Positions 1 through 45,380 of a stretch of DNA of 45,380 bases are shown piece after piece. The notes beneath the pieces were generated by a model, which saw nothing but the letters and a program-made list of their open reading frames with translations, ran no database searches and was not told the DNA's origin. Each line of letters starts with the position of its first letter. Within the stretch, counting starts at the first letter, position 1. The stretch comes from a virus: UHGV virus genome UHGV-0107855; one strand, given 5' to 3'. Position numbers and translations under genes: made by a program.

Positions 1-2231
<2,231 letters not shown>

Positions 2232-2235
2232 TTAC

Positions 2236-4122
2236 TCACCTCACCATAGTTCCGATGGTGTATCTCTTGATAATGCCGAACAGACCGAACGCCTCGTTCA
2301 GTGCTTCATTCTTTGCGATCAGCTGCAAGGTCTTGTATTTCTTTACCTTGCTGTTAAAGGGAAGTACCTGCGGCGCATCGTTCGTGTTAAAGGTAAAACG
2401 GCTGAAATCAATATCTTCCCAATTGAAAATATCCGCGATACCCTCGCGTATCTTTCTGCCGAAATCCCTCTCTGTCCGTGCGTATACCTGCAAGGACGAA
2501 CGGGTATACGGCTTCATCATAATGCCGCTGCCGCGCTTCACCATCGTTTTATAGGTCATAAAATCGCCGTCATCGTCCGCTTTTGTGTGCCATTCTGCCG
2601 CGATTGCAGCGCCGCCGGTGATTTTGCCGTCCTCGCCCATCGTGCCGCCGTCCGAATACGCCTGCATGGTGTCTATATCCGTGTTCAGTTTGCAGATATG
2701 TCCGTCCGATGTGCCGAAATACAGGTTTCCCCTGCTTTCCATCATGCGTACCGCCGGGAAGTTGTTCCAGTAGTAGCACTCGTAAACGTAATCGCCGTAG
2801 GACTGCGGCTTGTACGCTACGTTCTGGTTTGTGTCCATAACATAGCAGTGTCCGTTTACCGCCAGCACATAATAGCCGTTCCACACCACCGCGCAGGCGT
2901 TTTCGAGATGTTCCTCTTTCGTCAGTGCCGCGTCTACATAGTAGCTGCGGTTTCGCGCTACCTGTAACGCCGTGATGTTGCTGCTCGTCAGCGCAAACAC
3001 GCCCGTTCGGCTGAGGAACACCGGTTCCTCCGGCAGATACGCAAACGCCCGTTTTGCCACTGCACCGGCACCGGCTGCGGCTCTGCGTACCGGGAACTGC
3101 ACCTTGTTTGTCGTGCTGTCGATGTTATACCCTCGGAAATAGATCGTGGTCTCCGAACGGTCGTCCGACTTGACGATTGCCTGACTGTCTGAGATTGCCG
3201 AATAGCCGATGATTGCCGAGCCGTCCGCGCCCACCTTGGTATAGGAAAGATCGGGAAAATACAGCGGATTGTTGCTCTCACACCGCCAGTCCTTGTCCTG
3301 CTCGTCAGGATTGCCTGCAAGGAACACCCTGTCCTGCGACTTGCCGCCGTAGATTGCGGCAATGGTACACTTGGTGATCTTCTCCTTGTAGCCCTCTACC
3401 GGCTTCACAAACGTAATGACCACGTTGTCCTTGCCGGTGATCGCCGGTTTGGGTGGTGCGCTCGTGAACTTCACCTGTCCCTTGGTCTTGTCCAGCGTGT
3501 ACTTGCTGCTCTCCCACACCTTGTCATCTACCTTAACCTCTGCAATGCTTTCAATGTCGGTGGTGTCCAGCTGATACGTCGTTGCCGAACCGTCCGCGCA
3601 GAACTCGTTCTTGCGCTTGTTTGACAGCAAATTCACGTCTTCAAAACTGGTTCCGCCGCCCGTCGGCTTGTTGGCAATGGTAGTAGTCGGAACGTAAGCA
3701 TCCGCTGTCGCATCCTTGACGGTTTCGCCGTCAAACACAAGGTACTCGCCGCCCGTCAGCACATACATTTTGTCGTTCAGCGTAAACGACGTGCCCTGCT
3801 TGTTAGTAAGTCCGCTTTTCAGCTCTGTCAAGGTGTTCTCCGTCCACTTGTACAGCCGTGTGCCGCCATGCACAAGAAAGTATTCCTTGCCCTTGATAAT
3901 GCCGCGATACAGACCGTTTACCGGCTTTTCGACATTCAACAGTACGCGCCATCCCTTGCGCTTTTCGGGAAAGCCGCCGCTGTCCGAAATCAGGTTTACC
4001 GTGCCGGAAGCGCCGCGCGTTGAGTCAACCTGTGTAGGGTTGCTCGACAAATCCACGCCCTTGAACTTGGAATACTCGGTCTTGTACTTTTTCGGGGAAT
4101 CGGGAATCTTGTATGTTGCCAT
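2236..4122 (-). CDS. Putative tail nozzle / DNA-stabilisation protein (podovirus tubular protein B-like)
   Basis: 628 aa, beta-rich, N-terminal FKGVDLSS..N(L)I..GFPEKRKG motif, located between adaptor and fibre. Confidence 0.6.
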   Translation of the reverse strand: MATYKIPDSPKKYKTEYSKFKGVDLSSNPTQVDSTRGASGTVNLISDSGGFPEKRKGWRVLLNVEKPVNGLYRGIIKGKEYFLVHGGTRLYKWTENTLTELKSGLTNKQGTSFTLNDKMYVLTGGEYLVFDGETVKDATADAYVPTTTIANKPTGGGTSFEDVNLLSNKRKNEFCADGSATTYQLDTTDIESIAEVKVDDKVWESSKYTLDKTKGQVKFTSAPPKPAITGKDNVVITFVKPVEGYKEKITKCTIAAIYGGKSQDRVFLAGNPDEQDKDWRCESNNPLYFPDLSYTKVGADGSAIIGYSAISDSQAIVKSDDRSETTIYFRGYNIDSTTNKVQFPVRRAAAGAGAVAKRAFAYLPEEPVFLSRTGVFALTSSNITALQVARNRSYYVDAALTKEEHLENACAVVWNGYYVLAVNGHCYVMDTNQNVAYKPQSYGDYVYECYYWNNFPAVRMMESRGNLYFGTSDGHICKLNTDIDTMQAYSDGGTMGEDGKITGGAAIAAEWHTKADDDGDFMTYKTMVKRGSGIMMKPYTRSSLQVYARTERDFGRKIREGIADIFNWEDIDFSRFTFNTNDAPQVLPFNSKVKKYKTLQLIAKNEALNEAFGLFGIIKRYTIGTMVR

Positions 4123-4743
4123 TTACACCCACCCCGTAACCGAGCGCCACGCGCCGCCGCTCGAAGTCTGCTGACGGCGAGAAGCCAGCATAGACTTTAC
4201 GTTCTCATACTCGTTCAAATACTGCGTTGCCATCGAAATGTCATCTTCCTTGAACACCTCTGCCGCGATATACAGCGGAATTGCCCGCTGTGCCTCCTCC
4301 GCAAGAGAAAAGGTCGTGTCGCCCGGCGTGTCCTCGGTGATCTCCTCGGGGTATGCCTCATACCAGATAACAAGCGTGCCTTGATACTCTGCCGGAAAAT
4401 ACAGCTCGTCCATACCGTCAAACTGATAGTCGTTCACGCGCTCAAACGTGTTGTGTTCTCCGCGAATGGTCAGCCGGTCAGGGCAGAACCGCATGAAATC
4501 CGGTGCAAGCTCCTTGAGGTGGTACAGCCGGTTGCCCTTCGCGTTATCGTCCGGCAGTTCCACCTCCACGCTCTTGTAAATCGGCATGATCTCCGCAAGG
4601 TCGATCATTGCGAACCACGCCGCGTGCGGCATTGCCCGCACATAATCCGCCACATCAGGCGAAGTCAGCGAAACCTCCGTGCCGTAGTTCAGGCGTGAGA
4701 AAATCTTATCGAGTGCAGCCTTTTGAATCTGCTCCCACGTCAT
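4123..4743 (-). CDS. Putative head-tail adaptor (tubular protein A-like)
   Basis: 206 aa directly after the capsid gene; MTWEQI start and AIPLYIAA..D..A..YLNEYE helix pattern. Confidence 0.6.
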   Translation of the reverse strand: MTWEQIQKAALDKIFSRLNYGTEVSLTSPDVADYVRAMPHAAWFAMIDLAEIMPIYKSVEVELPDDNAKGNRLYHLKELAPDFMRFCPDRLTIRGEHNTFERVNDYQFDGMDELYFPAEYQGTLVIWYEAYPEEITEDTPGDTTFSLAEEAQRAIPLYIAAEVFKEDDISMATQYLNEYENVKSMLASRRQQTSSGGAWRSVTGWV

Positions 4744-4756
4744 AAAATCACTCCTT

Positions 4757-4790
4757 AAAAAGGGAAACGGCGAGGAAAGTCCCCGCCGTA
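4757..4790 (-). terminator. Rho-independent terminator after the major capsid gene
   Basis: ACGGCGGGGA-cttt-CCTCGCCGT followed by TTCCCTTTTT on the minus strand. Confidence 0.7.
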
Positions 4791-4794
4791 GTCT

Positions 4795-5823
4795 TTACAG
4801 CAGCGCGGTTGCGTCTGCAAGGCTGTCGCCCGCAATCGCGATCGAGTTCCACTTGGCAAAGCCTGCAATGAAACGTGCGCGGCCGGTGTATACCTGAGCG
4901 CCGGTGTTCGTATCCTTGTGGCTGTCCGTAGTCAGCTTCACGCGGTCAAGGAACGGCATTGCATAGGTGTTCTGGTTTTTCTTGCTGTCGAGCAGCATGA
5001 AGTATTCCTTGCCTGCAATAGTGTTCGGCAGGTAGTTCCAAACGATGAAGTTCCAGCCGCCGTACTGGAAGTTGAAGCCGGTGCTGTTGCCCTGATCCTT
5101 AAACTCAGAGCCGACAACCTCAAACATCTTGCGCTTCATCTTGCCGCTGTTCGGAATAATGATGGTATCCGGTGCGATGGACAGCAGGTTGCCGTCGTCG
5201 TCGGTAAAGTGCTGCATTTTCTCCTGTACGGTATCCAGTACAGTAGCCATATCGTCCGACGCAGCGTAGGAGAAGCGGTTGGACTGGGTGTACTTCGGCT
5301 GGGTGATGGACTTGTGTGCCTTGTTGAACAGGGACAGCTTATCCGCCGTGGTGGTGTCGTAAGTACGCATGGTCATGTTCTTGTTGCCGAACGACATAGA
5401 AGCGTTCAGACCGCCCAGAAGGGTAGCCGCCGCGTACTGCTCACGGGTACGGGCATAGGACAGACCGAAGTCACGCGCAGCGGAAATGATATCCTTCTGC
5501 TTGTTGTCCTCCATGAACTCCTCGGTTACCGCAAAGCTGTTCTTCCAGGTTGCAGGTTCCAGGAACTTTGCATAGCTCTCCTGTCGGGAGTTGGTCGGGT
5601 ATGCGCCGTTCTCGCCTACGTCCTCAAAGTTGCCGAGTGCGGTCATGCCGCCGTACTTCTCGCCGTAGTTGCTCGTGGTGTCCATGCAGAAAATCTTGCT
5701 GATCTGCGAAGTCTGCTCGAAGTCCTCAACCTCGTGCTCGATAATTGCCTTAATAGGCGCTTCGGACTTGCCAAACAGAGAATCGACAAGACCGGAGCCC
5801 TTAGAAATGATATTGCCTGCCAT
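4795..5823 (-). CDS. Major capsid protein (HK97 fold, Mu gpT-like)
   Basis: 342 aa after scaffold and decoration genes; TTADKLSLFNKAH and PDTIIIP motifs; strong RBS (aaggaggt). Confidence 0.85.
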   Translation of the reverse strand: MAGNIISKGSGLVDSLFGKSEAPIKAIIEHEVEDFEQTSQISKIFCMDTTSNYGEKYGGMTALGNFEDVGENGAYPTNSRQESYAKFLEPATWKNSFAVTEEFMEDNKQKDIISAARDFGLSYARTREQYAAATLLGGLNASMSFGNKNMTMRTYDTTTADKLSLFNKAHKSITQPKYTQSNRFSYAASDDMATVLDTVQEKMQHFTDDDGNLLSIAPDTIIIPNSGKMKRKMFEVVGSEFKDQGNSTGFNFQYGGWNFIVWNYLPNTIAGKEYFMLLDSKKNQNTYAMPFLDRVKLTTDSHKDTNTGAQVYTGRARFIAGFAKWNSIAIAGDSLADATALL

Positions 5824-5843
5824 GATATAGTTACCTCCTTAGG

Positions 5844-6233
5844 TTAGGCTGCCGGGGTTACGAAAACGCCGCGTACAGTGGAATTGGTGGTTGCGCCGTC
5901 GGTGTCCAGAATCTTGAACACGCCGGAAGTGGTGGTTGCGGTAACGCCCAGCGCGTCAGGGCTCAGAGTAACCGCAGAACCAACCACAGTTGCCGCAACG
6001 GTCGCAGTGGACACGGTTTCAAAGATGGTGTTTTCGGTTACTTCGATGGCCGGGTAAGTGCCGTCTGCGCGCTGCGGACCCATGACAATGTGGGTCGGCT
6101 TGGTAGTAGCCGCGCACTTAGCCAGTGCGCCGCCGGTCAGATTTGCCGCCATGCCGAGAGAAAGACCGGCTGCACCCTTGGGGTATACAAACGGCTCCAC
6201 ATCGCCTACGCGGCTGTATGCCTTGATAAACAT
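5844..6233 (-). CDS. Capsid decoration / cement protein
   Basis: 129 aa, Ala/Thr/Val-rich beta protein between scaffold and capsid genes. Confidence 0.6.
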   Translation of the reverse strand: MFIKAYSRVGDVEPFVYPKGAAGLSLGMAANLTGGALAKCAATTKPTHIVMGPQRADGTYPAIEVTENTIFETVSTATVAATVVGSAVTLSPDALGVTATTTSGVFKILDTDGATTNSTVRGVFVTPAA

Positions 6234-6247
6234 AGAAACTCTCCTTT

Positions 6248-7063
6248 TCAGATACGTTTTTTGTAGTCAGCAATAATCTGCTGCTTTGTCCAGTTGGGGA
6301 ATGCTGCGCGGTACCACTGCATTGTCGTGTCATCCACAACAACATCATCACCGCCCGCATTGCCTGCTGTGGTGGTCAGATGGCTCTTGCCGTTGACGTT
6401 GTTCATGGCCTGCTGCTTTGCCGCTGCTGCGCGCTTGCCGGTCAGCTGATCAAAGTTTGCAAGGCGGAACGCATCAACGAGCGAATAGCCTCTGTTGACG
6501 TACTCGTTAAAAACGGGTGCGTTCGGGTGGTTTGCCAGTGCAGCAACGTCTGTAATGGACGGGTCAAGGTGGGAAATCTCCTTGATTGCCTCGTTCATCT
6601 GCCGCTCGCCCTCCTCCATCTGTACACGGTCAAGCACTTCCTGCGCCTGTCGTACAGTGGGGTTGTTTGCAATCATCTGATCGAGCATGGACGGGTCAAT
6701 CCCTGCCTGCTGCATCTGGTCACGCTGATATGCCTGCTGATACGCCTGCAAATCAGATTCCGAGGTGATCGGTTTGTTGGTGTACGGGTCAAGCTGACCC
6801 TCGTACATCTGCCGGATGACCTCATCCTTTGCCGCCTGACGCTCCTGCTGAATGCGCTCGTTAAACTGCGCTTCCGCTCTGCGTCTTGCAGCGGCAAATC
6901 GTGCGTTATCTTCCGCGCTCTGTACTCCCTCGGGTGCAGCTTCGGCGGTCTGCTGCTCGTTTTCGCCTGTTTCCTCGGGTCCGATGGACGCAGGTTCGGC
7001 GGTTTCCTGCTCGTTTACGCCTGCCTCGGTGGTTTCCACTTCGGTTTCCATAATTTCTTCCAT
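6248..7063 (-). CDS. Capsid scaffolding protein
   Basis: Acidic N-terminus, coiled coil, basic C-terminal tip; RBS ggaaagg before ATG 7063. Confidence 0.75.
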   Translation of the reverse strand: MEEIMETEVETTEAGVNEQETAEPASIGPEETGENEQQTAEAAPEGVQSAEDNARFAAARRRAEAQFNERIQQERQAAKDEVIRQMYEGQLDPYTNKPITSESDLQAYQQAYQRDQMQQAGIDPSMLDQMIANNPTVRQAQEVLDRVQMEEGERQMNEAIKEISHLDPSITDVAALANHPNAPVFNEYVNRGYSLVDAFRLANFDQLTGKRAAAAKQQAMNNVNGKSHLTTTAGNAGGDDVVVDDTTMQWYRAAFPNWTKQQIIADYKKRI

Positions 7064-7113
7064 TTGGGTATTCCTTTCCGGATTTTTACGCTGTTCCATG
7101 CGATTTTGGGCAT

Positions 7114-7140
7114 AAAAAAACCGCCCTTTCGGACGGTTCC
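7114..7140 (-). terminator. Terminator-like hairpin between the small genes and the scaffold gene
   Basis: AACCGTCC-gaaa-GGGCGGTT followed by a T run. Confidence 0.65.
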
Positions 7141-7151
7141 GCTATTCCCTT

Positions 7152-7292
7152 TTACTTGCCGCTCTTAGAGGAGCGCAGATCGCCGCCGGTCTTAACGGAC
7201 GGCTTCTTGCCGGAAGTCTGGGTAAATACCGCCTTAACCTCCATGCTGCCGGTGTTCTTGATCTTACCGGCGTAACCGCTCTTATTTGCCAT
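7152..7292 (-). CDS. Small basic virion-associated protein (46 aa)
   Basis: MANKSGYAGKIKNTGSMEVKAVFTQTSGKKPSVKTGGDLRSSKSGK; RBS aaggaggtg. Below the ORF-track cutoff. Confidence 0.7.
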   Translation of the reverse strand: MANKSGYAGKIKNTGSMEVKAVFTQTSGKKPSVKTGGDLRSSKSGK

Positions 7293-7293
7293 G

Positions 7294-7413
7294 CTATTTC
7301 ACCTCCTTTACTATCTGCTTATAGTTCGAACACTGCGGATTTTTGCAGATAAGCACGAGCTTACCGTCTACAGTGTCGGTCTTGGTGTCGATTTTACATA
7401 CCGGACATACCAT
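7294..7413 (-). CDS. Small zinc-ribbon protein (39 aa)
   Basis: MVCPVCK..LICKNPQCSNY; overlaps the portal stop; RBS ggagggagg. Confidence 0.65.
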   Translation of the reverse strand: MVCPVCKIDTKTDTVDGKLVLICKNPQCSNYKQIVKEVK

Positions 7414-9331
7414 AACTGTCGCCTCCCTCCTGATAACTCGGCATTGTCTCCGGGCTGACGTAGCCAGACTGCGTAATATCGGGAATGCCGTCTGTATTTG
7501 TTGCCATCGGCTGCATCATTGCCTGCTGCTGTGCCAACATCTGCTGCTGCTCTAAGCGCTCTGTAAGCTGCTGCTTGACTTCGCTTGCCAGCGGGTAATG
7601 CAGTCCTTCCATGATCGTCCAGAACGTCAAGAGACTCTGCATATCGGTCGGGTCGCCAAAGCAGCCGTTTTCGAGATTCATTCTCGCCTCCTGCCAGAGG
7701 TTTTCACGGTTGCCTGCAAGCGGCGCGGTCTGGTCGACACTGAACAGAAATTCATCATTCCAGTACGGTTCGCCCGCCTCGTCCACTTTGAGAAAGTCCA
7801 TCTTGTTGAACACGCCATACATCTGCGTGCCGTTGGTGTCCTTATATACCATCGGGCGCGGCTCGTCCGAGTACGCCAGCAGGAACTTGAACATAACCTC
7901 GAACAGGTCAGCGTAAGCGGCGTTCTTCATGACCTTGCGGCTTTCCAGTCGTCCGGCAGTCTGTGCCGCCGCGAACTGCTTCGCCGTGCCGGAGGTTGCG
8001 GTGCTGTCCTTGCGTCCCTGAAAGCTGTCCGTAATGCCGATCAGGTTACGCATTGCGGTATAAGTGCTGTCCTCAAACGCCATATCGCGGGAAATGTCCG
8101 GCTGCAGGGTAAGAACATCGAGCATCGCCTTTTCGCTTGCATCCTCTATCTCAAGGATTTTGAAATTCTCGTCCGTGCGTCTAATCTGCTTGCCCTTTGG
8201 CAGGGTGATAACCGAGCCGCCGCCCAGCAGCTTTTGCGAAATTGCGCTGTCGAGCTTGTTTACAAGCATCTGCTGATCCCGCACCATATCCACATCAGAC
8301 GAGCCGAGCAGCTTGCCGATTACCGACACATTGCGCCGCAGTACCACCGGATACACGTCCGGCTTGTAGTACGGTATCATATCGTTTTCTTCGTGCTGTG
8401 TAACGGTTGGGTTGCCCATCTCATCAAGGCTGATATCCTCTACGATCTTTGTCATCGGAATACCGTTCTCATCCGTCCTTGCGAAGTCCTTGACGGTTTT
8501 CTGTTCGCCGCTCTTACTGCCGCAGTACGGGCAGGTATCGCCCTGCATATCCGCGCCGCACTTGCTGCAAGCCTTAATGCGCCGCGCCTGATAGTCCTCC
8601 ATGTACTCCAGCAGTACGTCATTGCACCACGCCACGCGCCCAATGCCGCCGTCAGCGTTCCGGAAATATCCGATATTCTCCGTCACCAGATCATCTACTA
8701 CGCTCTGTTCAAAGCCGCGTGCGTCCGGCTGCTCCTCGTCCTCAGCGGATACATCCTTGCCGTACTTCTTCTTGATGTACTCCTTGCTCTGTGCGAGCTG
8801 AATGAAGAAGTAATCCATCTCCGGGATACTGTAAACGCCCGGCTGTGGGATAAACTGCTTGGGATGCAGCAGCGTAACACTCAGCGCGCCGCGTGTCGTG
8901 TGCGTCCGCTTGGTGTTGTCCCACTCGACTAAAAACAAATCGCCGCCGTGCGTCGGTGTGGTGCGTTCGTCCTGATCGTTCAGCCGCTCAAACGGCAGGC
9001 GATCCAGCTCATTGCGAATATAATCCTCAATGGTTTTCGCAAGCTGTTCGTCCTCCTCGTGTCGCGGTGTAACCTTGGGCGTGGGAATATCGCTCGATAC
9101 TTCCGCCTCGATGATTTCCGCTACCACGTTCCGCGCCACTACTGCATCTTGCGCTTCCTGCGTCTTGCCGTGCACCTTGTCGATCTTATGCGTTCCCCGG
9201 TAGATTTCTTCCCGTTCTACCATCAGATTAAGCTCCGGCTGGTACTTGCTCCGCGCCTTGCTTAGCCTGTCCTGCCACTTCTTCAAAATCTGTTCGTCAC
9301 TTTTCCCCGTTTTATCAAACGGATTTTGCAT
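7394..9331 (-). CDS. Portal protein
   Basis: 645 aa directly after terL; helical, SGTAKQFAAAQTAGRL clip-like segment, Gln-rich C-terminal tail, internal CxxC..CPYC insert. Confidence 0.85.
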   Translation of the reverse strand: MQNPFDKTGKSDEQILKKWQDRLSKARSKYQPELNLMVEREEIYRGTHKIDKVHGKTQEAQDAVVARNVVAEIIEAEVSSDIPTPKVTPRHEEDEQLAKTIEDYIRNELDRLPFERLNDQDERTTPTHGGDLFLVEWDNTKRTHTTRGALSVTLLHPKQFIPQPGVYSIPEMDYFFIQLAQSKEYIKKKYGKDVSAEDEEQPDARGFEQSVVDDLVTENIGYFRNADGGIGRVAWCNDVLLEYMEDYQARRIKACSKCGADMQGDTCPYCGSKSGEQKTVKDFARTDENGIPMTKIVEDISLDEMGNPTVTQHEENDMIPYYKPDVYPVVLRRNVSVIGKLLGSSDVDMVRDQQMLVNKLDSAISQKLLGGGSVITLPKGKQIRRTDENFKILEIEDASEKAMLDVLTLQPDISRDMAFEDSTYTAMRNLIGITDSFQGRKDSTATSGTAKQFAAAQTAGRLESRKVMKNAAYADLFEVMFKFLLAYSDEPRPMVYKDTNGTQMYGVFNKMDFLKVDEAGEPYWNDEFLFSVDQTAPLAGNRENLWQEARMNLENGCFGDPTDMQSLLTFWTIMEGLHYPLASEVKQQLTERLEQQQMLAQQQAMMQPMATNTDGIPDITQSGYVSPETMPSYQEGGDSYGMSGM

Positions 9332-9346
9332 TTTATCACCTCATTT

Positions 9347-10852
9347 TCAAAACGGATTGCCCCATTTAGATAATAAGTACTCCTTGCCGCTCTTGTCGGC
9401 ATTGTAGTAATCCTCGTACATGTCATCCGTCCACTTCGCCCGCTTGCCTCGCGGCTTATCCTCGGTGTAGCTCTGCTGTGTGCGTGCATAGTAGGCGATA
9501 GCCAGCGCCATAACGCAGTCGTCGTGCGCGCCCTGCTCCGCTTCTGCTCTGCCCTTTTCATTTCTTACAAACGTCAGCATTTCGCCGAGCGTGTCCGCGT
9601 CGTTCAGCAGCTCCACGCTCTCGCGCACCACCTCAACCAGTCCGGCGATAATAACCGGCCTCGTAACGCTTGTGGTTTTGAAGCCGTAGCTGTCGCGGGG
9701 TCTGTGGGTGTAGTTGTCCTCAGTCTGCCGGACGTACTGCCGTGGATACCTGAGCCGTTGCAGCTCCTTGATGGGGTAACTGCTGTAATTGGCCTCTATC
9801 GCAATCAGCGCGGTATTGTAGTAGATACCCAGACAATACATCTGTGCCGCGTATACGTCCTCGTCGAACTGATGCCGCAGCGTGCAGACCTGCCGCCCTG
9901 TGGTGTTGTCGAGCACTTGCCCCACAAACCAGTCTGAGCCCTCGCCGGACGTATCCCCGCCGATCACATACGGCACGCCCTCGCGCCTGTCCTGGTAGAC
10001 CGTGATGTATCCGTCGTCAGCGTCCACCCAGCGGATAGACTTATCATCGATCCGCACCTGATTAGATACCGCGTCAAACCGTGTCGAGTATGCAAAGTAC
10101 CCACGCTTAGCCGGTTCCCTCAGCTCTGCCAGCCTGCCGTTTACCTTGGCAGCGTCAAAGATCGTCTTGCCGATAACGCCCCACTGCCCCAGACAATACA
10201 CCTGATAATAATAAGGGTCGCTGTCCTTGTACCCCTCAAGCGTCCGCTTGTAGTCCTCGTCAAGCCATGCATTGTCCTTGTACGTCGTCTTAAGTGTCAC
10301 CGCCCGCTCATCCTTGCGGTCAAAGAACCGCCTTTTGAGCCAGTGCAAGACGTTAATCGGGTTAAAGCTAAGCGTTATCTGTCCGTGTATCCGCTTACCG
10401 CGCAGACGTATGTCAAGCTGGTTGAAATCAGCCTCGGCAATCTCGCTTGCCTCCTCAATCCATATGTCGGTGAGTTCTCCCTTGGGAAATGTAACAGACT
10501 TGATCTTCTCCGGGTCGTCGAGCCCCTTAAAAATACAGGCGTTGCCGGTAAGCCTGCATACAATCTTAAGGTCGGTAACGTCAAACAGGCTATGCAGCCC
10601 CCAGCCGTTAATGACCTGCTGCAGCAGCGCAAACGTAGACGTTCGGTTAGTGTCGCCAACCTTGCGGATCACAAGCACATTGCACAGCGGCTTGCTCATC
10701 ATACGGTAGATGATCCGCTGACCGACAAACACCGACTTACCAGAGCCAGCGCCGCCATACAGCACAATATAACGGTGCTCGTCATCGTCCAGCAGTGGCA
10801 GATAAGCCGCATTAAACGCCCGCTTGGGAATATTAACTTGCACCCGCCGCAC
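9347..10852 (-). CDS. terL: Terminase large subunit (PBSX-like)
   Basis: Walker A YGGAGSGKS, Walker B IWIEEASE, SFNP motif, C-terminal nuclease GGDTS..HDDCVMALAIA. Confidence 0.95.
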   Translation of the reverse strand: MRRVQVNIPKRAFNAAYLPLLDDDEHRYIVLYGGAGSGKSVFVGQRIIYRMMSKPLCNVLVIRKVGDTNRTSTFALLQQVINGWGLHSLFDVTDLKIVCRLTGNACIFKGLDDPEKIKSVTFPKGELTDIWIEEASEIAEADFNQLDIRLRGKRIHGQITLSFNPINVLHWLKRRFFDRKDERAVTLKTTYKDNAWLDEDYKRTLEGYKDSDPYYYQVYCLGQWGVIGKTIFDAAKVNGRLAELREPAKRGYFAYSTRFDAVSNQVRIDDKSIRWVDADDGYITVYQDRREGVPYVIGGDTSGEGSDWFVGQVLDNTTGRQVCTLRHQFDEDVYAAQMYCLGIYYNTALIAIEANYSSYPIKELQRLRYPRQYVRQTEDNYTHRPRDSYGFKTTSVTRPVIIAGLVEVVRESVELLNDADTLGEMLTFVRNEKGRAEAEQGAHDDCVMALAIAYYARTQQSYTEDKPRGKRAKWTDDMYEDYYNADKSGKEYLLSKWGNPF

Positions 10853-11039
10853 CTCCTAATTGTACAAAATGCGTGTTTTGCATAATAAGCAACGCCGTCC
10901 GTCTCGCTCTCCGGTATTTACCCCGAGTTTTCCGGCACTCAGCCCCGCAAAAACCCTTGATTTTGCAAGTCGTAAAGTCCAATCCTGCAAATCAGGGCAA
11001 AAAAACAGACCTGCACCGCTGTTACGCGGCTGCAAGTCC

Positions 11040-11420
11040 TCAATCTGTATCTGTCATATCGTCATCATCGAGCAGCTTAACCGTGATCGTCTGCGCTCCT
11101 ACGATTTCCCGACGTTCGATAAACGCGCCGATACTCCGTGCGCGCAGCTCAGACGCTTTCAGGCGGTCTTTTATGTCCGCCTTATCATTACGCATGGTAT
11201 CGCTCCAAAACGCGTTAATCTCCGCCATATCCGCCACACGGGCACGATCTAACAGCTCGTCGCGGTCTGATACGTATTTGCTTAGTTTTGCTAAGTTTTG
11301 CGCGCCTATCGTGTGGTGATTATCTCCCTTGTAACCGGCAAGCCGTGCCGCCTCTGTAGCTGTCTTGCCTTGCTTGTAATAATCAATCCATGCCCGCTGT
11401 TTTGCGGTCAGCTTGTCCAT
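11040..11420 (-). CDS. terS: Terminase small subunit
   Basis: LTAKQRAWIDYY..TATEAARLAGY HTH and DRLKASELRAR motif; upstream of terL. Confidence 0.9.
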   Translation of the reverse strand: MDKLTAKQRAWIDYYKQGKTATEAARLAGYKGDNHHTIGAQNLAKLSKYVSDRDELLDRARVADMAEINAFWSDTMRNDKADIKDRLKASELRARSIGAFIERREIVGAQTITVKLLDDDDMTDTD

Positions 11421-11448
11421 AATGTCACCCCTTACTATATATAGACAC

Positions 11449-11483
11449 AAAAAAGCCGCCCCGGTTACTTGGAGCGGCTTTTG
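11449..11483. terminator. Terminator after the RHH gene (probably bidirectional)
   Basis: aaaaaaGCCGC-C-CCgg..ttGGAGCGGCtttt, flanked by A and T runs. Confidence 0.7.
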
Positions 11484-11498
11484 TCTGCCTACAATATG

Positions 11499-11687
11499 TT
11501 ACTTGTTCATATACTCGCGCACTGCCTGCAAGATATACGCCTGTACGCTTTTACCCGCATCGGCTGCTGCCTGCCTGATCTGCGTACCGTCTGCCTTGCT
11601 GGGTCTCAGCATAATAGCGTCTCTTGTCTTCTGGTATTCTTTGACGGCTTTTTTCTGCGCGTCCGTGCCCTTGTAATCTCCTGCCAT
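11499..11687 (-). CDS. Ribbon-helix-helix / Arc-CopG-like repressor (62 aa)
   Basis: AQKKAVKEYQK..IMLR..IRQAAADAGKSVQAYILQAVREYM; RBS ggaggg. Confidence 0.8.
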   Translation of the reverse strand: MAGDYKGTDAQKKAVKEYQKTRDAIMLRPSKADGTQIRQAAADAGKSVQAYILQAVREYMNK

Positions 11688-11738
11688 GTGTTCCCCTCCA
11701 TATCTTATATAGATACAAACAGTATAACACATATCGCT

Positions 11739-11827
11739 TATGAGTGTACTCACAAATATCACTAAATTTATGAGTTAACTTTTGTGCATCATTCACCGTT
11801 GACTTATGAGTTAACTCATAGTACAAT
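11739..11827 (+). promoter_or_regulatory. Sigma70/A promoter with palindromic operators
   Basis: TTGACT(11799)-17 bp-TACAAT(11822). The perfect palindrome TATGAGTTAACTCATA (11805-11820) fills the spacer; degenerate copies at 11739-11754 and 11769-11780. Confidence 0.85.
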
Positions 11828-11880
11828 GTAATCACAGCAAGGAAAACACAAACACCGAAAACAAAATGGAGGCACACACC

Positions 11881-12114
11881 ATGAACACCAATTACCCAAT
11901 CCTCACCAAGCAGAACGCAGTCATCGGCAACAAGTACGCATCCGCAGGCGATGGTTATATCACCCTTAATCGTATCTACCGCATCACCGAGCAGCAAGCC
12001 GCCGAAAACTGGCTTTCCTGTCTCGATCGTTACGAGGCCGTCACTAACAAAGGCGATACTCTCAACGCTGCATTCCCTGATAGCGACCTATTCGACTTTA
12101 ACCGCTGGAACTAA
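11881..12114 (+). CDS. Hypothetical small protein
   Basis: RBS ggagg before ATG 11881; first gene after the operator-controlled promoter. Confidence 0.7.
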   Translation: MNTNYPILTKQNAVIGNKYASAGDGYITLNRIYRITEQQAAENWLSCLDRYEAVTNKGDTLNAAFPDSDLFDFNRWN

Positions 12115-12160
12115 CCACCACCCCGCCCCGGAGGTAACGAGGGCAGAAAGGAAAACCATC

Positions 12161-12430
12161 ATGACTAAGTTAATCGCCATTATCGCCGCCCTGCTGCAGA
12201 TCGTACCGGCCACCCGCACCATTTCCGGCGAGGTGTACCGCATCGACTACCCGACCGGCACGCAGGACGCGCCTATTGTTACCATCGTCACCGAGGACGG
12301 CAACGAGTGGATCACAGATGACTACATCGCACCGCGTCACACGCCGCTTGAGATCACATTCAGCACCAACAGCACCGAGGACGTAACCGATGACGAGATC
12401 ATCTCCATTACATCCACCTGGACGCGTTAA
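12161..12430 (+). CDS. Hypothetical protein with a hydrophobic N-terminus (possibly exported)
   Basis: RBS agaaagg; MTKLIAIIAALLQIVPA followed by an acidic beta-rich segment. Confidence 0.7.
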   Translation: MTKLIAIIAALLQIVPATRTISGEVYRIDYPTGTQDAPIVTIVTEDGNEWITDDYIAPRHTPLEITFSTNSTEDVTDDEIISITSTWTR

Positions 12431-12504
12431 GCATGGGAGCCTCACCGCTCCCTCTCATTCTCCCGCCCGGCTCACGCACCCGCGGCGGAAGATATAAAAA
12501 ACGC

Positions 12505-12533
12505 TTGTCACCGCACCGAATCAGCGGTACAAT
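12505..12533 (+). promoter_or_regulatory. Sigma70/A promoter
   Basis: TTGTCA-17 bp-TACAAT, with an ACCGC..GCGGT inverted repeat in the spacer. Confidence 0.75.
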
Positions 12534-12556
12534 ATACATAACAGGAGGTAACAACA

Positions 12557-12892
12557 ATGACCCTTACCAAAGAGCAGCGCGACCGTATCGCCGCAGTCGC
12601 GGAAGAATATGATTTTGATTACGCATGCATCGCAGTCCGCAAGCAGGAAGAGCCCTTCGCGCTCGGTGAGATCGACCACGTTTCCCACATCTGGGACAAC
12701 GGCGAGGACACCGGCGAGGAACTCAACGGATTATGCGGTATCAAGGTAAACGCGCTGGATGATTCCGCGCGCTATAACGGTGACTATTTCGGTCGCCACA
12801 TCGCCGTTATCGCGGGTAACTCTTACGAGTACGGCGAGGACGCAGGTGAGGTTATTATTTCCGATCCTGTTGTTATCTCCATCATCGCATAG
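12557..12892 (+). CDS. Small, highly acidic hypothetical protein
   Basis: 111 aa, D/E-rich, strong RBS aggaggt. Confidence 0.8.
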   Translation: MTLTKEQRDRIAAVAEEYDFDYACIAVRKQEEPFALGEIDHVSHIWDNGEDTGEELNGLCGIKVNALDDSARYNGDYFGRHIAVIAGNSYEYGEDAGEVIISDPVVISIIA

Positions 12893-12904
12893 GGAGGCAA
12901 TGCC

Positions 12905-13894
12905 ATGCCAACAAGAGCACCCAGAAAATGCATCTCCTGCGGTGGGGTTTTCCTGCCGCAGTACGATGATCAGGTAAAGTGCCCGGATTGCGCCGCAAAA
13001 AGCATTAAGTCCACCATGCGCCCGCGCACCTGCCGCCAGTGCGGCAAGGTGTTTGATGGTGGTCCGCGTGCGTGGTACTGCCCGGACTGCCGCGCCGAGC
13101 GCCAGCGCGAAGCAAACCGCCGTCAACGCGAGAAAGGCACCGTGCGCCCTCTTGGCTCCACCGACTTGTGCGAGGTATGCGGCAAGCCGTATATCGTCAA
13201 GTCAGCACGCCAGCGCTATTGTCCGGACTGCGCCGCCGAGGCGGTCAAAGCCGCCGATAACGCCCAGGGCCGCGCCTATATGGAGGACTACCGCAAGGAG
13301 CGCATCCGCCACACCGACCGATTTTGTAAGGTCTGCGGCGCTGAAATTCCGCCAGACAGCCCGGAAAAGTATTACTGTTCCGATGCCTGCCGCCAGAAAG
13401 CCAAACAGGAGAGCCAGCGCAAGACGGACAGCAAGCGCGGTATAACCGCCGCCCCGCCGAAGTTCGTTCCCTTTCCCAAGATCGTGGAAGCACATGCTGT
13501 CGGCTATGTTCTCCCGCCGCTGTTGCAAGCCGACGGACCATTTGAGATCGTAGAGCGCTATCGCAATGAGGACGGAGAAACCCGTTTCCGCGCACGCTGC
13601 AAAAAGTGTGGCCGCGTGATTGACCGCTCTCAAGTGTACTTTTACTCGTCCGAGGTAAAATCATGCGGTTGCGAAAGAAACCTGCACATAGGCGCAGGCA
13701 AAGCCATTTCGGCGGCGCACGCCAAAATACCGCACATCTGCATGATGTGCGGAGAGCATTTCACCGGCGGCGCGCGGTCTAAATACTGTCCTGCTTGCCG
13801 TAAAAAGCATGTAGCCGAGTTGAGCAGAGACTACTTCCGCCGTAAAGCCGGCTGGACCGAAGAAGAAATCCGTCTCGGCCACAGAATCAAATAG
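12905..13894 (+). CDS. Multi zinc-finger (CxxC..CPxC repeat) protein
   Basis: About six CxxCG..YCPDC-type modules, basic; RBS gggagg. Confidence 0.8.
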   Translation: MPTRAPRKCISCGGVFLPQYDDQVKCPDCAAKSIKSTMRPRTCRQCGKVFDGGPRAWYCPDCRAERQREANRRQREKGTVRPLGSTDLCEVCGKPYIVKSARQRYCPDCAAEAVKAADNAQGRAYMEDYRKERIRHTDRFCKVCGAEIPPDSPEKYYCSDACRQKAKQESQRKTDSKRGITAAPPKFVPFPKIVEAHAVGYVLPPLLQADGPFEIVERYRNEDGETRFRARCKKCGRVIDRSQVYFYSSEVKSCGCERNLHIGAGKAISAAHAKIPHICMMCGEHFTGGARSKYCPACRKKHVAELSRDYFRRKAGWTEEEIRLGHRIK

Positions 13895-13900
13895 CATGAC

Positions 13901-13938
13901 AAACCCCGCTCACCAAAGCCATAAGGTGAGCGGGGTTT
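13901..13938. terminator. Bidirectional terminator between the convergent Zn-finger gene and the ncRNA region
   Basis: AAACCCCGCTCACC-10 nt-GGTGAGCGGGGTTT, a perfect 14-bp stem. Confidence 0.8.
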
Positions 13939-13956
13939 ACCATTATACGACTGTTT

Positions 13957-14000
13957 CGGTTTTGCAGGACTCGCACCTGCTTTCAGCACTATGCAAACCG
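13957..14000 (-). ncRNA. tRNA-like mini element (acceptor stem plus T-arm)
   Basis: CGGUUUG..GCAGG-UGCGAGU-CCUGC-AAAACCG; no anticodon or D arm. Confidence 0.4.
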
Positions 14001-14489
14001 GTATACCTCCACAGGGAGGTATGGGCGCTATCGTCGCGTCTGTACGTCGGGCTTTTACCGAGGCTTGCGCCGCTGTCCAGAACGGTTGTATGAAATCCAG
14101 AAAGGTAATAACCTCACTTTCGCAAGTTTACTTGTGTTTCCGTCCTGATGATTAGGTTGTTTATTGCAAGAGATAAACAGACTGGTGCTCTTTCGTGGCG
14201 TGTACTTAGCCACCCGAAAGCGCCGTATCGGCTTTGTAACTTTGTTAGCAAACTGGTGTTTTGCTCTCGGCTCACTAAGTCCGTGTGAGTGCTTATCCAG
14301 CAGCACTCTCCCTCTCATTATGGGCTGTTCGGCGTTGCTCTCCGTCGTGTCGCAGTTGCTATCGGTCTGTAATCCGGCTGATTTCCTCGTAAGGTTACAG
14401 CGGGGAGCGACCCCGGTCGCGGCGTGCCTGCAAGCACCCGCTGAACTCTGCAAAGCTGTTGCAGCAGCTCCGCATACGTTCGGAAACAG

Positions 14490-15057
14490 ATTGTCCGTCT
14501 TTCCGGACCGCCAGAATATTATCGTCCTCGTTGGAGGCGTTGTGCTCCCTCCGCCTCATGCAGCTTTGGGAACAGATCGCCTTGCACGTCGTCCGTCATG
14601 CAAGGCTTGCCAAAAGTCCGCCACATTGCCCTTGGCTAAAAAGGTTCCATACGTTACCCGTCCGGCCTCATGCAGCCATTCGGGCATGTTTGCGGTGACT
14701 GTTGCCCGCAGGCACCGCATCCCATTCTCAATTTTTAGCGTAAATGTTATTACTCCGTCACCCTCATGCAGGCTTTGGAGCATATCGGCGTGCCGCGCAA
14801 AAGACACGCCGAAAGAATAGAAAGGATAATCAATGCCTTCGTTCCGCGAAAGGCGTTTTGCTCCTCTGCCCTCATGCAGACTTTGGAGCAGGTCAGCGGC
14901 AGGTCTCCCCACCGCTTTAAGTAGGTATTTGGGGTTAAACAGAAAGGCTTGTCACCCGTCAGCCCTCACGCAGGCTTCCGGGCGTGTGCCCGCCTTTCGG
15001 CGGGCTGAAAGCGGAGGAACGAAACTCCGTGATTCCGCCCTTTAGGGCTTTTATCAC
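14490..15057 (-). ncRNA. Array of five 32-nt structured RNA repeats with unique spacers
   Basis: Repeats at 14543-14574, 14655-14686, 14751-14782, 14859-14890 and 14953-14984: stem, 3x3 internal loop, short stem, loop UGCRUGAG; compensatory and G-U changes. Confidence 0.75.
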
Positions 15058-15063
15058 GATATC

Positions 15064-15110
15064 ATTATACCACCATGTTTAGTATTATTGTGTATTGTGT
15101 TTTCCACAAT
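15064..15110 (-). promoter_or_regulatory. Putative activator-dependent late promoter
   Basis: Extended -10 TGGTATAAT (15072-15064), no consensus -35, ACAATA direct repeats upstream, right at the 3' end of the RinA/ArpU-like gene. Confidence 0.65.
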
Positions 15111-15111
15111 G

Positions 15112-15525
15112 TTATGCACAACCTGTGCGTATCCGTTCCACTGCCTGTAAAGCTCTTACATGCATTTCGCCCTTCACATGGGATTCGCTGTAATTCTGGT
15201 TACGCGCCACGTCCCTCCATTTGCATCCGTTTACATACCGGTCGGTTAGCAACGTCCTGAGTTCGTTGCTCGGAACTTTTGCGATCGTGCTGATAATCTC
15301 AGCCCGCACCAGCGCAAGCCGCTCCTGCTCTCGTTTGATTTGATTGTTCAATTCAATGTACGCATCAGCCTTGTTTGCAGTAACATCACCGCCACCGCCC
15401 GGCGTTTCCTTAATAGTCGCCGTTGCACTCGTCGCTCGTGTCCATGCTTTTACACGAGCGTTTTCCAACGACGCAATGTTGTTCTCGATTCCTACGGCAC
15501 GCAAAAGCCATTCTTTAGTCGTCGT
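15112..15525 (-). CDS. RinA/ArpU-like late transcriptional activator
   Basis: RTLLTDRYVNGCKWRDVARNQNYSESHV..HVRAL sigma-r4-like HTH; last gene of the early module. Start uncertain (ACG 15525 or TTG 15504). Confidence 0.75.
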   Translation of the reverse strand, partial: TTTKEWLLRAVGIENNIASLENARVKAWTRATSATATIKETPGGGGDVTANKADAYIELNNQIKREQERLALVRAEIISTIAKVPSNELRTLLTDRYVNGCKWRDVARNQNYSESHVKGEMHVRALQAVERIRTGCA

Positions 15526-15730
15526 GTGCCACTACCTCCTCCATGCCGCGCTGTGTATATCGCCTACGACGGCTTATTCTCGCCGCCTTGCGGACGCAAC
15601 CCACACCCGGTTCACATCCGCGCGATTTCCCCGTGTCTATCAAATAATGACACGCCCATAGCTTAGAGCCTTGGCTTGTACCCAGTACCCGCCAGTATGC
15701 GCACCCAGCGCATTCGCTTTTCTTTTTCAT
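15515..15730 (-). CDS. Small Cys-rich hypothetical protein
   Basis: CAGCAYW..ACHY..RGC..C; translationally coupled with its neighbours. Confidence 0.65.
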   Translation of the reverse strand: MKKKSECAGCAYWRVLGTSQGSKLWACHYLIDTGKSRGCEPGVGCVRKAARISRRRRYTQRGMEEVVAHDD

Positions 15731-15996
15731 GCTAATGCTATTCCATTCTCCCGCAGTTCTTCAATCAGATCGTCGATTTTAACGTATTTTCGGGCGATAC
15801 TGTCTGCGAGGTAGTTTGTTTCGTCCCATATCCGCCGTAATCGGTCATAGTCGTACCCTTCTTTATCCCGTAGAACGCTAAACATAATTGCCCATGTAGA
15901 CGCAACCGACGTGTTCGTTGCGTCGCGTTTGGCTTTTTCTATGTCGCCCTGCGTCGCCGGTATTCGGTATGGGTTGACTTTCTTTTTCTTCGCCAT
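15727..15996 (-). CDS. Hypothetical phage protein
   Basis: RBS ggaggt; MAKKKKVNPYRIPATQGD. Confidence 0.7.
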   Translation of the reverse strand: MAKKKKVNPYRIPATQGDIEKAKRDATNTSVASTWAIMFSVLRDKEGYDYDRLRRIWDETNYLADSIARKYVKIDDLIEELRENGIALA

Positions 15997-16065
15997 TTCC
16001 GTACCTCCAATTTTCATACCGCCGCATCTCGTCCAGATACTGTCGCATCTCCGCGCTATACCGCT

Positions 16066-16380
16066 TCACTCGTCCATCCGCTCCAACATATCAAGGTACT
16101 TTCTCGCCATCGCCGCCACCTGAATTGCCTCGCAAGCCGCCGCTTCGGCGTACTGTTCAACGAGATCCACATGCTGCGCCGTCGGGATACCGTCACGGAT
16201 ACGGTGCCAAAGCTGCTCCATCGCCATCTCGATACTGTCGCATTCTTCCCGCAGTTCCTCGGCTTCCTCCGTAATGATTGCCCATCCTTCGTGCTCCGAG
16301 TGGAACTGCGGAAAACGCTCATTTGCGCTTTCCAGTTCCTTTTCAACGAGCATCTTTACGTCTTCACTTACTGCATTCAT
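16066..16380 (-). CDS. MazG-like nucleotide pyrophosphatase-fold protein
   Basis: FHSEHEGWAIITEEAEE..EAIQVAAMA motif. Confidence 0.6.
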   Translation of the reverse strand: MNAVSEDVKMLVEKELESANERFPQFHSEHEGWAIITEEAEELREECDSIEMAMEQLWHRIRDGIPTAQHVDLVEQYAEAAACEAIQVAAMARKYLDMLERMDE

Positions 16381-16393
16381 TATTTTCTTCCTT

Positions 16394-16759
16394 TCAAACA
16401 CAAATCATCGGCGGGTGCGGAATCTCCGTATCTACCGGTCTCCACAGGTGCAGGCAGTACGGATGGTTGTTTATATACTCCGACTTAGGCGGGTGGAACT
16501 GCATAACGCGCTCATCCTCGCCGAAAAACATATCCTTAATAGCGCACATCTCGTCCCACGTCGGGCAGCACTTGCGCTGTGCAGAGCCGGGCGAAACGCT
16601 GACGTGCTCCCATCCCATGCCGTTGCTTGCGATCACCCGGAACGACTTGCCGCCGACATACACCTTGAAAACACCGTTCCCGCTGTCGCCGGTGCAGCCG
16701 TAAAACTCGCGTTCTCTGTCTTTCAGCCGGAACTTGTCCAACTTGTGCAGGTCAATCAT
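16394..16759 (-). CDS. Conserved phage hypothetical protein
   Basis: GWEHVSVS..CPTWDEMC.IKDMFF..HPYCLHLW motif. Confidence 0.75.
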   Translation of the reverse strand: MIDLHKLDKFRLKDREREFYGCTGDSGNGVFKVYVGGKSFRVIASNGMGWEHVSVSPGSAQRKCCPTWDEMCAIKDMFFGEDERVMQFHPPKSEYINNHPYCLHLWRPVDTEIPHPPMICV

Positions 16760-17066
16760 TCTGTACACCTCCATAATGTTCAACAATATACTGGTTCGCC
16801 GTGGTTTCCGGCGCGGTTTTCCATGCAATCAAGTCGGGCACACTCGAAAGCAAAATCATGCTGATGAGAATCAAAAGCGCAAACTTCGGCACAGCGAACT
16901 CGCTGTCCAGATACGCACCAACAAAAATAACTGCGATCGCAAGAACAGCTGCCAACGCTCCCAGAATAACAAACGCAGTTGTCTTTACCGTTCCCTGTGC
17001 CACAACCTCCTGCACCAGTGTTTCTGGCGCAACGCCCATCTGGGCGGCGATTTCAGCGACGGTCAT
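16752..17066 (-). CDS. Hypothetical membrane protein
   Basis: Two hydrophobic segments; overlapping start/stop with neighbours. Confidence 0.65.
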   Translation of the reverse strand: MTVAEIAAQMGVAPETLVQEVVAQGTVKTTAFVILGALAAVLAIAVIFVGAYLDSEFAVPKFALLILISMILLSSVPDLIAWKTAPETTANQYIVEHYGGVQND

Positions 17067-17311
17067 TCTTCCACCGCCTCATACGTCTTTGCGAACACAT
17101 CAGGCTTGCAGGGGTAGTATTCGCCGTTTACGCCCTTGATGATGTAGTCGCCAACAGATGCCAGCATAGTTCCCTCAAGAGTTAAAACAAGGAACATTTT
17201 CTTGTTCTCACTCCACACGACTTTCATTCCACAAAACTTGTCGATTTCCGTCTGGTTCTTGCCCGTCCACCGGATAGCCTCAACCACAATAGGTTTCTTT
17301 CTGTACTTCAT
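17063..17311 (-). CDS. Conserved phage protein (KKPxxVEA..TLEG..GDYIIKG..YPCKPD family)
   Basis: Characteristic motif; coupled ORF. Confidence 0.8.
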   Translation of the reverse strand: MKYRKKPIVVEAIRWTGKNQTEIDKFCGMKVVWSENKKMFLVLTLEGTMLASVGDYIIKGVNGEYYPCKPDVFAKTYEAVEE

Positions 17312-17844
17312 TCCGTTACTCCCTCACATTCCGCCCCGCAAGCCGCATAGCCTGCAAGATCAATCCAACTGTCAGCCTTTCCGCCGCCTGCTGCAATGCG
17401 TGCAATCTTGAGCAGCGCCATCATTACAGCAACGTCCTTTGCCTCTACGCGCACGTTCACGCCCCTTGTGCAGGCTTTATTAAGATACGCCTCCCACAGT
17501 TCCGCGATCGTCTCAAAATTATCCTCCGGCGTGCCGTAGTCCTGCTCGCGCTGTCCGCATACGCACTTCTCCGCCGCGTGCAGGATGTCCGCACGGGTCA
17601 GCCTGTGCTTCACGTCCTCGCTGTTTTCCTCGACTGCCTCGGCAGTGTTTGGGGTGTCGTCAATCACTTCAAAGTCGAGTAAGTGCGCCACCTCCTCCGG
17701 ATTTTCATTCGCGTATTCTTCGCAGCATTTCGTACCTCTCTTGCGATATAACACACAACCAAAGCAATACCGCTTTTTTTGGCAATGCTCACCGACCACC
17801 GACCCAATGCTGCCGTACACCTTGCCATCTTTTTTAAACTTCAT
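17308..17844 (-). CDS. Hypothetical protein with a C-terminal DUF6378-like domain
   Basis: REQDYGTPEDNF..IAELW..MMALLKIAR..DSWIDLAGYAAC. Confidence 0.7.
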   Translation of the reverse strand: MKFKKDGKVYGSIGSVVGEHCQKKRYCFGCVLYRKRGTKCCEEYANENPEEVAHLLDFEVIDDTPNTAEAVEENSEDVKHRLTRADILHAAEKCVCGQREQDYGTPEDNFETIAELWEAYLNKACTRGVNVRVEAKDVAVMMALLKIARIAAGGGKADSWIDLAGYAACGAECEGVTE

Positions 17845-18163
17845 CGTCTTCCTCTTCTTCGCGGCAATCCTCAATCACAACGATATCGTAGGCAATAGCG
17901 CACAAGTTCTCGATTTGGCATCCACGGTACTTATCCCAGTCCTTCGCAAAATAAGCAACGTCAGCCGTAGACAGCAGTTCCAGCGATTTTGCTAGATACC
18001 AAAGCGGACGCGCGTCATGTGGCGCGTTCTGAAAAAACGAATCAATCACTTCCACTGGCTCACCGAGTTCACGCTCTGCGGATTCGATAGCCTTTGCGCG
18101 GACTGCGAGAATTTCCTCGTCCGTCTTATCCTTCATAGGCTGAGAAATAAATAACTTTTTCAT
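17834..18163 (-). CDS. Nucleoside deoxyribosyltransferase-like / DUF4406-like protein
   Basis: KLFISQPM..LAKSLELLSTADVAYF..W..RGC.IE. Confidence 0.6.
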   Translation of the reverse strand: MKKLFISQPMKDKTDEEILAVRAKAIESAERELGEPVEVIDSFFQNAPHDARPLWYLAKSLELLSTADVAYFAKDWDKYRGCQIENLCAIAYDIVVIEDCREEEEDDEV

Positions 18164-18444
18164 TCTTTGTCCTCCTTATTCATCTTTGCCCCGCAGTTGG
18201 GGCAGTACGGCTTGCGATAAGTTCGTTCTCTGCCACTTTCGCAGATAGCAACAACTTCGTCGCAGTTTGTACAATACCAATCACCGTCCGCATCTCGCTC
18301 CCACCGCCCATGCACCACCGGCGCAACATCGGCGGCGGGCGGCGAGGCAACAATCTCCATTGCCATGGCACCGTCGGAACCGTCCACCCATTTCGCCGCC
18401 ATCACCGCTCTTATGGCAGTATCTCGCTTAATGTATTCAGCCAT
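18160..18444 (-). CDS. Zinc-ribbon phage protein
   Basis: PAADVAPVVHGRW..CTNC..YCPNCGAKM. Confidence 0.75.
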   Translation of the reverse strand: MAEYIKRDTAIRAVMAAKWVDGSDGAMAMEIVASPPAADVAPVVHGRWERDADGDWYCTNCDEVVAICESGRERTYRKPYCPNCGAKMNKEDKE

Positions 18445-18820
18445 TTTCGCACCCCTTTCCCAAATGAGTTGCACTTTTCTGCTTCTCAAAGTAAAACTCA
18501 ATCGGCTTTTCATTCTCGATCACATTCCCGTAAACTACGCCAACCTTATAGATGTAATTTTCGCGCAGCTTTCTCGGAATTTCCGCGATGTAGCGCCGGA
18601 ATGTTTCCAGCGTATTGGCTCGCTTGTAATGATTGCACATTCGACAGGACGGCATGAGATTCGAAATATCATCTGTCCCCGCATCTTCAATTCTCCATGC
18701 CCTCAGAGGGAGAAAATGATCTACTTGCATATCTTTGTATGCAATCTCTCTGCCGCAATAAGCACAGTGTCCGTCGTATTTGCGGTATACTTCTTCGCGG
18801 ATTTTCTTACTTATCGCCAT
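18437..18820 (-). CDS. HNH endonuclease
   Basis: CAYCG..MQVDHFLP..NLMPSCRMCNHYK. Confidence 0.85.
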   Translation of the reverse strand: MAISKKIREEVYRKYDGHCAYCGREIAYKDMQVDHFLPLRAWRIEDAGTDDISNLMPSCRMCNHYKRANTLETFRRYIAEIPRKLRENYIYKVGVVYGNVIENEKPIEFYFEKQKSATHLGKGCENG

Positions 18821-19400
18821 CGTTTTTCTCCCATTTCTCAACATAGCACCAACTCTGGGGCGGGCGCTTGATGTCATATGGCGCTGCGCCGAATCTCGTA
18901 TTGCGTAATCCGGTAAACTCGTTCAGTTCCCGCGGCTGGTCATAAATGCGCAGGCCGACGATATGCCAGCCGTAGCCCTGGCAATGTCCAAGATAGCCGT
19001 GCAGCTCATCGTCTGTCATAGCCACACGCAGGCCACACTTTTCTTCGGCAGCTTGCTTGTAAACGGATAGCCCCCCGGCCTTAAAAAGAAAATCCGTACT
19101 ATCCTTGTCAATCTTGTAAATCCGATCACAGGTAAATTCACCGATGACTTTGCCGTTTCCTTTATTTGCGCCTTCTGGGGTCTCTAAGTAAGCAGACACC
19201 GCCACAAGCGAGTATTTTTCTCTTGTTGGAGCGTCCAGAACCCAAAGTGCATCATGCCCAGCCATTTCCACTGTGCAGTAGATGTAGCACTTAAACGGCG
19301 TTTCCAGTTTCGGCTTGGTCTTTCTGACTTCAATGGTCTTTTCACCGCTGGCAATCTTCTCACACCACTTCGGGCGAATGCTTAACATCACAGATTTCAT
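18807..19400 (-). CDS. ASCH-domain protein
   Basis: MLSIRPKWCEKIASGEKTIEVRK..PPQSWCYV. Confidence 0.8.
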   Translation of the reverse strand: MKSVMLSIRPKWCEKIASGEKTIEVRKTKPKLETPFKCYIYCTVEMAGHDALWVLDAPTREKYSLVAVSAYLETPEGANKGNGKVIGEFTCDRIYKIDKDSTDFLFKAGGLSVYKQAAEEKCGLRVAMTDDELHGYLGHCQGYGWHIVGLRIYDQPRELNEFTGLRNTRFGAAPYDIKRPPQSWCYVEKWEKNDGDK

Positions 19401-19524
19401 TCCGTTCCTCCCATTCCTCGCACTGATCATCCTCTAACCGGAAATCCGCCCGGTGCTCGCTGTCGCCGTTGCAGCATACACCGCAGAACGGCTCGTACCA
19501 TTTGCAATCATTGCAATGATTCAT
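19360..19524 (-). CDS. Small Cys-rich protein (54 aa)
   Basis: MNHCNDCKWYEPFCGVCCNGDSEHRADF..CEEWE; ATG overlaps the MTase stop. Confidence 0.6.
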   Translation of the reverse strand: MNHCNDCKWYEPFCGVCCNGDSEHRADFRLEDDQCEEWEERNEICDVKHSPEVV

Positions 19525-21103
19525 ATTCCAAATCTCCGTTTCGTGACCGCAATCGGAAACTCTTCAATCTCACTCGCCCACAGGCACGAGCCTTTTCCGT
19601 TAATCTGTTCCCAGATAAGTGGAAACCCGCCGATACCGTCAAACAGGCTTGCCATAGTGCCAACATGACCGAGCTGCATACACAACCGATAAAGCACAAA
19701 TCGCCAGGGTGGGAGTGCGATAGAGTTACCGAGCGCCTTGTATCGTGCCGCGTCACTGCTTTCCTTGTGGCGTTTGCCTTTTGTGTCTACCCATTCGCCG
19801 ATATCCGTCCAGCCGTCCGGGTAGCCTTGTAGGCGTTCGCATTCGAGCGGGGTAAGGCGGCGGACAGTTGGTGTGCTGATTACGCGCCCAAATGTATCAC
19901 AACGTCCTACGCCCTTATAATCCCTTGCACACAGTGTGCTCGTTTGCTCTTTTCCGTCTAATGTGGTCGGAGTAATAATCGCCATCGGGTCGTGCATACA
20001 GTTCAGCGTCTGGCAAACGTCCGGTGTTAAGTGGTTGGCAATATCGCCTTGTCCATTACCAATGCAAATCGGTACATTGTTTCCACCAGTTCCCATTCTT
20101 GCAGTCAGAGCAGGTGCAGTCCCGTCATAAATCCGTACTGCCTCGGAGCGGTGCTGTATGTCGTAGCAGGTGTCATTGACCAAAATTGTACGTCCTGCTC
20201 CGGTGGCTCCCGATGTATGGCAAGGGTCTCCAAGTTGCGGATTGCTGGCATTCGTCTTGCTGGTAATGGTTTCCTCATTATATACAACTGCCGGTCTATC
20301 AACCGTATTCAGCGTGTAGCTCTGATCTTCGCGCCATCCCTTACCGTTGCACCCTGCGGTTTCTGCGCGGTCTATTCCGTTGCCTTGCAGGCAGAACACC
20401 GTCTGATCGTTACCAGTTCCCAGTGTTCCGCTTTTCTCCGTCTGCACTAAAGCGCCTTTTCCGCCTCCGTCGCATCCGCCTCGGATTCGGACTGCATAAG
20501 CAGCGCCATTTTCAGCTTCTCCGGCAGGTCTTTCCCTCTCCGTTCCGCTCTCCGCAAAATCCCCAAACAGGCTTTTGCGCTCAAACAGTATTTCGGCAGC
20601 GGTGCAGCCTCTAAAATCTGCGACAAGCGCGATTCTACGGCGACGTTGGGGCACTCCCCAGTATTGAGCGTCGAGAGTTCTCCAAGCAACGCTCCATCGT
20701 CCGTCCACGTCGCGGTACCCCCCCATGTCGGCCATCCCTTGCCAGGTACTTCAATATCGGGGGCTTCCGGTTCGACAATGCGGATTGTTTCTTCGAGGAC
20801 GGCCGCAAAGTCCTGCCCTTTGTTGCTACTGAATGCTCCGGGCACGTTTTCCCAGACCATAAATCGAGGGTAAGCTGCTCCACTTGCTTCTCTCATCTCC
20901 TTAACAAGTCGTATTTGCTCCATAAACAGACCGGAACGAGCACCCGCCAGACCGGCACGCTTGCCCGCAATGCTCAAATCCTGACACGGCGAACCGCCTA
21001 TAATGCAGTCAACCCACGGTGCTGTGCGTCCGTCTATTTTGGTAATGTCACCGAGGTGTCTCATACGCCCCACTGCGGCGTTCAAAATTTCATCACTGAC
21101 CAT
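19521..21103 (-). pseudogene. C5-cytosine DNA methyltransferase main (alpha) chain, frameshifted at a G7 tract (20718-20724); probably phase-variable OFF state
   Basis: The N-part has GGSPCQD and ENV. The C-part, in another frame, has QRRRR, RRLTPLECERLQG, GNS and SLFDGIGG. One extra G joins them into 527 aa. Confidence 0.85.
20447..20883 (-). pseudogene. Overlapping alternative-frame (EcoHK31I beta-like) MTase subunit, broken by the same G7 tract
   Basis: GTG 20883 with RBS aaggag; with G8 it reads MEQLTLDL..HGGG-TATW..SRLSQILE..KYCLSAKACLGILRRAERRGKDLP (145 aa). Confidence 0.7.
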
Positions 21104-21470
21104 CCTCATCCGCTCCCAAAATCTCAACCACAATCCTCGGATTTTTCGCGTCCACCTCAAAGTGATCTTCAAACCCTCTGATATTCTTCCATCCGTCGTT
21201 CGACAAATACCTCGCTTTCACCAACGCATCTTGAATCACCTTTCTGCCGAACGCGCAGATATTATCCTTGTCCCGCCGTCGGTCTTTCTCGTACCAGTAA
21301 TAAATCATATACACCGGCTCCTCAAACTCCACGTTTCCGAGCTGTCTTGCCGCGTGCATCACAACGGTTTCGCACTTCTTCTTGAGTTGTGCGCCTAAGT
21401 ACCGGTTGCGCCGTTCCGCCTCTATCAACTCATTCAGTCCCGGCAGCGGGCCTTTGATTACAAATTTCAT
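21093..21470 (-). CDS. rusA: RusA-like Holliday junction resolvase
   Basis: LPGLNE..RRRDKDNI..KVIQDALV..NDG..PRIVVEI. Confidence 0.8.
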   Translation of the reverse strand: MKFVIKGPLPGLNELIEAERRNRYLGAQLKKKCETVVMHAARQLGNVEFEEPVYMIYYWYEKDRRRDKDNICAFGRKVIQDALVKARYLSNDGWKNIRGFEDHFEVDAKNPRIVVEILGADEDGQ

Positions 21471-22192
21471 CTTTCACCTCTGCTGGCTTTCACTCGTGCC
21501 GCCCACTCACTTTCCCAGTCACTGGCGGCGGGCGCACCGTCAAACATCGGCGCATCCGTTTTGGTTTTCTTCGGCTTGTCTCCGATTCTGTCCCAAATGA
21601 TACCCTTCCAACCTTGCGACATACTCAGCCGTATAACCTCGGCTACTGCCTGTTCGCCGTTCTGCTTTACGCGGTTCTCTATCATCGTGAGAAGGTTTCT
21701 GAGACCAGTTGGCTCGTATGCATCCCTGCGCTCCTTCTTGTATCTAATCCAATCTTGAACCGCCGAACATACCGGCTCCGAGAATCGCTCTGTTAGGTCG
21801 AGTTTCTTATCGGCTTCTTGGACTTTGGGCTTCGGTTTAGGCTTCGGCGAACATTTTGCCGGTGTCGTCACTTCGTCGCGTTCGGTGCTCTGGTACTCGT
21901 CGTACTTGCTGACCGTGATAACTGTATAGTGCCGATTGGTTTCCACCGTGATTTCGCCGGTCTTTTTCAGCTTGCCGAGTGCCGTCCGTACCTGCTGCAC
22001 AGACAGTCCACTTTCCGCCGAGAGTGCCACGTAACTTGTTGCAAACGCACCACGCGGTATTTCTATCCCCTGCCACTCACAAGCCTTGTAATTGGCTCTC
22101 AGCAGGACGTGCAGCCATAGCTTGCAGGTGGGGAGGTCTTTGTACCATCCCCATTCCAGCATCCCGCGGTGCAGTTTAATGTGCCCGTTCAT
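21467..22192 (-). CDS. Replisome organiser / replication initiator
   Basis: GHIKLHR..W.WY..LLRAN..RG..ATS..LS..SGLSVQQVRTAL winged helix; C-terminal W..YKKER..SMSQGWKGI. Confidence 0.8.
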   Translation of the reverse strand: MNGHIKLHRGMLEWGWYKDLPTCKLWLHVLLRANYKACEWQGIEIPRGAFATSYVALSAESGLSVQQVRTALGKLKKTGEITVETNRHYTVITVSKYDEYQSTERDEVTTPAKCSPKPKPKPKVQEADKKLDLTERFSEPVCSAVQDWIRYKKERRDAYEPTGLRNLLTMIENRVKQNGEQAVAEVIRLSMSQGWKGIIWDRIGDKPKKTKTDAPMFDGAPAASDWESEWAARVKASRGER

Positions 22193-22203
22193 TTCCCATC
22201 ACC

Positions 22204-22593
22204 TCAGAACGGAACGTCCGAATCTTCCTCCGGCATATCCGCAAAATCGCTGTTCTCCTTCGGCTTGCCTTCGTTCTTGCCTCCGCAGAAGTCGATGCTT
22301 TCGCACTGCACTTCCCACGAGCGGCGCTTATTGCCGTTCTTGTCCTGCCAGTCGCGGCTTTCCAAACGGCCGGATACAATGCACATATCGCCCTTGTGGA
22401 ACCATGTGCTTGCGTGCTCTGCCAGCTTACCCCACAGGCAGATATCTACAAAATCACTCTGATACTGTCCGTCCGTGTCCTTGCGGCTTCTCTGTACGGC
22501 AAGCGTACCGCCTGCAACCGGCGTGTTGCTCTGCGTGTATCTCAGCTCCAAATCCTTGGTATGCCGTCCCTGTAAGATGATCTTATTCAGCAT
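22204..22593 (-). CDS. ssb: Single-stranded DNA-binding protein
   Basis: MLNKIILQGR..ELRYT..KG..VSGRLESR; acidic tail ending DVPF. Confidence 0.92.
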   Translation of the reverse strand: MLNKIILQGRHTKDLELRYTQSNTPVAGGTLAVQRSRKDTDGQYQSDFVDICLWGKLAEHASTWFHKGDMCIVSGRLESRDWQDKNGNKRRSWEVQCESIDFCGGKNEGKPKENSDFADMPEEDSDVPF

Positions 22594-22765
22594 AATTGCA
22601 AATCTCCTTCGTGATATAGCTTTTGAGTTCCTCCGGCGTGTAGAACACACGCGAACCGATGCGCACACAGCGGATATTTCCCGCATTTCGGATTTCGTCC
22701 AGTGTGTCCACGCTGATGTTCAGCGCATCCGCCGCCTCCTTACGTGTCAGCAACAGCTTTTCCAT
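22583..22765 (-). CDS. Excisionase-like HTH protein
   Basis: LLLTRKEAADALNISVDTL..IGSRVFY. Confidence 0.75.
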   Translation of the reverse strand: MEKLLLTRKEAADALNISVDTLDEIRNAGNIRCVRIGSRVFYTPEELKSYITKEICNYAE

Positions 22766-23071
22766 TTATCGTCCCGTCCCTTTCGTATACTTCTGGTTTT
22801 CCTCACTCCACAGCGGATAAATGCTTTGCAGGTACTCCCGCATTTCCCGCTTGATTTCCTTGCCGTCACCCTGATCTGCCTCTCTGTGACACTCCGGGCA
22901 CAGCATGACTAAATTCGTCGGAATGCCCATGCCTCCGCGTGCCCTCGATACAAAATGGCACGCTTGCAGCACGCCGCCTTTCCCGCAGTGGCGGCAAATA
23001 CCGCCATCCCGGTCAAAGCATTCCTTCCATACCGCCGGGCTAATGCCGGTAAACTTGGTCTGCCGTCTCAT
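22766..23071 (-). CDS. HNH / NinG-like nuclease
   Basis: RDGGICRHCG..HFVSRARGG..NLVMLCPECH. Confidence 0.8.
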   Translation of the reverse strand: MRRQTKFTGISPAVWKECFDRDGGICRHCGKGGVLQACHFVSRARGGMGIPTNLVMLCPECHREADQGDGKEIKREMREYLQSIYPLWSEENQKYTKGTGR

Positions 23072-23235
23072 TCTTCCATGTCCTTTCTCGCCGCGCGTTC
23101 CAGTCTGCGCTTTGCCCTTCGCCTGTAGTCCTTCTTCATCTTCGCCCATCCGCTGTGATTTCGTGCCCAGCAGGCGAAGCGATAGCCTATTTTCCAGTCC
23201 GTTGGTACAAAGCGTTTGTATGTCGTAAACCTCAT
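23068..23235 (-). CDS. Small basic hypothetical protein
   Basis: MRFTTYKRF..; overlaps both neighbours by 4 nt. Confidence 0.5.
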   Translation of the reverse strand: MRFTTYKRFVPTDWKIGYRFACWARNHSGWAKMKKDYRRRAKRRLERAARKDMEE

Positions 23236-23783
23236 ACGCAACGTTCCTTTCTTCCGGTTTCCCACTCGTCTTTCAACTCGCTTAACAGGCTGGGTGGCGC
23301 GGTTTCCACTCCGGCGTTTTTGCAATCCTGAATGCAGTTGTCAATCAGCTGGGACATTTGTCGCTTGTCAAAATCGCTTGAACCATAATACGCAAGCACT
23401 GTTGTGCAACCGTTGATTTTCGATGCTCTGGTTTCAATAAATCTTCCAATATGGTTGCTCGTCCACTTTTGACCGAAACTCGCTACTGCCTGTGTCTGCA
23501 TACACAGTACTTCATAGTTGCCAATGTCTTTGATATGTCGTCTGTAAATGCACTCCGGTGGTTCACCCATGGCCTTAGCCAGTTTTCCGCACAGCGCCCA
23601 GTACATCGCATTTGCGTCAAGGTCTCGTCTTTCCTGCTTAGGCGCGATCTTGGCGGTATACACCTTACCATCTTTGAGTTTTTCGCACTCAACTCGTGCC
23701 ATAGGTGCATTGCTGATGTGAAGACACAACCAATTTCCGAGATCGTTGTGTATTACCTGCGCATGATCAAACTCATGCGTCAT
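23232..23783 (-). CDS. NinB/Orf-like recombination accessory protein
   Basis: RDLDANAMYWALCGKLA..GSSDFDKRQMSQLID..C..AGVET. Confidence 0.7.
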   Translation of the reverse strand: MTHEFDHAQVIHNDLGNWLCLHISNAPMARVECEKLKDGKVYTAKIAPKQERRDLDANAMYWALCGKLAKAMGEPPECIYRRHIKDIGNYEVLCMQTQAVASFGQKWTSNHIGRFIETRASKINGCTTVLAYYGSSDFDKRQMSQLIDNCIQDCKNAGVETAPPSLLSELKDEWETGRKERCV

Positions 23784-24646
23784 GGCATAGCCTCCATTGC
23801 CTTCTGATGGTCTTTATCGTCCATCTTCTTGTTCAGCTCTACCATCAATGCGCCGAAATCATTCATTTTCAGTTTCGGAAGATCATCCAGCGGAAAACCG
23901 ATGGTTTCTTCAAACTGCTTTTTCGTGGTTGCGCCCAGCGCTTTTGCAATCTTCTTAATGGTGGTTGTTTCCACCTCACCAATCACATCTTCTGGCGGCT
24001 TTTGCAGCGCCAGCTCCCGCTCGATTTTTTTAAGCGCAAAATGATATTCGTCATACGTTACCTCGGACGTAGTACGGCAGCCGGTAAGTCGCATAAGGTG
24101 TTCTTGTGCCTTGTCATTGCCGTAGACCTGTTGTAGCCTGTGCGCAAATGCCTGACAATCGCGTTTAATCAGCTTATCCGTACCTGCCCGCTCGGCTTCT
24201 CCAGAATACTTAGTCTGATCTTCTCGCACGCTATCATCGTTCCAGTATACATCTGCGCCAACGCCGAGCATCTTTGCAGCAACCGAGATAGCGTCAGTAT
24301 ATGCCATCTTCCAGCATTCGTCTGATACCTGCGGGCCGTTTCTGGTCTGCGAAACAAACTGACTGCCGCCCGTGCCTGGAATAGCGTCAGACCATTCGCC
24401 TTCCACCTTGACAAACAGATTGATATTGCAGAATGCACACACAACGCCGTCATGCGTTTCAAGCCACTGTTTGACAATCTCGGTTTTCCAGCCCATGCCG
24501 CACGGCCCGAATTGCTCCGTCAGCGCCTTAATTCGCCACATGGGGTTAATGTCGGTAAAACCTTTCAGCTTTCCAGCCTGAATCTCCTTTTTGGCTGTCT
24601 GCGGCACTGTGCGCAGCGCATTATACAGCGTCAGATTGTCACTCAT
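23780..24646 (-). CDS. Rad52/Sak-like single-strand annealing recombinase
   Basis: DINPMWRIKALTEQFGPCGMGW..DECWKMAYTDAISVAAKMLGVGADVY. Confidence 0.75.
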   Translation of the reverse strand: MSDNLTLYNALRTVPQTAKKEIQAGKLKGFTDINPMWRIKALTEQFGPCGMGWKTEIVKQWLETHDGVVCAFCNINLFVKVEGEWSDAIPGTGGSQFVSQTRNGPQVSDECWKMAYTDAISVAAKMLGVGADVYWNDDSVREDQTKYSGEAERAGTDKLIKRDCQAFAHRLQQVYGNDKAQEHLMRLTGCRTTSEVTYDEYHFALKKIERELALQKPPEDVIGEVETTTIKKIAKALGATTKKQFEETIGFPLDDLPKLKMNDFGALMVELNKKMDDKDHQKAMEAMP

Positions 24647-24861
24647 TCTTCATCCTCCTGCTCAAAGTCATAAACCGCCATTCTCAAATCATCGAGAAAG
24701 CTCTTGATTTCCTGCGGAAACAAATCCGTGTAATCTTCCAGATACAAGCCAATAGCAGTCTCGGCTTCCCACATATCCTGCAACCGGTTAAGTCGCTCCT
24801 GATCTGCCCTCTCCGGCGGCTCTAACGCCCGCTCGGGGCATCCGGTGATAGTATCACGCAT
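24643..24861 (-). CDS. Hypothetical acidic protein
   Basis: RBS ggagg; coupled to its neighbours. Confidence 0.6.
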   Translation of the reverse strand: MRDTITGCPERALEPPERADQERLNRLQDMWEAETAIGLYLEDYTDLFPQEIKSFLDDLRMAVYDFEQEDEE

Positions 24862-25117
24862 TGCGCAGTGCCTCCAAAACGTCCTCGTCATGCACGATTT
24901 CCGTTTTTCCGTCTTTCGTTTTCGCCCATGCCTCATCACCAATGCGGGTATAATATTCCTTTGCTCCAGTGATCTTTTTGTCTTCGACATTCATCAGCCA
25001 AACCGAAGCGGTATATCCCAGTGTAGAAACATTCATGTCAATGCCTGTATCCGCTTCGCTGTCCTGTTTTTCAAGAACCAGATCAAGCAGGCTGTGAAAC
25101 AGCTTCTTGTCTTTCAT
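24854..25117 (-). CDS. Hypothetical protein
   Basis: 87-aa ORF in the operon, TAATG-coupled. Confidence 0.65.
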   Translation of the reverse strand: MKDKKLFHSLLDLVLEKQDSEADTGIDMNVSTLGYTASVWLMNVEDKKITGAKEYYTRIGDEAWAKTKDGKTEIVHDEDVLEALRNA

Positions 25118-26079
25118 TATTCATCCACCTCTATAATCGCGCCGTTTTTCAGCATATAAAACGTATCCGCTTTGATGGTTTCTCCATCTACGCAAACAGC
25201 CTGAACGCCTAAAATGTGCATTTTTTCATCACGTTCCGTGAGCACCAGCCAACAGCCGACAGCACCTTTCGCTTTGCTGCCATACCCGGTAACGACCGCA
25301 ATGCTTTCCGCTCCTCCAACCGTAGCGGCGCTCCAGTTGCCCGTGTTTGTGGCGGCGCTCCGGTCGCCTGTGTTTGTGGCGGCGCTCCAGTTGCCCGTGT
25401 TTGTGGCGGCGCTCCGGTCGCCTGTGTTTGTGGCGGCGCTCTGTTCGCCCGTGTTTGTGGCGGCGCTCCGGGCGCCCGTGTTTGTGGCGGCGCTCTGGTA
25501 GCCTGTGTTCGTGGCGGCGCTCTGGTTGCCCGTGTTTGTGGCGGCGCTCTGGTTGCCCGTATTTGTGGCGGCGCTCTGGTTGCCCGTATTTGTGGCGGCG
25601 CTCTGGTAGCCTGTGTTTGTGGCGGCGCTCCGGGCGCCCGTGTTCGTGGCGGCGCTCTGGTTGCCCGTGTTCATGGCGGCGCTCCGGTCGCCCGTGTTTG
25701 TGGCGGCGCTCCAGTCGCCTGTGTTTGTGGCGGCGCTCTGGTCGCCTGTGTTACTCTCTTTCGCGCTCTTAAAATCCACTTTTTCCAGAATGAACTTCAC
25801 GCCAGCCTAAATCATCCCTGAAAGGCCAATCTCTGTTTCAATCTTTATTTTTTTGCCAACCCGCTTGCTGTCCTCCTCAGTCTGCTCGTTAGTATCCAAA
25901 TCTACCTCGCAGTAACGCGAATCTGCCGGGTTGTAGTATCCGAATACGTCCATCGGGTTCTCGCAGGCGTGGAAACCCTTATGGCAAATATCCGCCGTGT
26001 TTTCCTCGTACTCTTTGCCGATTTCGTACTGAAAACCACGGCATTTCAAGTCCTTGTCAAAGCCTTTGTAGCATTTCAC
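25117..26079 (-). pseudogene. Repeat-containing phage protein (YKGF..CRGFQYE.G..GFHAC N-domain plus SAATNTG repeats) split by one in-frame TAG
   Basis: ..GLSGMI*AGVKFILEKV..; stop at 25807-25809, same frame on both sides. Confidence 0.75.
25321..25752 (-). repeat. 16 x 27-bp coding tandem repeat (NTGxxSAAT)
   Basis: Counted from the translation; variation is almost confined to two codons per unit. Confidence 0.9.
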
Positions 26080-26166
26080 TTGCTTTTTCTCCTCTCCGGT
26101 GCTATAATCACCGTAAACCTATTTTTCTTTGCCGCTGTTCGGATTGCCGTCCGTCAGCGGCTTTTC

Positions 26167-26448
26167 TCATGCCTGCAGGTATTCCAGCTCACCGCTGAGC
26201 GGTGCGAAACACTGTGGGAACACATTGCCATAAGCATCCCGCAGGAGCAGGAACCGCCATCCCATGCGATCTACTGTCCAGACGCGCTCCATGCACTCAG
26301 CGTGCACCGTGATGCGCTGCTGAATCCATTTCAGCTCATCCAGTGAACAAACCTCGTTGTCCCTGAAATCTAAGCCGTCCTTCTTCCGCGGTGCAAACCG
26401 CAGCACCCGCGCCGTGTCAATCGGCGTACCATTGATTTTCACAATCAT
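26167..26448 (-). CDS. Hypothetical protein
   Basis: RBS ggaggtg; in the early operon. Confidence 0.65.
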   Translation of the reverse strand: MIVKINGTPIDTARVLRFAPRKKDGLDFRDNEVCSLDELKWIQQRITVHAECMERVWTVDRMGWRFLLLRDAYGNVFPQCFAPLSGELEYLQA

Positions 26449-26452
26449 GTCA

Positions 26453-26704
26453 TCACCTCCACTCCGTCCAGAAACAACCCTCGCCGATGCCGCAAGTACG
26501 GCTCATGAGAGCCGGCTCGCCGTCCTCGCCCTCGAAGATTTTGTCCTCGAAAGAATACTCCGGCTTGTCCTCGGTGCCGAACCATCCCTCGCCCTCGCAG
26601 GTTTCCGGGTTGTACTGGGTGAAGTACCAGCCTAACCCCTGCGGGACTTCTCGCTTGTCCCAGTCTGGCAAGCTAAACTGCCGGAAATATTCATGCTTTG
26701 TCAT
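26453..26704 (-). CDS. Hypothetical acidic, aromatic-rich protein
   Basis: 83 aa; coupled to the upstream ORF. Confidence 0.65.
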   Translation of the reverse strand: MTKHEYFRQFSLPDWDKREVPQGLGWYFTQYNPETCEGEGWFGTEDKPEYSFEDKIFEGEDGEPALMSRTCGIGEGCFWTEWR

Positions 26705-26844
26705 TTTCGTTCCTCCGTTCTCATGCTGATCTTCTTTGCGCTCTCGCGCATCTGCAGGCCGTACTTAGCCGCCGTCATCGCCTTGCCGATAACCCGGCGC
26801 TGCATGTCTTTGACTTTCAGCGTTTTCCTTCTTGCTTCCGTCAT
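26701..26844 (-). CDS. Small basic hypothetical protein
   Basis: MTEARRKTLKVKD..; RBS gaggggag. Confidence 0.5.
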   Translation of the reverse strand: MTEARRKTLKVKDMQRRVIGKAMTAAKYGLQMRESAKKISMRTEERK

Positions 26845-26860
26845 ATCCTGTTTTCTCCCC

Positions 26861-27058
26861 TCAGCGATATCTCTGCCGGTGCTCATAGGCCGCAAGCAGC
26901 ACGCTTTCCCTTGCGGCTACAAATCCGACTGCCAGCAGCGCCAGCATGATAGCCGCACCGCTGAACAGGTCAATGCGGCCATTCTCAGTCATGCCACCAG
27001 AGAGCAGGACACCGAGGAAACACATTCCTGCAAGCCAGCCACAGCGTTTGTAGGTCAT
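26861..27058 (-). CDS. Small two-TM membrane protein
   Basis: Two hydrophobic stretches; RBS aagggg. Confidence 0.6.
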   Translation of the reverse strand: MTYKRCGWLAGMCFLGVLLSGGMTENGRIDLFSGAAIMLALLAVGFVAARESVLLAAYEHRQRYR

Positions 27059-27104
27059 TTTCAATCCCCTTTCGCAGTTTCTTGTAACCCTCGAACGTAG
27101 TGAG

Positions 27105-27600
27105 AGGGTTATTCTTTTCTTTCTTTCTTAGAAAGTTAAATTTATATATATTCGACCGTAGGGAGAATATATATACTTCTTTTCTTTCTTTGTTACTTTC
27201 TTTCTTAAGCCTCGGTGTGTTATCTGTGTGTTATCGGTCTGTTATCGGTCTGTTGCTTTGTGTGTTGATGGTCTGTTGCTAGAGTGTTAGCTAACGCCGT
27301 TTTACGTTTCCCGCTCGACGCTTTGCAATGTCACTTGCAATATCACCGAGGTAGTAAACTACCCGCCGCTCTCCTTCAACTCGCGGTGCGCCGATAACGT
27401 CCTTTGCCGACCGTTTATCCCGAAATCCGTATACTTTAGCCGCCTGTTCAAGCGTTAAAAGTACGGCTCCCGGAAAGAGCTGTTCAAGGTCGTTTTTGAC
27501 CTCCTGCCGCAGCGCTTTGTATGTCCGTTCCTCCAATTTCAGCCCTCCGTTCTGTGTGTTAGTTGCCTGTTAGCAGACTGTTAGCAGACTGTTAGATGTG
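27105..27600. repeat. Putative replication origin: two clusters of about 11-bp iterons plus an AT-rich segment
   Basis: ..TGTT(A/G).. repeats with about 11-bp period at 27214-27292 and 27552-27596 (cagactgttag x2, ggtctgtt x3); AT-rich 27110-27210. Confidence 0.6.
27291..27536 (-). CDS. HTH DNA-binding protein (excisionase-like)
   Basis: LLTLEQAAKVYG..VYYLGDIA; TTG start with RBS ggaggg. Confidence 0.65.
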   Translation of the reverse strand: MEERTYKALRQEVKNDLEQLFPGAVLLTLEQAAKVYGFRDKRSAKDVIGAPRVEGERRVVYYLGDIASDIAKRRAGNVKRR

Positions 27601-27671
27601 CGCTGGTTTTCCGCTGCAACTCCGTGCCGTGCTTTGTCGTTCGCAGCCCTTGCGCTTACACGCTCAAATGT

Positions 27672-27700
27672 TTGCTTTCTTATGCATAAAGTGGTATAAT
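27672..27700 (+). promoter_or_regulatory. Strong sigma70/A promoter opposing the early lytic transcript
   Basis: TTGCTT-17 bp-TATAAT with an extended TG. Confidence 0.75.
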
Positions 27701-28029
27701 GCAAATACCCGATATGGGTAATTCGATATAAGGGAGGTCATCACCTTGACCAAACTTTTGAATTACCCCGCACCGTGAGTTTGCACTCGTGCCTGCGTAC
27801 CCACCGCCGCTGGGATAGCGTAAAAATCCTTGTGGTTACGGTAGTCTTGTACGCCTGCAAAACTGTATTTGCGTGGGTCTCCTGCTGCTGTCATCAGCAC
27901 AAGAAATACAATGCGTCACAGAAGCGCTGCTGCAACAGTGCCCGAAAGGTGCAACGCATTCGCGGTAAACATTTGGCTGTTATAAACTCGGTTTGCAGGC
28001 CGGGTTTATTTCACCGCGGGAACTCAACT

Positions 28030-28230
28030 TTAAGTTGATGCGAAGCACAAAAAAATTTCACCTACCGGAATGCCGGTAATCTCAGCAATCTGCTTTGCCT
28101 GTGCAACAGTTGCTTCCTCTGGGTCTTTCTCGATTTTGCGGTAAGTATCACGAGAAATGCCCATTTTTTCTGCCATTTCCACCTGTTTAAGCCCAGCTGC
28201 GATACGCGCTAACTTTACTGTGTACATCAT
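28030..28230 (-). CDS. Cro-like XRE HTH regulator
   Basis: LARIAAGLKQVEMAEKMGISRDTYRKIE; divergent from cI. Confidence 0.85.
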   Translation of the reverse strand: MMYTVKLARIAAGLKQVEMAEKMGISRDTYRKIEKDPEEATVAQAKQIAEITGIPVGEIFLCFAST

Positions 28231-28262
28231 TTTTTTCTTCACCTCCTCGCTTCTGTGATTAT

Positions 28263-28352
28263 AGTATACTCCACTTTAAGTTGAGTGTCAAGAACTTTAA
28301 GTTGATTTTTTTATGTTTTTCTATTGCAATGCTCAGCCTGCAATGATATACT
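28263..28352. promoter_or_regulatory. Lysis/lysogeny switch: divergent promoters and operators
   Basis: Minus TTGACA(28291)-17-TATACT; plus TTGCAA(28324)-17-TATACT; operator ACTTTAAGTTGA at 28273 and 28294, third copy at 28027. Confidence 0.85.
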
Positions 28353-28378
28353 ATATTCAAACAAGAGGGGGTGATAAA

Positions 28379-28795
28379 ATGAATGACAATGCAACAATAG
28401 CGCAAAACATCAAAGCCCTGCGTGAACACCACAATATATCGCAGGTCGAATTTGCAAAAATGATGGAGGTTACAGATCGAGCGATTTCCGCATGGGAAAC
28501 CGGAATAAAAGAACCTCGCTTGAAGAACATTAACAAAATCGCAGAGATTTTCAACGTCCCCCCACAAGAGATAATATACGGAAATCTCGAAACCTACTAT
28601 CAAAACAAAAACTCCCCCGCTCCGGCCGAAGCCGAAACGAGGGAGAACAACCAAGTAACCCGTGAAGATTTACTTGAAGTTTTGCAGAAACTTCACATCA
28701 TTGAGAGCGGCAGTGCCGCGATCTCGGATGCCGACCTGCAATTCCTCATGCACATTATCGCGGTGATTGATGACTGGTTCAGCAATCGCGGATAG
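28379..28795 (+). CDS. CI-like XRE repressor without an S24 autoprotease domain
   Basis: IKALREHHNISQVEFA..AISAWETGIKEP..IAEIFNV; 138 aa. Confidence 0.88.
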   Translation: MNDNATIAQNIKALREHHNISQVEFAKMMEVTDRAISAWETGIKEPRLKNINKIAEIFNVPPQEIIYGNLETYYQNKNSPAPAEAETRENNQVTREDLLEVLQKLHIIESGSAAISDADLQFLMHIIAVIDDWFSNRG

Positions 28796-28864
28796 CGTGT
28801 CCAAGATGAGGCGGGGATTCGAAAACGAATTGATGTAGTTTAACAGCTTGTCGATATTGTCCAT
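28670..28864 (-). CDS. Candidate SOS-inducible antirepressor, overlapping the cI 3' end antisense
   Basis: RBS gaaaggcgg, 64 aa, downstream of the LexA-boxed promoter. Confidence 0.5.
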   Translation of the reverse strand: MDNIDKLLNYINSFSNPRLILDTLSAIAEPVINHRDNVHEELQVGIRDRGTAALNDVKFLQNFK

Positions 28865-28951
28865 TTTAATTTCCGCCTTTCGTTCTTTGGTTTTAGCATA
28901 TTACCATTTTGAGGAAAATGCAATCAAAACCGTTCGTCAATTTACGCCTAA

Positions 28952-28980
28952 ATTATGCAGAACATTTGTTCGATTATCAA
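28952..28980 (-). promoter_or_regulatory. LexA/DinR (Cheo)-box promoter
   Basis: TTGATA-17-CATAAT with GAAC-ATTT-GTTC (28960-28971) in the spacer. Confidence 0.75.
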
Positions 28981-29115
28981 GGGCAATAAATTGACCAGCA
29001 TAACCAATGTCCCATAAACCGGACAAATAAAAAATGCCCGCCGGTGACGTAACCACCAAACGGGCATTTATACAAGGGCTTCCCTTGCACACACATTTTA
29101 CCATAAAGAAAGGAA

Positions 29116-29778
29116 GTGTGCAAGGTGACAGACACTATGTTAGGGCATATCTGCACATTCTTGTTTTATTTCGGACTGACATACTTCATCGGAATCGTCG
29201 CACACGACGCAGCTGATGAAGTATGCAGCCAAACCAAAGAAGAAGAGCAGGCCCGCAACAAAGCAGTTTCCAAACGTGCTTTACGGATGGCGATATTCGT
29301 TGCTGTTGTCAGTACGATTATGAACGTACTTGTAGTGCAGGGCAACAACAAAAGCATCGAGGAAGCGCAGCAGGAAGGAATTGAGCTGGTGCAGGAAGAT
29401 CCGCATGAATATATCGACGAGGACGTATTCCGGCAGTATGTTTCCGACAACATAGCGGATATAGAATCCGACTACAATCTTGTTTCGTTCGATGCGCTTT
29501 CGCAATACGCCGGAGATGAGCAAGCCATATACGACCAAGGTTGGCTCGATGCCTGCGACAACTACGGAATCGACACCGGCAGAGAAGATATCCCAGACTA
29601 CGGATATTACGGTAAAATGTCCGAGCCAGACGAGCCCGCAAGCCCCACCGCCTACATCGCACCATCCGGCAAGCGTTACCACCTGTCGCAGTCCTGCGCC
29701 GGCGAAAACGCAATCGAAACCACAATCGCAGAAGCCAGTGACAAGGGCTACACGCCCTGCATGAACTGCGCTCAGTAA
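29116..29778 (+). CDS. Lysogeny-module membrane protein with a C-terminal Cys/His metal-binding domain (possible superinfection exclusion)
   Basis: Two TM segments, acidic middle, YIAPSGKRYH..C..GYTPCMNC; start may be 29125 or 29137. Confidence 0.65.
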   Translation: MCKVTDTMLGHICTFLFYFGLTYFIGIVAHDAADEVCSQTKEEEQARNKAVSKRALRMAIFVAVVSTIMNVLVVQGNNKSIEEAQQEGIELVQEDPHEYIDEDVFRQYVSDNIADIESDYNLVSFDALSQYAGDEQAIYDQGWLDACDNYGIDTGREDIPDYGYYGKMSEPDEPASPTAYIAPSGKRYHLSQSCAGENAIETTIAEASDKGYTPCMNCAQ

Positions 29779-29895
29779 CGTTTTTGAAACAAAAAAATCC
29801 CGCCCGGCGTTGTCAGCACCGAAGCGGGACGAGGGTAGAAACTTTGGAACGGAATCTACCCTCTTATTATACGACAAAATAGGAGGTTTTTCAAC

Positions 29896-30975
29896 ATGAA
29901 TAAAAACAAAGATGGATATTATCGTGAATCATTCTCGTTTCAGGGAAAGCGCTACAATGTCCGCGCAAAGACGCAACGCGATTTGTGGCGAAAGGTGGAG
30001 GAGAAGAAACGCCGTCTTGAACAGGGTATCGACATTATTAACGAAAATACCACAGTTGATAAGTGGTTTACAGATTATCTGGAGACCTACAAAAAGACCA
30101 CGGTAGCAAATAGCACATATCGAAACATGGTTGGCATGCAAAAAAATTATATCTCTCCGGTCATCGGGAATATGCGGCTGTGCGATGTTAAGTCAGCGCA
30201 TTTACAGCGTATTATGAACGAGGTTGCCGGAAAGTCCTTTTCCCTCGCAACCAAACTAATCACATTCATTAGAGCTGCGTTTAAGCAGGCTCGTATAGAG
30301 CGCATACTCACATTTGACCCTTCCGAGGGGATCACTATGCCAACAGCAGAAAGAGGTACACACAGGGCCATTACCGCAGATGAGCGGAAACATATACTCA
30401 ACGTCTGCAAAACACATCGCGCCGGTTTTTGGGTTTTGTTTATGCTTTACACTGGTGCGCGTCCGGTTGAAACTCGCAAAGCCAAATGGGAAGATGTGCG
30501 TTTGAGCGAAAACAGAATAATCCTACATTCAGCAAAGACCGACTACGGCGATCGTTCCGTCCCTATCAATCCTGCATTGCGTCCGTATCTCACCGGAGGC
30601 ACAGGATATATCTTTACTCAGCCGATAACTGGCGCTCCATATAGCATATCTTCCATGTATCACATGTGGCAGACTTTTAAGCGTGCTCTTGATATTGACA
30701 TGGGTGCAAAGACTTTCCGCAAAACTATTATACCAGAGACATCTAAAGTAGCCGAAGACCTCACTCCATACTGTATGCGTCACACTTTTGCAACCGATTT
30801 GCAAACCGCAGGCGTACCTATCAATGTAGCAAAAGAACTCATGGGGCACAAAAGCATCGCTATGACCGCGCGAATTTATACGCACCTCTCTGACGAGGCA
30901 TTTGCGTCTGCCGCCGATCGTATTGCGGAATTTCAGCAAGCGCGCGATAGCGGGAAAATCGCGTCTATTAGGTGA
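29896..30975 (+). CDS. int: Tyrosine integrase
   Basis: YTGARPVE (R), K, PYCMRHTFAT (H/YxxR), MGHKSIAMTARIYTH (H, Y); N-terminal arm-binding domain. Confidence 0.95.
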   Translation: MNKNKDGYYRESFSFQGKRYNVRAKTQRDLWRKVEEKKRRLEQGIDIINENTTVDKWFTDYLETYKKTTVANSTYRNMVGMQKNYISPVIGNMRLCDVKSAHLQRIMNEVAGKSFSLATKLITFIRAAFKQARIERILTFDPSEGITMPTAERGTHRAITADERKHILNVCKTHRAGFWVLFMLYTGARPVETRKAKWEDVRLSENRIILHSAKTDYGDRSVPINPALRPYLTGGTGYIFTQPITGAPYSISSMYHMWQTFKRALDIDMGAKTFRKTIIPETSKVAEDLTPYCMRHTFATDLQTAGVPINVAKELMGHKSIAMTARIYTHLSDEAFASAADRIAEFQQARDSGKIASIR

Positions 30976-31254
30976 CACATCAAGTGACACACCCAACACC
31001 ACGCAAAACCCCTTTCAAACCCATTTATAATGTAATCGTCGCAATCCCCCGTTTCGTTTTATACCTTTAATAAATTCGTAAAAACAGAAATTCCTCGCCA
31101 AATTCAGAGTTTGACGAGGAATTTTATTCGGTTTTATATGCAAGGGTAAAATCATAGCATATTGCAGTTGCTTCAATATGTAATTCTTAAAAATCTCAGC
31201 TATATCTAACGATTTATGCATTAAAAATCACAGGTGACACATCAAGTGACACAC
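30970..31254. other. attP region with identical 23-bp arm-type direct repeats
   Basis: AGGTGACACATCAAGTGACACAC at 30970-30992 and 31232-31254, flanking an AT-rich segment with the hairpin AAATTCCTCGCCAAA/TTTGACGAGGAATTT. Confidence 0.75.
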
Positions 31255-31261
31255 AAAAGAT

Positions 31262-31290
31262 AAAAAGGGAGGGCTCACGCCCTCCCTCTC
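31262..31290. terminator. Terminator after the giant gene
   Basis: GGGAGGGC-tcac-GCCCTCCC with an A run on +. Confidence 0.75.
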
Positions 31291-34200
31291 TCATTTGCCG
31301 AACCCCGGAATAACCGTTCTCGGGTCAATACTCTGTCCGTTCTTATGCACTCTCAGGTGCAGATGTGGAGCGGTACTGCTGCCGGTGGAGCCGATCACGC
31401 CGACCTGCTGACCTGCGCTTACCGTGTCTCCCTGCTTAACCGTAGCCTTCTGCAAGTGACCGTACAGCGAGGTATAGCCGTTGCCGTGGTCTACCACAAC
31501 ATAGTTGCCGTAGCCCTTTTCCTCATAGCCAACCTGAATGACCTTGCCGCTGCCGATACTGTCCGCCGCCTGACCGTTGATAGCACCGTTCGCGGTATCA
31601 ATATCAATACCATCATGATCAGAACTACTGTAACCAGTTGAGGTTTTAACCGGTTTTCGATTTCCATATTCACTTGTTACTACCACGTTGGAAAGGTTAG
31701 TCGGATTAACAAATCCCGCGCTGCTGGTTTTCTGCGAAGCCGATGAACGGTTTACATTGATACCGGTGTTCAAACCGCTTTCTTCCGGCAGTTTGCCGCC
31801 ACTGGTGTAATGTCCGTCGATCTTTTTGTAGCCGAGCGCATGCATAACTGCCGCATACTCATTGTAGTTCGCCGTGTTCTGGCTGACAACCTTTGCAACT
31901 GCCGCCAGTTTCGCACCAGATTTGCCCTTTTCATAGGTAACACCGCTTGCCGCAGACTTAATCTGTGCGTACTGCGCTGCGCTGATACCGGCGCTTTCCA
32001 CTTCTCCGATAGCGGCTTTTTCCTTTGTGCCGCCGTTCTCACGAATCATATCAAACGTATAGTTTGCAGGGTCAGCCTTAACCATCGAATAGAACTTGAA
32101 CGTATCTTCCAGCGCCTGCCGCTTTTCACCGGTATACCCCTTGGAATCGAGGTAATACGAAAACTCCGTAGCCTCCAAAGAAGCGCGTCCCTTCTCGATA
32201 TCCTCACCTTCCTTGGTGATCGCCTGCTTCTGAATCATCGCGTCCACATATTCCTCAGCCGTCACCTTGCCGCTGATTTTCTGGTACTTCTCCCACTGGC
32301 TGTCAGATGTACCCTTGATAAGCAGCGTGTGATACAGGCCGTTCTTCTCCTGCTCAGAAAGCGACTTGTCGCTCTTGATGGAGTTAAACGTCTGGTCTCG
32401 CGCTTCCCAGCCCTCCATATCGTTGTTCAGGCTGTCCTCCATCTCCTTGTAGGCGTAGTACAGGCCCGGTTCAATGCCGCTTTCGCTGACAATCTTCGTT
32501 GTGCCGTCCAGTTCCTTCTTGTATACCTTGTTTGCCGCAATCGCCTTGGCATACTTGTAAATATCCGCAACCGCTTCGATTCTCTCATCGTTCGACATTT
32601 GCTTGTATGCCTCGGATTTTGTCAGCTTGTCGATTGCATCGAGCGAGATTTTACCGCTCTGGCTTGTCAGTGTGGAATATTCCTGCGCGGTGAGGAACTT
32701 CTTCGTGCCGTCCTCAGCCTTGTAATACTTCTGCGGCTTGCTTGGCAAAACAGAGTTGTCACCGGTTGCCTGATACAGCTCCTTGAGCGCCTTTTCGGTC
32801 TGTGTGCCCTTTGCATCCGCCAAATAGCCCGGCGAGAAGAAGTTGTACGCTGCGCGTGCGAACACGTTGTCCGGTCCGTTCTTCTGTTCTCTGCCCCAAA
32901 CATCCGTATATGCAGGCTGATACTGCGACAGTCCCGGAATTTTGTTCGCCTGCCGCTGCAAGAACTTCTGCACGCTCGACGGAACAGGACTGTTCTTGTC
33001 CGCATAGGTGGTTCTGCGCGTGTTGTCCACCGTCCGCGCAACCTGACCGAACAGCGTCGGCACGAACTGACCGCCAAAGTTGGTTGCAACGTTGCTTGCA
33101 ATGCCAAACAGCGGATTGCTCTTGTTGTATGCCGCGCTCGAAACTGTCGAGCCAATGCCGGACAGCATCGTCATGTTGAGCATCGGGTCGAACATACGGC
33201 TGACCGTTGCCATTGCCTGATTGAACGCGGTTTCCTCGTCGTCGTACTTCTGGTGCAGTGCTTCATACAGCTCGCCGCCCATCGCAAGCGGCACAACAGC
33301 CGGAGACGCCCAGTCAATCGTGTACGACTTGCCACCGATGTTGATTGCATACTCCTGCTGACCCATGCCCGCATCAAAGTTTGCTTCCTTGTCGTCGTCG
33401 CTCGAGCCTGCAGAGAACAAACCTTGCGCTGCAAGGAACGCGCCGAGCGCCGCAACGCCCGAACCGGTGAGACCCTGTCCGATATGGTCGATCATCTTCG
33501 TTGCGTCCATATTGCCCTTCTTGACCTGTACCGCGTCATAAGTGATTGCTTTCAGCAGACCGACCGGTGACAGCTCAAACGAGCGTTTTGCAACGTTGAT
33601 TGGCGTGCGTTTGAACGGCACAAGTGAGCCGATAATAACTTCTGTTGCCTTGTTCTTCTTTTCCAGTCGGCTGAGCGTGTCCGCCAGTGCCGACGCATCC
33701 TGAAACGTTGCGATCTTCGCGTCCTGAATCGCGTGCTGACGCGCCTCGTTCAGCTGTGCTTCCGTGAGGTTGTTTACGTCCCAGCCGCGCGCCGTCAGGA
33801 AGTTACCCATGCTGTCAATGTAGGATTTCTTCTTAAAAACCTGATCTTCCGCGTCAAGCGCCCATGTGTTCGCGTCCATCACCTTTTGCAGTGGCTTCGG
33901 AAACAGCTTCTGCCGCTGCTTGATTTCGCTCATTTCGGTTTTGTAGGCATTGCCGCTGAGTTCCGTCTCGACGTTTGCATAGTCCGCCTTGGCAAACTGC
34001 TTTGCCGCCTTGCTCGTATGCAGCGCACGGGTTCGCTTTTCCTTCGGCAAAAACTTCTGACCTACTGCCGAAACCTTGTGACTGGTATCGAGCGCCGCCG
34101 CAGAGGCTACGTTGCCCATAATGTTGCGGATATGCGTGCGCGGATTACCCAGCATCGCAAAGTAGCGCCATGCGTTCAGCATGTCGCCTGCCGTCTTAGG

Positions 34201-37200
34201 AATCTGCTGCGCAACATCATTGTAAATCTTGTCAGTGATTTCTGCACGCGCTTCATCGGTCTCTGCCTGCAAAAACTCTTTCGCTAAGTCCTCATTCAGT
34301 TTAAGTCCGTACTGGTCTGCGACTTCCGCTGCCGGAACGCCCTGTTTCTTAGCCGCCTTGTTCGCCTGCTTGTCAAACCGCGACTGATACTCCTGCTGAA
34401 TCTTCTGTACAGCCTTCTGCAAGTAGTAAAGCTGACCTTCCGGCGTGGTCTTTTTGAGCAGCTTAAACGCATTTACGCCGCGTCCGAGTGCCGTACCCTG
34501 TACTGCAAGATCACCCGCGAGCTTCATTGCCGTCTGCGTGTCACCCGCTTCAACCGCCGCCGTGTACATCATCTGACCGAGTGCAATATCATCGTCCGTA
34601 ACGGCTCTGCGGCCGTCCGTCACTTCCTCCCACTGGTCAAACGCGCCCTGCCATCCCTTCTTCTGAATGGTTTTCGTTGCACCGCTGAGTGTTTTTTTCA
34701 GCGACTTCACATCATGCGAAAATAAACCCTCCGCAACATGGTTTTCCAGTGCCGGAATGAGGTTGTCCGGTGTAATGCCGCTCTCCATAATGGTTCGCGC
34801 CACATTGCTTACCCTGTCCGAGCCGTTCGTACTCTGCGGCACATCCACCACTCGTGCCGGATTTTCGCCCGGCTCAATCGCCCCATAGTCATTCACCATC
34901 TTGGAATACGGGTCGAATCCGGTTTTCGCCGCGCCGACCGAGCTTTCCGGCGTTACTTCCGCTTTTGCCAGCTTGGGGTTAATATCCGCCTGCTGTGCCG
35001 CATGCGCGTTTTCCTGCATCGGCTGTGTAATTTCCGGCGGTGCAGTCTGAACGTCCGTCTGCGCCGTCTCCGCCCCCGCACGGGTCAGCTTCGGCATAAT
35101 GTCGTTCCGCGCCTGCTGCACATCCGCAAGCGTCGGTGCGCTCTGCGTCTGACCGGCTCTCTGCATCGGGTTCAGGTTGATCGGAGCCGCCGTCGCGCCC
35201 TGCATTACCGGGCTGATAATATTCCGGTCGAGTCTTGCGTTGGTGTCCTGAATATTTGCCGTGTGTGCAGGTGTGCCGCGCTGCACCACCAGATTACCAT
35301 CTACAACCTGTGCAGAGATAACATTTTCGCCCAGTGCATTTGCTGCCGCCTGAATCTCCAATGCGGTCTGCAAGTCCTGCGCCAGTTCTGCGCTGATAAA
35401 CTGACCGCCGCCGCGCTGAATATCTGCTTTTACCAGCTGTGCCGCAACCTGCGCCGCCTCGGCTCTGCTCGGTGCCTTGCCGTTCTTCTTGTAGTAGTCG
35501 GAGTACCACTTTTCGTTGTTGCTTGCTCTAAAACTGGTTCCGTCTGCGTTCCACACAACAGACGTACCCTGCGGCGTGTAGTCTCTTACATACTGTTCCG
35601 CCGACTGCAATGCCTGATTGTATTCCTCAAACGTAGAATCAACAATTTCATGTGTTACCTGCTGAATGCTGACACCGGTTTTCTCCTGATTAGCCGCAAG
35701 CAGCTTTGCCCACTGCATTTCGGCATCACTCAAACCGCCGTTGGAATTACCCGCATCATCCACTGCAAACCGTGGAATCGTCTGCGTTTCATCCACCTGT
35801 GCCGCAACCTTCGTCAATCCGCTGCGTCCCACTGGCAGATAACCGGTAGGAAGGGTTTGCGATACCTGTCCGTTCTGGCTTGCAAACAATACACTGCCGC
35901 TGTCCGGTGCAGACGTGAAATCGCCGCGCATATTGCCGTACAGTACGTCCGGTGTATTGGACTGACTAAATGCACGCAGATTGTTCGCAACACCGCCGTT
36001 CTCATTCGCATACAGCGTGTTCGCCGTTCTCGTGTTGCCCTCCGGCAGCGCAATCCGCTGTGCCGTCGGGAGTGCCTGCGGCGTGTTCGGGTGCAGTCGA
36101 TTGTCCATCTGCTCTGCCGCCCGCATATCCGCATTTGCGTCATGAATAGAGGTGGTTGTCTCAGCCGGTGCAGTGTCGTATCTCCGGTTTGCCAGCCGTT
36201 CCGATACCGCGTTCGCGCCCTGCATAATACCTGCAAGCGTCATGCCGCCCTTTGCACTGTCCCAAAGCTCCTGTGCAGTTGCGTTCTGTGCGTTCTTGTC
36301 GTAGGCAGCGCGTTTCAGATAGGGATTGATAAGCGTGCTCGCTGCTTCCTCCACGCCCTCACCGAGAATATCAAACGCCCTGTTGAGAATCTTGCTCTTG
36401 CTTCCCAGCTTTGCAACGCCATCGTTCAGTCCGGGAATACCGCCGAACATCTTCTCCGTGCCGACCTCGGTTAAGCCGCTGCCCGCACCGTAAGCAAGCG
36501 CCTGATTGAGACTTGCGCCGTCGTTCAGCGCTTCGCGTGCACCGCTCGCCGCCGAATCGCCAAAGATTGCCGCTAAACTTGCATTCGCAAGAGGTGCTTT
36601 ATCCAGCAGAGAGGAAACCTTGCTTGCCGTACCGGTTGCCGCACCCAGCGCCATGCCCGGCAGCATACGCGCACCGGAGCCTGCAAGCTCCTGCGCTTTC
36701 TTTGCCGAACCGACAGGCTGCGCCCAGTCGTTCACCTTCTGCATTGCAGAATCCGCAAAACTGGTGTTTGCCGTGTTCTTTGCAACATCTTCCCAGAACT
36801 TGCCCGCGTCATTTGCACCGGCAAGTTTGAGCGCACCGCTCAGTGCGTTTTCAGCCGCAGAGGTAACATAGCGCGCTCCGTTTTCTACTGCACCCGCTGC
36901 ATTGAGTGCTGCATTCGCAACGCCGCTGCCCCACGCCTTTCCTGCACTTTGCTTGCTGATCGCATCCGCCTCATCGTTCAGCCGCTTGTACAGCTGATAC
37001 ATCGCGTCCGCCTGTTTTTTGTTCGTCGTGCTCATCTTGTTGTACTGGTCATCGCCGTTGATACCGGCAGCCGCCAGTTTCGGGTGAGAAATCAGCCACG
37101 GCACCGCAGCCAGTTTTTCTCCTGCATTGCGGTTTTTCATGTCCATAGCGATCAGATACGGATACTGCTTTTGCATCCGGTCAATCTCGTTATTCAGTTC

Positions 37201-37866
37201 GTCATACCGCGCCTGTTTCTGCCCCTGCGTCTGATAGTTCTGACCAAACGCTGCATTCCTCGCCGTCTCAACCACCGGCTTGGAAACATTGGTCTTTCCA
37301 CCGCTGGCTTTTGGCAGATACGTCGCGCCGCTGTCGCCATTGTATGTCATGCCGAACTTCTGACGAATGCGGTTGTTCGCCGCGTGCAGGCGCGTCTTTT
37401 CCGCTTCGTCCGATGTGTTGTGCCACGCCATGGAGTTGGCATTCAGCGTATCAATCGCTTTTTGCCGTTCTTCCTTCTCGTTCCATGTCTTGCCCGTGCC
37501 GGTTCGCCGTGTTGTCTTCGGCAGTGTCGTACCGGAAGATGCGGCATAACGCGAAGTGCGGCTTCGGGAGCTGTTCCCACCGGACAGATAAGTGCTTGCC
37601 TGCTTTGCCGTGGACGCTGTGTGCCGCGCCGTCTGGATGCCGTGATTGCTGTCCGCGCGCGGGTTTTTTGCGTTCCGCCGCGGCGTGCTTGCCTGTTTCT
37701 GCGTGCTGCGGTTGTTCGTTTTTGCGCTGACGGTCTGCTTCGGTGCGTTCTTGTGCGTCGCGTTGTACTGCTGAATCAGTGCCTTGTTCTGCTTCTGTTT
37801 TGCTTTTTCCTTGGCGTTCTTCTTTGCCTGTTCAAGCTGCTTTTTGCGGGAATTGCTTAATGCCAT
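31291..37866 (-). CDS. Giant internal virion / DNA-ejection protein with a C-terminal M23 peptidase
   Basis: 2191 aa, mostly helical; C-terminal HDGID..YGHL..STAPHLH M23 motifs. Confidence 0.8.
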   Translation of the reverse strand: MALSNSRKKQLEQAKKNAKEKAKQKQNKALIQQYNATHKNAPKQTVSAKTNNRSTQKQASTPRRNAKNPRADSNHGIQTARHTASTAKQASTYLSGGNSSRSRTSRYAASSGTTLPKTTRRTGTGKTWNEKEERQKAIDTLNANSMAWHNTSDEAEKTRLHAANNRIRQKFGMTYNGDSGATYLPKASGGKTNVSKPVVETARNAAFGQNYQTQGQKQARYDELNNEIDRMQKQYPYLIAMDMKNRNAGEKLAAVPWLISHPKLAAAGINGDDQYNKMSTTNKKQADAMYQLYKRLNDEADAISKQSAGKAWGSGVANAALNAAGAVENGARYVTSAAENALSGALKLAGANDAGKFWEDVAKNTANTSFADSAMQKVNDWAQPVGSAKKAQELAGSGARMLPGMALGAATGTASKVSSLLDKAPLANASLAAIFGDSAASGAREALNDGASLNQALAYGAGSGLTEVGTEKMFGGIPGLNDGVAKLGSKSKILNRAFDILGEGVEEAASTLINPYLKRAAYDKNAQNATAQELWDSAKGGMTLAGIMQGANAVSERLANRRYDTAPAETTTSIHDANADMRAAEQMDNRLHPNTPQALPTAQRIALPEGNTRTANTLYANENGGVANNLRAFSQSNTPDVLYGNMRGDFTSAPDSGSVLFASQNGQVSQTLPTGYLPVGRSGLTKVAAQVDETQTIPRFAVDDAGNSNGGLSDAEMQWAKLLAANQEKTGVSIQQVTHEIVDSTFEEYNQALQSAEQYVRDYTPQGTSVVWNADGTSFRASNNEKWYSDYYKKNGKAPSRAEAAQVAAQLVKADIQRGGGQFISAELAQDLQTALEIQAAANALGENVISAQVVDGNLVVQRGTPAHTANIQDTNARLDRNIISPVMQGATAAPINLNPMQRAGQTQSAPTLADVQQARNDIMPKLTRAGAETAQTDVQTAPPEITQPMQENAHAAQQADINPKLAKAEVTPESSVGAAKTGFDPYSKMVNDYGAIEPGENPARVVDVPQSTNGSDRVSNVARTIMESGITPDNLIPALENHVAEGLFSHDVKSLKKTLSGATKTIQKKGWQGAFDQWEEVTDGRRAVTDDDIALGQMMYTAAVEAGDTQTAMKLAGDLAVQGTALGRGVNAFKLLKKTTPEGQLYYLQKAVQKIQQEYQSRFDKQANKAAKKQGVPAAEVADQYGLKLNEDLAKEFLQAETDEARAEITDKIYNDVAQQIPKTAGDMLNAWRYFAMLGNPRTHIRNIMGNVASAAALDTSHKVSAVGQKFLPKEKRTRALHTSKAAKQFAKADYANVETELSGNAYKTEMSEIKQRQKLFPKPLQKVMDANTWALDAEDQVFKKKSYIDSMGNFLTARGWDVNNLTEAQLNEARQHAIQDAKIATFQDASALADTLSRLEKKNKATEVIIGSLVPFKRTPINVAKRSFELSPVGLLKAITYDAVQVKKGNMDATKMIDHIGQGLTGSGVAALGAFLAAQGLFSAGSSDDDKEANFDAGMGQQEYAINIGGKSYTIDWASPAVVPLAMGGELYEALHQKYDDEETAFNQAMATVSRMFDPMLNMTMLSGIGSTVSSAAYNKSNPLFGIASNVATNFGGQFVPTLFGQVARTVDNTRRTTYADKNSPVPSSVQKFLQRQANKIPGLSQYQPAYTDVWGREQKNGPDNVFARAAYNFFSPGYLADAKGTQTEKALKELYQATGDNSVLPSKPQKYYKAEDGTKKFLTAQEYSTLTSQSGKISLDAIDKLTKSEAYKQMSNDERIEAVADIYKYAKAIAANKVYKKELDGTTKIVSESGIEPGLYYAYKEMEDSLNNDMEGWEARDQTFNSIKSDKSLSEQEKNGLYHTLLIKGTSDSQWEKYQKISGKVTAEEYVDAMIQKQAITKEGEDIEKGRASLEATEFSYYLDSKGYTGEKRQALEDTFKFYSMVKADPANYTFDMIRENGGTKEKAAIGEVESAGISAAQYAQIKSAASGVTYEKGKSGAKLAAVAKVVSQNTANYNEYAAVMHALGYKKIDGHYTSGGKLPEESGLNTGINVNRSSASQKTSSAGFVNPTNLSNVVVTSEYGNRKPVKTSTGYSSSDHDGIDIDTANGAINGQAADSIGSGKVIQVGYEEKGYGNYVVVDHGNGYTSLYGHLQKATVKQGDTVSAGQQVGVIGSTGSSTAPHLHLRVHKNGQSIDPRTVIPGFGK

Positions 37867-37915
37867 GTTACGCCTCCAAAATCAGAGAGGGGCGGTCGCC
37901 CGCCCCCAATGCTGT

Positions 37916-39316
37916 TTAGTAATAATTTGCGTTGTAAGTGCCTGCGCCGTATACCGAGCCAACAGGGATGCCAAGAACCGCCGCAATCTGCGCCGTAGCG
38001 CCGCGATTGCCCATGCCCTCCCAGAGTTTGAGGTAGTAATCACGCATAGCATTCTGCTGATCGTTCTTAAACGACTGGTCATACTGCGACTGCTGCATAT
38101 CCTGTGCACGCTTGTTGTACGCAATGTTCGCAAGCGTCTGCTGTGCGTCGAGCGTCGGCATGCCGCCGGAATAGCCCATCGCGTTGTTATAGTTAAACAG
38201 ATTGCCAATTGCGTTCTGTCGCATCTGCTCCTGCTGTGCAAGAATGTTCTGCTGTGCATTCGCCTGCTGCGCCATCAGTTCTGCAACGCTCTGCAAGCCC
38301 TGATTGGCCGTCGTATTGTAGGCGTTTGCCGCCTGATTTTCCAGATTGGCGAGGGCGTTCGCACGCGCCTGCTCGTTCTGGTTATACGCCGCATTGTAAG
38401 CGTTGTTCTGCTGAACCATCGAGCTTTCCGCCGCACCCTGACCGGAAATGCCCGCCGCCGCAAGCTGTTCGGGAAGATCGCGCTGTGCGGTTCGGTAGTT
38501 GATATATGCCTGCCGCGCTGCATCATCATAGCTCTGGTTCATCGTCGGCATCAGCTGTCGGTACTGCGCCGCTGCCTGTTCCGCCGCCTGTGTGTACGCA
38601 TCCTGCTGCTTGGAGATCGCATCCTCGTAATACTGGTTGTACTGATCTGCATATTTCTGAGTCTGCCGCAGCTGATTGATATATGCCTGCATGGCAAGCT
38701 GGTTCTGATCGTCCACATACTGATTCAGATTAGCATTTGCCTGTGCTTTTTTCTGTCGTGCATCCGCAATAGACTGCAAATAGTCAATGTCGGTCGAGCC
38801 GCCGTTTACCGACTGCCAGAACGTGTTGCCGAGGTCGGTATTCTTGTAGTCCGCACTCGGAATTGAACTGTGATTGTTGTTCTGGTTTTTGAGCTGATTG
38901 TAAGCGTTCAGGCCGATATTAGCCAGTCCGCCGATCAGGTTTCCGGCTGCCGCAGCCGATTTACTGCCCGCAGTCGGTGCGCTCCATGTGCCCGTCTTGC
39001 CGTCATAGGTGTAGCCGTGACTGCTGTACAGTGCCTTGTTCTTCTCCTGCAGCGTTTTTTTCGTTGCTGCATCTGCCGTGTGCCACGCCTGCGAGTTTGC
39101 CTGCGCCTGTTTCAGCCAGTCCGGCGTAGAGGTTGCGCTGCTTGCTGTGCTGACCGTCGTGTTGTTTGACGAGCCGCCGGAAGAACTGCTGCTGCCGCGA
39201 TTCGACGAGCTCGAAGAAGAACTGCTCGTGTTGTTCTTCTTTGTGTTTGCCGCAATGGTGTTCTTAATGCCTGTTCCCAGTACCTTTCCGATTGCGCCCC
39301 ACGCACTTTTCGCCAT
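37916..39316 (-). CDS. Internal virion / ejection protein (Gln/Ala/Asn-rich coiled coil)
   Basis: MAKSAWGAIG.., poly-Ser linker, LAAAGISGQGAAESS motif; RBS aaggag. Confidence 0.7.
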   Translation of the reverse strand: MAKSAWGAIGKVLGTGIKNTIAANTKKNNTSSSSSSSSNRGSSSSSGGSSNNTTVSTASSATSTPDWLKQAQANSQAWHTADAATKKTLQEKNKALYSSHGYTYDGKTGTWSAPTAGSKSAAAAGNLIGGLANIGLNAYNQLKNQNNNHSSIPSADYKNTDLGNTFWQSVNGGSTDIDYLQSIADARQKKAQANANLNQYVDDQNQLAMQAYINQLRQTQKYADQYNQYYEDAISKQQDAYTQAAEQAAAQYRQLMPTMNQSYDDAARQAYINYRTAQRDLPEQLAAAGISGQGAAESSMVQQNNAYNAAYNQNEQARANALANLENQAANAYNTTANQGLQSVAELMAQQANAQQNILAQQEQMRQNAIGNLFNYNNAMGYSGGMPTLDAQQTLANIAYNKRAQDMQQSQYDQSFKNDQQNAMRDYYLKLWEGMGNRGATAQIAAVLGIPVGSVYGAGTYNANYY

Positions 39317-39340
39317 ATACTTTTCTCCTTTTCGTAAAAT

Positions 39341-39367
39341 AAAAGCAGGTGTTTCCACCTGCTTTTT
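39341..39367. terminator. Terminator closing the Cys/Gly-rich cassette
   Basis: AAAAGCAGGTG-tttc-CACCTGCTTTT. Confidence 0.8.
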
Positions 39368-39371
39368 GTGT

Positions 39372-40097
39372 TTAGTTGTGTTTTACAACGTTCTCGTAGT
39401 ATGCCGCCAGTTTGTCTTCCACTGCATCCTTGTCACACAGCCAAAACGACTTTGCCATGTCCGCGTAAAATTCATCATTGCCTACGCCGTGGCGCTCTGC
39501 AACCTCGCTGAGGTCGCTGTACACTGCGTTCATCGCAACCCAGAATTTCACCGGATTGCAGTTTATTCCGCGCCGCTGCATCAATTCCGTGGTCTGGTCC
39601 AGTGTCCAGTGTGCGCCGGTCGAGCCGTCGGCGTTCTTCATGCCGCGCACCCAGCGTTCCGCCATTTCACGGTTGAGCTTCGCGCCGCTGCCGCGTGCAT
39701 AGCCGAGCTGTTTGTCGCTGCCGTGTGTCTTGTCCCCTACATACGAAGTATCCCCCATACGCATAGGTTCATCACGAAACCCAATCGGGCGCATACCCTC
39801 TTCATGGTATGTCGGCATCTCGTCATACTCGGGATATTCCGCGCTGCTGTGCGGGGCAAATCTGCCGTTGGAATAGCGCGTATAGCCGCGCATCTCCAGT
39901 TCTCTGCCGCCGTGGAATCGTTCGTCGTAGTAGCTCTGTGGCTCATCATAACCGTAAGGCTCAATATGATTGTACCGATACCGCACGCCGTAGTGCTGAC
40001 GATCTTCGGGGTACGCCTTGCGGGTTCTCCATTCCTCCGGTGCAAAGTCGCTTCTGCGGTTTCGCTGCATCAGCAGCATCATAGTACCTCTTTTCAT
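39372..40097 (-). CDS. Cassette protein: Tyr/Arg/Glu low-complexity N-half plus a helical C-domain
   Basis: WVRGMKNADGSTGAHWTLDQT..FWVAMNAVYSD..DKDA..KLAAYY. Confidence 0.8.
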   Translation of the reverse strand: MKRGTMMLLMQRNRRSDFAPEEWRTRKAYPEDRQHYGVRYRYNHIEPYGYDEPQSYYDERFHGGRELEMRGYTRYSNGRFAPHSSAEYPEYDEMPTYHEEGMRPIGFRDEPMRMGDTSYVGDKTHGSDKQLGYARGSGAKLNREMAERWVRGMKNADGSTGAHWTLDQTTELMQRRGINCNPVKFWVAMNAVYSDLSEVAERHGVGNDEFYADMAKSFWLCDKDAVEDKLAAYYENVVKHN

Positions 40098-40109
40098 GCC
40101 GTCACCCCC

Positions 40110-40496
40110 TTACGTTGTCGGTGCAGTTCCGTTGATGGACCGCAGCGCGTTAGAGTGAGAGCAGCAGGAATTACCGAGCATACAGAAACTGCCGCCGCTG
40201 GACGAAGTGACAACGCGACACAGGTATTTGTGGCGGGTGTCCAGATTAAACACTGTCGCCTGAGCGCCGTTGCATTTCAGCAGCGGATACGTTACCGTTC
40301 CGTCCCCGATGGTGATTACCACCGGCGCGCCGATGATCGTTGTTGACGGAATGTTCTGCGCGATTACGATTCCGTAAACGCAGCCGTTCTGGTAGTCCCC
40401 CGCCGGAATGTTCACCGTCAGTACACCGCTTGTGTAAGTGACCGCCTGTGAGATACGCAGGTTCGGACACAGTTTTTGTACAGGCTTGCAAGCCAT
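40110..40496 (-). CDS. Cassette protein: Cys-rich beta-sandwich-like
   Basis: 128 aa, 7 Cys, alternating beta pattern; RBS aggaggg. Confidence 0.8.
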   Translation of the reverse strand: MACKPVQKLCPNLRISQAVTYTSGVLTVNIPAGDYQNGCVYGIVIAQNIPSTTIIGAPVVITIGDGTVTYPLLKCNGAQATVFNLDTRHKYLCRVVTSSSGGSFCMLGNSCCSHSNALRSINGTAPTT

Positions 40497-40555
40497 AACT
40501 ATTCCCTCCTGTCAAAGGCAGGGGGATTGCTCCCCCTCCTGAATATCGTATCTCA

Positions 40556-41350
40556 TCAGCCGCAGGTGTTGCAGCCGCAGCCGGAAAACTGGTAAGGTGC
40601 CGGAACCGGGAACGCCGGTACCGGAGCCGGACGCAGAGCGTTTACAAGGTAGTTGTTCTGCGCCTCCTGAGAAGCCGCGAACTTGAGCGTCTGGTTCTCA
40701 TTCTGGAGTGCCGCGATCTTCTCCGCCTGACGGGTGTTCTCCATCTGGTCGAGGCGTGCAATAATGCGGTCGGTGTCGTTGTGCGCAGTCTGGATAATGT
40801 CACGCGCATTGGTTGCCGCATTGTAGTTGGTCTCGCAGAAACCGCGCTCGATCTGACGCTGCGTGTCGCAGCAGCAGCTTGCCATCTGCGTACCCAGTGC
40901 GGTAAGACCGGCGGTTACGCCGTTAAAGCCGGTGTTCATGTTCTGGTTTACGCCGTTGATAAGCTGTGCATTCTGATAGCCAAGCTGGCAAATCGCGTTA
41001 TCTACGCCGTGAAAGCCGTTGGAAACATTGTTGCCGAGGGTGTTAAAACCGGTCAGCATGCCGTTGTTAACGGCGTAAAAGCCGTCACAAAGGCCGTTCT
41101 GGATGCCAAGAACCGAACGAGACAGGTCGTTGAAGTTGAACTCGCTGCACAGGTCACTGCGCGTTACTGCACCCTGATAGCCTGCGCCGTTGCCGCCGTT
41201 GTTGCCCCAGCCCCAGCCGTTGCCGCCGAAGATCAGCGCAATAATCAGAAATGCAAAAATCCACGAGCCATTGCCGCCCCACATACCGTCATTGCCGCCG
41301 CCGTTGTTGTCAGAGCCAAGAGCGTAGCCGGTTGCAAAATCGTTATCCAT
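40556..41350 (-). CDS. Cassette protein: Gly-rich N-terminus, TM helix, Asn-rich coiled coil, CCC motif, CGCNTCG tail
   Basis: WIFAFLIIALIFGG; QMASCCCDTQR; heptad-rich C-half. Confidence 0.85.
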   Translation of the reverse strand: MDNDFATGYALGSDNNGGGNDGMWGGNGSWIFAFLIIALIFGGNGWGWGNNGGNGAGYQGAVTRSDLCSEFNFNDLSRSVLGIQNGLCDGFYAVNNGMLTGFNTLGNNVSNGFHGVDNAICQLGYQNAQLINGVNQNMNTGFNGVTAGLTALGTQMASCCCDTQRQIERGFCETNYNAATNARDIIQTAHNDTDRIIARLDQMENTRQAEKIAALQNENQTLKFAASQEAQNNYLVNALRPAPVPAFPVPAPYQFSGCGCNTCG

Positions 41351-41491
41351 TTGAAAATCTCCTTTTCAGTATATATTTGAACGGAACCGCGCGTATTCCG
41401 AACATGACAAATTCATGCCGGATTTTTCTTCAAGATTCCGTAACTGAAAAGGAAACCGTAAAAAATCGTCTGTTTTTTTACAGTTTCGTAT

Positions 41492-41719
41492 TTACTTGAT
41501 CTTCATGCCGAACTGCTGTGCAAACTGGTCGAGGTCGATTCCCCGCTCTTTGGCAATGTTCATCGCCATCTGCCGCAGTGCATCCGGGCTTTTCCCCTGC
41601 ATACTCTGCATGAGCTGGTTCACCATCGGATTGTTTCCCGTCATCTGGTTCAGCATCGTCATAGGGTTTCCGCCGTTCCGCATCAGCTGCAAAACCTGCA
41701 TCATCGGGTTATTCATCAT
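41492..41719 (-). CDS. Cassette protein: Met/Asn/Gln-rich small helical protein (NPM repeats)
   Basis: MMNNPMMQ..GNPMTML..NNPMVNQ. Confidence 0.8.
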   Translation of the reverse strand: MMNNPMMQVLQLMRNGGNPMTMLNQMTGNNPMVNQLMQSMQGKSPDALRQMAMNIAKERGIDLDQFAQQFGMKIK

Positions 41720-42086
41720 GCTTCGGCCCTCCTAACTGGTCGCATAAGGTATTGAACCGTGCTTTCAGCTCGTCAAACTCGCCCCTCGCTACATAGTCAG
41801 GTTTTGGCGCATCCTGATCCTGCACTCTGCGGTACAAAGCAAAGTCCGCACAGCCGGTTTGCAGGTTTAATTGTTTGGTGTAGATTGCGCCGTGTGCCGT
41901 ATCTGGCATGATAGTCAATGCGCCCGTGAAATCGGTCTGTACGGCACGCGCTTCTTCCACGCTTGCGACAGGCCTAACAAGGTGCTGCGGCGACTGTACA
42001 GGCTGCTGAACCTGCTGCTGTGGGTACTGCTGCGGCTGATACTGCGGCGTATAACCGCCGTATCCGTAAGGTGCTCCATATGCCAT
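41709..42086 (-). CDS. Cassette protein: Tyr/Gln/Pro-rich N-terminus plus a small globular domain
   Basis: MAYGAPYGYGG..PVASVEEARA..IYTKQLN..YVARGEFDELK; TAATG-coupled. Confidence 0.8.
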   Translation of the reverse strand: MAYGAPYGYGGYTPQYQPQQYPQQQVQQPVQSPQHLVRPVASVEEARAVQTDFTGALTIMPDTAHGAIYTKQLNLQTGCADFALYRRVQDQDAPKPDYVARGEFDELKARFNTLCDQLGGPKHDE

Positions 42087-42256
42087 TAGCCCAGCACCTC
42101 CGTAACGTGTTCGCTGATGGACTTGCGCGCAGCCTCTTTGTATGCAAGATATTCCTCCAGATACTCCGTGTTGCCTGCTTCGCGGTAGTCCTCTGCAACG
42201 CGCCGAGCGCAAACAGGGTCGTAGCCCAGCAACTCAAGACGTTGTTCGTAACTCAT
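42086..42256 (-). CDS. Cassette protein: small helical hypothetical (56 aa)
   Basis: MSYEQRLELLGYDPVCARRVAEDY..; RBS aaggag; below the ORF-track cutoff. Confidence 0.7.
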   Translation of the reverse strand: MSYEQRLELLGYDPVCARRVAEDYREAGNTEYLEEYLAYKEAARKSISEHVTEVLG

Positions 42257-42309
42257 AGGCGTTCACTCCTTATACTTTCAGTATAAGGCTTTTCACTGTC
42301 CCGAACCTG

Positions 42310-42510
42310 TCATAAAACTCGCAATATTTTACGTTTGATGCAGTTTAGCTTGCGGTACACGGTGCTTTCGCTCATATGCAGTGTAAGTCCAATCTCAACG
42401 ATAGAACGCGCCGATGCCCTCATGTCGAACACGGCGCGTTCCTCGTCTGTAAAGTTGCATTCCTGCCGGAGGTATTCCACCTCCGGTCTTGTAAACTCCG
42501 TTAATTTCAT
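42310..42510 (-). CDS. LuxR/GerE / sigma-r4-like HTH regulator
   Basis: NFTDEERAVFDMR..SIVEIGLTLHMSESTVYRKL..IKRKI. Confidence 0.8.
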   Translation of the reverse strand: MKLTEFTRPEVEYLRQECNFTDEERAVFDMRASARSIVEIGLTLHMSESTVYRKLNCIKRKILRVL

Positions 42511-42564
42511 GCGGTTATCCCCTTGTTATGGTGTCACCGCATATCTTTCCCCTCGTTTTTTCTC

Positions 42565-43302
42565 TTAGTCGTACAGATGTGCTCTGTCGTTGATAACCAG
42601 CAGGCGCAGCAGGTCGGTGCTCAGTGCCAGCTTGCCCTGATCGTCGCCCTGCAAAAAGCCCTTGTTCACGAGCTTCTGTACGGTTGCCTTGCCCCATGCG
42701 GGCACTGCGTCTACCGTGTCGTAAACCTTCTTTGCCTTTTCAGCGTTGGCGATCTCCTGCTTTACAATGTTTCGTGTCTGCTGTTCCGTCATATCTTCAA
42801 CCTCTTTCTCTGTCAGCATGGTTTTGAACTTCTGCCACAACTGTGGATTGCGTACCCACGGTTCGGGACAATTTTTCCTCGTCACATCATAGTGACGGCA
42901 CACGCGCGATACCGGAATATGGTACTTTGCCATCAGCTCGCGGGTCAGCTTTGCTGCACGCTTCATGGTCTCTTCCGGGATAACGTACACGCCATTACGG
43001 ATAACGCTGCACATTTCAATTCCAATAGAATTAGCGTTCCGGCAGTCGTTGTAGTAACTGCCGCCTGCTTCCTTGCCGCAATGCCACGCCGTGTCCGTGT
43101 CCTTTACGCTCTGGTAAATCTCGTTCGGGTCTACAAAGTAGTGCGCACTGGTACGCAGGCCGCTTTCTCTTGCAAAAAAATCTGCATTGTTCTGTGCCGT
43201 ATCGCCGTTGTTCGCGGTGAAATGCAGAACAATCCAGTGCACAGGAAACTCTCTGCCCTTGCGGTAGTTGCTTGGGTTACAGCCCTTAAAAATGATTTTC
43301 AT
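42565..43302 (-). CDS. Endolysin, N-acetylmuramoyl-L-alanine amidase (Amidase_2)
   Basis: IVLHFTA..SAHYFVD..AWHCG..NSIGIEMC..RHYDVTRKNCP. Confidence 0.92.
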   Translation of the reverse strand: MKIIFKGCNPSNYRKGREFPVHWIVLHFTANNGDTAQNNADFFARESGLRTSAHYFVDPNEIYQSVKDTDTAWHCGKEAGGSYYNDCRNANSIGIEMCSVIRNGVYVIPEETMKRAAKLTRELMAKYHIPVSRVCRHYDVTRKNCPEPWVRNPQLWQKFKTMLTEKEVEDMTEQQTRNIVKQEIANAEKAKKVYDTVDAVPAWGKATVQKLVNKGFLQGDDQGKLALSTDLLRLLVINDRAHLYD

Positions 43303-43757
43303 TTTTCCTCATCTCCGATTTTGTCCACTGCATCCTTTGCGGCGGAAAGTGCCTTTTGCAGCCACGCCGGGACAGGCGCACCGAGGGAAACCGCGTTCTC
43401 AACGATAGAGCCGAGTTCCGTCAGCGTGTACCAGACTACTACCAGAGGGCACAGTAGAACCGTATATTCAAACGGAAGCGTCACGCCCGGCAGATGGTCA
43501 CAAATCATACCGATAAGCAAATCCGCGCCGCCTGCGACTGCAACCACTACGATGGAACCGACTTTGTGAAAAATGCCGTCCCTTGCCGCCTTACTCGACC
43601 ATTTTCCTTTCTGCATTGCCGCCGCCGTGCCGGTCAGATAGTCCGCCGCCATCGCTGCCACAAACAGCACAACCAGCCAGCCGAACCACCCCCAAAGTGC
43701 GGTAAGCACCGCAATGCCCGCCGCAACAGCGGCTTTGAACTCGTTTACATTATTCAT
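43299..43757 (-). CDS. Holin (phage holin 4_1-like)
   Basis: DYLTG..S..GIFHK..ELGSIVENA..LGAPVP; three TM segments; overlaps the endolysin start. Confidence 0.88.
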   Translation of the reverse strand: MNNVNEFKAAVAAGIAVLTALWGWFGWLVVLFVAAMAADYLTGTAAAMQKGKWSSKAARDGIFHKVGSIVVVAVAGGADLLIGMICDHLPGVTLPFEYTVLLCPLVVVWYTLTELGSIVENAVSLGAPVPAWLQKALSAAKDAVDKIGDEEK

Positions 43758-43800
43758 TTTATTCTCCTTTGCGCGTTTTCTTTCTCTTTGCGCGTATGAG

Positions 43801-44007
43801 TTACGCTGCCGTACCGCCATATTCAGCCGGTACCAGCTCCGGCATACCGCACTCATCAATCAGGATTTCCGAGACCTGCTTTTTCAGCTTCTTCGGCACC
43901 TGCTCAAACTCACACTTGCCGAGGATTACTCTCTGAGCAAACAACATTGCCATCATAATAACCGTCCTTTCAAAACGTTCTTTCAGTGTGTTGATAAACT
44001 TACGCAT
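43801..44007 (-). CDS. Small tail-associated protein (XkdX-like position)
   Basis: MAMLFAQRVILGK..FEQVP..LKKQV..L; typical position between fibre and holin. Confidence 0.6.
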   Translation of the reverse strand: MRKFINTLKERFERTVIMMAMLFAQRVILGKCEFEQVPKKLKKQVSEILIDECGMPELVPAEYGGTAA

Positions 44008-44347
44008 AGACGACTTCCGCCATCTCTGCGATACAATCTTCATAGAAACTCTGCTGATCTGTCAGCGCCGAAACCTGCTGTTTCAGCTTCGCGTTCTCTT
44101 CCTGCAGCGTCTCCACCGTCACCGGCTTCTCCGGCTCGGTCTCCGAATGTTCCGCGTCATACGCACTAAGCGCGTCCTGATTGACCGCCACCGCAGTAAC
44201 CACGTTGTCCTCATCAACGGTTACTGTGCAAAATCCCTTAGTATCAAGGTACGCACTCAGCAATTCGTCCGGAAGGACGGCGCAGCCATCAAAAGTCTGG
44301 CCCATCGGGTTGCCGAGGTTTTTACCGTCTTTTTTGATAAAATACAT
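44000..44347 (-). CDS. Putative fibre chaperone / XkdW-like protein
   Basis: C-terminal coiled coil LQEENAKLKQQV..EDCIAEMAEVVY. Confidence 0.6.
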   Translation of the reverse strand: MYFIKKDGKNLGNPMGQTFDGCAVLPDELLSAYLDTKGFCTVTVDEDNVVTAVAVNQDALSAYDAEHSETEPEKPVTVETLQEENAKLKQQVSALTDQQSFYEDCIAEMAEVVYA

Positions 44348-44359
44348 ACTTGTCCCTCC

Positions 44360-45380
44360 TTAACCGAGCGCGATAACTTTGTAGGTGACATTTCTTTCGT
44401 TTAACTGGTAGGCATAGCTGGAACCATTATAAAATGACAAAGTTTTACCGCTCCATGTTAGCATTGCATAAATTCGAGCGTATTCATATACACTTGCAAC
44501 CGGTGAACCGTTCACCGCGTACATGTGATAATATGCTTCATTGATATTTTGCACAAACACCACTTTCGGCACAAAATCAAAGGTCAGCGTCGTTTTGTGA
44601 CTGTCTCCGTAAGTACCTGTGCCAACGTAGCTCATCTCCTGCACGCGCACCATACCGGCACCGCAAAGCTGCTCAACAATAGAGGGTGATGCGTCAGCAT
44701 ACGCCGCTTTTGTGCCGCGTGCTATCACAACGAACTTGCCGTTGCCGTAGCACACAGACTGCCAGGAACCCGATATCGGCAGTGTTGCTGCTGTCCATGT
44801 GATACCGTCCGTGCTGTATGCCGCTTTGGCGCTGTTGCCTGCTACCGCAACGAACTTGCCGTTGCCGTAGCACACAGACTGCCAGTTTTCCGAACTCGGC
44901 AGTTCTGTCGCTGTCCATGTGATGCCGTCCGTGCTGTATGCCGCTTTGGCGCTGTTGCCTGCTACCGCAACGAACTTGCCGTTGCCGTAGCACACAGACT
45001 GCCAGTTTTCCGAACTCGGCAGTTCTGTCGCTGTCCATGTGATGCCGTCCGTGCTGTATGCCGCTTTGGTGCTGTTGTATGTCACCGCAACAAACTTGCC
45101 GTTGCCGTAACATACAGACACCCAGAAATCCGATATCGGCAGCGTTGCTGCTGTCCATGTGATACCGTCCGTGCTGTATGCCGCTTTGGTGCTGTAGGAT
45201 GCCACCGCAACAAACTTGCCGTTGCCGTAGCACACAGACTGCCAGGAATCCGATATCGGCAGTGTTGCTGCTGTCCATGTGATACCGTCCGTGCTGTATG
45301 CCGCTTTGGCGCTGTTGCCTGCTACCGCAACGAACTTGCCGTTGCCGTAGCACACAGACTGCCAGTTTTCCGAACTCGGC
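44360..45380 (-). CDS. Tail fibre 3' part: 40-aa Asp-box repeats plus C-terminal domain
   Basis: In frame with 2231..1 across the junction; [25 protein letters not shown] repeats. Confidence 0.88.
   Translation of the reverse strand, partial: PSSENWQSVCYGNGKFVAVAGNSAKAAYSTDGITWTAATLPISDSWQSVCYGNGKFVAVASYSTKAAYSTDGITWTAATLPISDFWVSVCYGNGKFVAVTYNSTKAAYSTDGITWTATELPSSENWQSVCYGNGKFVAVAGNSAKAAYSTDGITWTATELPSSENWQSVCYGNGKFVAVAGNSAKAAYSTDGITWTAATLPISGSWQSVCYGNGKFVVIARGTKAAYADASPSIVEQLCGAGMVRVQEMSYVGTGTYGDSHKTTLTFDFVPKVVFVQNINEAYYHMYAVNGSPVASVYEYARIYAMLTWSGKTLSFYNGSSYAYQLNERNVTYKVIALG
44700..45380 (-). repeat. 120-bp coding tandem repeat (continues at 1-125)
   Basis: Period exactly 120 bp (44761, 44881, 45001, 45121, 45241, 45361). 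Confidence 0.95.

Follow-up and report, generated by a model that had tools for sequence, protein, structure and literature searches.

Short structured repeats interspaced by unique sequences make up TIGR-Tas arrays, which have a Nop-domain gene adjacent to them, and CRISPR loci share this general layout; type III toxin-antitoxin loci comprise an array of head-to-tail repeats followed by the toxin gene. Among prophage-borne RNAs, the non-coding arrays beside UG27 reverse transcriptases (RT) consist of structure-conserved, sequence-diverse units of 135–167 nt with a pseudoknot, which are gained and lost (bioRxiv 10.64898/2026.09.22.753630), and ROOL and GOLLD are large structured non-coding RNAs found in prophages near tRNAs (PMC5737381). 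StxS and lambda 6S are non-coding RNAs located directly behind phage late promoters; StxS, a single sRNA of E. coli involving Hfq and RNase E, is processed out of a longer leader and works through base pairing (PMC7547250). HK022 put and lambda nut/boxB are single sites behind early promoters, with a conserved loop and downstream terminators, and put is a double hairpin of ~65 nt for which no phage protein is needed (PMC8632103); lambda nut needs a cognate Arg-rich N-like protein. The Firmicutes sRNAs RoxS and FsrA are host-encoded single genes that bind mRNAs through unpaired, C-rich seeds that can pair with purine-rich sites, and RoxS is trimmed by RNase Y (PMC8216469).

The window, by which we mean the whole 45,380-nt stretch of DNA analyzed, is a phage of temperate type with integrase, repressor, replication, terminase, portal, capsid and lysis genes. 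The sole match to its repeat pattern in the genome collection was a contig (L173) from a bin labelled Subdoligranulum variabile; as this contig is phage DNA, the host assignment is loose. The array DNA was present in 1 of 401 genomes of the family-level set. Related loci were collected as 97 stretches from IMG/VR and 88 from a metagenome scan, redundant contigs included, and have one to five units (modules) per array. Three diverging array lineages were distinguished: family A (activator 64–100% identical, up to five modules), family B (activator 47–49% identical, 3–4 modules) and family D (L533, two modules), with B and D carrying other linkers behind the same repeat. In the window, the array starts ~130 bases behind a regulator gene, with two 7-nt repeats and then an extended −10 box in between. 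The flanking features are:

15515..15730, minus strand, small Cys/His protein with an Arg-rich tail upstream of the activator, found in 15/15 family A and 23/24 family B loci
15112..15504, minus strand, late-gene activator-like ORF of ~130 aa (phrog_36, E 4.6e-12; phrog_248 "transcriptional activator", E 5.5e-5)
15087..15100, minus strand, two tandem 7-nt direct repeats, read from the sequence
15064..15072, minus strand, extended −10 promoter box with no consensus −35, the −10 box being kept in relatives
11451..11482, minus strand, intrinsic-terminator-like site ~30 nt before the terS start (terminator scan)

Against Pfam, the activator-like ORF matched Phage_antitermQ with an E value of 0.0021, below the cut-off, making it weakly Q-like. 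From its position and size it can be labelled a putative ArpU/RinA-type late activator, with a surrounding gene layout as described for this type, and the direct repeats are likely its binding site, by analogy with the 7-nt repeats that bind ArpU at the equivalent position (PMC3753634). The −10 box was not among the predictions of a sigma-70 scan; it lies at 15072–15064, directly ahead of the array as the initial annotation had it, and the predicted setting of the array in this temperate gut phage is downstream of a late promoter of the ArpU/RinA type. Accessory genes on the opposite strand lie between the array and terS. The terminator-like site before terS recurs 32 nt ahead of terS in a family B record (G158), and late transcription would have to read through it.

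Several observations concern other parts of this genome. One of the accessory genes (12905–13894, plus strand) encodes a 329-aa multi-zinc-ribbon protein facing the non-coding RNA, found in 6/15 family A loci. Between two accessory genes, a strong hairpin at 12460–12490 (minus strand; z −3.38) has a loop like that of the repeat and is kept in L173 and L278, and did not score with either covariance model. A C-5 DNA methyltransferase appears split into overlapping ORFs (20447–21172 and 19521–20735, minus strand; together 19521–21172) that match the same families. Two adjoining ORFs at 25117–26079 (minus strand), separated by an in-frame stop, each match a different half of phrog_4433; the second-half ORF is a tandem repeat protein. 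In the early region behind cro, short tandem repeats at 27180–27260 and 27560–27600 (minus strand), possibly origin iterons, accompany long A/T-rich non-coding stretches.

The array itself is, by sequence comparison, the 5′ half of a non-coding, gene-free stretch of ~1.15 kb, because relatives share more than the repeats: the leader hairpin and the second small repeat are common to families A, B and D, and a covarying 3′ domain with a tRNA-like tail is present in most relatives, some family B loci having a different structured stretch instead. The stretch comprises the following features:

15029..15057, minus strand, leader hairpin with a purine-rich internal loop (predicted fold; counterparts in families B and D)
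15005..15028, minus strand, leader linker with an anti-Shine-Dalgarno (anti-SD) motif (motif count)
14953..15005, minus strand, module 1: GC hairpin 15005–14988 and repeat 14984–14953 (fold z −5.99)
14917..14952, minus strand, linker 1, unpaired, with an anti-SD motif; almost no variation within family A over its first 25 nt
14859..14916, minus strand, module 2: GC hairpin 14916–14895 and repeat 14890–14859 (fold z −3.77)
14813..14858, minus strand, linker 2: small hairpin followed by a sequence exactly antisense to an ideal SD plus start codon (conservation 0.983)
14751..14812, minus strand, module 3: GC hairpin 14812–14785 and repeat 14782–14751 (fold z −3.99)
14720..14750, minus strand, linker 3, A/U-rich, no anti-SD motif, the most variable linker (relatives' alignment)
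14655..14719, minus strand, module 4: GC hairpin 14719–14691 and repeat 14686–14655 (fold z −2.55)
14607..14654, minus strand, linker 4, anti-SD-like motif; related linker in some family B arrays
14543..14606, minus strand, module 5: GC hairpin 14606–14579 and repeat 14574–14543 (fold z −4.10)
14516..14542, minus strand, linker 5, anti-SD motif within a short stem (fold and motif count)
14493..14516, minus strand, second repeat type: 5-bp covarying hairpin with a purine hexaloop, one copy here and 2–3 in families B and D
14290..14490, minus strand, structured 3′ domain, common to families A, B (part) and D
13957..14000, minus strand, tRNA-like T-arm/acceptor mini-element (by eye; weak), with a family B counterpart ending in CCA
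13896..13943, no strand assigned, strong hairpin with 19-nt arms, adjoining the stop of the opposite-strand ORF 12905–13894

The initial annotation had reported five covarying 32-nt hairpins with unique spacers, structured as minus-strand RNA and each preceded by a GC hairpin, all of which was confirmed, with the repeats at the stated coordinates. Hairpins of this kind occur five times in the window compared to a mean of 0.007 (maximum 1) in 300 shuffles. The covariance model that had been proposed as a check scored the five repeats at 44–52 bits, and no other site in the window exceeded 13 bits. The array region folds better as minus-strand RNA (z −6.85) than as plus strand (z −3.38), and minus-strand stems of 48 distinct repeats from relatives contain 110 G-U as opposed to 4 A-C pairs, although the pattern by which these repeats were selected favours pairing. 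In 25 diverse repeats, 92.9% of cells were paired and 7/9 pairs had changed on both sides, a level of covariation reached by 1/500 shuffles; another analysis of this kind gave a similar result. The repeats are 67–75% identical to the reference copy and are separated by spacers of 62, 76, 64 and 80 nt (unit spacing 94–112), with gaps of 3, 4, 2, 4 and 4 nt between GC hairpin and repeat (repeats 1–5). The true unit is thus a double hairpin of 54–67 nt: a variable GC hairpin, 2–4 nt, and a conserved hairpin. Two structural details had to be redrawn. The loop is conserved as claimed, but the first and last letters of its eight pair with each other (U-G, replaced by C-G in several relatives), so that, judging from the sequences, it is better drawn as a hexaloop GCRYGA closed by U-G or C-G; and the 3x3 internal loop is one register among those possible: repeats 1 and 4 have a 2x2 internal loop and repeat 2 a 4-nt bulge in the energy model.

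The module belongs to no known family tested, in line with the earlier suggestion of an undescribed RNA. Searches against Rfam gave no match at gathering score in the window, none at E ≤ 10 in 13600–15200 and none at E ≤ 1 in the relatives; no Rfam ribozyme model of a known self-cleaving ribozyme matched the module, ARAGORN called no tRNA at the locus, and no INPHARED phage matched the repeat pattern. We found no published description of the motif, which may be among the 10,006 viral candidate RNAs listed in PMC10690425.

The 3′ half of the stretch bears on whether the repeats are peripheral parts of one large, uncut structural RNA occupying the slot of ROOL and GOLLD, with loops that dock on receptors or mediate multimerisation. 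In the 3′ domain, 11/42 predicted pairs have changed on both sides (7 sequences), and its core motif has at least one repeat upstream in 65/65 IMG/VR stretches. A tRNA-like element at the 3′ end likewise recalls the tRNA-proximal location of those RNAs; this element was not called by ARAGORN and is not favoured in the minimum free energy fold (z −0.10). The strong hairpin at 13896–13943 is likely the end of the non-coding RNA, and was not listed as terminator-like by the terminator scan. We nevertheless regard a single structural RNA as rather improbable: no ROOL or GOLLD covariance model, nor any other in Rfam, matches here, the modular 5′ array sets the RNA apart, units are freely deleted, the module occurs elsewhere without the 3′ domain, and a long-range pairing between the leader and repeat 5 showed no covariation in relatives.

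Arrays of the relatives differ by whole units, which have been deleted or swapped in a modular fashion. Among 74 distinct family A arrays, 47 have linkers 1–5, 12 lack unit 1 and 15 have other deletions, a pattern of loss that would be expected from recombination between repeats. When conservation was compared by position in 56 distinct family A arrays, however, linkers (0.952) were about as conserved as repeats (0.971). The initial annotation had viewed the array as modular sRNAs with variable guides and had named equal conservation of spacers and repeats across relatives as evidence against this; among close relatives that is what was found. Its modular side stands, given the exchange of units and the different linkers of divergent lineages, while guides that vary in the CRISPR sense do not. 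As linkers are fixed by position among close relatives, there is no sign of CRISPR-like spacer acquisition, and a programmable CRISPR- or TIGR-like guide array that acquires spacers for a dedicated effector, despite its repeat-spacer look, is largely refuted. No cas, Nop or RT family was matched among 68 ORFs with PHROGs, 62 with PADLOC or 68 with Pfam, as the initial annotation had also concluded. In addition, no long protospacer-like match was found outside the array in 10 phage records, and the repeat also occurs singly in an mRNA context. Compared to CRISPR, the array has no cas genes, no near-identical known repeat and stems that differ between repeats, and its structured, fixed spacers of 62–80 nt are non-uniform and show no strain turnover. 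TIGR-Tas is set apart by its Nop-domain gene, absent here (Pfam, PHROGs) along with any effector gene, and UG27 arrays by their RT and longer units, those here being ~95–110 nt. Unlike in type III toxin-antitoxin loci, the repeats are interspaced, and the neighbouring ORFs had no PADLOC match. Of 60 IMG/VR stretches matching a triple-loop pattern, the 12 examined as candidates for further lineages proved to be repeats in coding sequence or chance matches, and 4/4 matches to a second pattern were due to chance.

A new observation, missed by the initial annotation as was the remainder of the longer structured RNA, is that four unrelated phage groups have single copies of the same or a related hairpin, located in sense orientation either between genes or ahead of them. 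In large AT-rich gut phages (L244, L283, L299), which have only three proteins in common with the window, a solitary double hairpin is located ~35–45 nt before the SD, with one copy per record in 5/5 records and a Pistol ribozyme one gene downstream. In prophage G151, solitary modules directly precede the SD of early genes, a prophage piece (G368) has a copy between genes, and in three genomes a loop-sharing variant with another stem precedes GP20-b and a scaffold gene. The scan for solitary copies returned 47 stretches, 6 of which are solitary double hairpins and 41 not hairpins. Covariance-model searches matched 10/151 genomes of the family set, 13/151 of the order, 9/63 of the genus and 13/151 of the class; after inspection of the 10 from the family set and 34 of the 35 non-G002 matches from the others (L507 left out), G151, L501, L502, L503 and L506 were kept, and L486, L493, L513, L514 and L521 were rejected as lying inside ORFs. 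Other RNAs were seen in these phages: a Pistol ribozyme as well as a RAGATH-18 RNA in G153, one of the large phages (L479 4958–5032 and L478 3896–3968), an odd tRNA-like gene with a long arm in the early operon of G151 just before the solitary modules (L217 1246–1344), and, in G326, skipping-rope RNA, a loop-sharing hairpin and GP20-b RNA consecutively before the scaffold gene (L506 1319–1614).

The solitary copies are all oriented in sense with transcription. This co-orientation of all credible copies argues against hairpins acting at the DNA level (REP- or attC-like) and against remnants of deleted gene cassettes with inverted start regions. Nearby opposite-strand moron genes could leave linkers resembling inverted translation starts, and G-T pairs would be tolerated in single-stranded DNA too, but linkers as conserved as repeats are unlike leftovers, no Y1 transposase or integron integrase was matched, and the antisense 70-aa ORF 14833–15045 has no family and is disrupted in L173 (by eye). 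Both explanations seem very improbable.

The solitary copies are also informative with respect to protein partners. The Cys/His protein at 15515–15730 is the counterpart candidate for an N-like protein, but it found no support as a dedicated Zn-finger/Arg-rich RNA-binding partner: it was seen in families A and B only and was not found in the solitary-hairpin phages, several other carriers being fragments, and it belongs to a widespread family (293 distant clusters). The hairpin is therefore more likely to be read by a host factor, or by no protein at all. One such role would be the put- or nut-like antitermination that the initial annotation had named as an alternative, with double hairpins that bind RNA polymerase or a Nus-type factor and let late transcription pass the moron region and the terS terminator. 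The modules have the size of put and stand right behind a promoter, the hexaloop reads as GNRA plus two extra letters, resembling boxB, and in G153 and G151 strong early promoters precede the solitary copies at a distance of one to a few genes. The terminator before terS in families A and B gives such a model a job to do. On the other hand, terminator prediction over ~4 kb downstream of these solitary copies gave no strong site on the same strand (two weak 5-pair matches for G153 and one for G151), the GP20-b-associated copies have terminators upstream of them and a U run after them, and the activator is itself weakly Q-like, with ArpU-type proteins having sufficed for terS expression in reporters (PMC3753634). 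Tandem copies, five of them here, and conserved anti-SD linkers would also be left unexplained, put and nut being single sites and activity here being putative. We consider antitermination the main rival to the explanation favoured below, at a fairly low probability.

Alternatively, the array could be a multivalent decoy, analogous to CsrB, that soaks up a host protein binding the hexaloop hairpin, such as a factor used by other phages' solitary sites or a defence factor. A conserved loop on exchangeable stems in one to five copies would suit a decoy, as would solitary sites in other phages and none in array carriers, and an alternative pairing between the 5′ arm and the SD is conceivable in G151 (by eye). 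The 16S rRNA offers some resemblance: in the candidate host genus its 3′ end has 9 nt in common with linker 2, and the tetraloop core of 16S helix 9 in this genus (L595–L600) matches five letters of the repeat loop, which may be chance. With this resemblance being short, no binding protein known, and the obligatory upstream GC hairpin and conserved linkers not accounted for, the decoy appears unlikely.

The linkers had been described as anti-SD spacers, which is borne out as an enrichment: 9/13 linker types contain the motif compared to 0.99 expected, or 5/8 against 0.48 after merging likely homologues, the motif having been chosen after the data were seen. The description does not extend to linker 3 or to three family B linkers, which lack the motif, and in linker 5 it is paired. 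As in RoxS and FsrA, which have no repeat handle, such single-stranded C-rich seeds could pair with purine-rich mRNA sites. No specific target was singled out in the phage, its relatives or, for linker 2 only, the candidate host genus. The best pairings with the phage's own gene starts comprised 8–13 contiguous pairs, not clearly above the control phages G153 and G151 (8–13), and 13 pairs between the leader linker and the beginning of ORF 26453–26704 were discarded because relatives do not keep them. Complements of linker 2 occurred in 14/63 genomes of the candidate host genus, in unrelated genes, with long ORFs in 3 of the 12 inspected; in G002, linker 2 matched the array itself, one coding stretch and nothing else.

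Contigs from RNA libraries of two studies (X1, X4, X6) cover 14072–14549 and 14630–14908, thus portions of both the array and the 3′ domain; DNA may be present in these libraries and the contigs carry neither strand nor end information. No contig in X1, X4 or X6 covers the activator or other flanking genes, a contrast that ranks nothing since the runs were found via the non-coding stretch. Runs X2, X3, X7 and X8 may be DNA, and X11 held only a 46-nt piece of another sequence.

Our favoured explanation, with a probability of about 0.4, is that the double hairpin serves as an RNA processing or protection signal, marking the points at which a precursor is divided into small antisense RNAs. The ~1.15-kb stretch would be transcribed from the promoter at 15072, and a host factor would recognise the hexaloop hairpin, no phage partner travelling with it. 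Cleavage at the 2–4-nt junction would leave each piece with a conserved hairpin at its 5′ end and a GC hairpin at its 3′ end, giving small RNAs of ~95–110 nt, each with a fixed C/U-rich linker for which base pairing to ribosome-binding sites is predicted and which may thereby silence translation. The same signal would cap an mRNA where an SD and ORF follow, as in the solitary copies, and an antisense RNA where an anti-SD follows, as in the array. This explanation is favoured because one rule covers both contexts and also explains the conserved single-stranded linkers. To be set against it are the absence of an identified nuclease or chaperone and of RNA ends in the contig data, the lack of targets above control phages, and linker 3 without the motif. 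StxS provides a precedent for an sRNA cut from a late-promoter leader (PMC7547250), although the array has one to five units in a Clostridia phage, no sequence link to StxS and processing that is predicted only. More tentatively, the locus may represent a phage-borne, Cas-less polycistronic antisense system, in which a portable host-read signal punctuates mRNAs when alone and releases exchangeable anti-SD sRNAs when in tandem, silencing genes of the host or of rival phages.

Should the module prove to be a processing signal, gut Clostridia would have one of the rare defined elements for RNA cutting or protection, on which multiplex antisense RNAs could naturally be built for hosts lacking good tools. 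Should it instead be an antiterminator, it would represent put-like RNAs in Gram-positive hosts, of which we found no report in the literature searched. As a 60-nt element available both singly and arrayed, it makes the question directly testable with reporters, and it bears on the role of structured RNAs behind the late promoters of Firmicutes phages.
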